From Dictyostelium discoideum (lineage: Eukaryota), in the NCBI GenBank assembly GCA_000004695.1, contig CM000152.2:1920001-1984000 (forward strand): 64,000 nt of DNA, in the 5' to 3' direction. Below the pieces are notes generated by a model. That model saw nothing but the letters and a program-made list of their open reading frames with translations. It had not been told where the DNA came from and made no database searches. The translations under genes were made by a program, and so were the position numbers. Of the stretch, positions 1-64,000 are shown piece after piece (position 1 is the stretch's first letter; the number at the start of each line of letters is the position of its first letter).

Positions 1-1054
<1,054 letters not shown>

Positions 1055-1104
1055 TTATTTTTTATTTTTTTATTTTTTTATTTTTTTATTTATTTGTTTA
1101 TTTA

Positions 1105-1135
<31 letters not shown>

Positions 1136-1191
1136 ATTTATTTTTAAAGTGGTTGTGACTTTTTTGTTTTGTTTTTGTTTTTATTTTTTTT

Positions 1192-1228
<37 letters not shown>

Positions 1229-1667
1229 TTTTTTTTTATTATTATTAGAAAAATATTTATATTTACAAATTAATAAGAGTGATTTTGTGAGAGTATTTTA
1301 ATTGAATAGAGGTAAGTTTTCGTTTGTTTCTTTTTCTATCTCTCTTTGTTATTCAACTGTCTTACCAAATATCGAAATATTTTTTTTTTTTTTTTTATTT
1401 TTAAATTATTTTTTTTTAATTTTTTTTTTTTAATTTTTTTTTTAATTTTTTAATTTTTTTATTTTTTCATTTTGGCACCAAATTGAAGTACCTTTTTTTA
1501 TTTTTTTAATTGTTGTGTTTTCATAAATAGGGTGGTGTTCAAGAATAATTAATTATTTATTTTTTTTTAAAAAAGTGTTGCTATGAATAATTAATTCATT
1601 TTTTTTTTTTTTTTTTTTTTCAATTTCAATAATAACTAAAAAAAAATATAAAATAATAATAATAAAA

Positions 1668-4569
1668 ATGTATCATATTATTTCGTCAAACATAAATAAT
1701 ATTAATAATAAATCAAATAAACCGAATGATAATAAAAATGATAAAACTAAATTTAATTCAAAGATCTTAGTGATTGTATTGATTGGTATAATATTCCATG
1801 CAGTATTCACATTAAGTATTTTTGATATCTATTTCAGATCACCATTAGTACATGGGATGACACCACATCCTATTAATTTACCAGCTCCAGCAAAAAGATT
1901 AGTTTTATTTGTTGGTAAATATTTAATATTACTATTCCACACCAACCCCTTTAAATTTTTAAAATTAAATAAATAATCATTTTGCAATAAAATACTAATA
2001 ATATTTTCATTTTTTTTGGAAAAAAAAAAAAAAAAAAAAAAAAAATAAAAATATTGGATTCCGATTTACATTTATGTATCGTTTTGGAAAAAAAAAAAAA
2101 AAAAAAAAAAAGCTGATGGATTAAGAGCAGATAAATTTTTTGAAATTGATGAAAATACAGGTAAATCTAGATCACCATTTTTAAGAAATATAATTGAAAA
2201 TAAAGGAACATGGGGTATTTCACATACAAGAGTACCAACAGAGACAAGACCAGGACATGTTGCATTGATAGCAGGTTTCTATGAAGATGTTAGTGCGGTT
2301 ACAAAGGGATGGAAAGCGAATCCCGTAGAATTTGATCATCTTTTCAATGAAACTACCTATTCATTTGGTTATGGTAGTCCAGATGTTTTACCAATGTTTT
2401 CAGAAGGTGTACCACATATGCAATCAGAATCCTATCCAGAGGAAGCAGAGGATTTCGCATCAGATGCATCAAAATTGGACACTTGGGTATTTGATAAAGT
2501 TCAACAATTACTATTAAATGCCTCAACCAATGATCAAGAATTGAACAGAAAGTTACGTTCAGATAAAGTATCAATATTCTTACATTTATTAGGTTTGGAT
2601 ACAAATGGTCATGCATATAGACCAAATTCAAAGGAATATTTTGATAATATTGCTTTGGTAGATAGAGGCATTGAAAAGATAGTAAAGTTAATCGAAGATT
2701 TCTATGGTAATGATGGTAAGACAGCATTTGTTTTCACTGCAGATCATGGTATGAGCAATAGAGGTTCACATGGTGATGGTGAACGTGCAAACACAGAGAC
2801 ACCATTAGTCGTATGGGGTAGTGGTGTGAGAGGTCCGTTATCATCAGATCTTCAAATGGAGAGAATTGCATCACTTCGTGGCAAAGCAAAGGAGATGTTA
2901 CCAGTTAATGTAGAAACACCAACCAATTGGAAACTATCATCATTGTTCCGATCAGATGTATCACAGGCCGATATTGCACCATTGATGACCTCATTGTTGG
3001 GTGTGCCAAGTCCATTGAATTCAGTGGGTGTATTACCCACCGAAATCTTATCCGAAGATACACCACAATATACAACTGCTGCATTACGTGCAAATACCTT
3101 ACAAATTTGGGAGATGTACAAAATTAAATCTTCCTCTAAACAGCAAAGTACCCTCATATTCTTTTCACCATTCACAAAGTTAAGCGATGCCGATAGAATG
3201 TTTGAAAGAATTGAGCAACATATTAGCCTCTCACAATGGGAAGATGCACAAATCCTATGCCATCAAATGATCGATCTCTGTTTAATGGGTTTAAATTATT
3301 TCCAAACCTATGACCGTCCCTTTCTTATGACCGTAATTACAATGGGTTATTTTGGTTGGATCATTACACTCTCACTTTATGTATTAAACAATTATACCTC
3401 AATTGGCATAGAGAATTGTAATCAACAGAAATTAAGCACACAAATGAAAAGATTCAAAACTTTATCAAATTATTTAATCTTTATCGAAAGTATTGCATTG
3501 GTTGGATTCTTATTGGCAACTGATGCTCCATTACTCTATTATCTCTATTGTGTGTTTTTAGTATTGTTTTGGGCGAAAACCATTCCATCGAATATTGTAC
3601 CATTATATATTTTCATTTGCGATTCTTTCTCACAAGTCTCTTCAACTCGTGGTCATTTCATCAATACAAATAATAGCGCAAACCTTTCAATCATAAAGAA
3701 TTTCATCATATTATCAGTCTCTGCCATCTCTGTTATGGAGTTATTGGTTGTCTCTTATTTCCATCGTGGTGTACTCTCTTTGTTATATCAAATTTTAGGT
3801 GTAGTATCTGTGTTTTTCTTTTACAATCGTTCTGGTGCTGGTAAAACTTCAACTTTATTAAAATCACTTTGGCTCATATCTTGCCTTTTAATGTCAATTT
3901 TCCCATCATTACCAATCGATTATGGTAGTGATACAAAATTGGTTTGTTTTGGTGGTATTTTAATTTCAATTTTAGGTGTTTTAACAAGTTTATTTAAATT
4001 TAGAAATAATTCAAAACAACAACAACAATCATCATCATCATCTCAACAAAAACTACAAAAATCAAAGAAAAATCAAATTATAAATTCAATTTTAATCATA
4101 TCAATTTTATTATCAAGTTTCATAGTTTATACTACAGATTCATCATTAGAGAAAAAGATTGGTTTACCATTCATTAATCAACTCTTAAGTTGGATCTTAT
4201 TGGTATCAGGTGTTCTCATTTTAGCAATCTATAGAGGTAAAGGATTTTATGACCATTGGACTTTCTTATGTCTTAGTCTTTCAATTCCATTCCTTTTATT
4301 ATCAATCTCTTATGAAGTACTCTTTTTTGGAAATTTAATTTTAAATTTAACACTTTGGATGTATTTTGAATTAAAGGTTGATAATGATCATACAATTCCA
4401 AAATTAGTTTCAATAACTCCAAATTCTGAACCTTCAACTTCTCTTTCTTTCTCAAAATCTGCTTCAAAATCAAATTTAATGAATATTACTCAACATGATA
4501 TCAGAAGAGCTATATTTTATGTATGTATTTTTTTAAATAATGAAAAGAAAAAAAGTAAAACAAAATATT

Positions 4570-4625
<56 letters not shown>

Positions 4626-5073
4626 ATAGATTTTCTTTTGCTATGTAGGATTTTTTGGAGTTGGTAATATCGCAAGTATAAGTAGTTTTGAAATTTCATC
4701 AACTTATAGATTTACAACCATTTTTAGACCATTTTTAATGGGTGCATTATTATTGGTAAAGATTTTCATTCCATTATTATTGGTAGCAATTTCATTCTCT
4801 TTGTTGAATAACAATTTGAATGTTCCAAGACCTGGTAGTTTCTTAATTGTAATTGCCTTAACCGATATAATGAGTATCAATTTCTTTTTCTTGGTTAAAG
4901 ATACTGGTAGTTGGTTAGAAATTGGTGTTAGTATTAGCCATTATGCAATTTCAAACGCTTTTATTATACTTCAATTATTATTATTCGCCGTTTCCGCTTT
5001 ATTAGTACCAACAACATTAAAATATATTAATAATAATAGTAATAATAATAACAATACAATAAAATCAAAATAA
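1668..5073 (+). CDS. pigN: GPI ethanolamine phosphate transferase 1 (PIG-N/MCD4). Exons 1668..1914, 2113..4520, 4630..5073.
   Basis: Exon 1 ([40 protein letters not shown]) aligns to the PIG-N N-terminus, [23 protein letters not shown]...RRLVLFVADGLRAD. The GTAAAT donor at 1915 and acceptor AG at 2111-2112 restore [67 protein letters not shown], which is near-identical to human PIG-N. The multi-TM C-terminal half is present. The last intron (4521..4629) was chosen so that DIRRAIFY+[20 protein letters not shown] matches the human spacing [28 protein letters not shown]. The terminal exon matches DYGSWLDIGTSISHY. Confidence 0.85.
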
Positions 5074-5208
5074 ATTTAAAACAATTAAAATAAAATATAT
5101 ATTAAAAAAAAAAAAAATAATAATAATAATAATAACAATAAAATTATAATAATACTAATAGATAATTTTTAAAATTTTTATTGTTTAAATTAAAATATTT
5201 ATTATTTA

Positions 5209-6024
5209 TTATTTGTTTTCTTTTAATTTTTTAGAAATTACTTCACTCCATTGTTGAACTTTAATATTTTTAGATAAAAGTTCTTCTAAAATTTCAGAAG
5301 AATTAATATTACAAGGTAAACCTTTAGTCATTGCATCAGTTTTAATGGCAAGATTCATATAATAGAATGCAAACTTTTTGACAGATATAATATCATCTTC
5401 ATCCAATGGTGGAGGTGGTGTTGTTGGTTGTTGAGCTGGTGAAGTTGTGGTGGTTGTAGTGGTTGTAATTTTACTACTACTTGGTTTTTTACCAAATACA
5501 AATTTATGTGATGCTTGAGAGGAGGATGAAGAAGATGAAGATGATGATGACGAAGATGATGATTTTTGTAATTTTGTTAATTCATCTTGTAATTTTGATT
5601 TTTCTTTTTCTAATTGATTAATTTTTGATTCTTGATCTTTACATTTTTTCAAAGCATTATCTAAATCTTTTTTTTGATTTTTTAAACTATTTTTCTTGGA
5701 ATTCTTATCATTTGATGAAGAGAGTAGAATTGAAATTTCTGCTTGTACTCTTTCCAATTGTAAATCGGCATCAGTTTTCTCTTTTTTTAATTGTTCATTT
5801 TCTTGTCTAAATTGTTGGATTTCTAATTGATGTTTTTCAAACTCTAATTTATGATTTTCCAATAATGATTTTCTAGTTTGTTCAAATTCTTTCATTTGAT
5901 TCTTTATATCTTCTCCTAGTTTATTATTGTTAACCTTTAATTTTTGACATTCATCATTTGTTGATTTTAATTCAATTCTAGTTGTTTCTATATCTTTTTC
6001 AAGTTTAACTTTAACTTTATTCAA
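5209..6024 (-). CDS. Hypothetical coiled-coil protein with poly-Ser/poly-Thr linker and a conserved-looking C-terminal ~60 aa (FAFYYMNLAIKTDAMTKGLPCNINSSEILEELL).
   Basis: A single 271-aa ORF on the minus strand. It has a heptad-like K/E/Q/L-rich N-terminal 170 aa, then S18 and T8 tracts. I recognise no named domain in it. Confidence 0.5.
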   Translation of the reverse strand: MNKVKVKLEKDIETTRIELKSTNDECQKLKVNNNKLGEDIKNQMKEFEQTRKSLLENHKLEFEKHQLEIQQFRQENEQLKKEKTDADLQLERVQAEISILLSSSNDKNSKKNSLKNQKKDLDNALKKCKDQESKINQLEKEKSKLQDELTKLQKSSSSSSSSSSSSSSSQASHKFVFGKKPSSSKITTTTTTTTSPAQQPTTPPPPLDEDDIISVKKFAFYYMNLAIKTDAMTKGLPCNINSSEILEELLSKNIKVQQWSEVISKKLKENK

Positions 6025-6241
6025 TTCATCTCCTATTTAAATAATAAAAAAAATAATAAATATATAATTTAATAAATTAAAAAAATAATGATAATTGATA
6101 AAAAATAAAAAAAAAAAATTATAAAATATAAAAAATAATGGAAAAATAAATAAAAAAAAATAGGAAGAGTATAAAATTTTATGGTTTTTATTTATTTATA
6201 TAAAAATGTATATAGATGTATATAAATGAAATTATTTATTT

Positions 6242-6281
<40 letters not shown>

Positions 6282-6292
6282 TTATGTACAAA

Positions 6293-7715
6293 TTAATTAT
6301 TAATAGATTTGAAATTATTATTGATAACATCAGTGAAATGAAGAGTTATATTATTAAATAAATTTTGAATATTTTCAAAATTTAAATGATTGTCAATAAT
6401 GTTATCAATGTGTTGGTGAACACTATTATTATTTTTATAGAGATAGAAACAACAAATGGATAAAATGATAGGTGAGATAATAATGATTGGTAGAAAATTA
6501 TAATTTTTACTCTCTAATTCTGTTTTGGTTTGTTTTTCGGTAACATCTTTAATATCATTTTTCAATGAATTAATATCATTTGCTTGATTTTTATTTGTTT
6601 CCTATAGGAAAAAAAATAAATTTAAAATATATAAGAATTTTTGTGAATAAGGTTTTTTTAATTTTTCAATCATAATAATTATAATAATAATAATAAAAAT
6701 AATAATTACTTTAAATTCATTTAATAATTCACCTAAACTATCCTTTTCTTCAGTTAAAGATTTATTAATATCTTCAAGTTCTTGTAATTTTTGTTCCATA
6801 CTGGTACAATAAGTTTCTAAAATTGATCTCTCACGAGCTTCTTCATTCAAATGTTTCTTTAATTGTTCTATTGTTACTTTAGCATCTTCCAATTGTTCAC
6901 TTGTTGATCTCTTATCTTCTCTAATACCTAAATCAATAGCTGAAACTTGGTATAATAAAGTTTGTTTAATTTCGTATAATACATGAAATTCTTCAATCAA
7001 TACTCTTACAACTTCACTAATACTATTGGAATCTGTCATCATTGATTCTAAACTCTCTTCTTTTGGTCTTAATAATGTTGGTGAGAATACAATTGCTAAA
7101 TTTGAACTTGTCATTTTATTAATACTTGAATGTAACTATTTTTTTTTTTTTTTTTTTTTATGTTAATAATAATAAAAATTGGAAATCTAAATAATAATAA
7201 TAATATAAAAAAAAACTTACTTGAATTGTATTTAAAAATTTTAATAAAATTTGAAGTAAATCATAATTTTCTTTTGGAAGTGCAGAAAGTAATGATTTTA
7301 TGAAAGAAATTTTTGAATTCTTATCCTTAATATCAATTGAAGCTAAAAAGTTTTTATATAAATCAAAGGTTAGGAGTGGTTCATCACCATCTCTAAGGAA
7401 AGCTTTTAAAGCACCACTAACACAATGAGAATCAATCTTTGAGAAATCAATTGAATCACCCTCACCATTCTCCAATTGTTTCTTTAATTCTTTAACTTTA
7501 GTATTGTTACCTGAAATTCTGCAAATACCTTCCAACTCTATACAATTGGTTTCCAAATAATGAATTAATTGTTTTATTGCTGCTATTACAATTGCTTTTT
7601 GTTTTTTCTTTTTTTCACCTGGTTTCAATATTTTTTTAAATGTTTTTGCCATTGTTTTATCTTTATTTCTTTTTAATGTTGTTGCTTGTGGGCTTCCACC
7701 TTCTTTTGGTTCCAT
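6293..7715 (-). CDS. RhoGAP domain protein with coiled-coil and a C-terminal transmembrane helix. Exons 7715..7221, 7135..6710, 6601..6293.
   Basis: The RhoGAP core is split by an intron: ...EGICRISGNNTKVKELKKQL...HCVSGALKAFLRDGDEPLLTFDLY...LLKFLNTIQ | (GTAAGT 7220, acceptor AG 7137-7136) | LHSSINKMTSSNLAIVFSPTLLRP. It carries the arginine-finger R in the GxxRxSG context and the NKMT..NLAIVF motif. The second intron runs from GTAATT at 6709 to acceptor CCTATAG at 6603-6602. The last exon encodes ETNKNQAND...YNFLPIIIISPIILSICCFYLY (TM) and a stop at 6293. Confidence 0.7.
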
Positions 7716-7904
7716 TTTTCTTTTTATTTAATTTTTTATTTTATTTATTTATTTATTTTTTATTATTACAAAATTACAAATACAATTATTTAAATTATTT
7801 ATTTATTTTTTAATATGTTGAGTGTTTTTTCAATGTTTTTTTCACTACAAATTTTTTTGGGCAAATAAAAAAAAATTGAATTTTGTTATTTATTTTAAAA
7901 TTAA

Positions 7905-7934
7905 TTTTTTAATATTATTTATTTATTTTTTAAT

Positions 7935-7978
<44 letters not shown>

Positions 7979-8016
7979 TTATTTATTTATTTATTTATTT
8001 TGTTTATTTATTTATT

Positions 8017-8067
<51 letters not shown>

Positions 8068-8075
8068 TTCTATTT
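7905..8075. repeat. (TTTA)n / (ATTT)n microsatellite of about 40 units, with shorter copies at 1081-1140 and 6240-6290.
   Basis: Read directly from the sequence. It lies in the intergenic space upstream of the RhoGAP gene. Confidence 0.9.
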
Positions 8076-8579
8076 ATTGTTCTTTTTTTATTTTTTTGAT
8101 GATACAGTTATGTGGGTAAATTATTATTATTATTACAAAATGTGATACAATCAGCAAAAATGATGAGAGGTTTAAAAAAAAAATAATAAAGGGGTGGTTT
8201 TTGGAAAAAAAAAAAAAAAAAAATTGAAAAATATTTTTTTTTTTGTCAAAATTTTTCAAATAATTAAAATGATTCAAAGCACGATTGAATGAATCTTATT
8301 TTAGTCCTTTTTTGATTTTAATTTTTTGTTCTTTATTTTTATTTTTTTTTTTTTATTTTTACTTTTTTTTTTATTTTTATTTTTTTACTTTTACTTTTTG
8401 ACAATTAAAATGATTTAGGATAAAAGGTTTTTATTTTTTTTATTTTCCTTTTGTTTTTTTTTTTATTTTTAATTATTAATAAATAGAATAGAATTTTTAA
8501 ATAAATAAATGAAAATAGAATTTTTTTTAATAAATAGAAATAGAAATTTTTTTTTTTTTTTTTTTTATTATAGAAAAAT

Positions 8580-10787
8580 TTATCTTCTATATCTATATCT
8601 TTTGAAATTAAACCAAAGATGAAGTACACCTTTATCATCGAAAACACATTTGTAACCATATTTATGAGATTTTTCCCATTCTTTTTTAACGATTTTGAAA
8701 GCAATATCTTCATAAGGTGGACCGGCACTAAATCTTAGTATACAAGTGTCTGGATTATCAGGTGATGGTGATACAAAATATTGAGGTGATTTGGTAGTAT
8801 CAATAAGATCTGGATAAAAGATATTGAATTTATAACCTCTGACAACCTTTGGAGGAGGATTATCATAATCATAATGAGTACGATTATATTTAGTCCAGTC
8901 ATAACCAGTATGTACTCTATTGAAGAATCTTGGTTTTCTTGGTCTATGTTTATCATGCCAAGCATAATATTTTTGTTCTAATGGTACTTCTAAATCAAAT
9001 TGTTCTTCGAAATCATTATCTTCATCAAATTCATCTTTAGTTTCTTTGTTTTTATAATTACTATTATTATTATTATTATTATTGTTATTATTTGTTGATG
9101 TTGATGTAGTATTACTTTGATTATTATTGTTATCATCTGTATTTTCACTGTTAAATGGTAAATTCATATCATTTGCAACACCTTTCAAATATTTCTCGGT
9201 TTCCATTTCTGAAAGTTTCAATTTAAGATTTTCTGTGAATCTTTCAGACAAGAAAGAAGATGCTTTATACATTTTCAAATGCTTTAATAAAGTTTCCCAA
9301 TATTCAACATTCATTGCAGAACCAGATTCTAATTTCTTGATAATATCAACCTCTAAATCGCATAGTTCCTTATATGATTTACCAGATAGAATTGATTTAA
9401 TATTTGGTGTCAATGAATGATGTAATGCAGTCGAATCACCAAAACCACTACCATTACCATTCCCATTACCATTATTATTGGTTTCATTATTTTTACTTTC
9501 AATTAATTGTAGTTGATAATTTGTTAATTCTAAAGCAGCATCCCAAAATTCTAAATTACTTTTATCATTATCTAAATAAGTGAATTCACGTAAACCTTCA
9601 ATTAATTCTTCAAGTTCATTAGTGGAATCTAAAGATTGAATTAACATTACAGGATCACGATTACCTCTATAGTCGAATGGTAATGATTGCATGTGAATTG
9701 CTCTATAGAGGTAATCCAATGGTTTTGAACGATTATCTAATAGACGTGATTCACAACGTTTACAAGCTTGAATGAAATGAAATTCCTCTTCTTTTTTTTC
9801 CAACTCTTCATTGTTTGACATATCTCTCATACGTTGTAAACGTTCTTTCTCTTCTTCCCAAATTTCTTTTTCCTTTTCACGTTGTTCACGTTTTGCTTTG
9901 GCCTTTTCAATTTCTTGTTGAATTTCTTCTCTTCTCTTCTTTCCAAATTTTTCATCGTATTCACTTGGTTTCATACCATCTTTAATCAACTTATCTCTTT
10001 TTGCCTTCCAAACGAATTTCTCTTGTAAATTTACATCATTGAATGGATTGGTCATATTTGAATAACCAGATAAATCTAAACCACTCTTTTTATTCTCTTC
10101 TTTTCTTTGTTTCTTTTCTAATCTTCTCTTTCTTTTCTCTTCTGGTGTTTCTCTAGCTTTTCTTTCTTCTTTTTCTTTCTTTTCTTGTTTCTTTCTTTTT
10201 CTTCTTTCTTCTTTACTCTCTTTATTTGATGTTGATGATGTTGATGTTGATGATGATGATTTTCTTTTTCTTTCATAGTCACTATCATCGCTTCCACTAC
10301 TACTATCACTATCACTATCACTATCGCTATAATCTTTTCTATTTCTTTTATAACTTGATGATTTTTTATCTCTTGATCTTGATCTTGATTTTGATCTATC
10401 TTTTTCAGAAGATGACTTTTTCTTATCTCTGGATCTTGACCTATCTCTATATTTTCTATCTCTGTCTATGTCTCTACTTCTATCTCGTTCCTCACTTCTA
10501 TCTCTATCTTTTTTATTTCTCTCCTTACTTCTATCTCTATCTCTTTCTCTATCTCTTTGGTTTTCTTTGTCTCTGCCTCTATATCTGTCCCTTTCTTCAC
10601 TTCTATCTCTGTCTCTATCCATTCTATCTCTTTCACCATCCCTATCTCTTTCTCTATCTCTATCTCGATCTCTTTCTCTATCTCTATCTTTTCCCCTATC
10701 TCTTTCTCTATCCCTATCTCTTTCTCGGTTTCTATCTCGGTCTCTATCTTTATCGTCACTCATTTTTATGAAAATATAAAAAGACAA
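8580..10787 (-). CDS. cactin: Cactin homolog (spliceosome-associated), single exon. The true start is probably the second Met at 10763.
   Basis: The C-terminal domain [43 protein letters not shown]...[34 protein letters not shown]...[12 protein letters not shown] is near-identical to the cactin C-terminal domain. The N-terminus is RD/RE/RS dipeptide-rich, as in cactin. There is a mid-protein coiled coil. Confidence 0.85.
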
Positions 10788-10827
10788 TAAAACAAATAAC
10801 CAAAAATGAAAATTAAAAAAAAAAAAA

Positions 10828-10859
<32 letters not shown>

Positions 10860-11109
10860 GTTTTTTTTTTTTTCATATTTTTTTCAATTTCCAATTGTGG
10901 AAAATCTTTCAAATAATTACTTTTTATTTTAAATTAATAATATATTAATTAAAAATTTTAATTTATTAAATTAATAGATTAAAAAAAAAAAAAAAAAAAA
11001 CCAATTATTAAAAAAAATAACAATGATAAAATTCCCTAATTTTATTTTTTTAAAAATAATAATAAAAAATTATAAATAATAATAAAAATAATAATAAACA
11101 AATAAAAAA

Positions 11110-12313
11110 ATGAATTTAAATAAATACAAAAAAAGACAAAAATCAAATCTTTGGAAAGATAAAGTAAATGAAATTATTGATCAAGTAAGTTTAATCAATA
11201 ATCGAAGAAAAATAAAATTAAAAAAAATAAAATAAAAAGTATTGGGTGAAAAAAAAAAAAAAAAAAATCAAAATGGATTATTAAAAAGAAATAAAAAAAA
11301 AATTTTATTTTGTAAAATATGTATAGAAATTTACTTTTTCAAAATTTAATAATAATAATACCTCTGAAACTATTATTGAAGAAAATTGCTCACCAGAAAA
11401 GTTTGATAGATTATCAATATTATTTGAATCTGATAAAAATAACAATATAAAAAATATCTTTAATAATAATAATAATTATAATAATTATAATAATAGTGAT
11501 AATTTCAATTTAACAAAATTTTGGTTATTAAAAGACAATTTAACAATTTATGAATGGAAAAATTTTAATTATGTTAATATACAAAATCAAATAATTGAAA
11601 ATTTAGAAAACCAATTTGAAAAATCATTACTTCATAATGATGATTTTCAAATTACCAAAACCATAAAATTCAATCAAATTAGATGTGAACCTACAATTGG
11701 ATATAGACCAAATAATAGAATAATTAATAGTAATAATAATAGTAATAATGAAGAAAATTATCATCCATCAATAGTATTTGATGTTGGATTTTATCAAACT
11801 TTAAATGATTTGCTATTAAAATCAAAATTTTATTTTACATTCAACAATATTAAAATAGTAATATTATTAAAATTTTGGTTCAATGAAATAGATAATTCAT
11901 ATAAAATTTTATTAATTCAAATTTTAAAAGATGGAAATAATTTTTCAAATAATAATAATAATAATAATTTTTCAAATAATAATAATAATAATAATTTTTC
12001 AAATAATAATAATAATAATAATAATAATAGTAAACCATTAAAATTAAAAATTGAAAGAATATTAATATTAGGAAATAATAATGATATTATTGATGATAAG
12101 TCAATATTATCAATTATAAATAATTGGTTTTGTGAAATGTGTGATTACAAAAGAAATAAAAGTTTAAACAATGATTGCGGTGGTTCCAATTTAATTGAAT
12201 TACCATTATCACATTTATACTATAACGTACCAGATGGTGAAATTTCAAAAAATCAAAAAAATATTAAAATCGATATCAATCAAATAATTCAAATTATTGA
12301 TAATTTTAAATAG
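11110..12313 (+). CDS. Hypothetical Asn-rich protein. Exons 11110..11184 and 11327..12313.
   Basis: ATG at 11110 opens MNLNKYKKRQKSNLWKDKVNEIIDQ. A GTAAGT donor follows at 11185 and acceptor ...TGTATAG at 11325-11326. Exon 2 is an open frame of about 329 codons through CEMCDYKRNKSLNNDCGG to a stop at 12313. The 141-nt intron carries an in-frame stop. The ORF track shows only the distal part (11810..) because it needs a start codon. I see no recognisable domain. Confidence 0.45.
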
Positions 12314-12546
12314 CTAAAAAAAATAAAATAAAATAAAATAAAATAAAAAATAAATAAAATATAAAATTAGAAACTTTCGCTTTTTTAAAAAAAAATAAAA
12401 ATAAAAATAAAAAAAATTTTGAAAAAAAAAAAAAAAAAAAAAAACGACAAATTGTGTTTTTTTTTCGTTAATTCATTATTTTTGATTTTTATTTATTTTT
12501 TTTTTTATTGTTACTCTACTACTAATATATAAATATATAAAAATAA

Positions 12547-14192
12547 ATGGAAGAAGAAACCAAAGTAGTTAAAAAAGTTACTGGACCAGCCAAACCTCAA
12601 AAATTAAGATCAATTGATGTTGAATTAGCTCAAAAATTAAATACTGGTAGTAGCCAAACCAAATCATCAGCACTCTATAAATTAAGATCTGTTGTAAAGA
12701 ATGAAAAATTAACAGAAATTCAATTATTAAAAATTTGGAAAGGTTTATTTTTAAGTATGTAAAAAAAAAAAAAAAAAAAATACACACAAATATATTCTAA
12801 TATTATTATTATTTTTTAGGTTTATATAATACAGATAAACCAATTGTCCAAGAAGAATTTTCAAGAGATATTTCAAAATTAACAACTTATTTTAAAGATT
12901 ATAAAGATTCATTAATGTTTATAAAATGTTTTTTCATTATTTTACAAAAACATTGGGATTACATAGACAAATATCGTGTTGATAAATTCTATTCATTGGT
13001 ACGTAAAATGTTGAATTCATCATTCCAAATTTTAAAGAAAAGAAACGCACAACATGAAGAAGGAAGTGAGGAAGAGGAAGCAAGATTAGCATTGAATGAG
13101 CAGATTTATAGTGGTTTAGTGAAAATCTTTAAGAGTACCGTATTGAATACATCATCCGATTCAACTACAAATACAAATGGTGTCTTACTTCATTTCGCTG
13201 ATATCTATTTAGAAGAATTATTTAAAGTGACACAAGGTCATATGGAACCAATTAATTTGACTAAAATTTTATTACCATTTGTAAACTTTTTAACAAAGAG
13301 TGAAGATGACGTATCTTGTAAACGTATCAAAGAAAGAGTTTTCGATCGTCTCTTAACAACTTATTCACCATTTGATAAAAAAGATGCTTATTATTTACCA
13401 AAAGTTGGTGTTTCCTCTTCAACTCCTGAAATTTTCCCAACTGATTATGAAATGTTTTCAAAATTATTCTTTAAATGTGCTTCTTCAAAGTAAATATTTA
13501 TTAATTTACAAATATATATAATATATAAATATAATTAAATACTAATTTAACTCTTTTTTTTTTTTTTTTTTATTATTCCCAGAGATACATTAGAACAAAA
13601 TAGAAAAACACTTTATGGTTTAAAAAATCAATTCAAGAGAGCACAAGCAGCATTAGAAGAATTAGAAGAATTAGCAGATAATATAGTTTTAGATGAAAAT
13701 GGTGATATCGTTGAAAATCCAAATGTAAATCCAGAAGATTTACAAGGTGATGATAGTGATGATAGTGATGAAGAGTTTGATGTTGATCAAATGGATAGTG
13801 AGGATAGTGGTGAAGGTGAATTTGATGATGAAATCGATGCCGATGATGCTGAGGAATTAGATGATGATGATGATGAAGAATTTGATGAAGAATTGGATGA
13901 AGAAGATGAGGAAGAAGAAGAGGAAGAGGAAGAGGAAGTTCCACCACCACCACCAACAAAAAATTTAAAATCAAAACCATCACCAGTTACTCAAAAAAAT
14001 AAACAACAACAACAACAACCACCAGCAAAACCAGCACCAATTACTAAAAAACAACAACAATCACCAGCTAAACCAACTCAAGTTACTAAAAAACAACAAT
14101 CACCAGCAAAACCAACACCAGTTACTAAAAAACAACAATCACCAGTCAAACCAACTTCACCAAAAGTTGTCAAAAAACCAACAAGAAAATAA
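12547..14192 (+). CDS. Nucleolar protein Nop52 / ribosomal RNA processing protein 1 (RRP1) homolog. Exons 12547..12754, 12820..13489, 13583..14192.
   Basis: ...[15 protein letters not shown] + S + LYNTDKPIVQEEF...WDYIDKYRVDKFYSLVRKMLNSSFQILKKRN...GVLLHFADIYLEEL matches RRP1 [24 protein letters not shown]...WKGIDRLRLDKYYMLIRLVLRQSFEVLKRNGW...GVRFHFIDIYLDEL. Donors are TTAA|GTATGT (12755) and TCAAA|GTAAAT (13490). Acceptors are ttttttAG (12818-19) and ttcccAG (13581-82). The tail is acidic, then K/P/Q-rich. Confidence 0.8.
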
Positions 14193-14534
14193 AACTTTAG
14201 AAAATAAATAAAAATAAAAAAAATAAAAAAAAATATAAAAAATCCATTACACTATTTATTATTTTATTCATTTTTTGTGTTATTTCTAAATTTTATACTT
14301 ATCTGTTGTTTTTTTTTTTTTTTTAATTTAAAAAATAATTCAAATTTAGTAATTACTCAATTAAATATTAAAAACAAATATCCAACACATTTTATGTTAA
14401 AAAATTTAATTTTATTTTTTTTTTTTATTTTTTTTTTTTATTTTTAATTTGGCTAACATGGACTGCATTAAAAAATTTAATTTTAATTTTTTTTTTTTTT
14501 TTTTCATTTTAAAATTTTTCATTTAAATTACTAA

Positions 14535-15186
14535 ATGAACCCACAGATTACTACAACTTCTTCTTCTTCTTCTTCTTCTTTTTCTTCTTCAACACCAATA
14601 CTAACACCAACACCAACTAAAATAAAAGTAACAACAAATAATAATAATACATCACCAAATACTACAACTTTAAATACATCAACAACACACAACAATACAA
14701 CATCAACGACAGAAAATGATAATACTAATTGTGAAAAGAAAAAGAATAAACCAATAAAAATAAAAAGAGATAATGGAGTTATCATTAATAATAATGTATC
14801 ACTTTCAAAAGCTAGAAAACAATTTGGTTCAATAAAATTTGAAGATTTTATTATTGTTGAACAACAACCAACAACTACCGCCACCACAACAACTGGTGTA
14901 AACACAACATCAACCACTACTACCAATACAACCTCATCAATACCGACAGAAAAACTTAAAAAGAAGAAGAATTTCTTAATAAAAGATGAAAAACCTCCAA
15001 AACCAACTAGATTAAAAAGAGATATACAACTATTCACTTCAATTAAAGAAAACTATACAAAAGAAAAACAATTACAAAAAGAAGAAAATAAAATAAATAT
15101 AGAAAATCAATCTGAAAAAACAAATATTTCAATTGAAAATCATGAGAATACTGATGAAAATCTGGAAAATAATGTAAAAAGCCTTG

Positions 15187-15218
<32 letters not shown>

Positions 15219-16274
15219 CCACAAGTTCAACAACAAGTCCAACAACAAGTTCAACAACAAAATTTTCAAGAATATATAAATCAAATTTTACCAAATAATG
15301 ATATAAATAATACTTGTAAAGAATTAATTGGAATATTAAGAAAATTTCAAGAGAAATCATATTTAAATAATCCAGATAAACCAAAAAAAAGATATATTTG
15401 TGGATTAAGAGAAACTTTAAAATTTGTAGAATCAAATAAAGTCTCATGTGTAATTATAACACCAACCATTGAAGAGAATGGTGCATTAAATAAAATTGTT
15501 GAAGATATAGTTAGAATGTGTAAATCAAGATCTATTCTATACACGTTTGCATTATCAAGTAGATCATTAGGTAAATTAATAGGTAAAACAATTAAAATCA
15601 CTGTATTGGGTATATTAGATTATGATGGTGCAAATGAAATCTATCAAAAATTATTCACTCAAACAAAACAATCTAGAGATGAATTCTTTAAAATTCAAAA
15701 TATATTAAAGTTAAAAGAAAAAGAAGAAAAAGAACTTGAAAAAGTAGAAAAAGTACAAAAAGAAGAAAATCATATAGAAAATACAACAACGGCAACAACA
15801 ACAACAACAACTACTACTACTACCATTACAACAAATAATATACCTAAAAAATCAATACTAATTGTAGATGATGAAAAAATAAAATTAATGTTAGAAAGAA
15901 AAGAAAATATTGAGCAATATAAAGAGATTGAAACATTGTATAAAGAAGAGAAAAAGGAATTTAAAAAACAATATAAAGAACAACAAAAGGAGTTTCAAGT
16001 AATTAGACAACAAAAGAAAGAATTGGAAGAAAAAAAAGAACAAGAAAGAAAGAGACTTCAAAGATTAAAGCAAAAAGATATAAAACAACAACCACAACCA
16101 CAACAACAAAATCAAAATCCAAAAAAATTAAATTTTGGAAATAATAACAACACAACATTACAAAAAGATGTTTCTGATCAATTATTATATGATAACACTA
16201 ATGAAGTAATTCATTCTCAAACAAACAGCAAAACAACTGAAAAATCAAATAATAAAAAAAAAAATAAAAAATAA
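14535..16274 (+). CDS. SECIS-binding protein 2-like, L7Ae/L30e-family RNA-binding domain protein.
   Basis: TCKELIGILRKFQEKSYLNNPDKPKKRYICGLRETLKFVESNKVSCVIITPTIEENGALNKIVEDIVRMCKSRSILYTFALSSRSLGKLIGKTIKITVLGILDYDGANEIYQKLF aligns with SBP2 ...TDLLKELVRFQDRMYQKDPVKAKTKRRLVLGLREVLKHLKLKKLKCVIISPNCE...IPFVFALGRKALGRCVNKLVPVSVVGIFSYFGAESLFNKLV. The rest is low-complexity T/N/Q/K-rich. Confidence 0.6.
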
Positions 16275-16482
16275 TCTATATATATGATTTTATTTATAAA
16301 ATTTTTTTTAAAAAAGATATGTTTAATTAAAAGGGTATTCATTGAAACAAAACAAATCAATAAATAAAAATAAAAAATAAAATAAAATAAAATATTTAGG
16401 AGATCCCCCACTAAAAATAAAAAATACTTCATTTTCTAAAAAAAAAAAAAAAAAATCAGTTTTTTTTTTACAGTGGGAGATA

Positions 16483-16514
<32 letters not shown>

Positions 16515-16567
16515 TCGAATTAAAATAATTTTCATCGAATTAAACCCTCTTTACTTTAATTATTTTT

Positions 16568-16599
<32 letters not shown>

Positions 16600-16669
16600 C
16601 TTGGGCAATTCCTTTTTTTAAGTTTTTTTTTTTTTAACTAATTTTCTACTCAGCATCCTAATTTGAGAA

Positions 16670-17581
16670 ATGAATAAAATGTTTTTTAAAATATTTATAC
16701 TAATAATTTTAATTAATTTTATAAGTGGTAGGTTTCTTTTTTTTTTTTCTTTTTTTTTTTTCGTTTTTTATTTTTTTGATCTTAACATTTTTTTTTTTTT
16801 TTTTATTAAAAATCAAGTTTGCAAATCATTTTATAGTGTAACAACGAATGAATTTAAAGTTTCAGACCTTTCAGATTATTATAATGGAGGACCTAGTGAT
16901 TATTATTCAACTGGATCTCAAGCTTATTGTTCAAAATTTTTTTTTGCTTTAGTTGAACCATTAACAAATATTTTACCAAAACAAGCAATCAATGGAGTCA
17001 ATTATGCAAATGGTTCAAGTGATTCAAGAGTATTTCAATTATATTTAGTTTCTAATTCATTAGGTACAACTTATTATAATATTATTATTCAAGATTATAA
17101 TTCAAACAATTATACAATACAACAATTTTTTAAATTAGAATGTACTTGTAAGTATTTCTTTTCTTTTAATTTTTATTTATTATCATTTATTTAATTTTAT
17201 TTTACTATAGTTTTTTTAATTTTTTTTTTTAATTTTTTTTTTTTATAAAATAAATAGTACCACCAGATCCAATTATAACAAATGTAACAAATAATCAATT
17301 ATACAAATATCCATTTAGAGGTTTATATTATACTTTGGTAAAATTTGAAAATTTGGAGAAACCATTTAAAGTTAATTATATGGATTTTGTTTATCAAAAA
17401 TATTCAAATGGTTTTCAACCATATTCATTTTCTGGTGCAATTGATAAATTTTTTGTCTCAAAATTTTTAATTTCTCCAACTTCTGTTTTTTCAAATGATA
17501 ATATTATTGTAAACAATTCATATAGTTCATTTTCTTCAAAATTTAATGATTATATTTTAAAACCTTATTTTACAAAGAGTA

Positions 17582-17621
<40 letters not shown>

Positions 17622-20600
17622 AATTTAATCACAATTTAATTAATTTATTATTATTTTTTTAAAATAGATACATCTTTTGCTGGTAATATAATTGTTTCAA
17701 ATTTTAATAAATATCCAAGTGATTGTACAGTTTTACCATATGGACAATGCGTAGTTTTAATAGATTTAATAATGAATTCTACAAATTATTATTTATTATC
17801 AAATAATACTAATTTGGGAAATCCACAATTAGTTTCAGGTACTGAATTAAGTGGTAAATACTATTTATCGATTCCTCCAAGATTTGGATCATCAGGAGGT
17901 GTTTCAATTGGTTCTTTTGAAAATGGATTATATACAAGGTATATTTTAAACTTTCCAGTAGCTTATACTTATCCTCCAGCTCCAGCAATAGTTAATTCTG
18001 TTTTTACATTACAAACTCTAGATGGCAAAACAGTTCAATTTGGTGGTCAACTAAATAATTCTTTCCCATATTTTGGTGATTTATATTTTTCAAATAAAAA
18101 AGGTGGACCAAATAGACCAAATACAAAAGCACCATCTTGCTATCCTTATCTTGGTGGTACAAAAGATAAATTAATGTTTTCCTTAATCTTACCAATATCA
18201 AGTTATTCAAGATCAGTTTCACCCTATATGGCAATCTCTTATACGTTTATGAATTTAGTTGGTACAAATTTTAATTTGGTGACACAAATAACACCAACTT
18301 TAACTGGTGATACAACACCTCCAGTAATTGAAAATTTTGAAATCTTTGAAAATCCTTCAAATCCTGATGAAGTTATAATTAGAATGGATATTACCGATCA
18401 AGTTAGTGGTGTTCGTTATGTTGAAATTTCGTGTGGTTTTGGTTCATTACAAACCTATATTTACAGAGGTGATTCCACAGATTTAGTTGAAGGTACTATT
18501 TTTAGTGGTGTTTATCAATTTTCAATACCAAAATACTATACACGTGACCGTATTTCCATGTATATAGTTGATAATGCTATCAATGTTCTTTACCTTTCAA
18601 CTTATTCAGTATATAAGGGATTAAAAAGAGTTGAACCTTTCCCATATCCAGTAATAACACTTTTAGATATTGGTAATGTTTACTTTGAAAAGAATGATTT
18701 AGATCTATCAAATAATGGTGCTGATAATATTCTATATATTCAATTAAAGAATAATACTATAAAGAATCTATCATTCTCTTTGGTACCATTTTTTAATATT
18801 GAAGATAAAACACCAGATTTAACTATTGCAAATGAAGATTATTTCTATGGCAACCGTAAAAATTATCAAAGTAAATGGAATGAAACTTTACAATTGTATC
18901 AAATTGAATTCACAATTCCAGCTCGTTTACCAACTGGTGTGCTATCATATAATATAAATCCAGTTGAAAATTTAAATAGTGCGGTATTATACTCAATGTT
19001 TGGTACAAATAGTGAATTAAGAGTAAAAAGTAATGATTGTGATATAATGGGACCAATTGTTAGCTCTTTTCAAGTGACTCCAAGTTCAACAGTCACCATT
19101 CCAATTTCACCAACTCAATCTACAATGATTGGTTTTAACTTTTTAATTGAGGATCATTTAAATGGTATCAATAGTGTTTATATCACAATTGCTTCAAATC
19201 TTGATTTAGTTGGTTATGAATTTAAATTTGAAAATATTACAGGTACTCCATTACAATATTCTGTTGATGCAAAATTCCCAATTCATTCATATGATAAACC
19301 ACAAACATATACCATTTCAAATTTTAAAACAATTGATGGCCAAGGTTTCGTTGCAGAGTATCCAAATTTGGTAAAAGTTAATCCATTGTTTAAATTTATA
19401 AATAGTGGTCAAATATCAATTTCAACCATCAATGATGTGATTGGAAATTATATTCAAGATACCACACCACCACTTTTAACAAGTTGGAATGTTTCAAAAC
19501 AAACAGTACAAGATTTGGATAATATCTTGTTATTTGATTTCACAATTGAAGATTTAGAATCTGGTGTTTCAATTGTAAATAATCCATCAGTTATAATAGT
19601 TTGTGATAATAGTTTACTAATTGAAGGTAAATCAGAGATTATTTCAACAGTTCCAAATAGCAACAATCAATACATTAATAAATCCATAACTTATAGAGCT
19701 AAAATTACAGTACCATTTTTATTTGGTTATCCAAATGGTATCTCTTTAGGATTATACGGTATTTATGATAATCATCGTAATTTAAATGGTTTTGATGCAA
19801 AGAAATTAAATTCATTAGGTTTTCAATTTTTTGTAAATGCTCCATATGGTCAAAGTAATTCAATCATTACTTCATTATTCTATAATAGTGATGGTTTTAT
19901 TATTATTGAAGGTTTGAAATTTGGTATTAATCCAAAAGTTAAATTAATTAATACTCTATCAGGTGAAACTGTTATAAAAGCAATCCCAACTCCATACATT
20001 AATAAAACCATTATCTATTTAGATGCAATCGAATTTAGAAGTTCTTCACTTTCAAATGGTTTTAGAGTATATGTATCAAATAATGGTGTAGATTTTTCAA
20101 ATGATTTATTTGTTACCTTACCTGTAATTCCAACTGAATCACCAACACAAACTCAAACACCAACACAAACTCAAACACCAACACAAACTCAAACACAAAC
20201 ACCAACACAAACTCAAACACAAACACAAACACCAACACCAACACAAACTCAAACACCATTACCAACAAATACACCATCACCGTGCAAAGGTAATCCAATT
20301 TGTGGTGGTAATGATCAAGGTAAATGTACAAAATTAGGATGTGTTTGTATATTACCTTATTTTGGTGATGATTGTTCATCAAAGGTTATTATTGACATTA
20401 AGCCAACAGTTAATGAAACCCAACCACAAGTTACTATACCATATGAGCAAATTAATACAAAAGCAAAGGTATCAAGTTTAGTTTCAGTCTATTCTCTAAG
20501 AGAAATTGATTTTAATGGTAAAATAAAAAATGAATACCTTCTCGGGGAATGGGATTATGAAGTTCTCTCTGATAATGAATTTAAATATTCAACTGAAATC

Positions 20601-21278
20601 ATTAATAAAAACAATGCATCAAGTAGTACTAGCATCATTGCAATTATTAAAAAATTTGAAACTACAACTGATATAGTTTTTGCAAATGAAAAGATAACGA
20701 TGCTACCATCAACAATGAAATATTATATCAACATTTCAAATTATCAATTCATTAATGAATTACATAATTTAAATTTAGTTATGTACACATCGATATCAAC
20801 ATCCCAAACTGATGACGTTTGTTCAGCTAGTAGTTTTGGTGATTCATCATCACAATTGTCATCTCAATATATAAAGATTCAAATCAATGACGTCAGTCTC
20901 TATGGTGAATTCATTAAACGTGCTATAGTTGATGGTAGAATCATTGGGGTTTCCAATAGAAAACTAGATGAGGAATTATCATTAAATACTGGTAATAATG
21001 CACACACTTTTATTGCTATTGAAATTCCAAATTATAAAGATTCAATTGAATTGGATCCAAACTTTAGTGTACTATTAGAATCAAATTCACCAACTGATAA
21101 TTCAATTTGCAATAGCAATAATTCTGGTTTATCTAAAACCCAATTAATTGGTATCATTATTGGTTCAGTTTTCTTTGCTGTTGTTATTGCAATTGGTGTT
21201 ACTTATTTAGTTTTTAGAAATTCAACTTCACTTCGTATTAAAGCAAGATCTTTTAAATTAAAACCATTTAAAAAATAA
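16670..21278 (+). CDS. Large secreted/type-I membrane glycoprotein with a signal peptide, one EGF-like 6-Cys module, a (TQTQTP)n linker and a C-terminal TM anchor. Exons 16670..16727, 16818..17147, 17258..17578, 17668..21278.
   Basis: The signal peptide MNKMFFKIFILIILINFISG is followed by donor G|GTAGGT. Three short introns have GTAAGT donors at 17148 and 17579 and acceptors at 16816-17, 17256-57 and 17666-67, all frame-consistent with the 1168-aa distal ORF. The EGF-like module is CKGNPICGGNDQGKCTKLGCVCILPYFGDDC. The TM segment is LIGIIIGSVFFAVVIAIGVTYLVF, with a short basic tail. There are many N-glycosylation sequons. Family assignment (tgr/lag-like adhesion protein?) is uncertain. Confidence 0.6.
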
Positions 21279-21565
21279 TTTGTTAAAATACAAAATAAAT
21301 AAATAAATTAAAATTTGTATAATTGTAATAAATATAGTTATCAATTTCCATTTCCATTTTTTTTTTTATTTTTTTTTTTTTTATTTCTAAAGTCTCAAAA
21401 AGGTAAAACAAAATTAATTCTGATGAAAAATTATAAATCAAATAAATAAAAAAAATTGTTTATTACTTTGTTTTAAATCTACACATATAGATATATTTTT
21501 TTTTTTTTTAAAAAAAAAATTTTATTATCATTATTTTTATTTTTTATTTTTATATAAATTAAAAT

Positions 21566-24500
21566 TTAATTACCAAAAGATTGAAGTTTAAATTCATTTA
21601 AAAGTGGAGCAACAATTGTAAAAATTGAAGGACTATTTTTTGAAAGATTTGTAAAGAAATCAGAGAGATATTTAAGTAATTCAATATGATAGATTGGATC
21701 AGATTTTGAAATGATTTCAAAGGCATCTTCAGTGAATTCATCTTGTAAGTATTGGGCAAGATCATCATTATCATCATCACCAGCATAATCGATCATATGA
21801 GCGTATTCTTCAGCAGGGGCAAAACCATTTTCATCAACATTTGGATATCTCTTTGAAGTGGTTTCTTCATCATCTTCATCATCTTCATCCTCATCATCAT
21901 CATAGTCTTCATCAGAATCGTGATGATCTTGTGGTGTTGAATTTGCAGTACCATTTGAATTTTTAGCTAATTCCTCTTTCTCCAATTTAACAGTCTCTAA
22001 AAGATTTTCCATTATTTTGTTAAAGAGATTTACTTTTGTCCATTCTTCATTTAAACCGCCATTATATTGACTTTTCTTTCTTCTAATATCACGAGTTGAA
22101 CGATCTGGAATGATTTGTCTACCATCAATATTGATTGATTCTAAACGTGGATCATTTAAAGATACCAATGTACACATCGCAACGACTGAAACGTTATTTT
22201 CAAGTTTTGATGTCATTTCTAAATGATATTTTTGCCATTCATTTAAAACAAACACAAGTGCACTACCATTACCATTTGGACCAGGAATAGCGGCTAAATA
22301 ATCGATGATTGTAGTTTTATGTTGAATGATTAAACGAGCGAAAACTGAAGAGAAAGCTCTCTTTGTTGATGGTAATTTACAATTGTAAAATGCTTGAAGT
22401 GTAGATTCAAACAATGGTACTGTTTGAGCACCAATGATTTCACTATGTTTAACTAAAAGAGCACTGATGATTGATGGTACTTCAACATGAACCAATTCAT
22501 CAGTTTCAAAGAGTACACGTCTTAAAACCAAAAACAAACCATGTAAACCATTGATAGTGGTTGTTGTTGGTGTTGGTGTTGGTGGTGTTGCAGATTGAGT
22601 ATTTGAAGCACTAGTAAAAGTCCATTTCAACAAGAGATCGGATGAAGTTTTATAAACGAATGGTAAGAGAGTACATAATGATGCCTTGAGAATACCTCTA
22701 TTGGCTTGACAATCGCAAGTTAATAGAATATTTAAAATTGGTGAAAACAATTGATCCAAAAGGAATGAATCAATTTGTTGATCAACATTTGCAATCAATA
22801 GAGAGAGTACATCGGCAGCGGAATCGGCAATAGGATTGTACATTGGGTTTGTGTAATCGGAAAGGATGATATTTAGAGTTGGAATCATACGTTGTAAAAT
22901 ACCAGGATAAGATTTTGGACAAGCACAAATGATTTGGAAAATCTCTTTCAAAGCATCGCTAAACATTGGATCATTTCCATAGTTTATCCAAGCTTGTGAA
23001 AGATGAGGTATTAATAATGGTTCCAATTTGCCAGTGATATCCTTATCGATTTTAACCAACATTTTAATACAATCCAACACCAATAATAAACTATCCTCTG
23101 ACAATTGATTAATCATTGAAATCAATGCTTGAACTGTGGATGGAATATAATCTACAATGGATTGAGCGGAAATCTTTGGAGCAAAACTACCAATTGCCAT
23201 AACAGCAGTTAATTTCAAAGTGACTGGAATATTTTGAGTGATTAAAACGACTGCTTGGTTAAAGAATGGTAATGAAATTGAAGGATCGACTAATTTTGCA
23301 AATTTACTAGCACAAATCAATGAACGACCACGTAAAATCAAAGATCCTTGATCATTCTCATTGAGTGTACCTTGAAAATCTTGAATTAAATTGGTTGAAA
23401 GGAATGAAACTGCATCAAATTGTTTAATCTTTGATAATTGTTGAGATGAATCACAAAGGGCAACCAATGCAGCCTCTCTAATTTTCCACCATGAATTTGT
23501 ATTTTTGCTGTTTTTATTCTTTTCCTCTTGTGCTTTTATTAATGTCTCTGAAATGACTTCAAAGAGATATTTTGAACCTTCAGATTTATAAGTTTCACAC
23601 ATTGATTGAACCAATGAAGTTGAGACAACTCTTGGAGTATAAGTGGTATCATCTTCATTCTCTAAGAATAAATTTGGATCACTATCCCAAAGTTCAACCA
23701 ATTCATAGTTCATTTGCATATATTGAATAGAGTTTGCAAAGATTGGTTTCAAAAAAGGTTTGAATAATGGTGCCAATGTTTGATTGGAAACGATTTGTTG
23801 CATGAAATCAAAGATTGATGATACTAAACGATCGATCTTTGTGATACCTTCCTCTACGAAATTAGAAACTATACCATGCACTGGATTGATTTCAACCTTT
23901 TCATAGATTGGATAACAATTGTTAAAGAGTGTCCAAATTGGTGGTAGTATCTCTTGAATATATTTCGAGGTTTTCTTTGGGAAATCTTGAATTAACATTG
24001 TGAAGATCTCAACCATCGCTGACATTATAGTGAAATAATGATTGATATGTGGTGAACCTAAATCCAATACCCTTGATAAATGTCCCGTAAAAATGGGTAC
24101 CCATGTTGAAATGAATGGAAATAATGCCTTTGACAAACCTTTGGTTACACCCTTCATATAGGTTAAATGAGTCACTGTTGATCTAAATACATTAATAATT
24201 CTAATATGAATCATTGGATCAATATCTTTACCTAATAACTCTGAAAATACTGGATAAACTTGTTTAATTAATATTTCAATTTGTTCTTCTGATATATTAC
24301 CATCTTGTGGATCACATAATAATTCTAAACATCTAATTACACCATGTAATAAATCATTATTATTATTATTATTTGTATCATTATTATTTACTCTATTTAA
24401 ACATCCAATTAATTCGTCAACTAATTCTGGCCAATCATGTGGCCATTCATATGCTCCAATTTTCGCAATACACATTGCCTATTATTAAATAATAAAATAA

Positions 24501-24999
24501 ATATAATAAATATATATAAACAATATTGTTGTTGTTGTTGTTGTTCACCTATTAATTATATTTTTTTTGAAAAACTTACAATTGCTGTACGAATTTTTGA
24601 AGATGGATCTGATAAACATGGTGATAATAATTTTTTAATTTCGGTTTTTTCTTCTTTTGTTAAAACTCTATATTCTTTTGGTTGTTGTTGTTGTTGTTGT
24701 TGTAATTTCATTTGTTGTAATTGAATTTTTTCATGTTCATTTAAATTATCATCACCTTCTTCATCAGATTGAGAATCATTAAATTCATTCCAATGTTTAC
24801 TAATATATTTCTTTAATAGGATACCTGAAAATTGTCTATGAACCATATCAAATTGTTTATCGCTTGCTAACTTTGCTAATACAACTCCAAATCCAATTTC
24901 GTTGGTAATCTCTTCTAATTTATTTTCATAATGTTTATTCAATTTTGGATCATTCAATCCATTTATTAATTCTATAACATTCTCTATTGTAATTGTCAT
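21566..24999 (-). CDS. ipo9: Importin-9 (RanBP9-type karyopherin beta). Exons 24999..24580 and 24478..21566.
   Basis: The importin N-terminal domain lies in exon 1 (...ILLKKYISKHWNEF...SKIRTAI|GTAAGT). Acceptor ...TAATAG at 24480-79 gives AMCIAKIGAYEWPHDWPELVDEL, matching importin-9 [35 protein letters not shown] matches EHWWKIHEACMLALG. The C-terminal acidic tail DEDYDDDEDEDDEDDEE...DPIYHIELLKYLSDFF matches [34 protein letters not shown]. Confidence 0.8.
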
Positions 25000-25073
25000 C
25001 GTTTTGCTTATGGTTATGGTACTACTCTTTTTTTTTTTTTTTTAAATTAAAATCGAGTGAAAACCGACGAAGG

Positions 25074-25118
<45 letters not shown>

Positions 25119-25986
25119 AAAATTTTTAAAAAAAAAAATAAATAAAAAAAAAAAAAAATAAATAAAAATAAAAATATCAATGGGTGCAAACAAATCAATG
25201 AATATTTCAATTTTTTTTTTAACTTTAAATTTATTTTGCATAACTAAATGATGAATTTTTTTTTTTTGTTATTATTATTTTTCATTATTTTGTTTTTGTT
25301 GATAATATTTCAATATGTTATTATTATTATTATTATTATTATTGGTTGGTTAATATTTGAGTTTTATCTTCACCATCAGTGGATGACCCCACTATATTCT
25401 TTCCTTTGATAATTAAGTAAGTAAACTTTTACTGTTCCCTTTAGGTAAATGTTACATTCTCCAAGATTATCACGATTTTTAATTCCAAGAACTTGGCACT
25501 TTTTAATTTCTAATATTCATTGAAACATCCGAGTTTTTTCATTTGGTACAACGGAACACTTTACACCTTTTACTTGTGAAAAATATTTTTGAATTGGTTC
25601 CCTTTAATTTTATTTTATCAATTTGTTTCTTTTTTGTTTTGTTGTTGTTGTTGTTGTGCTTGTTACTAAAATATTTTTTCAAAAATTTTGTTTTTTTTTT
25701 TTTTTTTTTTTTTTCCCAGATTCCATTATATTTTTTTATTTTATTTTTTATTTTTAAAATTTTCTTTATTTGAAAGAAGTGATCTTTTATTGTAATCCAT
25801 TTTAATTTTTTTATTTTTTAATTTAAAAATTTTTTTTTTTTTTTTTTTTTTTTTTCAATTTTTTAATTTTATTTTTTTAACTAATTTTTTCATTTTCCCC
25901 TCTTATTTAACACATATATATACATATATATATATATTTATTTTTTCTTTTTTTTTTTCTTTTTTTTTACAAAAAAAAAAAACAAT

Positions 25987-30187
<4,201 letters not shown>

Positions 30188-30233
30188 ATAGTAAGAAAAT
30201 AAATAAAATCTTTAGGATAATTTTATTTTAAGA

Positions 30234-30279
<46 letters not shown>

Positions 30280-30280
<1 letters not shown>

Positions 30281-30329
30281 ATTTCAAGAAGTAATTTGAT
30301 TATAAACAGTCAAATTACTTCTTGAAATC
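30280..30329. repeat. Perfect 20-bp inverted repeat (GATTTCAAGAAGTAATTTGA / TCAAATTACTTCTTGAAATC) with a 10-nt loop, flanked by T40 upstream and A11 downstream.
   Basis: Seen directly in the sequence. It lies in the 230-bp spacer between the convergent 3' ends of cnd3 (+, stop 30187) and the GATA gene (-, stop 30418). Confidence 0.9.
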
Positions 30330-30417
30330 AAAAAAAAAAAACAATTGTAATTATAACCCATTACAATTTTTTTTTTTGTTTTTCTTTTTTTTTATTTTAT
30401 TTTATTTATAGTTTTTT

Positions 30418-31017
30418 TCAATTTAAAACATTTTTAATACTATGTTTTTCTTTTGATAATTTTTCTTTTTTTTTTTTTTTATAAATTTGTAAACCACAAG
30501 CATTACATAAATAAACGGTTTTATCACCATCTTTTCCTTTTCTCCAGTAAGGAGTTTCTTGGGTCTTGCATATACTACATCCACCTGGTCGTGGTTTGGC
30601 CATAGGCTTTAGTTTTTTAGAAGGAACCCTTTCTGAAGAAGAAGAAGATGTCGAAGAACTAGAAGAAGAATCTGAATCACTACTAGTTTCTTCTTCATCA
30701 TCCCCTTCTTCAAAATTTTCATTTCCAAAAAGATTTAAATGTTCAATTAATACAGATGGAGAAAGTGTTTGCTTTAAATTTGAATTTGGTGTTATAACAT
30801 TATTGTTTGGAGATGAAGTTGTAGTGGTTGTTGTGGTTGTTGTAGTTGTTGTAGTTGTATTTGTACTTGTGTTTTGAAGATTTCCAAAAGTATTTGTTGG
30901 TTGCACTCCATCAAGTTCTTTTAATTTATTAATATTATCTTCTAATAGATTCGTTAATTCTTGAGGTTTTATTAATGATTGTAAACTATTTTCTATATCA
31001 TTCAGAATCTGGTTTAA

Positions 31018-31059
<42 letters not shown>

Positions 31060-31163
31060 AGTATTTGTTTAAAATAAATTATAATTGTTTTGGAATTTGG
31101 AGAAAAAAAAAAATTACAGTTTTGTATAATAAATTTCTGTTAGTTTTATATTCACTATTATTA

Positions 31164-31216
<53 letters not shown>

Positions 31217-31240
31217 ATTATTATTATTATTATGAGCCAT
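30418..31240 (-). CDS. GATA-type zinc finger transcription factor. The main exon is 31008..30418, with a putative upstream ATG exon 31240..31118.
   Basis: CSICKTQETPYWRKGKDGDKTVYLCNACGL is a canonical C-x2-C-x17-C-x2-C GATA finger followed by a basic KKKKKEK tail. The 200-aa ORF has no ATG before the finger region. A candidate first exon (ATG 31240, MAHNNNN...NSEYKTNRNLLYKT, donor GTAATT at 31117-16) joins in frame to acceptor AACCAG at 31010-09. Confidence 0.6.
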
Positions 31241-31366
31241 TTTCCAAAGATTAATTAAAAAAACAAAATGAAAATTTTATTTTATTTTTTTGAACAAACA
31301 GTGTTGATCAATTTAATACCAAGAATTATAATTACTTGGAATAATTAAAATTTTAAGAATAACATT

Positions 31367-31402
<36 letters not shown>

Positions 31403-31641
31403 TTTTTTTTTTTTTTTTTTTTTTAATATTGATTTAATTTTTGATTGGTCTACAAAAATTTTTCTTTGAAAAAAAAATTAATAAAAAAAAAATTATTTAA
31501 AAAAAAAAAAAAAAAAAATTAAAATTACAATTGTTAAAGATATTTAAAAAATTAAGTTTCCAACTAATTCATACCTCCACATATTTAATTTTTTTTTAAA
31601 ACAGACCCAAAAATAAATTTTTTTTTTTTTTTTTTTTTTTT

Positions 31642-31680
<39 letters not shown>

Positions 31681-31806
31681 CAATTTTATTCACCAATTTC
31701 GTTTGAAATGCATTAAAATATCTTTTTATATATATATATTTATATATAAAAATATTAAAAAATAGTAATACTAATAATAATCAAAAATAAAAAAATAAAA
31801 TAAAAA

Positions 31807-32334
31807 ATGAATAATACAATCAAAAGTATTAAAATTTTTAATGTTGAAGATTTAAATGGAAAAAAAACAGAATTAGTATGGGTGAATGGACAATTGGTGG
31901 AAAGTTCATCAAAGTCAACTTTATTAAAACTCATATCTGATAAAAAAAGATTTTCAAATAGTCAAAGCTATGAAGAAATCCTTTCAAAATCAAAAATTAT
32001 CTTTAAAGAATATGTTAAAAAAATGACAGATAATGGAAAAATTAAATTAAAAAATTTCAAATATGAAAATTGTAATTGCCAAATTTGTTTAAATGAACCA
32101 CCTATAATTATTAAAGATAAAGATCCTCCAAAAAGTGCATCAACTTGGATAGATTATATAAGAATGTATGATTTTTTCAAAATCAATAAAACAATTTTTT
32201 AATAAATAAATATATATTGCTACTAATATTTCCCTCTCTCTCTCCCAGATCAATGTTTTGTTTAAATAAACAACAAAAATTAAAGATTGATCAAAAAGAA
32301 CAACAATGTAGAAATAAAATAAAAGTAAATGAAA

Positions 32335-32397
<63 letters not shown>

Positions 32398-32957
32398 GTA
32401 ATGGTAATATAGGTGGATATATTGAAAATGGTAAAGAATATTTTATCAATACAAGAGATTTATATGAATATATGGAAGCACATAAAGGATTATTAGAAAT
32501 AACTCAATCATTTCAAACTTTTCAACCAAGGGATATTAGATTAGCTCTTTGTCAATGTTTAAGTTATAATTCAAATATATTTAAAAGTGGTAAAGATTAT
32601 TTAGGTGTTGGATTTTGGACTTTACATGATGTAGATGATGATCCTTGGTACGATATTGATATACCAGATGATATACCCACTCAACGTTTAGTAAATGGTA
32701 AATTAATGCCAATTTGTTTAGCTCAAACTCCAAAAGGTTATTGTCAAAAAGTTGGTACTTGTCCACATCATCAAAAATGGAATAAATCAATGGCTGAATC
32801 TGATAGTGAATCTGAAGATAATCATGAAAATAAAATAATTTTAAAAGGTAAAAATATAAAGAAAAATAAAGAACATGAACATGAAATAGAGGAAACAGAA
32901 GAACAAGATGAAGGAGAAGAAGCAGAAGAACAAGATGAAGGAGAAGAAGAGGGAGAA

Positions 32958-32988
<31 letters not shown>

Positions 32989-33986
32989 GGGAAGAAGAGG
33001 GAGAAGAAGAGGGAGAAGAAGGAGAAGAATTTTCACAACTAACAATTATAGAACAAGAAGATGAAGAAGAGTATGAAGAAGTAGGAGAAGAGGAAGAAGA
33101 GGTAGAAAATGATGAACAAGAAGAAAATGAAGGAGAGGGAAACAAAGAATATGTAGATAGTGATTATGGTGATGAAAATGTTCAAACATACAACCAAGAT
33201 GAAGAGTGCGAATACGAAAATGATAATGATGACGAACAGTATGAAAAAGAACATTATTATAACGATGATGGCGATGATGATGAAGAATATGAATATTTAG
33301 ATGATTATGATGATGATGATGATGATGATAAAAATGATGATGATAAAAATGATGATGATGATGATGATGATGAAGTAGTTGATTGTTATAGTAATAGAAA
33401 TTATGATAGGGAAGAAATAGGTTTTGATATGTATTCATTAGGTGGAAAATGTAAAAATTTAGAACCAACTAAAATAGAGAAAGAAATAATGCACTCTTTC
33501 TCATTTGCACCAATTTTAAAAAAAGTTTTGGAAGAATATACAAATGAAACTCAAAAAGAGATACCAACGGAATTACATTTATTACCAAGAGAATACACAA
33601 GATTTATGATTTTAAAATTCATAGATAACGATATGAAAGTTAAAGATATAACACTTGTTAGTTTACAATCACCAACTTTAATAACAAAATTTTGGTATCA
33701 TCATCTATCCTTCACTCAAATGTATAATCAATTTTGTAAATTACTAAAAACTAAAATTTATAGTTATCCCAATATCTATAATGATCCATTACCAATTCAA
33801 AGGAAAAGGTATCTTAGAACTTTGAAACTTTATAGACACTATTTCATCTCTAATAAATATAATAATAATGACTCTGTTTTTACATTCACTAAAAAATTAA
33901 AAAAAAACTCAATCCCAATTAATAATCTTGTTTCTCATCAAAATTTACCATCAATTATATGGCCATTAGATTTATTCACACCTTAA
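31807..33986 (+). CDS. Hypothetical protein with poly-Asn and a long acidic (EGEE)n block. Proposed exons 31807..32165 and 32249..33986.
   Basis: ORF1 ends ...WIDYIRMYDFF, but donor AT|GTATGA at 32166 and a polypyrimidine-rich acceptor (tccctctctctctcccAG at 32247-48) join it in frame (ATA=I) to SMFCLNKQQKLKIDQKE... The second ORF has no ATG before 32253 unless spliced. I recognise no domain. Confidence 0.45.
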
Positions 33987-34713
33987 ATAAATAAATAAAT
34001 AAATAAAAAATATAAATTATTAATAAAAAAAAACAATTGTATTATTATCATTATTTATTAATCTGAAAAGTGGAGAAATAAAAATAAAAATAAAAATAAA
34101 AATAAAATTAAATAAAATTAAAAAAATAAATGTATTTTTACATTCTATTTTTAAACTTTACACACACCCCTTTAACTTTTTTTTTTTTTTTTTCTCACAT
34201 ATTATTTTTAAATGTTAACCTATTTTTGTTTCACCCTTTTTTTTTGTCATTTGTTTTATTATTCTTTTTTTTTTTTTAATTTCAAACTGTTGTGAATGCA
34301 ACATTATTTTATTTTTTTTAACACTATTAGCTCCAAAATGCCATAAATCATCACACTTCAACAATTATTTTCGTACATGTCATTTCCAAAAATGACTAAA
34401 GTGAGAAATTCAACCACTCTCATTACAATTATTATAATTTTTTTTTTTTTTTTTATAATAATAAGATTTAATTTCGATTTAAATTTAATTTCACAAGCAA
34501 TAAAAAAAAAAGAATAAAAATAAATTTTATAAACAAAAAAAATAAAAAAAAAAAAAGTATAAAAAAAAATTATTTCAAACATTAATTATTAAAAAGATAA
34601 AATAAAAAAAAAAAAGTTAAGACCAACAACTTTTTTTTCTTTATTTTTTTTTTTTATTTTAAAAATTAATTTTTCCTATCTTATTATTAAAAAAAAACTC
34701 TGTTTAATTAAAA

Positions 34714-35838
34714 ATGGCAAGAACGGATAATGTTCAATTACCTTTGGAAAATACAAGTATTGAATTTGAAGAAGAGATTATTGATTCCCAAAATGACATA
34801 TCACAACAAAAAAATTATCAAGATTTTTTAAAAAATATTCCAACTGATTTAAATGAAAGAAAAGAGTATATTTCATCTTTGAAGAAATTAATCAAACTTG
34901 AAAAAAGAAATCATCAACAAATTCAGGGTGAGCAACCAAATCAACAAGAAGGTCTCAATAGTGATCGTCCACCACCAAACCATCATGGTGACCATCACCA
35001 TTCTCTACCTCCTCCAAATCATCATGGTGACCATCATCACCATTCTCAACCCCCACCAAATCATCATGGTGATCATCATCACCATTCTCCACCTCCACCA
35101 CACCATCATGGTGGTCATCACCATTGTCCACCACCACATCATGGTGGCCATCACCATTGTCCACCCCCTCCACCACACCATCATGGAGGCCATCATCACC
35201 ATTGTCCACCCCCACCACACCATCATGGAGGTCATCATCACCATTGTCCACCACCTCCACCACCACACCATCATAGTCATCATCACCATTGTCCACCACC
35301 TCCACCACCACATCATCATGGAGGCCATCATCACCATACTCCACCACATCCTCCACCACATCACCATGGAGGCCATCACCACCATTGTCCACCATCGCCA
35401 CACCATCATGGAGGCCATCATCACCATAGTCCACCACCTCCACCACCACATCACCATGGGGGCCATCATCACCATTGTCCACCTCCACCACATGATGGCA
35501 ATGAATATCTACCACAATCTCAAACTAATATTGAACAATGTATCTGTCGTTTAAATAGAAAGAAAGAATTATTAATTGCAAAGATTCAATCTATTGATTC
35601 AATAATTTACAATTTGGAATGTTTAAACAAACAAAATTACCAAAACAATTATTTACCATCAATTCAACTACAACCAACCCAACAACCACAACAACCACAA
35701 CAAACATCAATTAAACCACAACAAATGTGTCAACAATTTTTTATTCCCCAAACTCCAAATTTCCCCCAAATGAACAATTCTGCACCACTAATGTATGTCT
35801 CTCAAATTCCAGTCCAACAATCATTCAACAATAATTAA
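34714..35838 (+). CDS. His/Pro/Cys-rich tandem-repeat protein (about 15 units of PPPP-HHHGGHHHH-C) with a Q/N-rich C-terminal tail. Putative metal-binding protein.
   Basis: A single 374-aa ORF. The repeat block is 34970-35500. The first 3 units read PPNHHGDHHH(H)S, the later units CPPPP(P)HHHGGHHHH. The N-terminal 90 aa and C-terminal 110 aa are non-repetitive. Overlapping antisense and alternate-frame ORFs on the track are repeat artefacts. Confidence 0.6.
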   Translation: MARTDNVQLPLENTSIEFEEEIIDSQNDISQQKNYQDFLKNIPTDLNERKEYISSLKKLIKLEKRNHQQIQGEQPNQQEGLNSDRPPPNHHGDHHHSLPPPNHHGDHHHHSQPPPNHHGDHHHHSPPPPHHHGGHHHCPPPHHGGHHHCPPPPPHHHGGHHHHCPPPPHHHGGHHHHCPPPPPPHHHSHHHHCPPPPPPHHHGGHHHHTPPHPPPHHHGGHHHHCPPSPHHHGGHHHHSPPPPPPHHHGGHHHHCPPPPHDGNEYLPQSQTNIEQCICRLNRKKELLIAKIQSIDSIIYNLECLNKQNYQNNYLPSIQLQPTQQPQQPQQTSIKPQQMCQQFFIPQTPNFPQMNNSAPLMYVSQIPVQQSFNNN

Positions 35839-35943
35839 ATGTACACAATAATCTTAAATAAAATTATTATTTTTATTCTTTACATTTAAATAAAAAAAAG
35901 TGATTTGTGTAAATTCTTTTTTTTTTAAAAAAAATAATTTAAT

Positions 35944-36344
35944 TCAATCACAGACTGTGTAAATTGTTTGACATTGTTTTAAAACATTAACTGTCTCTTC
36001 TCCACATTTTTTCATTGAACATGAATTTTCACCAAAGTAAGGGTAATCATAAAATTCATTTGAAAAACTACATTTATTTGAAATGATACAAATATCTCTA
36101 ACTCTTTCAGCATATTTACATTCATTAGTGTTTTTCTTTTTTGGATGACAAGTATTTGTTACACCATTACAAATTCCATAATCACCACATCCATCTTCTG
36201 TACAATTTGTTGTGTTTGGAATTTCAATTTCAATACATTTTTTAAACTCTTGATAACTTTCATCTTCATTAAAAAATTCATTAAATGTTTGACACTATTT
36301 TAATGTTATTATAAATGAGTATTTAAATTAATATTTTTAATTTT

Positions 36345-36397
<53 letters not shown>

Positions 36398-37080
36398 ACA
36401 CCTAATCCTAAATCACATTCATTATTAGTACTACAAGAATCATTTATTTTTTTTGAATATCTTGAAAGACAAATTCCATCTTTTGAACAAACACCACCAA
36501 TAAAGCAATCGGAATCATATGAACAATTTCCTCCTAATGATGATAATTGTGTACATGATGAACTACAATTAGTAATATCGTCTTCACAATTGTTAAGATT
36601 ACATGCTTGTGTTCCTGGACATGTGAAATAACCTAAACAATTAATTTTATCATATTGTAAAGTTTCATTAAACCAAAATGTGCATTTTGAATTTATACAC
36701 TTAAGATTAAATTGACCCATTCCAAAACAATCAAAATCCGAATCACAATCTTCACCAAGTCCAGCATAATTTGCAGCCTTACAAGTATATGGAGAACCTA
36801 CTTCAAAATCCAATGGAAGACATTCAAGACCAATTTCACATGGACCCAAGTATTTCTCTTTACACTTTTCCCCAAGTTTTAATTTTGGTTTACAAACATA
36901 CTCTGATTGTTCATTATCATCATCAATTGGTAAACATGCTAAACCATAACCACATGAAATATCAATGCCATAAGATTGTACACATGGATGGCCTAATGAA
37001 AAACATTTGCTCTCATTAAAGCAATGTGAAGAATTTATTAATGAAACTATTACAAATATTAATGATAATATTAATTTCAT
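35944..37080 (-). CDS. Small secreted cysteine-rich protein. Exons 37080..36400 and 36294..35944.
   Basis: The signal peptide MKLILSLIFVIVSLINSSHC is followed by a 227-codon Cys-rich exon (about 40 Cys). Donor GLG|GTAAGT lies at 36399-98; the ORF track's poly-K tail is the intron poly-A. Acceptor ttaaaatAG at 36296-95 leads to CQTFNEFFNEDESYQEFKKCIEIEIPNTTNCTEDGCGDYGICNG...QTIYTVCD and a stop. Confidence 0.6.
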
Positions 37081-37559
37081 ATTTTTTTTAATTTTTTTTT
37101 ACTTTTATAATTATTAAATCTTATAAATATTTAATTTTAAATTGAAATAAAAAATAAATAAAAAAAATCCATATTTATATCTTTTTTTTCTAAATAATTT
37201 TAATTTTATTTAATTAAAATTTAATTTAATACATCTTTATTTTTAAAGAAAACAAGCAAAAAAATTTTTTTTTTTTTTTTTATTCATTTTTGTGTTTCCC
37301 ACATGGATAAGAATATTCCCAAAAATTAAAAAAAAAAAAAAAAATTCTTCTTAACAAGATTAAACCCAAATAAATGAGAATATATACCAAATAACAATTT
37401 CTTTTTTAATCATTTTTTGAAAAAATTTTTTGTTCTCTTAAAAAACTTTTTATCTTTTTTTTTTTTTTTTTTTTCCTTTCTGTTTTTTTTTTTTCTCTTA
37501 AAAAAACTTTTTATCATTTTTCTTTTTTTTTCCTTTCTGTTTTTTTTTTTATGAAATGA

Positions 37560-38694
37560 TCGAAATATATAAAATTAAGTTATAACTATGAAAATATTCC
37601 AGATATACAAATTACTAATGGTGAAAATGATGTTATTTTTAAATATGTTTTTAAAAATGGTAGGGACAAGAATAAACAACCTTCAAATTTATCTTTAGTT
37701 TGTTGGAATTGGTTTCAATTAAATTCAAAGCTATTCTATAAAATAGGAAAAATAAAAATTAAACAGAAAACATTTAATAATATTTTATTTTATCACGAAT
37801 ATCTTCCATATAATAGAAACATTAGAAACAAGACCACCTTTTACTCTCCAATCAAATCTCAATTTCAAGGAAAAAAAGAAGAAATTGATTCAACCAAATT
37901 TTCAAAATATAAATTATTAAATTTTAATTATGTTCAAAGTGTAAATTCATATCTACTTCCATTAGAATCAATATTTAAAACTTTTAAAAATATTAAACAA
38001 ATAAAATTATCACTATTCTTACTTCCAATTGAAATTGTATTAGATAGTATAAAAACAATTTTAAAATATCAAACAAAAAATGAACTTTCATTTTATTTAG
38101 AATATGAAACTAAAAAACTACCAGATTCAGTGGATTCATTAATTATGGAGGAATCCACTAGTAAAGAATTTTATTATTGTGATTATTTACTATTTAAAGC
38201 ACCAAACATTTATAAACAAAAAATGTTTAGACAATTGAAATTTATCGAGTTAATGAATCCAATAAAATTACATCTAAAATCATCACATCATTCTTTTACA
38301 AAAGAATTTTTCAATGGTTGCAATACATTGAAAAGCTTTATTTTTGGTGGTGATTTTTTGGAATTACAATCTTTAAATATGGCAATTGAATCATCAAGTT
38401 TAATAGAAACCATTAAAGCAAAGTTCTTATTTCATGATTTACATTATCATTTAGAAGATCCAACGTTTGTTAATGGAACTCAATTAGAACCACTATATCG
38501 ATTCATTTCCATGTAGTTACTATAAACCTGAAGTACCTTATGATTATTCATTTACAAACTATTTCAATCATTTTAAACGACTTTGTGAAAATCTTAAAAA
38601 TACTAAAACTTTAAAACATTTGAATTTAAATAATTATTGTTATAAACCAATTTCAAGATGTAAAATTAGATCCAAACCAAATAATAATAATAGA

Positions 38695-38763
<69 letters not shown>

Positions 38764-39219
38764 TTATGTAATTCAAATTTATATTCAAGTTTTTTTAATT
38801 CACTTGAATTAAATAGTTCATTAACAAAGTTAGTAATTTCAAATTGGAGTTTTGAAAATGAAACACCAGGATTAATAGATTCACTTTGTAATAATAAATC
38901 AATTATAAACCTATCACTAACTAATGGTGCATTAAGAGGTGATATAGATTTACCATTAGTTTCTAAATTATTAATATCATCAAGTACAAATAGAATTTTT
39001 ATATTAAATATATCATTTAATTATTTCACTGATATTGATAATTTAATTAAAATTATTAATGATTCAGAACCAAATTTAAATAGATTATTAATTTTAAAAA
39101 TTAATGGTTTTTGTCAATATTCAATGCTTGATAATTTAACAATAGTACGACCACAGGTTAAAACAAAAAATGATATCAATAAAACTTGTCAATTTGAATT
39201 AAAAATTGTCAAAAATTAA
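37560..39219 (+). pseudogene. LRR-like protein locus with a broken frame. Frame-0 ORF 37560..38516 lacks any ATG. A frame+1 ORF 38487..39219 overlaps it by 30 nt and contains leucine-rich repeats.
   Basis: Frame 0 is open for 319 codons after the TGA at 37557-59, with no ATG/TTG/GTG/CTG until 38130. Frame +1 opens at 38490 and runs through PCSYYKPEVPYDYSFTNYFNHFKRLCENLKNTKTLKHLNLNNYCYKP...LELNSSLTKLVISNWSF...INLSLTNGALRGDIDLPLVSKLLISS...ILNISFNYFTDIDNLIKII (LRR consensus LxxLxLxxN). No AT-rich intron-like sequence separates the two frames. Confidence 0.35.
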
Positions 39220-39524
39220 TTCAAATATTAAAAATAGAAATGTTAAAATAAGAAATTATGAACCCTTTGATTATATAGGTATTAAAAGATTTAAAATAAA
39301 AGAGTATTTTTAAAAAAAAAAAAAAAAAAAATTATAAATTATAATTTCTTTTATTTATTTATTTTATTTATTTATTTATTTTATTTATATACATATTTAT
39401 TTAATTTTAAGTATTTAAATTTTTTTTTTTTTTTTTTTTTTTCTTTGTTCTTTGTTCTTTTATCACACCAATAGTTCAATTATTTGTTGGAAGTTGTGAG
39501 TATATTACAAATATAATCACACAT

Positions 39525-39541
<17 letters not shown>

Positions 39542-39557
<16 letters not shown>

Positions 39558-40269
39558 AGTCATTTGAGATGGTAATGGAAGACCCAATTTTGTTGGCTCG
39601 AGTGATTTTGGATGAGCATGTTTTTTAATCCATGGATGGTTAATAACATCTTTTAATGTAATTCTTTGATGTGGATCTGATACAAGTAACTAAAAATTAT
39701 TTTGAAAGAAAAAAAAGAAAATTATATTAGTATCCTTTAAAATGAATAATTAATAATAAAAATTAAATTAAATTAAATACTCTTGAAATTAAATCTTTTG
39801 CTTCAGGTGATATTGAAGATGGATAATAAACATCATTCTCTTGTATATTGTGGAAAATATTTTTCTCTTCATCAGAGGTGAAAGGTGAACGACCAACTAA
39901 AAACTCAAATATGAGAATACCTAAACTCCAAACATCAGCTGTTTGATCATAACCTTTCTTTTCAATAACTTCTGGTGGTAAATATTCTAATGTACCACAA
40001 AATGTACTTCTCTTTGTATTTGGTGCATGAACTGACCATCCAAAATCTGCAATTTTAATTTCACCCTTTTAATAAATAAATAAATAAATAAAAAAAAATA
40101 AAAAAAATAAAAAATAAAAAGGTTAATAACTAAAATGTATATAAAAAAAAAAAAAAAAAAAGGAAAAACTTACACCAACACCAATTAAAAGATTTTCTGG
40201 TTTAATATCTCTATGAATAACATGTTTTGAATGACAATATCTCAAAGCATCTGCAATTTGTAATGTATA

Positions 40270-40302
<33 letters not shown>

Positions 40303-41164
40303 ATTAATATAAAATATTATGAATATTGTGGTAGTAGGTTATTTTTAAAATAGAAAATAGAAAATAAAAACAAAAAAAAAATATTAATACTTACAGTAGC
40401 AGCAGTTTGTTCATTAAAAGATCCGACTTTTTGTAACTCTTTAAAACATTCACCACCTTTGGCAAATTCAATAATTAAGAAAACTCTTTTATCATCATAA
40501 AAATATCCAAATAATCTTAAAATATTTGGATGTCTTTTTTTAGTAAAAAAAAAAAATTATTATTATTATTATTTTTATTATTAAAAAATTAAATTAGTAA
40601 ATTTGTTTTTATTTTTATTTTATTTTTATTTTTATTTTGAAAATATTTTCACTAAAATTTATATTACCTTAAATGAGATTGAATTTCAATTTCCCTTCTT
40701 AATTGATGCTCTATATTATGTGTTTGTAATTGATTTTTAAATAAAACTTTGAGTGCAACAATGAATTGACTCTTTTTCTCCCTTGCTAAATAAACGTGAC
40801 CAAATCTACCCATTCCTAATAATTTACCAATATCAAAATCATCAATACACCATTTTTTCTTTGGTACTGATTGAGATGATGAAGATGAAGATGAAGATGA
40901 GGATGAAGATGAAGATGAAGATGAAGATGAAGATGAAGATGAAGATGATGCTGTTGTTGTTGGTGGTATTGTTGAAGTATTAGTTGATGTAGTGGCCCCA
41001 GTTGTTGTTGGTTTTGTAATTGTTGATTTAACAGTCGATGTTGTTTGATGATTATTTATATTTGTATTTTGTTGTTGAAGTACTCTTTGTGGTTGTTTAC
41101 TTGGTACTGAGAATGAACCACCACCAATATTGTTACTATTTTCTTTATTATTTGGATAACTCAT
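39542..41164 (-). CDS. aurK: Aurora kinase (Ser/Thr protein kinase). Exons 41164..40668, 40533..40395, 40269..40174, 40065..39781, 39679..39542.
   Basis: [202 protein letters not shown]...[27 protein letters not shown] is near-identical to Aurora-A/B. All four introns have GTAAGT/GTAATA/GTATTT donors and (T)nAG acceptors, and exon phases are consistent. The N-terminus carries a 27-Ser tract. Confidence 0.85.
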
Positions 41165-41179
41165 TTCTTTAATTTAAAT

Positions 41180-41215
<36 letters not shown>

Positions 41216-41528
41216 AACCAAAAAAAAAAATAAAAAGTTTTAATTTTAATTTATTTTATTTATTTGTTATTATTGGATTATATTTTATTATTATATTGAA
41301 ATATTAAAAACAATAAAGAAAAAAAAAAAAAGAAAATTTGTTTTTTTTTTTTCACAAAAATTAAAAAAAAAAAAAAAAGTGGAAAAAAAGGAGCTTAACG
41401 ACAAATTAAGGCGCAAATTTTAAATTTTTCAAATTTTTAATTTAAAAACAAAAAAAAAAAAAAAATGGAAATAAAAAAATAAAAATAAAAATCTATTTTT
41501 AGAATTAAAAAAAAAATAAAGTTTTTTA

Positions 41529-41826
41529 TTAATCGGTTTTAAATTCACTCATAGTTTCTAAGAATTGTTTTCTTGAAGCTTCCAACATTGATTTTTTTCT
41601 TTGTTGTAAACTCGTATATCTTTCTTGTGATGTCGATTTAAATGAATCTGAAAACTTTTCCAATGGTTTAATTGGTAAAATTGAAGATTTATCTTCATTT
41701 TGATTATTATTATTATTATTATTATTATTATCATTATTATTATCACCATTATCATTATTATTATTATTAATATTATTATTGCTATCTACAGGTTCATCCA
41801 ATTTAGAATGATTACTTTTATCTTTA

Positions 41827-41892
<66 letters not shown>

Positions 41893-43225
41893 TTACTTCC
41901 ACTACTGCCACTTCCATCCATACTTTGATCTTTTTTGTTTGGATCTTTAAAGTGGGTTTGTTTTGAAGGAGACATAGCTTCGCCACTGTCAGTACCATTA
42001 GTACTATTACTGTAATCACTGCTATTATCATTGTTATCATTATTATTATTATTATTATTATTAACAACATTGTTGTTATTATTATTATTATTGTTATTAT
42101 TGCTATTATCTTGAGCTAAAGTTGAAGGTTCGACCAATCTACCCTCTAAAATGTTATCTATAGTTCTATTTACATTATTTGTTTGCAATAAATCATTTTG
42201 GATGGTTTGAGTTGAAATATTTTCAAATAAACCATGAATATAGTTTGCATTGTACACCAAATTATTATATTGTGATGCTGTTAATGATTGCCTTGATAAG
42301 GTTCTTGGTATACCATTTGAATATTCTGGTCCTGTTGGTGATGAGGAAGATGAAGATGGTGATGTAATTGATAATGGATCTATTGCTGTCGATGCTGATG
42401 TTGATCCTGTACCACCATTTATAGTTGTTGTTGTTGTTACCCCTGATGCTCCTGCTATTGTTGCTGTTGCTGTACCATTATTACCTAAATGATGTTGATG
42501 TTCATCAATTAATGATCTTCTACAAGTTGGACATGAGTGATGTTGTTCTAACCATGCTCTTAAACAAGAACTTTAAAAAATTAATAATAATAATAATAAT
42601 AAATAAAAAAATAAAAGAGAGAGTTAATTTCAAATAACATATATTTTTTCTTTTCTTTTTTTTCTTTCAAAAAAAAAAAAAAAAAAAAAAACACTATACA
42701 TACTGATGAAATATATGACCACATGGTAATTTTTTAGCGGTAACCATTCTATCTCTACAAATTGCACAATCATCATTATAATTCTCTAAATCTTTTTCAC
42801 CTACATTTGGATAACAATTATCCATATCTGAAGTTAATTTACAATAGTTTCTATATGCTGTAATCTTTCTATTTAAATTTCCAAACACCATCTTAAAGTA
42901 GAAAAACATTACAACATGTAATAAAGTTGGTGTAAACCCTTGAATAATAATAATATGAATTAAATGTGCTAAAAAAAAAATAAAAAATAAAAAATAAAAA
43001 ATAAAAAAATTAGTGAATTAAATTATAAAAGTATATAATAAAAATAAAAATAACAATAACATACCACAAGTTCCTGCTAAAATTACTGAATCTGTTGAAA
43101 ACTCTGTATAATAAATATATTGTCCTCTTTTATCCCAAACATCTTCTGATGATAAATCGAATAAATGAATTGAATATTTAATCAATGTTTGAACAGTTTC
43201 AAAAAATATTGTAAAACACTTTAAA

Positions 43226-43320
<95 letters not shown>

Positions 43321-44000
43321 TTAATAATAATAATAATAATAATAATAATTAAAGTTAGTAAAACAAAATGAAATTATAATAATTTTTAATTAATTAATTA
43401 ATATCAACTTACTTCAAAATTTAATAACATTAAATTTGATAGACCCTCACCAAAGAAATAAGTAATTGAGAAATAAAACCAAATTAAATCACTAATTAAA
43501 ATACCAACTAATAACATCAATAACTTTAAATGAATTTTTGCATGGGTATTTGGTAAAAATGTATTCAACTATAATAATATTATTATTATTATTTGATATT
43601 ATTATTATTATTATTTGATATTATTATTATTTATTTATTATTTATTATTTATTTTAAAATTTCAATAAAAATAAAGTAAATAATGGATTTTGTATTTTGT
43701 TTTTTTTTTTTTTTATTTTATTTTATTTTATAAAATTATGGTGATGAAAAGATTAAACAATATTAATATTAGATGTAAAAAATTATAATATATAAAGTCA
43801 TACCTGTTGTTGTTGTTTATTCCTAACACTTACATAATCAAATCTGTCTCTTGATAATAGGGAAAATAATTTTAAGCAACATAAAATTGAAAACCAAAAT
43901 CCCCAAACTAATAATGATCCTAATTCTGGTTCTTTAGCTGCAAATATAAAAATTAATTTTGAAACTACATATGTCCATAATCTATCATTAAAATTCTATT

Positions 44001-44032
<32 letters not shown>

Positions 44033-44457
44033 TTAAAAAAAAATTAAAAAAAAAAGGTATGGTGTTAATAATATAGAATGGTGAATATGTGTGTGTGTGT
44101 GTGTGTGCAATTTAAACTGTGATAAAAAATAAAAAAAGATAAAAAAAAGATAAAAAAAAAAAAAAAAAGATAAAAAAATAATAATATAAAACTTACTCTT
44201 GCTTCAATGTCTCTAAGTTGTCCAAAAAATAAGTATTGTATAAATTTACCAAAAACTATTAAAAGAGTGAAAATTGTATTGATTATTATAACTAAATTTA
44301 TATAATTATCAAAGAATAACTCTTTTATTCCAATTGGTTGCCTTAATTCACCCTGTATATTTTGAATATTTGTATTTACAATGATATTGGCAATGCATGC
44401 TGAAAATAACAACACGCTTAATGTGACATAAACCGGTATCGGTATATAAATATTCAT
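41529..44457 (-). CDS. hrd1: ERAD E3 ubiquitin ligase HRD1/synoviolin (RING-H2, multi-TM). Exons 44457..44197, 43995..43834, 43568..43413, 43218..43065, 42968..42704, 42570..41529.
   Basis: N-terminal TM region ...FGKFIQYLFFGQLRDIEAR matches HRD1 LGKVMGKVFFGQLRAAEMEH. DRFDY matches EDRVDFMERSP. The RING-H2 finger is split by an intron: CAICRDRMVTAKKLPCGHIFH|H|SCLRAWLEQHHSCPTCRRSL, against HRD1 [40 protein letters not shown]. Donors are GTAAGT (44196, 43833, 43412) and GTATGT (43064, 42703). Acceptors are all (T/A)nAG, and the phases check out. The C-terminal 300 aa are low-complexity N/S/T-rich. Intron 1 contains a (GT)10 microsatellite. Confidence 0.8.
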
Positions 44458-44493
44458 ATGGTCTTGATGATATTTACAAAAAATATATAGTTT

Positions 44494-44528
<35 letters not shown>

Positions 44529-45097
44529 CAAAATAAAAAAAAAAACTGCATATAAAGATTTAATCTATTTTGATTATTACTATTACTATTACTATTAATT
44601 ATAAGATTGATTTTGATACTATTATTATTATTATACTATTATTATAATGATTTGATATTGATATTTGTTAGAATAGTTATAACTTTTGAATATTTTTTTT
44701 TTTTTATTTGTTCTAAAATAATTTTATTCTGTTAATGTTTTTTCTTTTTTTTTTTTTTTTTTTTTTATAAATTCTTTAATTTTTTTTTTTTTTTTTAAAA
44801 AAAAATAATAAAATTATTACTATTATAATAATAATATTGTAATATTGTAAATTAAAAAAAAAAAAAAAAATAATAAAAAAAAAAAATGAAAATTTTAAAT
44901 TAAATTGAAAAAAAAAAAAAATAAAAAATAAAAAAAAAAAAAATAAAAATAAAAATAAAAAAATTAAAAAAATTGGGTTGGTCCAATGATTTTGAAACCA
45001 CCATCAAATTAATTTTATCAAGTGATTCATTGAATGAAAAATCATTTTCTTTACCAAAATAATAATTTTTAATAAAAAAAATAATAAAAATAAAAAT

Positions 45098-45129
<32 letters not shown>

Positions 45130-45449
45130 CCAAAATAAAAAAAAACAATATAAATATATATAAGATTCTATTTATATATATTTTACTATATTTAAATAAG
45201 ATCTTATTTAATATGTATACATACATAATACAATGAAAGTTTGATTGATAATTTGAATTTATCATGATTTTTTTTTTTTTTTTTTTTTTTTCTTAGAATG
45301 ATAATTCTTTTTTGAAATTTTAATTTTAGTTTTAATTTTAATTTTTTTTTTATGTTTATTTTTTTTTTTTTTTTTTTCGATTTTTTTTTTTTTTAACATA
45401 AAAACTAAATTTTTTTCTATTTTTTATTTTTATTTTTTCTCAAAACAAA

Positions 45450-48400
45450 ATGGATGGTAATAATAATAATAATATTAATAATTATTGTAATAATGAAAAA
45501 CTTTTTTTCAGAGTTTTTCATAATGTTTATATTAGAAATTTAATATTTCATCACCTAAGAACAATGGAGATTGAATTTAAAGAAAATAAAAATTATATTG
45601 GTAATAGAGTCCCATTCAAATTTATGTGTTTAGGAAAAATATCAAAAACAAATCAATGGCCATTATTAATATATAAATTAAATTCAATTAAAAATAATGA
45701 ATCACAACAAGAACAACAAGAACAAGAACAACAAGAACAACTAGAACAACAACAATCACAAGAAGAAGAAAATAAATTTGAAGAATTAATAATTTCAAAA
45801 AAGTGTTTTTATTCATTTATTAAAAATGTAAATGATGAAACAATAATTGAACTATTATTTGAAAAGAGATTAAATCAAATTTTAAAACAATATCAACTCT
45901 ATTCAAATAAATTCTTGGAAATGTTATTTAAAAACTATCTTCCAAATAATGATTGTACATTTATGAGATATTATTTAAATGATGGTATATTATATAATGG
46001 TAATGGTAATGGTAGTGGTAATGGTAGTGGTGGTGGTAGTAGTAGTACTAGCAATTATAAACAAGAGAAGGAATTAATAAAATCACAAATTCTTAATAGG
46101 AGAAAGGAAGCCTTACTTCGTTACTTTATTTTACATTCAAAGAGTATCAAAGATATCGAGTTTTTAGATAATTTATTAAAAGATCAACAATTTAAAGATT
46201 CATTTTTAGTAGAAATTCAAAAATTAGTTAAAGAAATAACATATAATCTTGAAAGAAATCCATTGAAATATGGAGGTTTAGGATTGGATTATATTATTGA
46301 AAATGATTATATCAATTCACAAAATATCAATGAAATAGACCTAAGATCATTATTAATTTATTTAATTAAATGGTCATCAGTACACATTAATAAAAATAAA
46401 ATCAGTCATTCAAGATCTTTAAAAAATTTAAAATCAATTTTAAATAAATTTGGTGAATCAAAAGGTATAAATGAGTCAGTATTAAAAACAACAATTTTAG
46501 AAAACTGTGTAACTTATAATAATCTTCAAGTTGCTAAAAGTTTAATTGAACAATCTTCAACAACAACAACACCATCAACAACAATAACTATTTCACCAAA
46601 TATTGATGATTTAGTATTTCTAATTAAGTTTAGTAAAAACTGTTCAGTGGATACCACTTCATTTTTAAGTTTATTCTTATCAAATAAAAGTCAATTAATT
46701 GATAAACCGATGGATGTATATGAAAGTTTATTTGAAATTTCAATTAATTCAATTGGAAAAAGAACTCTTTTACTTCAAATACTTTTAGATTCAAATATCT
46801 ATAGATGTAATGAACCAATAATTAAATTTCAATCATTTATTGACCACTTTAATGAAGATCAAAAAATTGAAATCGCAACTAAAAAATTAATTCAAATAAT
46901 TGATGAACAAACTATGAATAATCATATTAAAGAAATTTTAAACAATGGTGGTTATTATCAAGATCAATTATTCTCAAAAAGTTTTGAAATTTATTTAAAT
47001 TATCATTTCAATGAATCAAATTATATTGGTGTCAATACATTTAATGAAAAAGATTTCAATTATAATAATAATAATAATAATAATGATAATAATGAAATTA
47101 AATCTGAAGAAGATACAAATTTCATTAGACAATTATTTTTAATTAAAATGTTGGAAAGAGATGATTTTGAAACTATTAAATTAAAATTAACAAATGTTAA
47201 ACCAGGTTCAATAGTAGCATCAACAATAGTTAATTTAATATTTGATTTACTTAAAGTAAAGAAAAGTTTTACAAAAAATTTAAAACCAATCTTATCAAAT
47301 TACCAACAATTGAAATGGTTAATTGATTTTGATCTACATTCAAATAAAATCATAACATTATCAACAACATGTTTTGAATCAATAGATTGTCATTTATTTA
47401 CAATGGACGAAAAAATGGATTTAATTAATAGAATTTTGAAATTAAAGAAATCAACAACTATTACAACTTATAATTATGAAGTTTTACCAATACCAGATAC
47501 AAACACTACTACCACCACTGTCACCACCACTGCCACCACTGATATTGCAAATGATGAAACTTCAAATAAGATTACCACTGGTGATGATACTTCAGCAGCA
47601 ACAACCAATAAAACAACTGGTATTCCTTGTAAAACAAAGAATGAACCAATTCTTCCAATTTCAATTAAATCGGGAGCAGTTTTAGCATCTACAACTACTA
47701 AAGAAATTCAATTGATAAGTGGAGATTCAATAATTCCTATTTTATATCCATTTGAATTTAATGATTATGAAAATGATTGTATGCAATTCTTTAATAGATT
47801 TCAAAGTATTTCAACTAGTCCAAGTAATTTAGCATTGATTGTAAAGAGTTTTATTCATTTAAATGCAACACCAAATTGTGATATAAGTTACTTTCAACAA
47901 ATTAAAAATGAAATAATTAAAAACCCAAATTTAACATCTTGTTTTCATACAATGAGAGTTAATGGTAAATGTTTATGTTGTAATGAGCCTGGAAACATTA
48001 GATTTAAAAAAGTACTCAATCCAAATATTACAATTGACAAAATTAATTCATTCATTAAAGATTTAAAAGAAATAATACTTGAATTGATTTCTTTTGAAAT
48101 TTATGGTAACTTTAATCAATTAAATAATAATAGCAATAATGTTATTCCAGAGAAATATAAATTCACATTATTAGAAGCAATGTTTGTATTTATAAATGAT
48201 CAATCAATTTTAAAAACAGCCTTATTAGAAGATTCAACATCAATTCATTTAAATGCTTCAATTTTATCAAGTTATATTTCAAAATTAACTTGGGAAACTC
48301 ATTGGGATCTATTTGAACTTATCATTAAAAATCATAAAGAATTTAATTTAGATTTAAAGAAAATTAATCCATTTTCAATTTTAGAACAAACTATTAAATT

Positions 48401-49859
48401 AGATTCACCATTTAAAATCATTCAACTTTTAATTGATTTTATAAATGATTCAATTTATAATAATAATAATAATAATAACAATAATAATAATAATTTTGGT
48501 AATGATAATATTAATAATAATAATGGATTATTTAAACAACTTTCATATCAATCAGTTGATACTTTATTAAAAAAGAAACCAATTAACTCAATAAGAAATG
48601 CATTTAAATTATTATTATTAAATTATAAGTTATTCGATTGGAAAGATGAATTAATTTCACCATTATCATTCTCGACAATAATAAATGATCTAGAAAGTGG
48701 CAATGAAATTCAAGATGAAACTTTAAAAAGTTTATTTAGAAATTATAAAAAAAATTTATTTTCTCGAAACCCAAAAAAATCTAAATTTATGAATGATCTT
48801 GAAATGCAAGAATTAACTGAAGATTTAGGAAAAATGAAAATGGATCCATCTTTAATTGGAGGTATTGCTGATAAAAATATTCAAACCACTACCACCACCA
48901 ATAATAATAATAATAACAGTAATATTAATAATAATCACAATGATAACAGTGGTAATAATAATAATAATAATAATATAAAGATTGCAAGTTTATTTGATAA
49001 TAGTGCCAATAGTAGTACTAGCAGTACCATTTCAAAAAATAAATCTTCACCATTATCAAATAAGAAGAAAATTCCAACAAAAACTAATTCAAATTCTCAA
49101 AATTTTAATTTTAATTTTAATTCTTCACCAACAACAACAACATCAACAACAGCATCTTTCACTTTTTCTCCATTCTCTTCCAATTCTCCTATTTCCTCCC
49201 CTTTTTCTACTCCCTCATCTCCATTTGATTTCAATAAATCAACAACATCTGCAACTTCGACAGAAGCAACTTCATCTACATTTAATTTCAATTTATTACC
49301 AGCAACAACAACAACAATATCACCAAATAAAACAACAACAACAACAACATCGCCATTTAATTTCAATTTATTATCAACACCAGAAAAATCCAACTCTCCT
49401 TTTAAAAGTACTTTGACTTTTTCACCATCACCATCATCACCCTCGCTATTACTTTCAAATTCATCAGCTCCATTAATTTCATCCACAGTTCAACCACCAC
49501 CTCCAATATCATCACCATCATCAATTACTAACATAAATGAATCACCTTTAAAAATAACAAAAAATATTCCAAAAGAAAGATTTGATTTATTAATTAACAA
49601 TTTAATAACTAAAGGAAAATTATTTAAAGCAAGGGAATATATTTTAAAATACAGTGATCATAAGTTTGATTTAGTTAAAATTAGTTATGAACATGCAAAA
49701 AAAATAGTCAAATATTGTGAAAAAGACATTGTGGAAATCTTTAAGAAATATTTCAGTCTATCTAAATACCAAAAAACCATCTTGGTCGATATTACCAAAG
49801 AAAGAAGAAAGGATTTAATTCCTCTTTTTGTTGATTTCGCTCAAGAAAAAAAAAAATAG
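45450..49859 (+). CDS. Large hypothetical protein (1469 aa), single exon, with poly-N/Q/T/S low-complexity segments.
   Basis: A long uninterrupted ORF with coding-like composition. I recognise no conserved domain. The C-terminal third is S/T/P-rich. Confidence 0.5.
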   Translation: MDGNNNNNINNYCNNEKLFFRVFHNVYIRNLIFHHLRTMEIEFKENKNYIGNRVPFKFMCLGKISKTNQWPLLIYKLNSIKNNESQQEQQEQEQQEQLEQQQSQEEENKFEELIISKKCFYSFIKNVNDETIIELLFEKRLNQILKQYQLYSNKFLEMLFKNYLPNNDCTFMRYYLNDGILYNGNGNGSGNGSGGGSSSTSNYKQEKELIKSQILNRRKEALLRYFILHSKSIKDIEFLDNLLKDQQFKDSFLVEIQKLVKEITYNLERNPLKYGGLGLDYIIENDYINSQNINEIDLRSLLIYLIKWSSVHINKNKISHSRSLKNLKSILNKFGESKGINESVLKTTILENCVTYNNLQVAKSLIEQSSTTTTPSTTITISPNIDDLVFLIKFSKNCSVDTTSFLSLFLSNKSQLIDKPMDVYESLFEISINSIGKRTLLLQILLDSNIYRCNEPIIKFQSFIDHFNEDQKIEIATKKLIQIIDEQTMNNHIKEILNNGGYYQDQLFSKSFEIYLNYHFNESNYIGVNTFNEKDFNYNNNNNNNDNNEIKSEEDTNFIRQLFLIKMLERDDFETIKLKLTNVKPGSIVASTIVNLIFDLLKVKKSFTKNLKPILSNYQQLKWLIDFDLHSNKIITLSTTCFESIDCHLFTMDEKMDLINRILKLKKSTTITTYNYEVLPIPDTNTTTTTVTTTATTDIANDETSNKITTGDDTSAATTNKTTGIPCKTKNEPILPISIKSGAVLASTTTKEIQLISGDSIIPILYPFEFNDYENDCMQFFNRFQSISTSPSNLALIVKSFIHLNATPNCDISYFQQIKNEIIKNPNLTSCFHTMRVNGKCLCCNEPGNIRFKKVLNPNITIDKINSFIKDLKEIILELISFEIYGNFNQLNNNSNNVIPEKYKFTLLEAMFVFINDQSILKTALLEDSTSIHLNASILSSYISKLTWETHWDLFELIIKNHKEFNLDLKKINPFSILEQTIKLDSPFKIIQLLIDFINDSIYNNNNNNNNNNNNFGNDNINNNNGLFKQLSYQSVDTLLKKKPINSIRNAFKLLLLNYKLFDWKDELISPLSFSTIINDLESGNEIQDETLKSLFRNYKKNLFSRNPKKSKFMNDLEMQELTEDLGKMKMDPSLIGGIADKNIQTTTTTNNNNNNSNINNNHNDNSGNNNNNNNIKIASLFDNSANSSTSSTISKNKSSPLSNKKKIPTKTNSNSQNFNFNFNSSPTTTTSTTASFTFSPFSSNSPISSPFSTPSSPFDFNKSTTSATSTEATSSTFNFNLLPATTTTISPNKTTTTTTSPFNFNLLSTPEKSNSPFKSTLTFSPSPSSPSLLLSNSSAPLISSTVQPPPPISSPSSITNINESPLKITKNIPKERFDLLINNLITKGKLFKAREYILKYSDHKFDLVKISYEHAKKIVKYCEKDIVEIFKKYFSLSKYQKTILVDITKERRKDLIPLFVDFAQEKKK

Positions 49860-49950
49860 TAAAAAAATAAAAAAAAAAATAATAAATAAAAACACAATAA
49901 TAAAGATAAACAAATAAAGATAGAGATAAAATTAAAAATAAATATAAAAA

Positions 49951-49984
<34 letters not shown>

Positions 49985-50489
49985 AAATCAAATTGGTATG
50001 TTCAATTATTTTGGGGAATATTAAGAAAAGAATCAAATGATAAAGATTTTATTTTTTTCTTTTTTTTTTTTTTTTTTTTATTTTTTCTTTTTTTTTTTTT
50101 TTTAAAATGATTTCTTCATTGAGTTTAATAATACTATTGAAAATGCAAAAACGATGGATTGGAAAATTTAATGATTTTTAGTGTGTGTGATGATTTCAGC
50201 GCAAAAAAAAACAAAACCACCAATCACCAAAAAAGATTTTTAAAAAAAAAAAAACAATGTTTTTTTATTTTCACTTTTTTTTTTATTTTTATTTTATTTT
50301 ATTTTTATTTTTATTTTTTTTTTTTTTGTGATTTTTTTTTTTTTTTCAAACCATTCGTTTCAAATAAAAAGCACGCTCAAAAACAATCAATTTTTTTTTT
50401 TTTTTTTAGTTAATCATTCATATTTGTACTTTTATTAAAAAAAAATAATAAACAAATAATTACTAAAAAAAAAAAAAAACAATTAAAAA

Positions 50490-51995
50490 ATGATTGGAAC
50501 AATTGCAGTTTTAGTAATTGCTATTTTAGTAATTTTTGCTTTCAAAAAGGTATGACCATTTATTTTTTTTTTTTTTTTTTATTTTTTTTTTTTTTTATTT
50601 TAAAATGTCTTCCAAAAACTAATATTTTTAATATATTTTTAATTTTTTTTTTAGAGTCCAAGTAATATTCCACCAATTGTTGAAACCATTCCATTCATCG
50701 GATGTTTTTATCAATTTGCAAAGAATCCATTACAATTAGTTCGTAATAGTTATGATAGATTAGGTGAAATTTTCACACTCCATTTAATGGGATTCAAAAT
50801 GACATTTGTTCTTGGACCAGAGGCACAAGCATTATTTTTCCGTGGTACCGATGAAGAACTCTCACCAAAGGAAGCTTATAGATTTGTAACACCAGTATTT
50901 GGTAAAGGTGTTGTCTATGATAGTGAAACAGAGATTATGTATGAACAACTTCGTTTCGTAAAGAATGGTTTAGTTTTATCACAATTGAAGAAAGCAGTTG
51001 GTATCATTCAAGAAGAGACTGAAAAATATTTCGAAACTAAATGGGGTGATTCAGGTGAAATCGATCTTTTATATGAAATGAATAAACTTACCATTCTCAC
51101 TGCATCTCGTTGTCTTATGGGTAAATCAATCAATAAATCATTGGGTCAATCAGGTCAACTCGCTGACTTGTACCACGAATTGGAAGAAGGTCTCAATCCA
51201 ATTTCATTCTTTTTCCCAAATCTCCCATTACCATCATTCAAAAAGAGAGACGCTGCCCGTGCTAAAGTCGCCGCCATTTTCCACTCTATCATTCAAGAAC
51301 GTAGACGTTCAACTGACGATAGTGTCGATGATGTCCTCTACACCCTCATGAACTCCAAATACAAAGATGGTTCAGTCCTCGAAGATGAACAAATCGTTGG
51401 TCTCATGATTGGTTTATTATTCGCCGGTCAACATACCTCTTCAATCACCCTTACTTACACCATTTTCTACCTCCTCAACAATTTAGAATATTTCGATGAA
51501 ACTCAAAAGGATATCAATGATATCGTTCAAAAAGAGAATCAAGGCGAAATCAATTTCGATGGTCTCAAGAGAATGAATCGTTTGGAAACTGTAATTCGTG
51601 AAGTTCTTCGTCTTCATCCACCTTTAATTTTCCTCATGAGAAAAGTTATGACTCCAATGGAATACAAAGGTAAAACTATCCCAGCCGGTCACATCCTTGC
51701 TGTTTCACCACAAGTAGGTATGCGTTTACCAACTGTCTACAAGAACCCAGATAGTTTTGAACCAAAACGTTTCGATGTTGAAGATAAAACTCCATTCAGT
51801 TTCATTGCTTTCGGTGGTGGTAAACATGGTTGTCCAGGTGAAAATTTCGGTATCCTCCAAATTAAAACCATTTGGACTGTTCTCTCCACTAAATATAATT
51901 TAGAAGTTGGTCCAGTTCCACCAACTGATTTCACTTCTTTAGTTGCTGGTCCAAAAGGTCCATGTATGGTTAAATATTCAAAGAAACAAAAATAA
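50490..51995 (+). CDS. cyp51: Sterol 14-alpha demethylase, cytochrome P450 family 51 (CYP51). Exons 50490..50549 and 50655..51995.
   Basis: The membrane anchor [20 protein letters not shown] is followed by donor GTATGA at 50550-51 and acceptor ttttttAG at 50653-54. Exon 2 ([84 protein letters not shown]...[13 protein letters not shown]...[36 protein letters not shown]) is near-identical to CYP51A1 ([38 protein letters not shown]). Confidence 0.9.
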
Positions 51996-52183
51996 AATTT
52001 TTAAAAAACTTATAATTTAAATTATTAAAAAAAAAAAAAAAAAAAAAAATTATTTATTTTGATCATCTTTTTTTTTTTTTTTTTGATTGTGATCACCATT
52101 TTTTTTTTATTTTTTTTATTTTTTTATTTTTTTATTTTTTATTTTTTAATTGAAAATTGTGATCATACACATAATCAAAAGTT

Positions 52184-52559
52184 ATGTCATCAAAGAGAAA
52201 AAGTCAAATTACCAATACCAATGGTAATGGTAGTGATAGTAAAAAAAAAATTGAAACAGAATATATAACTAGAAATAAAAGAATAAATGATACATATAAA
52301 TCAACAATTTTTGTATTTTCATTATTTTTCATTAGTTCAATTTTATCAGCAATTTATAATAGAATTTTAGATTGTGATGAATATATGAATTATTGGGAAC
52401 CAACTCATTATTTATTATATAATAAAGGTTTACAAACATGGGAATACAGTCCAACTTATTCATTAAGATCATATGCATATTTATTACTTCATGCTTTTAT
52501 GGGAAGATTATTAAACCCTTTTTCAAATGGAAATAAAGTAAATAAAATCAATATATTTA

Positions 52560-52619
<60 letters not shown>

Positions 52620-54605
52620 TAAATCATATATATATATATTAATAATTATATTTTTAGATAATATTATTTTATTTAATTAAAATTGGAATTGGATTTTTTA
52701 CATCAATTGCTCAAACTATATTCTATAGAGGTGTTAAAAATATGTTTGGTAGAGAAATTTCAAGATATACTTTAATATTTATGTTATTTTCACCAGCTTT
52801 CTTTTTATCAGGTTCAAGTAAGTAAAGGTGGAAAAATAATAAAAATAAAAATAATAAATAATATTAATTTTTTTTTTATTTTTTTTTTTTATTAAAAGAC
52901 TTTTTACCAACAAGTTTTTCAATGACAACATTTATGGCAGCATATGGATTTTGGATGTTATATCAATCATCATCAACACCATTATCAGCATTATCACCAA
53001 ATGAATCATCTAATGAAGCTATTTATTCAGTATTTTTAAGTGCAACATCAGTATTCATGGGATGGCCATTTGTAATTGTATTGGTTATACCAATTGCATT
53101 GAATTTAATGATTAGAAATGGTTTTTTAAAAGTTTTCATGTGGGCATTGTTACCAGTTATTGCAGTTTTTATACCAATGATTTTAATTGATTATCAATAT
53201 TATGGAAAATGGGTAATTGCAATTTATAATATTATTGCCTATAATTTCACTTCAAATCATAGTGGTGGTTCTCAATTATATGGTATTGAAGATTGGCCAT
53301 TCTATTTCATAAATTCATTTGTTAATTATAATATTGTATTTTTATTTTCATTATTAACCATTCCAGTAAGTAAACAATTGTTTTTAAACACATACACACA
53401 CATATAAATTAATTAAATTATTAATAACTTTTTATTATTTTATAAAGTTATTAATAATTTTTAGAAAATGGAGTGGTAGTTTAAAAAATTTAACAATGGT
53501 TTCAATAATTTATACATTATGTCCATATTATATTTGGTTTGGATTTATGACATATTTACCACATAAAGAAGAAAGATTCCTTTTCGTAATTTATCCATTC
53601 ATTGCATTGGCAGGTTCAATCTCATTTTATATTGGTTTAAATATTTTAAATGCAATAATTTTAAAAATTAGTGGTGGTGGTGCTGGTGGTAGTGATATTA
53701 AAAATAAGAAAAAAAATGATGATTTTAAATTAAAAAGTAAACAACAACAACATTATAATGTTAATATTTATCATGGTTTTGTTAATTTCATTAAATATTT
53801 AATTATCATCTGTTTCATTTTATTATCAGTCTCTAGAATTTATTCAACTTATGTAAATTATACTGCTCCATTCAATACATTAACTCATTTAAATAATAAT
53901 GTATTATTAAATGGTAATATTTCAATTTCAAATTTTTCAAAAAATAATAATATTTTAAAATCAAATAATAATAATAATAATAATAAAAGTGGTAAGTTTA
54001 TAATTATTTTATTTTTTATTTTATTTTTTTATTTTTATTAATTACTAATTTAATTACTAATTTAATTTTTTTTAATATTTAGTAAATATTTGTATTGGTA
54101 AAGAATGGCATAGATATCCATCAAATTTCTTTTTACCAAATGATAATAATGAAATTGAATTTAATCTTAAATTTATAGAATCTGATTTTAAGGGTCATTT
54201 ACCAAAACCATTTTCAACATTACCAAATGGAACTGCAATTATTCCAACAAATATGAATGATCAAAACAAACAAGAATTTGATAGATATGTAAGCAAAAAA
54301 AAAAAAATTAAAATAACAATAACATAATAAAATAATTAACAATTCTTTTTTTTTTTATTTTTTTTTTTTTTATTTTTATTTTTTAGATTAAACCAAATGA
54401 ATGTAGTTATATTATCGATTTTGATTCACCAACACAAAATGAAGAACATTATGTTAATGATACTTCAAATTGGAAAGTAATTTATTCTACAAAGTTTTTA
54501 GATGCAGCAGCTTCGACTAGCTCGTTGTATCGTGCTTTTTGGATTCCAAAATTGTCAAACCAAAAAAATGTCTATAATAACTATTACATTTTAGAAAAAA
54601 TATAA
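52184..54605 (+). CDS. alg9: Alpha-1,2-mannosyltransferase ALG9 (GT22 family, dolichol-linked oligosaccharide biosynthesis). Exons 52184..52537, 52658..52817, 52899..53365, 53448..53991, 54083..54288, 54387..54605.
   Basis: ILDCDEYMNYWEPTHYLLYNKGLQTWEYSPTYSLRSYAYLLLHAF matches ALG9 ISDCDETFNYWEPTHYLIYGEGFQTWEYSPAYAIRSYAYLLLHAW. DFLPTSFSM matches AFLPSSFCM. YIWFGFMTYLPHKEERFLFVIYP matches YIWFIIFFIQPHKEERFLFPVYP. NICIGKEWHRYPSNFFLPND...FKGHLPKPF matches NVCVGKEWYRFPSSFLLPDN...FRGQLPKPF. The C-terminus SSLYRAFWIPKLS matches SKLLRAFYVPFLS. Intron 3 uses acceptor AAG 53446-47. The more canonical TTTTTAG at 53463-64 would give an in-frame TAG. Confidence 0.8.
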
Positions 54606-54663
54606 AATAAAATAATTTGAAGTAGAAAATAGAGAGAGGGAGAGAGAATAATTTGAACCAATT

Positions 54664-54700
<37 letters not shown>

Positions 54701-54709
54701 TGTATATGT

Positions 54710-54748
<39 letters not shown>

Positions 54749-54767
54749 TTTTTTTTTTTAATATTTT

Positions 54768-55241
54768 TTAATTATCTTCATCATCTTCATCTTCTTCAAA
54801 TTCTTCAAATTCTTCATCTCCCTCCATTGTAATTTCAATACCTTCACCACCATTGATAGTATTTATTTGTTTTTGTTCCTCTTCTAATTCTTTTTGTACA
54901 GATTCATCATTTGGATCTAATGTCATAACATACTCCATTTGAATTCTAATATTATTCTCGAAAATATTTGGTATCATTGCTCTTTCTTCTTTTGATAACA
55001 TTTTGTCGACACTAATAACAATTAATGGTATCACTGGATTATTATTACTACCCTTGGTAATTAATTCGTGGTGTTCCAATTCCCATTTATATTGAAATGT
55101 TAAATTTAATGACTCTATAAATGATTTAATTCTTATTTCCTCATCTGTCAAAATTTTTGGTGGTGGCGGAGCTGTTGTTGTGTTAATAATTAAAGAAGGT
55201 TGTTTTTGCTCCTCCGAGGTGGTCACTGGGATTTGTGACAT
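54768..55241 (-). CDS. Hypothetical small acidic protein (157 aa).
   Basis: A single ORF with coding-like composition, a PPPP motif near the N-terminus and an acidic DE tail. I recognise no domain. Confidence 0.4.
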   Translation of the reverse strand: MSQIPVTTSEEQKQPSLIINTTTAPPPPKILTDEEIRIKSFIESLNLTFQYKWELEHHELITKGSNNNPVIPLIVISVDKMLSKEERAMIPNIFENNIRIQMEYVMTLDPNDESVQKELEEEQKQINTINGGEGIEITMEGDEEFEEFEEDEDDEDN

Positions 55242-55812
55242 TTCGATTATTTTTTTAAAAAAAAAAAAAAAAATAAAAATTATTTAATTTTTTTTTTTTT
55301 TTATTTTTACCTGGATAATTGGTTTTTAAGTGGTAATTTTTTTTTTTAATTTTTTTTTAATTTTTTTTTTATTTTTGTTTTTTTTTTTTAATTTTTTTTT
55401 TTATTTTTTCCAATTTTCAATTGTTAGATTTGGCAAAGATTTCAATTTTTTTTAATTTAATTTTTTAAATTTTTTTTGTTTTTTTGTTTTTTGTTTTATT
55501 TTTTTTTTTTTTTATTTTTTTTATTATTTTTTTATTTTTTTTTTTCAACTCTTATTATTTTATAATTTATTATTATTATTAATATTATTATTATTATTAT
55601 TATTTTTTTTTTTTTATGATCGGAATTAAAATCAATTTAACAACAAAAATAAATAAATCAACACATATTAAATCAGTTTATAAAAAAATTAAAAGATAGA
55701 CACACGTTTTTTATTGTAAATTTCAAAATTTTATATAACTTTCCTCATCCATTCCTTTTTTAATAAAAAAAAAAAAAAAACAAAAAAAAAAAAAAACAAA
55801 TTAATTAATCTT

Positions 55813-57989
55813 ATGGGTTGTATTTTCACCAAACCTTCTCCTGAACAACAGAAATTTGATGGAGAAGATTATGAATGTGAAAATAAAAAGAATTTAAATT
55901 TAATTAGTTATATTAGAAATTTATTATTTGGAAATAATAGTCATCAACAACTATACAATGAAATAATACCAACAACAACCTCAACAACCTCAACAACAAC
56001 AAATTCAGTGTACCAAAATATTGGTCTAGATGGATACAATAATAATAACAATAACAATAACAATAATAACAACAACAATAATATAATGAATAATTACGGC
56101 TATGACGATTATGGTTATAGCTATGAAGAAGATGAGGATTATTATGATGAAATGCCAATACCAACAATAGTGGCACAACCACAACCACAACCACAACCAC
56201 AACCACAACCACAACCACAACCACAACAACCAATAAGAATAGTATCACAAAATCAACAAATACCAACAACACCACCACAACAAATATCACAATTTAATAT
56301 TACTGGAAATAAATCACCATCTTCAATAGGAAGTAGACATAGAAGTAAACCCAAAGAAACTTTAAGAGCACATAAAAAGAGACATAAAGATGGACATAAA
56401 ATGGTTAATGAATATGTTTTCGTAAGAAAATTAGGTAAAGGTACTTTTGGAAAAGTAAAATTAGCCTATCATCATGATACACATCATTTATATGTAAGTT
56501 TAATTATTATTATTAATTATTATTATATTTTAATTATATATTAATTTAATTTTTTTTTAATTTTTATTTTAATTATAATTAGGCAATTAAAATTTTTAAT
56601 AAAATTAGATTAAAGAAACAAACAATGGGTATTGGTAGACCAAATGCATTTGATGATGTATTAAAAGAGATTGCAATTATGAAAAAGATGAATCATATAA
56701 ATGTTGTAAAACTTTATGAAGTTATCAATGATCCACAAGAAGAGTATATTTACATTGTGATGGAGTATATTGAAGGTGGTAGTATAATGTCTGCCAATGA
56801 GACATCTGAAGATTTAGCTAGAAAATACTTTAGAGATATTGTATTTGGTCTTGAATATCTTCATGAACAAAAAGTCATTCACAAAGATCTAAAGCCAGAG
56901 AATCTATTGGTCAATAGTGAAGGTGTTGTAAAGATCACTGATTTCGGTGTCTCACATATTTTCGATGACGATGACGTTGTAAGATGCTCAAGAGGAAGTC
57001 CAGCATTCTTGGCACCCGAATTATGTAGAAACGAATCTCAACCAATCTCTGGCAAAGGAGTGGATGTTTGGGCATTGGGTGTTAGTTTGTATTGTTTAAT
57101 CTTTGCAAGAACTCCATTCATCTCAAAAACAAACTCCCTATTGGATATCTATGATCAAATTGTTAATCATGAACCAACCTATCCAAGAGAGATCTCAAAT
57201 GATCTAATGGATCTATTCAAAAGATTATTGGATAAAAATCCATTGACCAGAATTCAAATAGCAGAGATTAAATCACACAAATGGACCACAATCTCTGGTA
57301 CATGGCCAATGAATGAGTTGGACCATTTGATCTTATCAGTAACTGATCAAGAAATGATCGATGCCATTAGTACCGATCATACAATTAAACCATCCGATAA
57401 TACTACAACTGATGAAGATGATTCAGATTTAAGTAGTAGTAGTGGTGGTGAAAGTAGTGGTATAATAGGTTCAAGTAATGAAAGTAAATCAATGTATAAT
57501 AATGTAAATAGTAAACAAAAAATTCAAAATCAAAATCAAAATCAAAATCAAAATCAAAATCAAAATCAAAATCAAAATCAAAATCAAAATCATAATCAAA
57601 ATCAAAATCAAAATCAAAATCAAAACAATAATAACAATTCATTAATTGAAAAATCAAATATCTCAATACCAGCATCATCATCATCGATTAGTAATAATGA
57701 TAGTTGCTATGAAAATAGAAATGTATATATAAAAGATGAAGAAATGAATATGATATGTAACGACAGTGTAATTATGGATCCAATTAAAGAATTAAACAAA
57801 ATTGATGGATTAAATTATGGTTGTGATTTCCAAATTGGAAAAGAATATTCAGATTTTCAATATAACAGTGGCCATTTTATTTATGATTTGGTCGATGAAA
57901 ATGAATCTCAAATATCAAGAGAATCTGCAAATGATTACTATTTACCTTTTAAAACAAATAAATATCTAAACAATAAATCAATTGTTTAA
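55813..57989 (+). CDS. Ca2+/calmodulin-dependent protein kinase kinase (CaMKK)-like Ser/Thr kinase. Exons 55813..56493 and 56583..57989.
   Basis: MGCIFTK carries N-myristoylation (G2) and palmitoylation (C3) signals. ...FVRKLGKGTFGKVKLAYHHDTHHLY|GTAAGT ... AG|AIKIFNK restores the VAIK motif across the intron. The RP-rich insert KKQTMGIGRPNAFDD, together with DVLKEIAIMKKMNHINVVKLYEVINDPQEEYIYIVMEY, HEQKVIHKDLKPENLL, ITDFGVS and GSPAFLAPELC...ISGKGVDVWALGVSLYCLIFARTPF...LLDKNP, matches CaMKK1/2 closely. The C-terminal tail has a (QN)19 repeat from (CAAAAT)n at 57527-57620. Exon 1 has a (QP)11 repeat. Confidence 0.8.
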
Positions 57990-58170
57990 TTTTCATTGTA
58001 AATTAAAATTAAAAATAAAAATAAAAATAAAATAAAAAAAAAAAATAAAAAAAAAATAAAAAATTACAAAGATAAATTTGAAAATTAAATACCTGTATTA
58101 CATTTTTAAAATAATAAATATTCATTTCATTTTATTTAAATACTAAAATAAATTTAGTAAAAGCAAATCA

Positions 58171-58209
<39 letters not shown>

Positions 58210-58480
58210 ATTTATTTGGGTTTTCATTCCACGTTGCTTTTTTTAAAAAATCTTTTGAAATCTTGTTTTGGATTGTTTCGTTGCTTTTATAATAAAAATT
58301 TTTGGAAATAAACACGTTATATTATTATCATAAAGTTAGATTTGCTAATCAAAAAATGTCATCGTAAAATTATAATCGAAAATTGGAAAATGTAAAATTG
58401 GTTGTTATAAAAAAAAAAAAAATAATAAAACACCTTTTTTTCAACACCTAATTTTTTACTTTTCACAAATTTTTCTAAAC

Positions 58481-58513
<33 letters not shown>

Positions 58514-58759
58514 CAATATTACTATTTTATTTTAGTTAATATTTCCTTATATGGTTGTTTTTTTTATTTTATATTTTATTTTTTATTTATTTTTTATTTT
58601 TTTTTCAAAAATTCGGGTTGTGCCACATTAATTGTTTAATTATTTAAATTATAATAAATAAAATTGTTTATGTGGCATTTTTTTTTTATTATTTTTATTA
58701 TTAGTATAAAAAGAAATGGAATATTGTGAATTAGTAATCAAAAATTTAGTAAAATAAAA

Positions 58760-58932
58760 ATGAAATTAAAAATAAAATTTTCCATTATTTCACTTTTTAT
58801 TTTAAAATTGGTAATTTCAAAACCAATTTTAAAATTTAATAATAATAATCAATTTAAAATTATTCAATTTACAGATTTACACTATGGAAGTGAACCAGTT
58901 GATGATATTGATACTATTTTCTCTCAAGGTGA

Positions 58933-58965
<33 letters not shown>

Positions 58966-60136
58966 ATTTTTATTTTTAAAATAATTATATAAAATATTTT
59001 GATTTATTAATTTATTTTAAAGTAAATATATTGGATTATGAGAAACCAGATTTAGTAATTTTAAGTGGTGATATGGTTACAGGATATGAAGAACAATTTG
59101 AAGATGATGATAGAAATTATTGGAAGTATTGGAATGTATTCACAAGGCCATTTGTAGAAAGAAATATTCCATGGGCAATTACATTTGGTAATCATGATGG
59201 TGAAGGTGCACTTAGTACAAATGAAATTTTGAAAATTGACCAAACTTTTAATTTAAGTCTTTCTCAATCAAATCCGGTGGAAATGCATGGGATTGCAAAT
59301 TATGTATTAAAAATTTCAAGTTCGAATAGTTTAAAAAGTGAACCGGCTTCATTGGTATACATTTTCGATAGTTCCACCAAAGGTTGCTCAAAATTAGATT
59401 GGGGTTGTGTTCATCAAGATCAAGTGGATTGGTTTAAAAATACTTCAAAAAGTTTTAACAAAACTGATTCAATAGCATTTGTTCATATTCCTCCAGTTGA
59501 GATTATTGACTTATGGAATAATTATCCAGTTTATGGAAATTATTCAGAAACTTCTTGTTGCTTTGATAATGATTATGGTGACTTTGTCTCGAGCCTTGTT
59601 GAATCAGGAGATGTTCACGGTTTATATTTTGGTCATGATCATGAAAATGATTTCCATGGAGATTATAAAGGTGTTGATTTAGGATATGGCAGAAAATCAG
59701 GTGCTGGTTCATATAGTTCTAAAAAGCCATTAGGTGCAAGAGTATTCCAATTAACCGAATCACCTTTTACTCTTTCAACATGGATAAGAGAAGAAGATGG
59801 TAATATTGTATCCCAAGTAATTCATCCACCATCAGAATTCGATCGAAAACCACTTCAATGTAAAATGAAAGATAGTATGTATTAATTAATTAAAAAATCA
59901 TAATTATAAAAAATAAAAAAAATAAATTAACAATTGATTTTTCATTTATTTAAAATATTTAATTAGAGTATAGTAAAAAAGAATTAATAGCAATTAAAGT
60001 TATTGGAGGTTTTTTAATTTTCTTAGGAATAGTAGTTGTTGGTTTAATTGGATTTTTTGGGTTTAAACATTATAAAAAGTATGAATTTAAAAAACAATAC
60101 CAAGAATTTAAAAAATACTCAAATTGTATTTTATAA
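58760..60136 (+). CDS. Membrane-anchored calcineurin-like metallophosphoesterase (Dcr2 / purple-acid-phosphatase-like), paralog A. Exons 58760..58928, 59023..59874, 59967..60136.
   Basis: The signal peptide MKLKIKFSIISLFILKLVIS is followed by FKIIQFTDLHYG (DxH motif) | intron | VNILDYEKPDLVILSGDMVTG (GD), then AITFGNHDGE (GNHD/E), FVHIPP, GLYFGHDHENDF (GHDH). Donor A|GTATGT lies at 59875 and acceptor ttaattAG at 59965-66. The terminal exon KYSKKELIAIKVIGGFLIFLGIVVVGLIGFFGF is a TM anchor. All phases are consistent. Confidence 0.7.
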
Positions 60137-61122
60137 ATTCAATCATAAACACACCCTAATTAAACACACTTACATCACAACACACACACACACACATACA
60201 CATAACACACCCATTTATAATAACTGTAATATACAGAGAAATGAACGAATAATATAAATAAAAATGTATAATAAATTAAAATTGATTACATTTTATTTTT
60301 ATTATAATCCAATCTCGATATCTCTTTTTTTATAGATCACATCAAAAAATATTTAACTTCACCATTTTTAATTTATTTTGTTGTTTTGAATATCCCTTCT
60401 TTTTTTTATTTATTTATTTTTTTTGAAATTATGTCAAAGACTTTTCTTTTCAATCACTAACCTTTCAAATATTAATATTATTATTTAGATTCAAAAAGCA
60501 AACATTAGAAATGCAAAATCTTGTTTAATGAAAGTGAAGTTTATGGTTTTCCAAATTATATATAGATAATATCTAATCTTTTATATATATTTTTTATCTA
60601 AAATGCTAAATAAAATAGTGTGGTGCCATAGTTTGTTCTCAAAAAAAAATAAATAAAAAATAAACTTGATCAAGTTCTCTCAGAGATACTGGTTCTCATT
60701 GGTGGGTTATATTATCATTTTTTTTTATTTCTCAAATTTAATTGTTCAAATAATTTTATTTTATTTTTTTTTTTTTTTTTCATTTTAAAATAAATAAATA
60801 ATTAAAATAAATAATTAAATTATCTTTTTTATTTTTAAAAAATATTTTCAAAAAAAAAAAAAAAAAAAAGATTTATTTTTCAAAAACAATTTGGGAGGGA
60901 AAACAAAAAATAAAAGTCCCCAACAGAGCAAAAATAAAAAACCTATTTTTTTGAGTAAAAATTTGTCAAAAAATCCAATGCCAAAAAAAAAACATTGGAC
61001 CCATTTTTTCGAGTTCTCATTTTTCGATAACCTTTAGATTAATCCATCGCAACGTTGTAGTTTCAGAAAACATTTTAATATAAACCTTTCATAAATATAT
61101 TAAATGCACCTGTTTTGGAGAG

Positions 61123-61166
<44 letters not shown>

Positions 61167-61592
61167 AAACATTTTGCTACGTTTTATTTTATAATAATAT
61201 TTTCCGATTTGAATAGAAAAAAAAAAATTTAATGAAAAATTAAGTTTGAGTCTTTAACAAAAAATTTTAATGTTTTTCCTTTGAAAATTATATTAAATAA
61301 TATACAATTTTTTTTTTTTTTTTTAATGATTCGTGTCAAGTGCTACCTATGTTTTCTGTTTTTTTTTTTTTTTTTTTTAAATCCAAATATTTCCAAATTT
61401 GGAATTTAAATCAAAATTATTTCGTGTAGCATTATACAAAAAAAAAAAGGTTATAAATTATTATTTTTTTTTATAATTTATATATGTGGCTTTTTTTTAT
61501 TATTTTAAAAAAAAAATACTATAAAAAGGAAATGAAAAAAAAAAAATAATTCATTCAAACAATAAAAGAAACAATTTCGGAAAAAAAAAAAA

Positions 61593-62713
61593 ATGAAAGT
61601 AATAAATAAATTCATTATTATTTCAATATTATTAAAAATGGTAAACTCTAAACCAATTTTAAAATTTAATAATAATAATCAATTTAAAATTGTTCAATTT
61701 ACTGATTTACATTATGGTAGTGATCCAGAGTCAGATGTAGATTCAGTTTATTCTCAAAGTAATTATTAATAATTTAAAATAAATAAAACCAAAAAATAAA
61801 AATAAAAATAAAAATAAAAAATAAAGAGATTACTAATTTAATAAAAATTTAAAAAAGTTACAATCTTAGATTATGAGAAACCAGATTTAGTAGTTTTTAG
61901 TGGTGATATGATTTCAGGTTACCTTGATCCATTTGAAGATAATGATAAAAATTATTGGAAGTATTGGAATTTATTCACTGAACCTTTAATTGAAAGAAAT
62001 ATTCCATGGGCTATTACATTTGGTAATCATGATGGTGAAGGTGCACTCAGTACAAATGAAATTTTGAAACTTGACCAAACTTTTAATTTAAGTCTTTCCC
62101 AATCAAATTCAGTGGAAATGCATGGGATTGCAAATTATGTATTAAAAATTTCAAGTTCAAATAGTTCAAAAGAGGAACCTGCATCTTTAATTTATATTTT
62201 TGACAGTTCCACCAAAGGTTGTTCAAAATTAGATTGGGGTTGTGTTCATCAAGATCAAGTGGATTGGTTTAAAAATACTTCAAAAAGTTTTAACAAAACT
62301 AATTCAATTGCATTTGTTCATATTCCTCCAATTGAAGTTATTGACTTATGGAACAAATATCCAGTTCATGGTAATTTTTCAGAAACTCCATGTTGTTTTG
62401 ATAATGAATTTGGTAACTTTGTCCCAAGCCTTGTTGAATCAGGAGATGTTCACGGTTTATATTTTGGTCATGATCATGAAAATGATTTCCATGGAGATTA
62501 TAAAGGTGTTGATTTAGGATATGGCAGAAAATCAGGTGAAGGTTCATATAGTTCCAAAAAGCCATTAGGTGCAAGAGTATTCCAATTAACCGAATCACCT
62601 TTTACTCTTTCAACATGGATAAGAGAAGTAAATGGTAATATTGTATCTCAAGATGTTCATGTACAATCTGAAATAGATCAAAAACCACTTCAATGTAAAA
62701 GAAAGATAGTAAG

Positions 62714-62771
<58 letters not shown>

Positions 62772-62980
62772 AATTAATATTTATTAATTTTTATTTTTTT
62801 ATAAAATTAGAATATAGTAAAAGACAATTGTTAATTTATAAAATTGTTGGAAGTTTTTCAATTTTTTTGGCAGTAGTACTCGTTGGTTTGGCTGGATTTT
62901 TTGGATATAAATTTTATAAAAAGTATGAATTTAAAAAACATTACCAAGAATTAAAAAAATTCTCAAATTGTATTTTATAA
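61593..62980 (+). CDS. Membrane-anchored calcineurin-like metallophosphoesterase, paralog B (about 85% identical to paralog A). Exons 61593..61758, 61858..62712, 62811..62980.
   Basis: It has the same three-exon architecture as paralog A. Exon 1 is MKVINKFIIISILLKMVNSKPILKFNNNNQFKIVQFTDLHYGSDPESDVDSVYSQ. Exon 2 carries the GDMISG, GNHDGE and GHDHENDF motifs. The GTATTT donor at 62713 was chosen (phase 1) because it reproduces the TM exon YSKRQLLIYKIVGSFSIFLAVVLVGLAGFFGY. The stronger GTAAGT at 62709 would truncate after 7 codons. Confidence 0.65.
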
Positions 62981-63259
62981 AATACAACCATAAACATACC
63001 CTAAACACTCACATCACACAAACAAACACAAACACTCACACAAACACAACATACACGATAATAACACACCCATTTATAATAACTGTAATATAGAGATGAA
63101 TGCTTGATATTTAATAATAAAATGTATAATATAAATTAAAATTTAATACATTTTATTTTATTATCATCCTATTTCTATATTTCTATTTTATAGATCACTT
63201 TCAACAAAAATCACATTTTACCAACATTCAAAAAGATGATGGTATTTTAAATTATTTTC

Positions 63260-63296
<37 letters not shown>

Positions 63297-63572
63297 TTTT
63301 TTTTCATAACAATTTTTTATAATAATAATAATATTCAAAAATATAATATTTAAATATTAACATTTTAATTTTATAATTTTATAGGAGACAAGTTCAAAAA
63401 TAAACAAAGTAACCATCAAACAAGATTTTCCAAAGTTAATTATGTAAATCACCCCACATAATGTAAACAAAACACCCATTCATTGTATTATAGTAAAATA
63501 AAAATAAAATAAATAAAAATAATTTAAAATAAGTTAAATAGATTAAAGATCTATTAAAGTTGTTTTTTTTTT

Positions 63573-64000
63573 TTATTTATAAATTGAAACATTGATAATA
63601 TCATTTTGATCATTTTCACAATTATTATCAATTATTACATAACCACGATACATACCTTCAGTGTTGAAAGGCATTTCAACATTTCCATATTTATCAACAC
63701 AAATTACACCACCATCACCAACTGTTATTAATTTTTCCATTACAACTTTATTGGATGCATCTTTTAAAGATAAAGAACCATATTCCATCATTGCAGCAAT
63801 ATCAAAAGCGGCCACTGTTCTCATAAATGCTTCACCAGTTCCAGTTGAACTAACAGCAACATTTTTATTTGCATAAACACCAGCACCAATAATTGGAGTA
63901 TCACCAACTCTACCATGCATTTTATTTGTCATACCACCAGTTGAAGTTGCAGCGGCTAAATTACCAAAGGAATCTAAACAAACAGCACCAACAGTTCCCA
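63573..64000 (-). CDS. Isoaspartyl peptidase / L-asparaginase (ASRGL1-type Ntn hydrolase), C-terminal part. The gene's 5' end lies beyond the window.
   Basis: GTVGAVCLDSFGNLAAATSTGGMTNKMHGRVGDTPIIGAGVYANKNVAVSSTGTGEAFMR matches ASRGL1 [60 protein letters not shown]. The open frame continues to the window edge. Confidence 0.8.
   Translation of the reverse strand, partial: GTVGAVCLDSFGNLAAATSTGGMTNKMHGRVGDTPIIGAGVYANKNVAVSSTGTGEAFMRTVAAFDIAAMMEYGSLSLKDASNKVVMEKLITVGDGGVICVDKYGNVEMPFNTEGMYRGYVIIDNNCENDQNDIINVSIYK

Follow-up and report, generated by a model that had tools for sequence, protein, structure and literature searches.

The window (the whole 64,000-nucleotide stretch of DNA that was analysed) has a GC content of ~22% and carries poly-Asn-coding tracts, consistent with a dictyostelid genome, and positions 34714–35838 hold a genuine protein-coding gene of a Dictyostelium discoideum-group amoeba. 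The 374-aa ORF of the preliminary description was confirmed there on the plus strand, with the ATG start as described. This ATG sits in a AAAAATGG context, 3′ of an intergenic stretch rich in A/T tracts, and the encoded protein (~42.9 kDa, pI ~7.0) contains 80 His (21%), 69 Pro (18%) and 11 Cys (2.9%) residues. The features of the gene, with the evidence for each in parentheses, are as follows:

34420..34713, plus strand: AT-rich upstream intergenic region, presumed promoter and 5′ UTR of the gene (long A and T tracts and the AAAAATGG start context, read from the sequence)
34714..35838, plus strand: complete CDS, single exon, 374 aa and stop (ORF list, orthologous gene models)
34828..34926, plus strand: N-terminal family motif, aa 39–66 (LKNIPTDLNERKEYISSLKKLIKLEKRN), and predicted helix, aa 46–71 (seven-member alignment, AlphaFold, hhalign)
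34969..35499, plus strand: His/Pro array, aa 86–262 (Tandem Repeats Finder, unit table, composition, pLDDT, dN/dS)
35521..35646, plus strand: conserved C-terminal amphipathic helix, aa 270–311 (...ICRLNRKKELLIAKIQSIDSIIYNLECLNKQ...) (AlphaFold, alignment, heptads)
35650..35835, plus strand: Q/N/P-rich disordered tail, aa 313–374, poorly conserved (composition, pLDDT)

Three further ORFs of 162–218 aa, read in other frames or from the complementary strand, overlap the array; they exist only because the repeat is stop-free in those frames, lack the conserved flanks and were discarded. Upstream, on the plus strand, lies a gene (32217–33986) encoding a poly-Asn tract and low-complexity stretches of great length that are rich in Glu/Asp, for which there are models of 650 and 693 aa at the syntenic loci L001 and L002. 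Downstream, a convergent gene on the minus strand (35941–37080) encodes a Cys-rich protein with a signal-peptide-like N-terminal segment (MKLILSLIFVIVSLINSSHC...) and no Pfam match. It is kept in L001 and L002 (models of 343 and 342 aa) and likely contains an intron, since its ORF runs into an A-tract encoding poly-Lys. Several other ORFs of the window could be assigned through Pfam, with no evident functional link to the His-rich gene:

2265–4571: PIG-N
8580–10787: cactin
17772–21278: ComC-like protein with DUF7035/7034/7743
21566–24475: importin-9
27187–28980: condensin Cnd3
50787–51995: cytochrome P450
56625–57989: protein kinase

Exact look-up of the His-rich protein and eight other long ORFs of the window found no match in a collection of 15 billion proteins, a Pfam search at E up to 10 assigned it to no family, and searches of PDB sequences with the protein and with a profile of its flanks found no relative. 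Literature searches for the HHHGGHHHH motif, and for a histidine-rich protein or metallothionein of Dictyostelium, did not find the gene. The database name “Uncharacterized histidine-rich protein DDB_G0274557” could be that of the window gene.

The array is built on the consensus unit P(3-6)-(N/H)HH-G(G/D)-HHH(H)-(C/S/T), present in 12 full copies and one partial copy, and Tandem Repeats Finder confirmed it at 34972–35492, with periods of 42, 48 and 90, ~12 copies and 74–82% matches. Both the ~15 repeats and the 39–45-nt unit length first reported have to be revised, the former to the count in the unit table and the latter to 33–48 nt (11–16 aa). Units 1–3 read (S/R)(L/Q)PPPNHHGDHHH(H), units 4–12 read (C/S/T)P3-6HHHGGHHH(H), and the last is shortened to CPPPPHDG. 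Six prolines occur in five of the twelve full units (as PPPPPP, or PPHPPP in one). Altogether, the 177 residues of the array comprise 79 His, 55 Pro, 20 Gly, seven Cys and four Asp/Glu, with no Lys or Arg. A degenerate DNA pattern for HHHGGHHHH had nine matches in the window, all of them within the His/Pro ORF, and none in 100 shuffles.

Conserved sequence flanks the array on both sides. The N-terminal 90 aa, called ordinary in the preliminary description, proved to be an 85-aa pre-repeat region with a conserved family motif and helix. The Q/N/P-rich tail that was said to follow the repeats is indeed present (23 Q+N and 10 P in 62 aa), although the conserved predicted helix at aa 270–311, which had been missed, intervenes. 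AlphaFold, run with the family alignment, places confident helices at aa 28–40, 46–71 and 270–311 and has low confidence elsewhere. The pLDDT is 83–86 for the helix at 46–71, 82–94 for that at 270–311 and 32–42 for the tail, and values below 50 predict the array to be disordered. The pTM is 0.20 for the window protein and 0.27 for P0011, an array-less family member that shows the same two main helices, and so low a value (only 0.27) does not allow intramolecular packing to be claimed. In the C-terminal helix, 8 of the 12 a/d heptad positions are hydrophobic, so that it could form a coiled coil. The window protein has neither a signal peptide nor a transmembrane segment (maximum Kyte-Doolittle(19) value of 1.12), and its N-terminus is acidic, from which we infer a cytosolic or nuclear location.

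Two proteins match the window protein over their full length, namely P0001 (356 aa; labelled D. discoideum, GCA_054859355.1) and P0002 (294 aa; labelled D. cf. discoideum, GCA_054859205.1), and both have single-exon models. The word-index homology search through which such proteins were sought is lossy, as one query missed P0001 while others recovered it. The loci L001 and L002 are syntenic with 24.4–47.5 kb of the window, at 85–93% DNA identity. The CDS is intact and a multiple of three in all three genomes (1122 nt in the window, 1068 and 882 nt in the others), and a single frame is kept throughout while the number of units varies, from 12 in the window to 10 in P0001 and 8–9 in P0002. Window units 8–12 are collinear with units 6–10 of L001, the closest orthologue, at 92–98% DNA identity. 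Since the mean identity between units inside the window array is 78%, most of the array is older than the split between the species, after which no more than a few units were gained or lost.

Selection on the array is evident from the same comparisons. Across the three orthologue pairs, dN/dS (Nei-Gojobori) was 0.11, 0.11 and 0.08 in the array and 0.60, 0.57 and 0.56 in the flanks; some of the aligned units are possibly not strictly orthologous, which leaves the excess of synonymous over non-synonymous change unaffected. Of the array differences, 18 of 26, 35 of 56 and 37 of 54 lie at third codon positions, whereas the flank differences are distributed evenly among the three positions. The array, at ~0.1 against almost neutral flanks at ~0.6, is therefore the constrained part of the protein. 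The proposal that this is a maintained coding repeat, and not a product of recent slippage, is thus borne out by the preserved frame at 12, 10 and 8–9 units, the third-position bias, the low dN/dS and the collinear units. A non-coding microsatellite was discarded on the frame and codon-position evidence.

An internal control is provided by a segmental duplication at L004 10400–12300 (D. cf. discoideum, GCA_054859205.1, JBTAPH010000042.1), which covers the 3′ part of the His-rich gene and the downstream Cys-rich gene and is 91% identical to its parent, L002. The His-rich fragment in this copy (annotated as P0003, 129 aa) is truncated and frameshifted, contains stop codons and has broken His clusters (HRHCCHHHH, HHHGSHHPH). 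It is probably a pseudogene, and it shows how an unconstrained array decays.

More distant relatives were recovered with profiles. An exhaustive HMMER search of 1.84 billion representatives with a full-length profile of the three orthologues gave seven matches at E up to 0.001, the four weakest of which (E 1e-5 to 5e-4) are unrelated repeat proteins. P0004 of D. dimigraforme (230 aa) was found by this type A profile, the type of the window protein, at E 1e-6. A flank profile that included P0004 then recovered P0009 of D. firmibasis (253 aa), P0010, P0011 of D. citrinum (134 aa) and fragments. P0010 lies on the same contig as P0001, and its true ORF is 198 aa long (L005 10001–10597). In pairwise comparisons, tblastn with P0004 matched the window at 34819–34908 (E 3e-7), BLASTP of the window protein against P0009 gave E 5e-4 over the C-terminal helix segment, and hhalign aligned the array-free flanks of type A with the type B alignment at 98% probability (E 2.5e-13), collinearly across the His insert.

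Two elements mark the family so defined: N-terminally, the motif N(I/L/M)P(T/S/N)DxxERKxY and after it a Lys-rich helix that closes with EKR, and C-terminally, the helix I..LNRKK..L.AK.Q.I(D/E)S.I..L..LN. The window protein possesses both, as NIPTDxNERKEY and LNRKKxLIAKIQSIDS. Residues P43, D45, E48, R49, K50, Y52, E63, K64 and R65 of the motif and I277, L280, N281, K283, K284, Q292, I298 and L301 of the C-terminal helix are invariant in all seven members. Six of the seven (the window protein, P0001, P0002, P0004, P0009 and P0010) carry a His/Gly-rich array between the same helices, which makes His-richness older than the duplication that gave rise to types A and B. Type B units read PGHHFGGHHGH and have neither proline runs nor a boundary Cys, and so the prolines are derived and the His conserved. 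Synteny with the window is lacking at the type B loci, so that the two types are paralogues and not positional orthologues; the genomes of P0001 and P0002 each contain both. The tail, too, differs in type B, and it is shorter in P0002. P0011 (L007 10001–10405) has both helices and no His array; the helices may thus be functional by themselves, or else this copy lost its array. No member of the family was detected outside the D. discoideum group, either among the 1.84 billion representatives or in the flank-profile searches, and Pfam gave nothing above noise for any member.

The status of the Cys residues is clarified by this comparison. As was first suggested for the units in general, a Cys follows most of them (7 of 12), yet Ser follows four and Thr one. 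The further claim of regular Cys spacing is weakened, as Cys alternates with Ser/Thr both within and between species (the three type A arrays contain seven, six and three Cys) and has no counterpart in type B.

A name for the family comes from rigA (RasD-induced gene A, DDB_G0274655) of D. discoideum, the qPCR primers for which are printed in PMC11379915. These match the P0004 gene at L003 10272–10292 (+) and 10388–10407 (−), with one mismatch each, and delimit an amplicon of 136 bp, the reverse primer encoding HHGHHFG. On the strength of this primer match, by which rigA was placed in the family, the type B genes are rigA orthologues and the window gene is a rigA paralogue. At the sequence level, then, the window gene belongs to the rigA family. 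The preliminary description had allowed that the termini might match a known family that explains the repeats; they do match one, and this family shows that the His array is an old feature which its members share. The functional class of His-rich repeat proteins is already well known. The rigA-family assignment, the definition of the family by a helix–array–helix layout and the demonstration of stronger constraint on the array than on the flanks are new here.

What has been published on rigA concerns its expression and its genetic interaction with RasD (PMC6251973, PMC11379915), and no paper on its biochemistry was found. The gene is heterogeneously expressed in growing cells, peaks in multicellular development and responds to medium pH (PMC6251973, Gruenheit et al.), and its expression shifts with medium pH and with imidazole treatment (PMC6251973, PMC11379915). 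RasD/GefE-dependent expression in vegetative cells characterises rigA. Knockout of rigA causes no phenotype alone, but suppresses the prestalk bias caused by RasD(G12T) (PMC6251973). The rigA orthologues P0004 and P0009 have in common with the window protein the collinear motif and helix, the His/Gly array, the C-terminal helix and the tail. Proteins of the rigA type share an N-terminal xNxP(T/S)DxKERKxY and a C-terminal LNRKKxxLIAKxQxIxSKI, and their arrays and that of the window have the common core P-HH-x-GG-HH-x-H. They differ in that the rigA unit is ~11 aa long (PGHHFGGHHGH) while window units are 11–16 aa with P3-6 and C/S/T, and in that rigA-type proteins are 198–253 aa long and end in ...IDSVIGSFSQM, whereas the window protein is 374 aa with a Q/P-rich tail.

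Other His-rich or metal-binding proteins offer looser parallels. The His-Pro-rich region of vertebrate plasma histidine-rich glycoprotein (HRG), with its GHHPH repeats, binds Zn2+ and protons, thereby switching ligand binding. The likeness between HRG and the window protein, both with disordered tandem His/Pro/Gly repeats, is one of composition and not of homology: HRG is secreted and has two cystatin-like domains, whereas the window protein has neither a signal peptide nor such domains, and its unit is P3-6-HHHGGHHHH-C/S. Bacterial Hpn, Hpn-like, HypB, SlyD and UreE, which store Ni/Zn, carry dense runs of consecutive His, sometimes with Cys, and are low-affinity, high-capacity metal stores. 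Unlike the window protein, the Hpn-type proteins (60–75 aa, nearly half His) and tails have no proline spacers and no flanking helices, and the exhaustive profile search of 1.84 billion representatives found no Hpn or Hpn-like homology. Hisactophilin is a cytosolic, folded beta-trefoil of ~118 aa, N-terminally myristoylated (MG...), the His content of which serves as a pH sensor. The window protein, in contrast, begins with MART, and its model has helices and disorder only, with no strands. Metallothioneins resemble it in the proposed role of a cytosolic high-capacity Zn/Cu buffer, but are small, with ~20–30% Cys (CxC/CxxC) and few His or aromatic residues, as against 2.9% Cys at unconserved positions and 21% His. 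Since it lacks these defining features, the window protein falls outside the HRG, metallothionein, Hpn and hisactophilin families. The H domain of AdcA has repeated clusters of 5–6 His and binds Ni-NTA (PMC3001460), within an arrestin-FYVE protein and with only three clusters. Neither hisactophilin nor AdcA shows the helix–array–helix layout, and Pfam and the exhaustive profile search detected no similarity to either. In PMC6251973, rigA was likened to HRG.

The reading favoured here, to which we give a probability of roughly 40%, is that the window protein would act in the cytosol as a disordered array of imidazoles, with reversible binding of Zn2+, Cu or Ni2+ and a charge that switches with pH, its two conserved helices serving for oligomerisation or for the binding of partners. 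The layout runs from an acidic N-terminus through a basic helix, the 177-residue array, predicted to be disordered, and an amphipathic helix to the Q/P tail. Within the array, 12 His-tag-like HHHGGHHHH clusters, kept apart by stiff proline runs, could form a multivalent ligand field of imidazoles, with some thiolate, for which protons would compete with the metals. Metal load and net charge (from ~0 to ~+79) would then track the metal level and pH of the cytosol. The array Cys, swapping with Ser, would be an optional extra. Since the family conserves the two helices and a His/Gly-rich array, the array is under the tightest constraint within type A, its charge is set by His protonation only and its units are His-tag-like, a reversible array for metals and protons is favoured. 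The precedents are chemical: clusters of the His-tag kind bind Ni, Zn and Cu, as in the behaviour of His6 in IMAC, and a natural poly-His domain, that of Dictyostelium AdcA, purifies on Ni-NTA (PMC3001460). Classical metallothionein activity is reportedly not detected in Dictyostelium (10.1101/356949).

Several observations speak against the favoured reading. The Cys residues are unconserved, swapping with Ser/Thr and being absent in type B, and the core function of the family may not need the array at all, given that P0011 has both helices without it. Dictyostelium proteomes are rich in low-complexity tracts without known function, and the almost neutral flanks (dN/dS ~0.6) look as they do in young lineage-restricted genes. 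Moreover, the known biology of rigA is one of cell-fate bias and medium pH, not of metals (PMC6251973). In a possible, if somewhat unlikely, alternative account, the protein is a pH switch or proton buffer with no metal role, sensing or buffering cytosolic pH and binding acidic partners (membranes, actin, nucleic acids) when protonated. With 79 His, four Asp/Glu and no Lys/Arg, the array would be uncharged above ~pH 7.5 and strongly cationic below ~pH 6, a behaviour with parallels in hisactophilin and in the His-Pro-rich region of HRG. The response of rigA expression to medium pH and imidazole (PMC6251973, PMC11379915), and the modification by rigA knockout of a fate bias classically tied to intracellular pH (PMC6251973), point the same way. 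However, the pH link concerns rigA transcription and not protein chemistry, and the same imidazoles can bind both metal and protons.

It is also conceivable, though unlikely, that the array is a low-complexity scaffold in which His is secondary, with the proline runs acting as polyproline-II ligands for profilin, SH3, WW or EVH1, or with the His/Q tracts driving localisation to condensates or nuclear speckles. The six-proline runs in 5 of the 12 units and the disordered, Q/N-rich tail would suit such a role, and His tracts reportedly target proteins to nuclear speckles in other eukaryotes. Type B, however, keeps the His/Gly clusters without proline runs, and no interaction domain or NLS was identified in the window protein. 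A lineage-restricted low-complexity gene of little or no function, whose array persists through mutational inertia, might be expected to look like this one in being detected in D. discoideum-group genomes only, in having flanks with dN/dS ~0.6 and differences even over codon positions, and in varying its unit number between species with no Pfam or PDB relative. This explanation is nevertheless quite unlikely, as the array has dN/dS ~0.1 with a third-position bias in three of three comparisons, the frame is kept over 882–1122 nt in three genomes while the known unconstrained copy (L004) has decayed, and the paralogue rigA has a genetic phenotype (PMC6251973). The Cys at unit boundaries could in principle cross-link, together with His and metal, a secreted structural or matrix protein of the spore coat, stalk or slime sheath. 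His-rich, metal-cross-linked structural proteins do exist in other organisms, but the acidic N-terminus and the lack of any hydrophobic segment, together with the poor conservation of the Cys, make this most improbable, and a secreted protein was discarded because a signal peptide is absent.

If the array does bind metals or protons in vivo, then the amoeba would have a histidine-based counterpart of metallothionein, and rigA, already in use as a marker of cell-fate bias, would gain a testable mechanism. It is tempting to go further and suggest that the rigA family, including the paralogue in the window, could be a histidine-based cytosolic Zn/Cu (and proton) buffer in an organism reported to lack classical metallothionein activity, and that, via rigA, it could make the RasD-dependent bias between stalk and spore responsive to metal and pH in growing cells. 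As a whole this proposal is doubtful, yet, if correct, it would open to molecular study the long-established connection of intracellular pH with cell fate. Should no function emerge, the protein would simply join the many other lineage-restricted low-complexity proteins that the genome encodes. The family is, in addition, a clean natural case in which a disordered repeat is under tighter constraint than the structured sequence on either side.

Some minor observations concern the assemblies. The deposited, spliced model of P0010 (262 aa; L005 10001–11533, GCA_054859355.1) appears over-extended, and the 198-aa ORF at the same position ends in the manner typical of the family (...IESVVGTFSQM). 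In D. dimigraforme and D. firmibasis, the neighbour of the rigA-type gene is a triose-phosphate isomerase gene, whereas the type B gene of L005 adjoins a RasGEF gene. With more than three mismatches, the AX2 rigA primers fail to match the type B gene in the D. discoideum-labelled assembly. The species labels on the new assemblies may misstate their relatedness to AX4, and labels as well as orthology (L003, L005, L006) merit checking. Finally, alignment of window positions 37400–39210 with L001 and L002 is poor or lacking; an ORF in this stretch (38620–39219) encodes a long poly-Asn tract and leucine-rich-repeat-like sequence, and the stretch may represent an insertion specific to the lineage or a rapidly evolving gene.

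Follow-up and report, generated by a model that had tools for sequence, protein, structure and literature searches.

Organization of the locus

The locus analyzed here lies on the plus strand of a 64,000-nt stretch of Dictyostelium discoideum DNA (the window, from whose first letter all positions are counted). The window has a G+C content of ~22%, encodes poly-Asn tracts and is rich in T between genes, a combination that marks a group-4 Dictyostelium genome. Around the locus, GC is 20-22% in coding sequence and 11-13% between genes. Two long frames overlap at the locus. The upstream one, which we call frame 0, follows a TGA stop at 37557-37559, is open from 37560 to 38513 and closes with TAG at 38514-38516. 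A preliminary description of this DNA had given the same limits, with a length of 319 codons that we correct to 318 codons plus the stop. It had also described the frame as startless, and we find the same: no ATG, GTG or TTG occurs upstream of 38130, where the codon is GTG, and an in-frame ATG first appears at 38145. The other frame (frame 1) is open from 38488 to 39219, as had been reported, but its overlap with frame 0 is 29 nt and not 30.

Such open frames are far above chance expectation. In 2000 shuffles of 37560-39313, the longest open frame had a mean of 54 codons and a maximum of at most 120, compared to the 318 codons observed. Searches of the region for tRNAs and Rfam families returned no features.

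Intact orthologs at the same position

The conceptual fused protein, obtained by joining the translations of the two frames, matches only two proteins among 5.8 billion. These are KAN0049914.1 of D. dimigraforme (ACTA71_003012; 598 aa, 52% identity, 94% coverage) and KAK5582637.1 of D. firmibasis (RB653_004222; 584 aa, 48% identity). The preliminary description had suggested a search of related species for an intact ortholog, and the gene is intact in both: each ortholog is one continuous ORF of ~600 codons without an internal intron. One caveat to this search is that the protein collection apparently lacks the source species' own proteome, as the first exon of the well-studied Aurora-kinase gene (40664-41164, minus strand) gave no 100% match, so that the missing same-species match says nothing about annotation or paralogs.

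The neighbors of both orthologs match those of the window in order and orientation, with a Cys-rich gene upstream and the Aurora-kinase gene, which is on the minus strand in the window, and the next gene downstream. Because the flanking genes are the same, the window locus is the positional ortholog of a single gene. In D. dimigraforme, a 325-aa DDE transposase gene (PF01609/PF13359; L001 4116-5442) is found between the ortholog and the Cys-rich neighbor; neither the window nor D. firmibasis has it. The window also holds, at 34714-35838, a single-exon ORF of 374 aa that consists mostly of His/Pro repeats (HHGGHHHH-CPPPP units), and the same product is called in a second assembly, GCA_054883475.1. 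In exact look-ups, the 374-aa ORF was not in the protein collection and a 128-aa window ORF was not on record.

When the frame changes described below are repaired, the translation of the window copy is 52% identical to the D. dimigraforme protein and 48% identical to the D. firmibasis protein over ~95% of the length. All three share the SLVCWNWFQ motif, the NKSI(T/I)NLSL...SFN.F...LKING repeats and the C-terminal FKIKE(F/Y)F. The window copy differs from the orthologs in lacking two stretches of coding sequence, of 29 nt and 44 nt, plus ~10 codons in frame, in carrying a poly-Asn expansion encoded by (AAT)28, and in being untranslatable as one protein.

Family and predicted fold

A profile search of 1.84 billion representatives recovered, besides the ortholog cluster itself, only an 82-aa fragment of this locus and one distant relative, Heterostelium album PPL_01544 (E 6.7e-5), with no larger family. 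With PPL_01544 as the only distant relative in this search, the family is dictyostelid-specific and fast-evolving.

The label 'LRR-like' that had been given to the locus is weakly supported. Nothing in Pfam, LRR and F-box models included, reaches threshold in the two window frames, the two orthologs or the Heterostelium homolog, and matches by structure or profile also fall below threshold. The Heterostelium homolog has a sub-threshold F-box-like match over its SLSLVCWRWF motif (E 0.09, 13 bits versus a cut-off of 24.3). The AlphaFold (AF2) model of the D. dimigraforme protein, which is of low confidence (mean pLDDT 45.7), shows strand-helix repeats from residue 146 on, with a predicted period of ~27-30 residues. 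With this low-confidence model as query, Foldseek ranks NLRP LRR domains, ribonuclease inhibitor, COI1 and SKP2 highest, at E 1.4e-3 or worse, and the profile finds weak matches among PDB sequences to the LRR proteins DRC5 and NLRX1 and to an LRR protein (E 0.012-0.15).

The alternating strand-helix repeats predicted for the orthologs would resemble those of F-box and RNI-type LRR proteins (FBXL/SKP2, COI1, ribonuclease inhibitor, NLR). However, no member of the present family has an above-threshold Pfam model, and all structure and profile matches are at E >= 0.001. An F-box-like plus RNI-type LRR protein is no more than a reasonable guess.

Three changes of frame

In a tblastn comparison with the window, the matches to either ortholog fall into three collinear HSPs, each in the next frame. 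The HSP in frame 0 (37563-38498) covers ortholog residues 13-342 and has 49% identity to D. dimigraforme and 45% to D. firmibasis, and that in frame 1 (38503-39171) covers residues 359-567 with 56% and 49% identity, respectively. The last HSP, in frame 2 (39203-39310), covers residues 562-598, the C-termini of both orthologs. The relic as a whole spans 37556-39313 and runs through frames 2, 0, 1 and 2 (Table 1). Its four homologous segments contain no in-frame stop in a total of 584 codons.

Table 1. Features of the relic and its 5' flank, in window coordinates
Feature	Position	Strand	Details
T-rich tandem duplication	37426..37550	+	TRF period 57, 2.1 copies, 88% matches, score 184
Relic start codon and first 8 codons (MIEIYKIK)	37556..37579	+	frame 2
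Lesion 1	37579..37580	+	29-nt gap versus both orthologs (DNA alignment); frame 2 to 0
Frame-0 homologous segment	37578..38498	+	307 codons, ortholog residues ~18-342; contains conserved SLVCWNWFQLNSKLF motif
Lesion 2	38499..38502	+	net 44-nt gap (~16 codons); frame 0 to 1
Frame-1 homologous segment	38503..39201	+	233 codons, ortholog residues ~359-560; LRR-like repeats
(AAT)28 tract	38680-38763	+	TRF; poly-Asn of ~28 residues inside the frame-1 segment
Lesion 3 region	39105..39209	+	net +19 nt versus D. firmibasis, +37 nt versus D. dimigraforme; frame 1 to 2
Frame-2 C-terminal segment	39203..39313	+	SKINSNIKNRNV...FKIKEYF; ancestral stop TAA 39311-39313

At the DNA level, the ATG at 37556 pairs with the start codon of D. 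dimigraforme; in D. firmibasis its counterpart is an in-frame ATG upstream of the annotated start (MFEIIKNN). Lesion 1 falls right after this conserved start, and frame 0 is therefore left without a start codon. Translation from the ATG ends after nine codons, at TAA 37583-37585.

Lesion 2 is the break that the preliminary description had reported. The HSPs stop on one side of it, at 38498, and resume on the other, at 38503; the breakpoint is ambiguous within 38489-38503, and the alignment gaps amount to 39 + 5 columns versus both orthologs. The codons lost here correspond to ISEMMFSDQPQPIPFK in D. dimigraforme and lie between conserved anchors, in sequence that is non-repetitive. The long form is also that of the Heterostelium homolog, so lesion 2 is a deletion on the window's lineage.

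Lesion 3 can be located only to 39105-39209, a poorly conserved region bounded by LKINGF (~39105) and SKINSN (39209). Both length differences in this region are 1 mod 3. Beyond the lesion, frame 1 meets a stop at TAA 39217-39219, and the frame-2 C-terminus reads NSNIKNRNV...FKIKEYF, with its TAA at 39311-39313 aligned to the D. dimigraforme stop.

The single +1 frame break described previously is thus real, at 38499-38502, but it is one of three, and the start codon is not lacking but present and severed by the 29-nt gap. The ancestral start at ATG 37556, the break near 39105-39209 and the frame-2 coding sequence that runs to TAA 39311-39313 had all been missed.

At the site of the (AAT)28 tract, both orthologs have ~20-30 non-repetitive residues instead, and on this alignment the tract is a lineage-specific trinucleotide expansion. 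Upstream of the relic start, we also find the 55-bp tandem duplication reported before (37436-37490 and 37496-37550), whose copies agree at 47 of 56 aligned columns. DNA alignment places a T-rich tract at the equivalent position in the orthologs, with no duplication. The duplication sits in the former promoter/5' region and is probably incidental.

A second assembly and a second haplotype

A ~13-kb stretch around the locus is 99.6% identical to CM142509.1 (6.43 Mb) of assembly GCA_054883475.1. An indel at 38480-38520 had been proposed as a point to check in an independent assembly; the two assemblies do not differ there and are identical over 37400-39400. Elsewhere they differ in the lengths of A/T homopolymers at 30239, 31019, 31400, 31627, 36347, 39526, 41184 and 41363, where the window is longer by 1-17 nt. 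The other difference is a CC/TG dinucleotide at 40997-40998, which would alter a residue encoded by the N-terminal, Thr/Ser-rich exon of the Aurora-kinase gene.

The 82-aa protein from the profile search is encoded at this same locus on a Logan contig. Together with a sibling, it leads to seven Logan contigs from seven sequencing runs (SRR28564541-3 and SRR26869246/57/67/68), all of one haplotype that is 98.8% identical to the window. The Logan contigs cover 37509-38715, and all short-read contigs break at the (AAT)28 tract. Lesions 1 and 2 are present in this second haplotype exactly as in the window; lesion 3, which is beyond the coverage of the Logan contigs, is seen in the window and in GCA_054883475.1. 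The second haplotype has two further disruptions: at 37761 a nonsense change (AAA>TAA), and after 38361 an insertion of 4 nt, at a point where the window keeps the ancestral in-frame state.

Nine substitutions distinguish the haplotypes: eight are missense, one is nonsense and none is synonymous. Under neutrality, for which ~19% synonymous changes are expected, zero of nine has P = 0.15, compared to ~0.001 at an omega of 0.2. When metagenomes were scanned with the invariant 21-mer GTTTGTTGGAATTGGTTTCAA, one contig came up, which is unrelated (35% GC, no protein homology).

Selection and timing of the probable loss

In a three-way alignment, this gene has 93 amino-acid changes unique to the window lineage, 47 unique to D. 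dimigraforme and 64 unique to D. firmibasis. The corresponding counts for three neighboring genes are 39, 50 and 84, with the window having the fewest (Fisher p = 3e-6). By the Nei-Gojobori method, dN/dS is 0.39 between the intact orthologs, which in these alignments shows purifying selection, and 0.58-0.62 for the pairs that include the window. The substitutions are those of a neutrally decaying sequence, with constraint on the window copy relaxed or absent.

A rough three-taxon split of the pairwise values, made by hand, puts dN/dS at ~0.9 on the window's branch. If a long neutral phase explained the excess on this branch, ~20 stops would be expected, whereas 0 are seen. We conclude that most of the acceleration predates the inactivation, or that the estimate is biased by AT-rich composition. 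The haplotypes differ by one indel for nine substitutions, and at this ratio three indels correspond to ~27 substitutions, for which ~1.9 stops are expected and P(0) = 0.15. The absence of stops is thus compatible with a pseudogene, but is no proof of one.

Two observations bracket the time of inactivation. Because this haplotype has no nonsense codon in its 584 homologous codons, we infer that the inactivation was fairly recent. Because lesions 1 and 2 are common to both haplotypes, it should be older than the split of haplotypes that differ by ~1%.

A probable gene loss in this lineage

Our analysis supports the view that 37556-39313 on the plus strand is a putative unitary, non-processed pseudogene of a dictyostelid-specific single-exon gene of ~600 codons, and as judged from sequence comparison we are highly confident in this reading. 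A decaying gene with a real frameshift was among the possibilities raised in the preliminary description, and the intact syntenic orthologs and the three frame changes bear it out. The ancestral protein carried in its N-terminal part a conserved SLVCWxWF motif that may be F-box-like, and after it beta-alpha repeats that may be of the RNI-type LRR kind. Three indels have moved its coding sequence from frame 2 to 0, to 1 and back to 2, with no frame left that could give the ancestral protein, and the locus would have been drifting neutrally ever since an inactivation that preceded the haplotype split.

The locus is like other unitary pseudogenes in several ways. Sister species have intact single-copy orthologs at this position; more than one indel disrupts the frame; the second haplotype has further disabling mutations and an all-non-synonymous pattern; and the promoter region and the start and stop codons are still recognizable. 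Nothing essential is unlike, and the lack of nonsense codons in this haplotype points to a recent loss. The loss is an ordinary, fairly recent one, a known type of event.

Alternative explanations

A functional gene could underlie the broken frames if short GT-AG introns that bridge the breaks had been missed. GCA_054883475.1 in fact annotates a 467-aa gene at window 37657-39219 (L003 8934-10496), and exactly one two-intron solution fits both its coordinates and its length, with introns at 37660-37766 and 38465-38516; this structure is our reconstruction, inferred from those two properties. Its first exon, however, would be a bare ATG, and the first intron would delete SLVCWNWFQLNSKLF, the most conserved motif of the family. 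Both candidate introns delete residues that are conserved in, and translated by, the orthologs, which are intron-less and translated in frame through both regions. Nor are the candidates AT-rich, at 24% and 33% GC compared to 20-22% in coding and 11-13% in intergenic DNA; the second, 52 nt long with a GTTTGT donor, is the one at 33% GC, above the coding average. The model also omits the conserved frame-2 C-terminus, and the second haplotype has a stop codon and the 4-nt insertion within its exons. We therefore regard a spliced functional gene as very unlikely and the 467-aa model as probably a gene-predictor artefact. Two shorter candidates were rejected separately, a 24-nt 'intron' at 37579-37602 as too short and a 48-nt 'intron' at 38469-38516 as too short and leaving the frame unchanged. 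The suggestion of two genes, or of a missed upstream ATG exon, does not survive comparison with the orthologs, both of which are one single-exon ORF, or the identification of ATG 37556 as the start codon. Another earlier suggestion was a single-base indel near 38480-38520, introduced by sequencing or assembly into an otherwise intact gene. The genome is AT-rich and homopolymer-filled, and outside the locus the two assemblies do give different lengths for long homopolymers, but the second assembly is identical to the window over 37400-39400 and the same break is found in seven contigs from independent read sets. Moreover, the lesion is not one base but a net 44-nt gap in non-repetitive sequence, two further frame changes accompany it, and a 98.8%-identical haplotype cannot derive from one erroneous reference. 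The chance of such an error is negligible.

Programmed +1 ribosomal frameshifting, or some other recoding, would have to carry ribosomes through all three breaks. As in known +1 frameshift genes (antizyme, Ty1/Ty3 and the AAA-UAA sites of Euplotes), every shift here is +1, with the upstream frame stopping inside the overlap, and the homologous segments are stop-free. Here, however, homology moves to the new frame 1-5 codons ahead of each 0-frame stop (e.g. at SFPC and SKI), the three break sites have no common motif, and the orthologs are read in a single frame with no conserved shift site. Ancestral sequence is missing at lesions 1 (29 nt) and 2 (44 nt), and the second haplotype, with its nonsense codon and 4-nt insertion, gives no sign of purifying selection. 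Recoding, which had been named as one possible cause of the break, is scarcely conceivable under these observations. A locus that is broken as the ancestral gene could still function, either through a shortened protein, such as one that starts at ATG 38145, or through a non-coding or regulatory transcript. An ORF of 123 aa does begin at 38145, and gene callers predict products of 82-87 aa on the Logan contigs. But this ORF has neither the N-terminal motif nor the C-terminal repeats, the 4-nt insertion in the second haplotype reduces it to an 82-aa product whose tail differs, every haplotype difference alters the protein, and there is no Rfam or tRNA match. From the sequence comparison, such residual function appears quite improbable. 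It is also conceivable that the loss is polymorphic and not fixed, such that a fast-evolving gene, possibly of the F-box/LRR type, is still dying and intact alleles might segregate in the wild, in the manner of the presence/absence polymorphism known for recognition or immunity genes. The basis for this idea is that omega is raised on the window's branch, yet this haplotype has no nonsense codon; we consider it improbable as well.

Consequences for annotation

With a putative unitary pseudogene as the preferred reading, the locus should be marked as a pseudogene, and the 467-aa two-intron model should not spread as a protein. The locus would provide one dated case of lineage-specific gene loss in a social amoeba and a small datum on indel-driven decay in an extremely AT-rich genome; it raises no new mechanistic question.

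The D. firmibasis gene model (L002 5959-7841) probably needs correction at both ends. Its start is probably 14 codons late, as the D. dimigraforme start has its aligned counterpart in an in-frame upstream ATG at 5959. At its 3' end, a dubious 86-nt intron removes the conserved C-terminal KNFKIKEF. The uninterrupted D. firmibasis ORF has no stop at the conserved position and extends 17 codons further.

Follow-up and report, generated by a model that had tools for sequence, protein, structure and literature searches.

Results

Two metallophosphoesterase genes in tandem

The stretch of DNA analysed here (the window, 64 kb in length) belongs to chromosome 3 of Dictyostelium discoideum and carries two neighbouring genes, DDB_G0279353 (copy A) and DDB_G0279355 (copy B); all features given below lie on the + strand. 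The pair is already known as annotated D. discoideum loci, and no mention of either locus was found in the literature searched. Copy A consists of exon 1 (58760..58928, signal peptide and DxH motif), exon 2 (59023..59874, catalytic domain with GD, GNHD, H211 and GHDH) and exon 3 (59967..60136, TM helix at about aa 345-376 and cytoplasmic tail YEFKKQYQEFKKYSNCIL). An annotated alternative acceptor of exon 2, at 59050, is used by the AX4 isoform P0125. The corresponding exons of copy B are located at 61593..61758 (signal peptide, DxH), 61858..62708 when read to the ancestral donor (the annotated model runs to 62712) and 62811..62980 (TM helix and tail, intact). The first-pass annotation had proposed this three-exon architecture for both genes, and it is confirmed, all introns being GT..AG and both products 396 aa long. 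ATG-to-ATG, the period of the tandem copies is 2833 nt. Their coding sequences are 87.2% identical at the nucleotide level and the proteins share 319/395 residues, that is 81% and not about 85% as estimated before. In the search for further paralogs, suggested at the same time, tblastn found no third copy within the 64-kb window; a 53%-identical paralogue was included in the comparisons below.

The spliced product of copy A exactly matches KAM9949284.1, which sits in the DDB_G0279353 cluster; AX4 gene models for this copy are XP_002649162/3. From Met16 onward, copy B equals the DDB_G0279355 model (XP_641812 / Q54WW5). Orthologue models of copy B begin MKVINKFIIIS..., AX4 model P0127 begins MVNSKP, and the true start of copy B is probably 61593 and not Met16 of the AX4 model (61638). 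The deposited copy B model has this internal-Met start and takes a weak intron-2 donor (see below) without comment; strain-specific deletion, gene conversion and conserved flanks are all unrecorded in the deposited models of both genes. Exon 3 of copy B differs from that of strain W copy B by a single S/T replacement, and its intact state fits a full-length frame that is still in use.

The encoded enzyme

Exon 3 of both copies encodes a TM helix followed by a basic tail. With a signal-like N-terminus, a TM hydropathy peak (2.79 in copy A) and 4-5 N-glycosylation sequons, both products are predicted to be type I membrane proteins; their domain resembles purple acid phosphatases. Both match Pfam PF00149 (Metallophos), with scores of 47.8 and 46.2 bits (cut-off 21.5; E = 3e-12 for copy A). 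In both copies D39/H41, G72-D73, G112-N113-H114-D115, H211 and G260-H261-D262-H263 belong to the invariant or nearly invariant positions of a 17-member alignment; the metal-ligand motif set is complete, as in a calcineurin-like metallophosphoesterase. The AF2 model (pLDDT 89, pTM 0.82) has the alpha/beta sandwich fold of PF00149 members and a long C-terminal helix (residues 344-395), and its top PDB matches are all metallophosphoesterases.

Among PDB entries, mammalian purple acid phosphatases come closest (E about 1e-11, target-normalised TM 0.63-0.67), and they were also matched in the profile search. Mammalian ACP5/TRAP (PDB 1war, 1ute, 1qhw) and copies A and B have in common the binuclear-metal fold and the DxH/GD/GNH(D)/H/GHxH set, and both are secretory-pathway enzymes, copies A and B by prediction. 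However, identity to purple acid phosphatases is only 15-19%, and copies A and B carry in addition a C-terminal TM anchor and cytoplasmic tail. The GDxxY motif of strict purple acid phosphatases, associated with the Fe(III)-tyrosinate, was not found in the two copies: their second motif reads GDMVTGY or GDMISGY, the Tyr being therefore displaced by two residues. We take the nearest named subgroup to be yeast Dcr2 / plant PAP28-29-like.

Age of the duplication and gene conversion

Next, we compared the locus among related genomes. Loci L001-L008 share the same synteny, with an upstream gene of 650-760 aa, one, two or three phosphoesterase copies and a convergent asparaginase gene. Two copies are present in D. 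citrinum and in D. cf. discoideum, three in D. dimigraforme and one in D. firmibasis. Trees built from the gene ends unite the B copies with 100% support and the A copies of discoideum, cf. discoideum and citrinum with 92%, and judged by these trees the duplication is old. The single D. firmibasis copy groups weakly (46%) with the A side; given this weak grouping, copy loss in D. firmibasis is possible.

The centre of the gene sorts by species instead (D. citrinum A and B 100%, D. dimigraforme 2 and 3 99%). Within one genome, copies A and B are 94-99% identical in the centre, against 83-88% between orthologues, so that the segments are incongruent and paralogues stand closer within a genome than between genomes. 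The longest identical run measures 112 nt (95th percentile of the null, 55), and 24 of the 35 substitutions private to window copy A match window copy B. Paralogue dS amounts to 0.50 at the gene ends and 0.11-0.23 in the centre. Since the ends group by orthology and the centre by species, we conclude from these sequences that interlocus gene conversion has repeatedly made the copies of the central catalytic exon alike. Dating the pair by a simple Ks, as had been proposed, would therefore mislead. Orthologue dN/dS is 0.12-0.15 for either copy; both are under purifying selection.

A one-base deletion next to the copy B donor

Seven other genomes supplied 13 further copies of A or B, and in every one of them intron 2 begins at the homologous position with a phase-1 donor (GTAAGT, GTATGT or GTAGGT); the donor of window copy A is GTATGT at 59875. 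Copy B has two overlapping donors at 62709..62718, namely GTAAGT (62709, ancestral, now in phase 0) and GTATTT (62713, phase 1). The former leads to a frameshift and a 346-aa product without TM anchor. The latter, 4 nt downstream, is in frame, gives 396 aa and is the only one to restore the frame; reading the sequence near 62811, we found no in-frame AG acceptor able to rescue GTAAGT. The first-pass description of the donors of both copies is exact.

The difference traces to a run of four A at 62697..62700, which is A5 in every other B copy, the lost base lying 9-13 nt upstream of the ancestral GTAAGT. Other B copies (7/7) read TGTAAAAAGAAAGATA immediately before GT, while the window and assembly L008 read TGTAAAAGAAAGATA there. 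L008 (GCA_054883475.1) is an independent assembly of the same or a near-identical strain; over 5.3 kb it differs from the window in three homopolymer lengths and one SNP and in nothing else. On this comparison, A4 is a 1-nt deletion private to this strain lineage and a recent strain-level polymorphism. The donor oddity is therefore not early subfunctionalisation of the pair, an idea which the phase-1 donor in 13/13 other copies likewise contradicts. The accompanying suggestion, a truncated copy B product lacking the anchor, is a real possibility because the strong GTAAGT donor is out of frame.

Promoters

Similarity of the promoter-proximal blocks, also noticed before, is real and conserved in orthologues. 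Upstream of copy A there are a perfect CArG box CCTTATATGG (58545..58554, 215 nt upstream of ATG), an inverted repeat GTGCCACAT - N41 - ATGTGGC (58620..58676) and a TATA box GTATAAAA(AG) (58704..58711). Copy B is preceded by the motif GTGCTACCT (61340..61348), present in 6/7 B promoters and represented by ATGCAACCT in some A copies as well as in D. firmibasis, then by a CArG box CCAAATTTGG (61393..61402, 200 nt upstream of ATG), a degenerate left arm GTGTAGCAT with an intact right arm ATGTGGC (61424..61490) and a TATA box CTATAAAA(AG) (61519..61526).

CC(A/T)6GG was found in 15/15 promoters examined, between -231 and -127; the A/T core takes five forms and CC and GG never vary. A CArG box is found also upstream of the 53%-identical paralogue. 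The element is a CArG box conserved in position, as in a candidate SRF/MADS-box target promoter. Promoters known to depend on SrfA or SrfB are reported to have yielded no consensus site (PMC3819988). The A lineage and D. firmibasis preserve the start-to-start spacing of 50 nt in the inverted repeat, and in D. firmibasis the arms are a matched pair, GTGCCACAC / GTGTGGC. ATGTGGC was found 4 times in the window, where 1.7 would be expected. All 15 promoters keep an inverted repeat, the left arm of copy B being degenerate. Most of the 15 aligned promoters have the TATA box, D. dimigraforme copy 2 and D. cf. discoideum Y copy A being unmatched.

A conserved block behind the stop codon

Most copies are followed by a CA-rich tract of variable length (60150..60209 in copy A), which copies 1 and 2 of D. 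dimigraforme lack. A block of 130 nt comes next. In copy A (60210..60340) it contains UGUAAUAUA at 60225, AAUAAA at 60257-60262, UGUAUAAUA at 60265, an invariant CA at 60289-60290 and a U-rich tail, and ends with TTTATAGATCAC; in copy B (63069..63198) AAUAAA is at 63116-63121 and CA at 63149-63150. The two blocks are 85% identical (shuffle null 0.64 +/- 0.02), and the reported 3' flank similarity is genuine. CCCATTTATAATAACTGTAATAT occurs exactly twice in the 64 kb (60210 and 63069), with 0 expected in 100 shuffles. Mean column identity over 16 copies is 88%. Between species, pairwise identity of the block is 0.79-0.87; third codon positions reach 0.63-0.77, and the null is 0.64. With an identity of 79-87% across species in 16 copies, and with the conserved promoter elements, the flank similarity is not of low complexity, the reservation made before, and is probably functional.

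A profile search with the block gave matches only behind phosphoesterase genes. It is always sense-oriented, 19 to 104 nt after the stop codon (the shortest distances, 19-21 nt, being those of D. dimigraforme), and its presence behind the single D. firmibasis copy indicates conservation from before the duplication, at near-coding stringency. No conserved fold was found in it on either strand, and no Rfam match. As a poly(A) sequence we required AAUAAA 10-30 nt before CA, with a U-rich stretch downstream and UGUA upstream; the block has this canonical arrangement, the distance from AAUAAA to CA being 28 nt in copy A and 29 nt in copy B. Alignment columns C80 and A81 do not vary, nor does the U-run behind them. 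Apart from the block, the 12-mer AAATGTATAATA is present 12 nt past the stop codon of the 53%-identical paralogue and at no other place in the loci.

Density of UGUANNAUA in the block is far above the window background. This motif is the recognition element of yeast Puf4p/Puf5p (PMC4357503). The invariant 9-mers UGUAAUAUA and UGUAUAAUA fit it on the sense strand, 40 nt apart, and are candidate PUF sites; Dictyostelium has a PUF protein, PufA. The motif is AT-rich and, across the window, overall at chance level (22 occurrences).

An optional terminal exon

The 3' block lies inside an alternative terminal intron. In copy A this intron spans 60079..60488 (donor AAAAA/GTATGA, branch point ACTAAC at 60456, acceptor TTTAG) and leads to a last exon at 60489..60528 with the tail KFKKQTLEMQNLV and a stop; the junction reproduces the AX4 isoform XP_002649163 (P0126, ...HYKKFKKQTLEMQNLV). 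Copy B has the same internal donor, with an intron at 62923..63384 (branch point ATTAAC at 63356, acceptor TTTTATAG) and a predicted last exon at 63385..63403 with the tail KRQVQK and a stop; no annotated isoform using it was found. A conserved island comprising branch point, acceptor and the initial ~20 nt of this exon is shared by D. firmibasis and the B copies of four species. The first-pass annotation contained neither this optional fourth exon nor the CArG box, nor how deeply the 3' block is conserved across species.

Discussion

The tandem duplication of a membrane-anchored metallophosphoesterase gene, with homology extending into both flanks, is well supported. We consider it highly probable that the present locus reflects an old tandem duplication, gene conversion and a lineage-private A4 deletion, with the donor use and 3' module outlined here. 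In the ancestral product, a signal peptide would have been followed by a binuclear metallophosphoesterase domain, purple-acid-phosphatase-like and lumenal or extracellular, and this by a single TM helix and a short basic tail. Tandem duplication, at a period of ~2.8 kb, would then have doubled the gene along with promoter, 3' module and optional fourth exon. This event would predate the separation of D. discoideum, D. citrinum and D. dimigraforme and probably postdate the D. firmibasis split. Conversion would then have acted independently in each lineage and would still be ongoing between strains. Primate globin and other tandem gene pairs are the textbook cases of interlocus gene conversion, and the mosaic is the same, with orthologous ends and a centre homogenised per genome. 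Compared with them nothing is unusual; here the conversion tracts end before exon 1, exon 3 and introns.

In this strain, the one-base deletion from A5 to A4 throws the U1-perfect ancestral GTAAGT out of frame, and the spliceosome may still mostly choose it. If so, the copy B enzyme would be mainly a soluble, anchor-less protein of 346 aa, accompanied by a minority of full-length copy B made from the GTATTT donor 4 nt downstream. Full rescue of copy B, with GTATTT (62713) used, both paralogues membrane-anchored and the deletion merely changing KKKD to KRKIV, seems to us possible but rather doubtful. The annotated model P0127 adopts the GTATTT junction, exon 3 of copy B is intact, and intron 1 of these same genes is spliced from comparably weak donors (GTAATT, GTGATT), so that weakness by itself is no reason to dismiss GTATTT. 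Yet P0127 is a frame-preserving prediction whose start at Met16 is also doubtful, and none of the 30 family donors is GTATTT (0/30). GTAAGT, overlapping 4 nt upstream, pairs with the 5' end of U1 at 6/6 intron positions, whereas GTATTT is without +4 A and +5 G. A sequencing or assembly error in the A4 run, hiding a real gene with a normal in-frame GTAAGT donor, is very improbable. The site is a short homopolymer and homopolymer lengths do differ elsewhere between the window and L008, but the runs concerned are 29 nt or longer, whereas this one has 4-5 nt, and the independent assembly GCA_054883475.1 has the identical A4 allele. It is even less credible that the pair is young and owes its high central identity to youth and strong constraint, without gene conversion. 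CDS identity is indeed 87% overall and identical runs are long. Nevertheless, in trees of the gene ends the A and the B copies of three species form orthology clades (bootstrap 92-100%), in contrast to the species-wise grouping of the centre, synonymous divergence is likewise lower in the centre (0.11-0.23 against 0.50), and strain-private changes of copy A have taken up the copy B state; recent duplication without conversion is refuted by segment trees, centre dS, identity runs and private substitutions together.

The 130-nt block we infer to be a sense-strand poly(A)/3'UTR module composed of two UGUANNAUA sites, AAUAAA, CA 28-29 nt on and a U-rich tail. For a poly(A) signal, 130 nt of near-invariant sequence is more than would normally be required, and the last 40 nt of the block (…AATTTCTATATTTCTTTTTTTATAGATCAC) are not accounted for by the poly(A)-module reading. 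It is unlikely, in our opinion, that the block acts as DNA and not as sense mRNA, be it as an antisense or small-ncRNA promoter or as a downstream enhancer joining the CA-rich tract. Primary-sequence conservation without a fold is what protein-binding DNA would be expected to show. The block begins with ACACCCATTTATAA, adjoining a CA tract which is G-box/CAE-like, CTATAAAAAAAGAAAT might serve as a minus-strand TATA box resembling the genes' own TATA region, and a DUSE-like ACCCAT with AAATGTA about 53 nt on resembles the arrangement of DUSE and TGTG box. The DUSE consensus is [AT]CCCA[AT]AA (PMC3188802), and in DUSE-driven ncRNA genes it stands ~60 nt upstream of the RNA or TGTG box (PMC3188802, PMC7919456). 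However, the block has ACCCATTT, agreeing at 6/8 positions and invariant in all copies, and AAATGTA where a TGTG box would have AAATGTG. Class I RNA hallmarks (GTTGA stem, CCTTACAGCAA) are absent from it, and Rfam gave no match. Moreover, its orientation is constant, close behind the stop codon, it is transcribed in sense at least within the annotated alternative intron, and the 12-mer AAATGTATAATA recurs in the sense 3'UTR of the paralogue.

If the block is a poly(A)/3'UTR module, cleavage at it would keep the conserved tail ...YEFKKxYQELKKFSNCIL, and splicing over it would swap in a short basic tail. In the immunoglobulin mu gene, an internal 5' splice site competes with an upstream poly(A) site in a composite terminal exon. 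Copies A and B likewise have a donor inside the last coding exon that would compete with a poly(A)-like module in an optional intron, and a downstream alternative terminal exon. Unlike in immunoglobulin mu, the TM helix is kept in both isoforms and only the cytoplasmic tail changes, the use and regulation of the two ends being putative. As a tentative reading, less likely than not, we propose that the 130-nt block is an undescribed cis-module choosing between intronic polyadenylation and terminal splicing, and so the cytoplasmic tail, that its PUF sites and the CArG box tie the pair to development, and that copy B of this strain is a natural anchor-less allele. If this is true, the block would presumably set the membrane destination of the enzyme through the choice of its tail.

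Structure of the gene pair and its products

Both genes lie on the plus strand of the window, which has a G+C content of about 22%. Copy A consists of exons 58760-58928, 59023-59874 and 59967-60136, and copy B of exons 61593-61758, 61858-62712 and 62811-62980, each encoding 396 aa; the first-pass annotation had placed the coordinates and exon structures of both copies correctly. Its figure of about 85% protein identity was close, the measured value being lower (319/395, or 81%), and the coding sequences are 87% identical. Only these two copies of the gene were found in the window by tblastn. Raw blastn self-comparison was swamped by AT-rich low-complexity matches, and global alignment, sliding identity and shuffle nulls were used instead. 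Global alignment and sliding identity show A and B to be similar, well over the AT-rich background, across a stretch that begins some 100 nt upstream of the ATG and ends some 200 nt beyond the stop codon. The 23-mer opening the conserved block downstream of each copy has exactly two occurrences in the 64 kb, where the expected number is zero.

The spliced copy A product is identical to a D. discoideum protein in the databases, and its 90% cluster includes DDB_G0279353 of strain AX4. From Met16 onwards, copy B corresponds to DDB_G0279355 (XP_641812, Q54WW5). Both are therefore annotated, uncharacterised chromosome 3 genes, and a search of a paper library by locus names and UniProt accessions found no mention of either. 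Within 61593-61640, the AX4 model of DDB_G0279355 (381 aa) takes Met16 (61638) as its start and hence has no signal peptide. Translation from the ATG at 61593 yields MKVINKFIIISILLK..., in agreement with every orthologue model, and the start of DDB_G0279355 is probably mis-annotated. For copy A, an in-frame alternative acceptor is annotated 27 nt inside exon 2 (59023-59050); its use yields isoform XP_002649162 without VNILDYEKP. Downstream of the pair, a convergent gene of the asparaginase family (Asparaginase_2 by Pfam at the orthologous loci) has its 3´ part at 63575-64000 on the minus strand; only about 590 nt separate its stop codon from that of copy B.

Both proteins match Pfam Metallophos and have every metal-ligand motif intact; the motif residues are invariant or nearly so in a 17-member family alignment. 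The AlphaFold model is confident (pLDDT 89, pTM 0.82). Used in a fold search, it finds mammalian purple acid phosphatases as the best solved structural neighbours, with Rv0805, GpdQ and the SMPDL3 enzymes next. With phmmer, PDB yielded no matches; a sequence profile search of PDB also reached purple acid phosphatases. The strict GDxxY motif of these enzymes is missing from copies A and B. From the hydrophobic N-terminus, four to five N-glycosylation sequons, strong C-terminal transmembrane peak and lysine-rich tail, we infer a type I membrane protein with its catalytic domain lumenal or outside the cell.

Orthologous loci and gene conversion

The orthologous region was taken from eight other assemblies. 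They share the order of an upstream gene of 650-760 aa, the phosphoesterase gene or genes, the convergent asparaginase gene and a clathrin adaptor sigma subunit gene. Two phosphoesterase copies are present in three further D. discoideum assemblies, in two of D. cf. discoideum and in D. citrinum, three copies in tandem in D. dimigraforme (L006, 1-7826) and one in D. firmibasis (L007, 8001-9355). In-frame three-exon models with canonical splice sites could be built for all 15 complete copies, one of them with a GC donor in intron 1. This donor (GCAATT, L003 3365-3370) belongs to copy A of D. cf. discoideum strain Y, the site being GT in all other copies. The CA tract is absent after both copies 1 and 2 of D. 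dimigraforme, and because of this shared absence these two copies probably stem from a younger duplication. An orthologue dN/dS of 0.12-0.15 shows that copies A and B are both functional genes.

Neighbour-joining trees are incongruent between gene segments. In the tree of the gene ends, B copies form one clade (100%) and the A copies of D. discoideum, D. cf. discoideum and D. citrinum another (92%). The central 600 nt group by species instead, uniting D. citrinum A with B (100%) and D. dimigraforme 2 with 3 (99%). Central identity between A and B inside one genome reaches 94-99%, against 83-88% between orthologues, and dS between paralogues falls from 0.50 at the ends to 0.11-0.23 in the centre. 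In the window, A and B are identical over at most 112 consecutive nt, compared with a permutation 95th percentile of 55, and 24 of the 35 private substitutions of the window's copy A match the state of its own copy B. Taken together, segment trees, identities, dS and private substitutions indicate that the duplication predates these species and that recurrent, still active gene conversion keeps the catalytic exon alike. Because of this conversion, divergence-based dating of the pair is unreliable. Strains labelled D. discoideum (the window versus L001 and L002) differ by 2-4% in copies A and B, with dS of 0.08-0.15; much of this difference is attributable to different conversion tracts, not to point mutation.

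Intron 2 donor of copy B

The first-pass annotation had noted in copy B a strong GTAAGT that would truncate the protein and a weaker GTATTT 4 nt downstream, and this description is exact. Splicing at GTAAGT (62709) gives a 346-aa frameshifted product ending in QCKRKINIVKDNC, GTATTT at 62713 restores the frame, and reading the sequence near the acceptor revealed no AG able to rescue that frame. All seven other B copies have CAATGTAAAAAGAAAGATA followed by GTAAGT or GTATGT. The window's copy B has CAATGTAAAAGAAAGATA before GTAAGT, one A fewer, its run at 62697-62700 being A4. The donor is accordingly in phase 0 here, against the ancestral phase 1 in 13/13 other A and B copies. A4 is also found in L008, an independent chromosome-scale assembly of the same or a near-identical strain, which over 5.3 kb differs from the window only by three homopolymer lengths and one SNP (61789). 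Since this independent assembly shares the allele, the one-nucleotide deletion is genuine and confined to this strain lineage. The long homopolymers concerned are A49 at 62720-62768 in intron 2 of copy B, A42 at 61123-61164 and T29 at 58483-58511, which in L008 are 5-13 nt longer or shorter than in the window.

The deposited AX4 model shifts the donor by 4 nt, which saves the frame and turns KKKD into KRKIV. In terms of U1 pairing, GTAAGT is a perfect intron match, whereas GTATTT has neither an A at +4 nor a G at +5; among the 30 donors of the phosphoesterase family, not one is GTATTT. We consider it fairly probable that GTAAGT is the donor mostly used in copy B. Its use would produce a soluble copy B enzyme without the anchor, with the stop codon in the last exon. 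Exact look-up of truncated and intron-retaining copy B products in the protein collection gave no match, which is uninformative. As the strong donor is out of frame, the truncated copy B form proposed in the first-pass annotation is plausible. Its companion suggestion, early subfunctionalisation of the paralogues, is the wrong frame for what is a recent polymorphism.

Promoter-proximal elements

We aligned 260 nt upstream of 15 copies from five species. A perfect CArG box, CC(A/T)6GG, lies at -127 to -231 in all 15 (58545-58554 for copy A and 61393-61402 for copy B, both on the plus strand); five different A/T cores occur, with CC and GG invariant. It is also found upstream of the 53%-identical paralogue (L011 2629-2638). 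Two further matches to CC(A/T)6GG are located in the window at 157-166 and 19362-19371. The motif is not enriched across the whole window (4 matches versus 5.8 expected); the case for it rests on position and conservation. SrfA- or SrfB-dependent promoters were reported to contain no consensus SRF site (PMC3819988), which makes the conserved CArG site a useful lead.

The same upstream regions contain an inverted repeat, GTGCCACAT-N41-ATGTGGC, whose 50-nt spacing is fixed in the A lineage. Both of its arms are altered in step in D. firmibasis (GTGCCACAC / GTGTGGC), and in B copies the left arm has degenerated. Next, in most copies, comes a TATAAAAAG box.

Conserved 3´ block and alternative terminal intron

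A block of 124-131 nt (60210-60340 behind copy A, 63069-63198 behind copy B) follows all 16 copies, 19-104 nt after the stop codon and after a CA-rich tract of variable length. Column identity over the 16 copies averages 88%. The blocks of D. discoideum and D. firmibasis, species separated by dS of 0.9-1.0, are 79-84% identical; third codon positions in the same comparisons are 63-65% identical, and introns and neighbouring flank are no more alike than the shuffle null (0.64). The block was absent when sought behind the distant homologues of D. purpureum (L009, L010) and behind L011. A 12-mer of it, AAATGTATAATA, does recur at L011 4447-4458, 12 nt past the stop codon of that paralogue, and nowhere else in the loci. 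Between the predicted copy B alternative exon and the asparaginase gene, there is another conserved non-coding island, CCCATTCATTGTATTATAGTAAAATA (63466-63492), kept in D. discoideum, D. cf. discoideum and D. citrinum and partly in D. firmibasis; it holds a further UGUANNAUA.

Several identities of the block were considered. A coding reading is rejected because indels are not multiples of 3. Structured RNA fares no better: RNAalifold gave -3.0 and -1.5 kcal/mol for the two strands with virtually no covariation, no relevant Rfam match appeared at permissive thresholds on the region or gathering thresholds on the whole window, and ARAGORN found no tRNA. Against a dispersed repeat or mobile element, exact, fuzzy and profile searches located the block only behind phosphoesterase copies, the profile search detecting no other copy in about 190 kb. 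The sense strand carries two 9-mers of the form UGUANNAUA, which yeast Puf4p/Puf5p are reported to bind (PMC4357503), as well as AAUAAA with an invariant CA 28-29 nt later, and a U-rich tail. Our preferred reading, to which we give roughly even chances, is that the block is a poly(A)/3´UTR module. Action at the DNA level, as an antisense or DUSE-like ncRNA promoter or as an enhancer located downstream that acts together with the CAE/G-box-like CA tract, seems less likely. The TGTG box (AAATGTG; PMC7919456) and the DUSE ([AT]CCCA[AT]AA; PMC3188802) are only approximated in the block, the exact DUSE consensus being absent.

The poly(A)/3´UTR reading can be set beside an annotated splice. In the AX4 isoform XP_002649163 of copy A, an internal exon 3 donor after 60078 is joined to 60489, swapping the tail YEFKKQYQEFKKYSNCIL for FKKQTLEMQNLV. 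This splice spans the block, which therefore sits within an optional terminal intron. All B copies and D. firmibasis keep the internal donor, the acceptor with its branch point (ACTAAC or ATTAAC) and roughly the first 20 nt of the exon; the branch point fits wCTAAy, the consensus reported for D. discoideum (PMC2483917). Use of the block as a poly(A) module would keep the conserved tail, and splicing over it would swap the tail. The arrangement would work like the composite-terminal-exon switch of immunoglobulin mu.

Implications

As a gene pair, these loci are routine, an ordinary annotated tandem duplicate under concerted evolution. What is worth keeping is the copy B donor frameshift, the start of DDB_G0279355, the CArG promoter and the 3´ block with its alternative terminal exon. 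Divergence dates of similar Dictyostelium tandem pairs are likewise unreliable. The reference splice junction of DDB_G0279355 rests on an assumption, and those who work with the laboratory strain may be dealing with a copy B that has no anchor. The CArG box is among the few phylogenetically supported consensus SRF-type candidate sites in Dictyostelium. Finally, the block and the alternative terminal exon make a small, testable example of 3´-end regulation in an organism where hardly any other non-coding DNA can be aligned between species.
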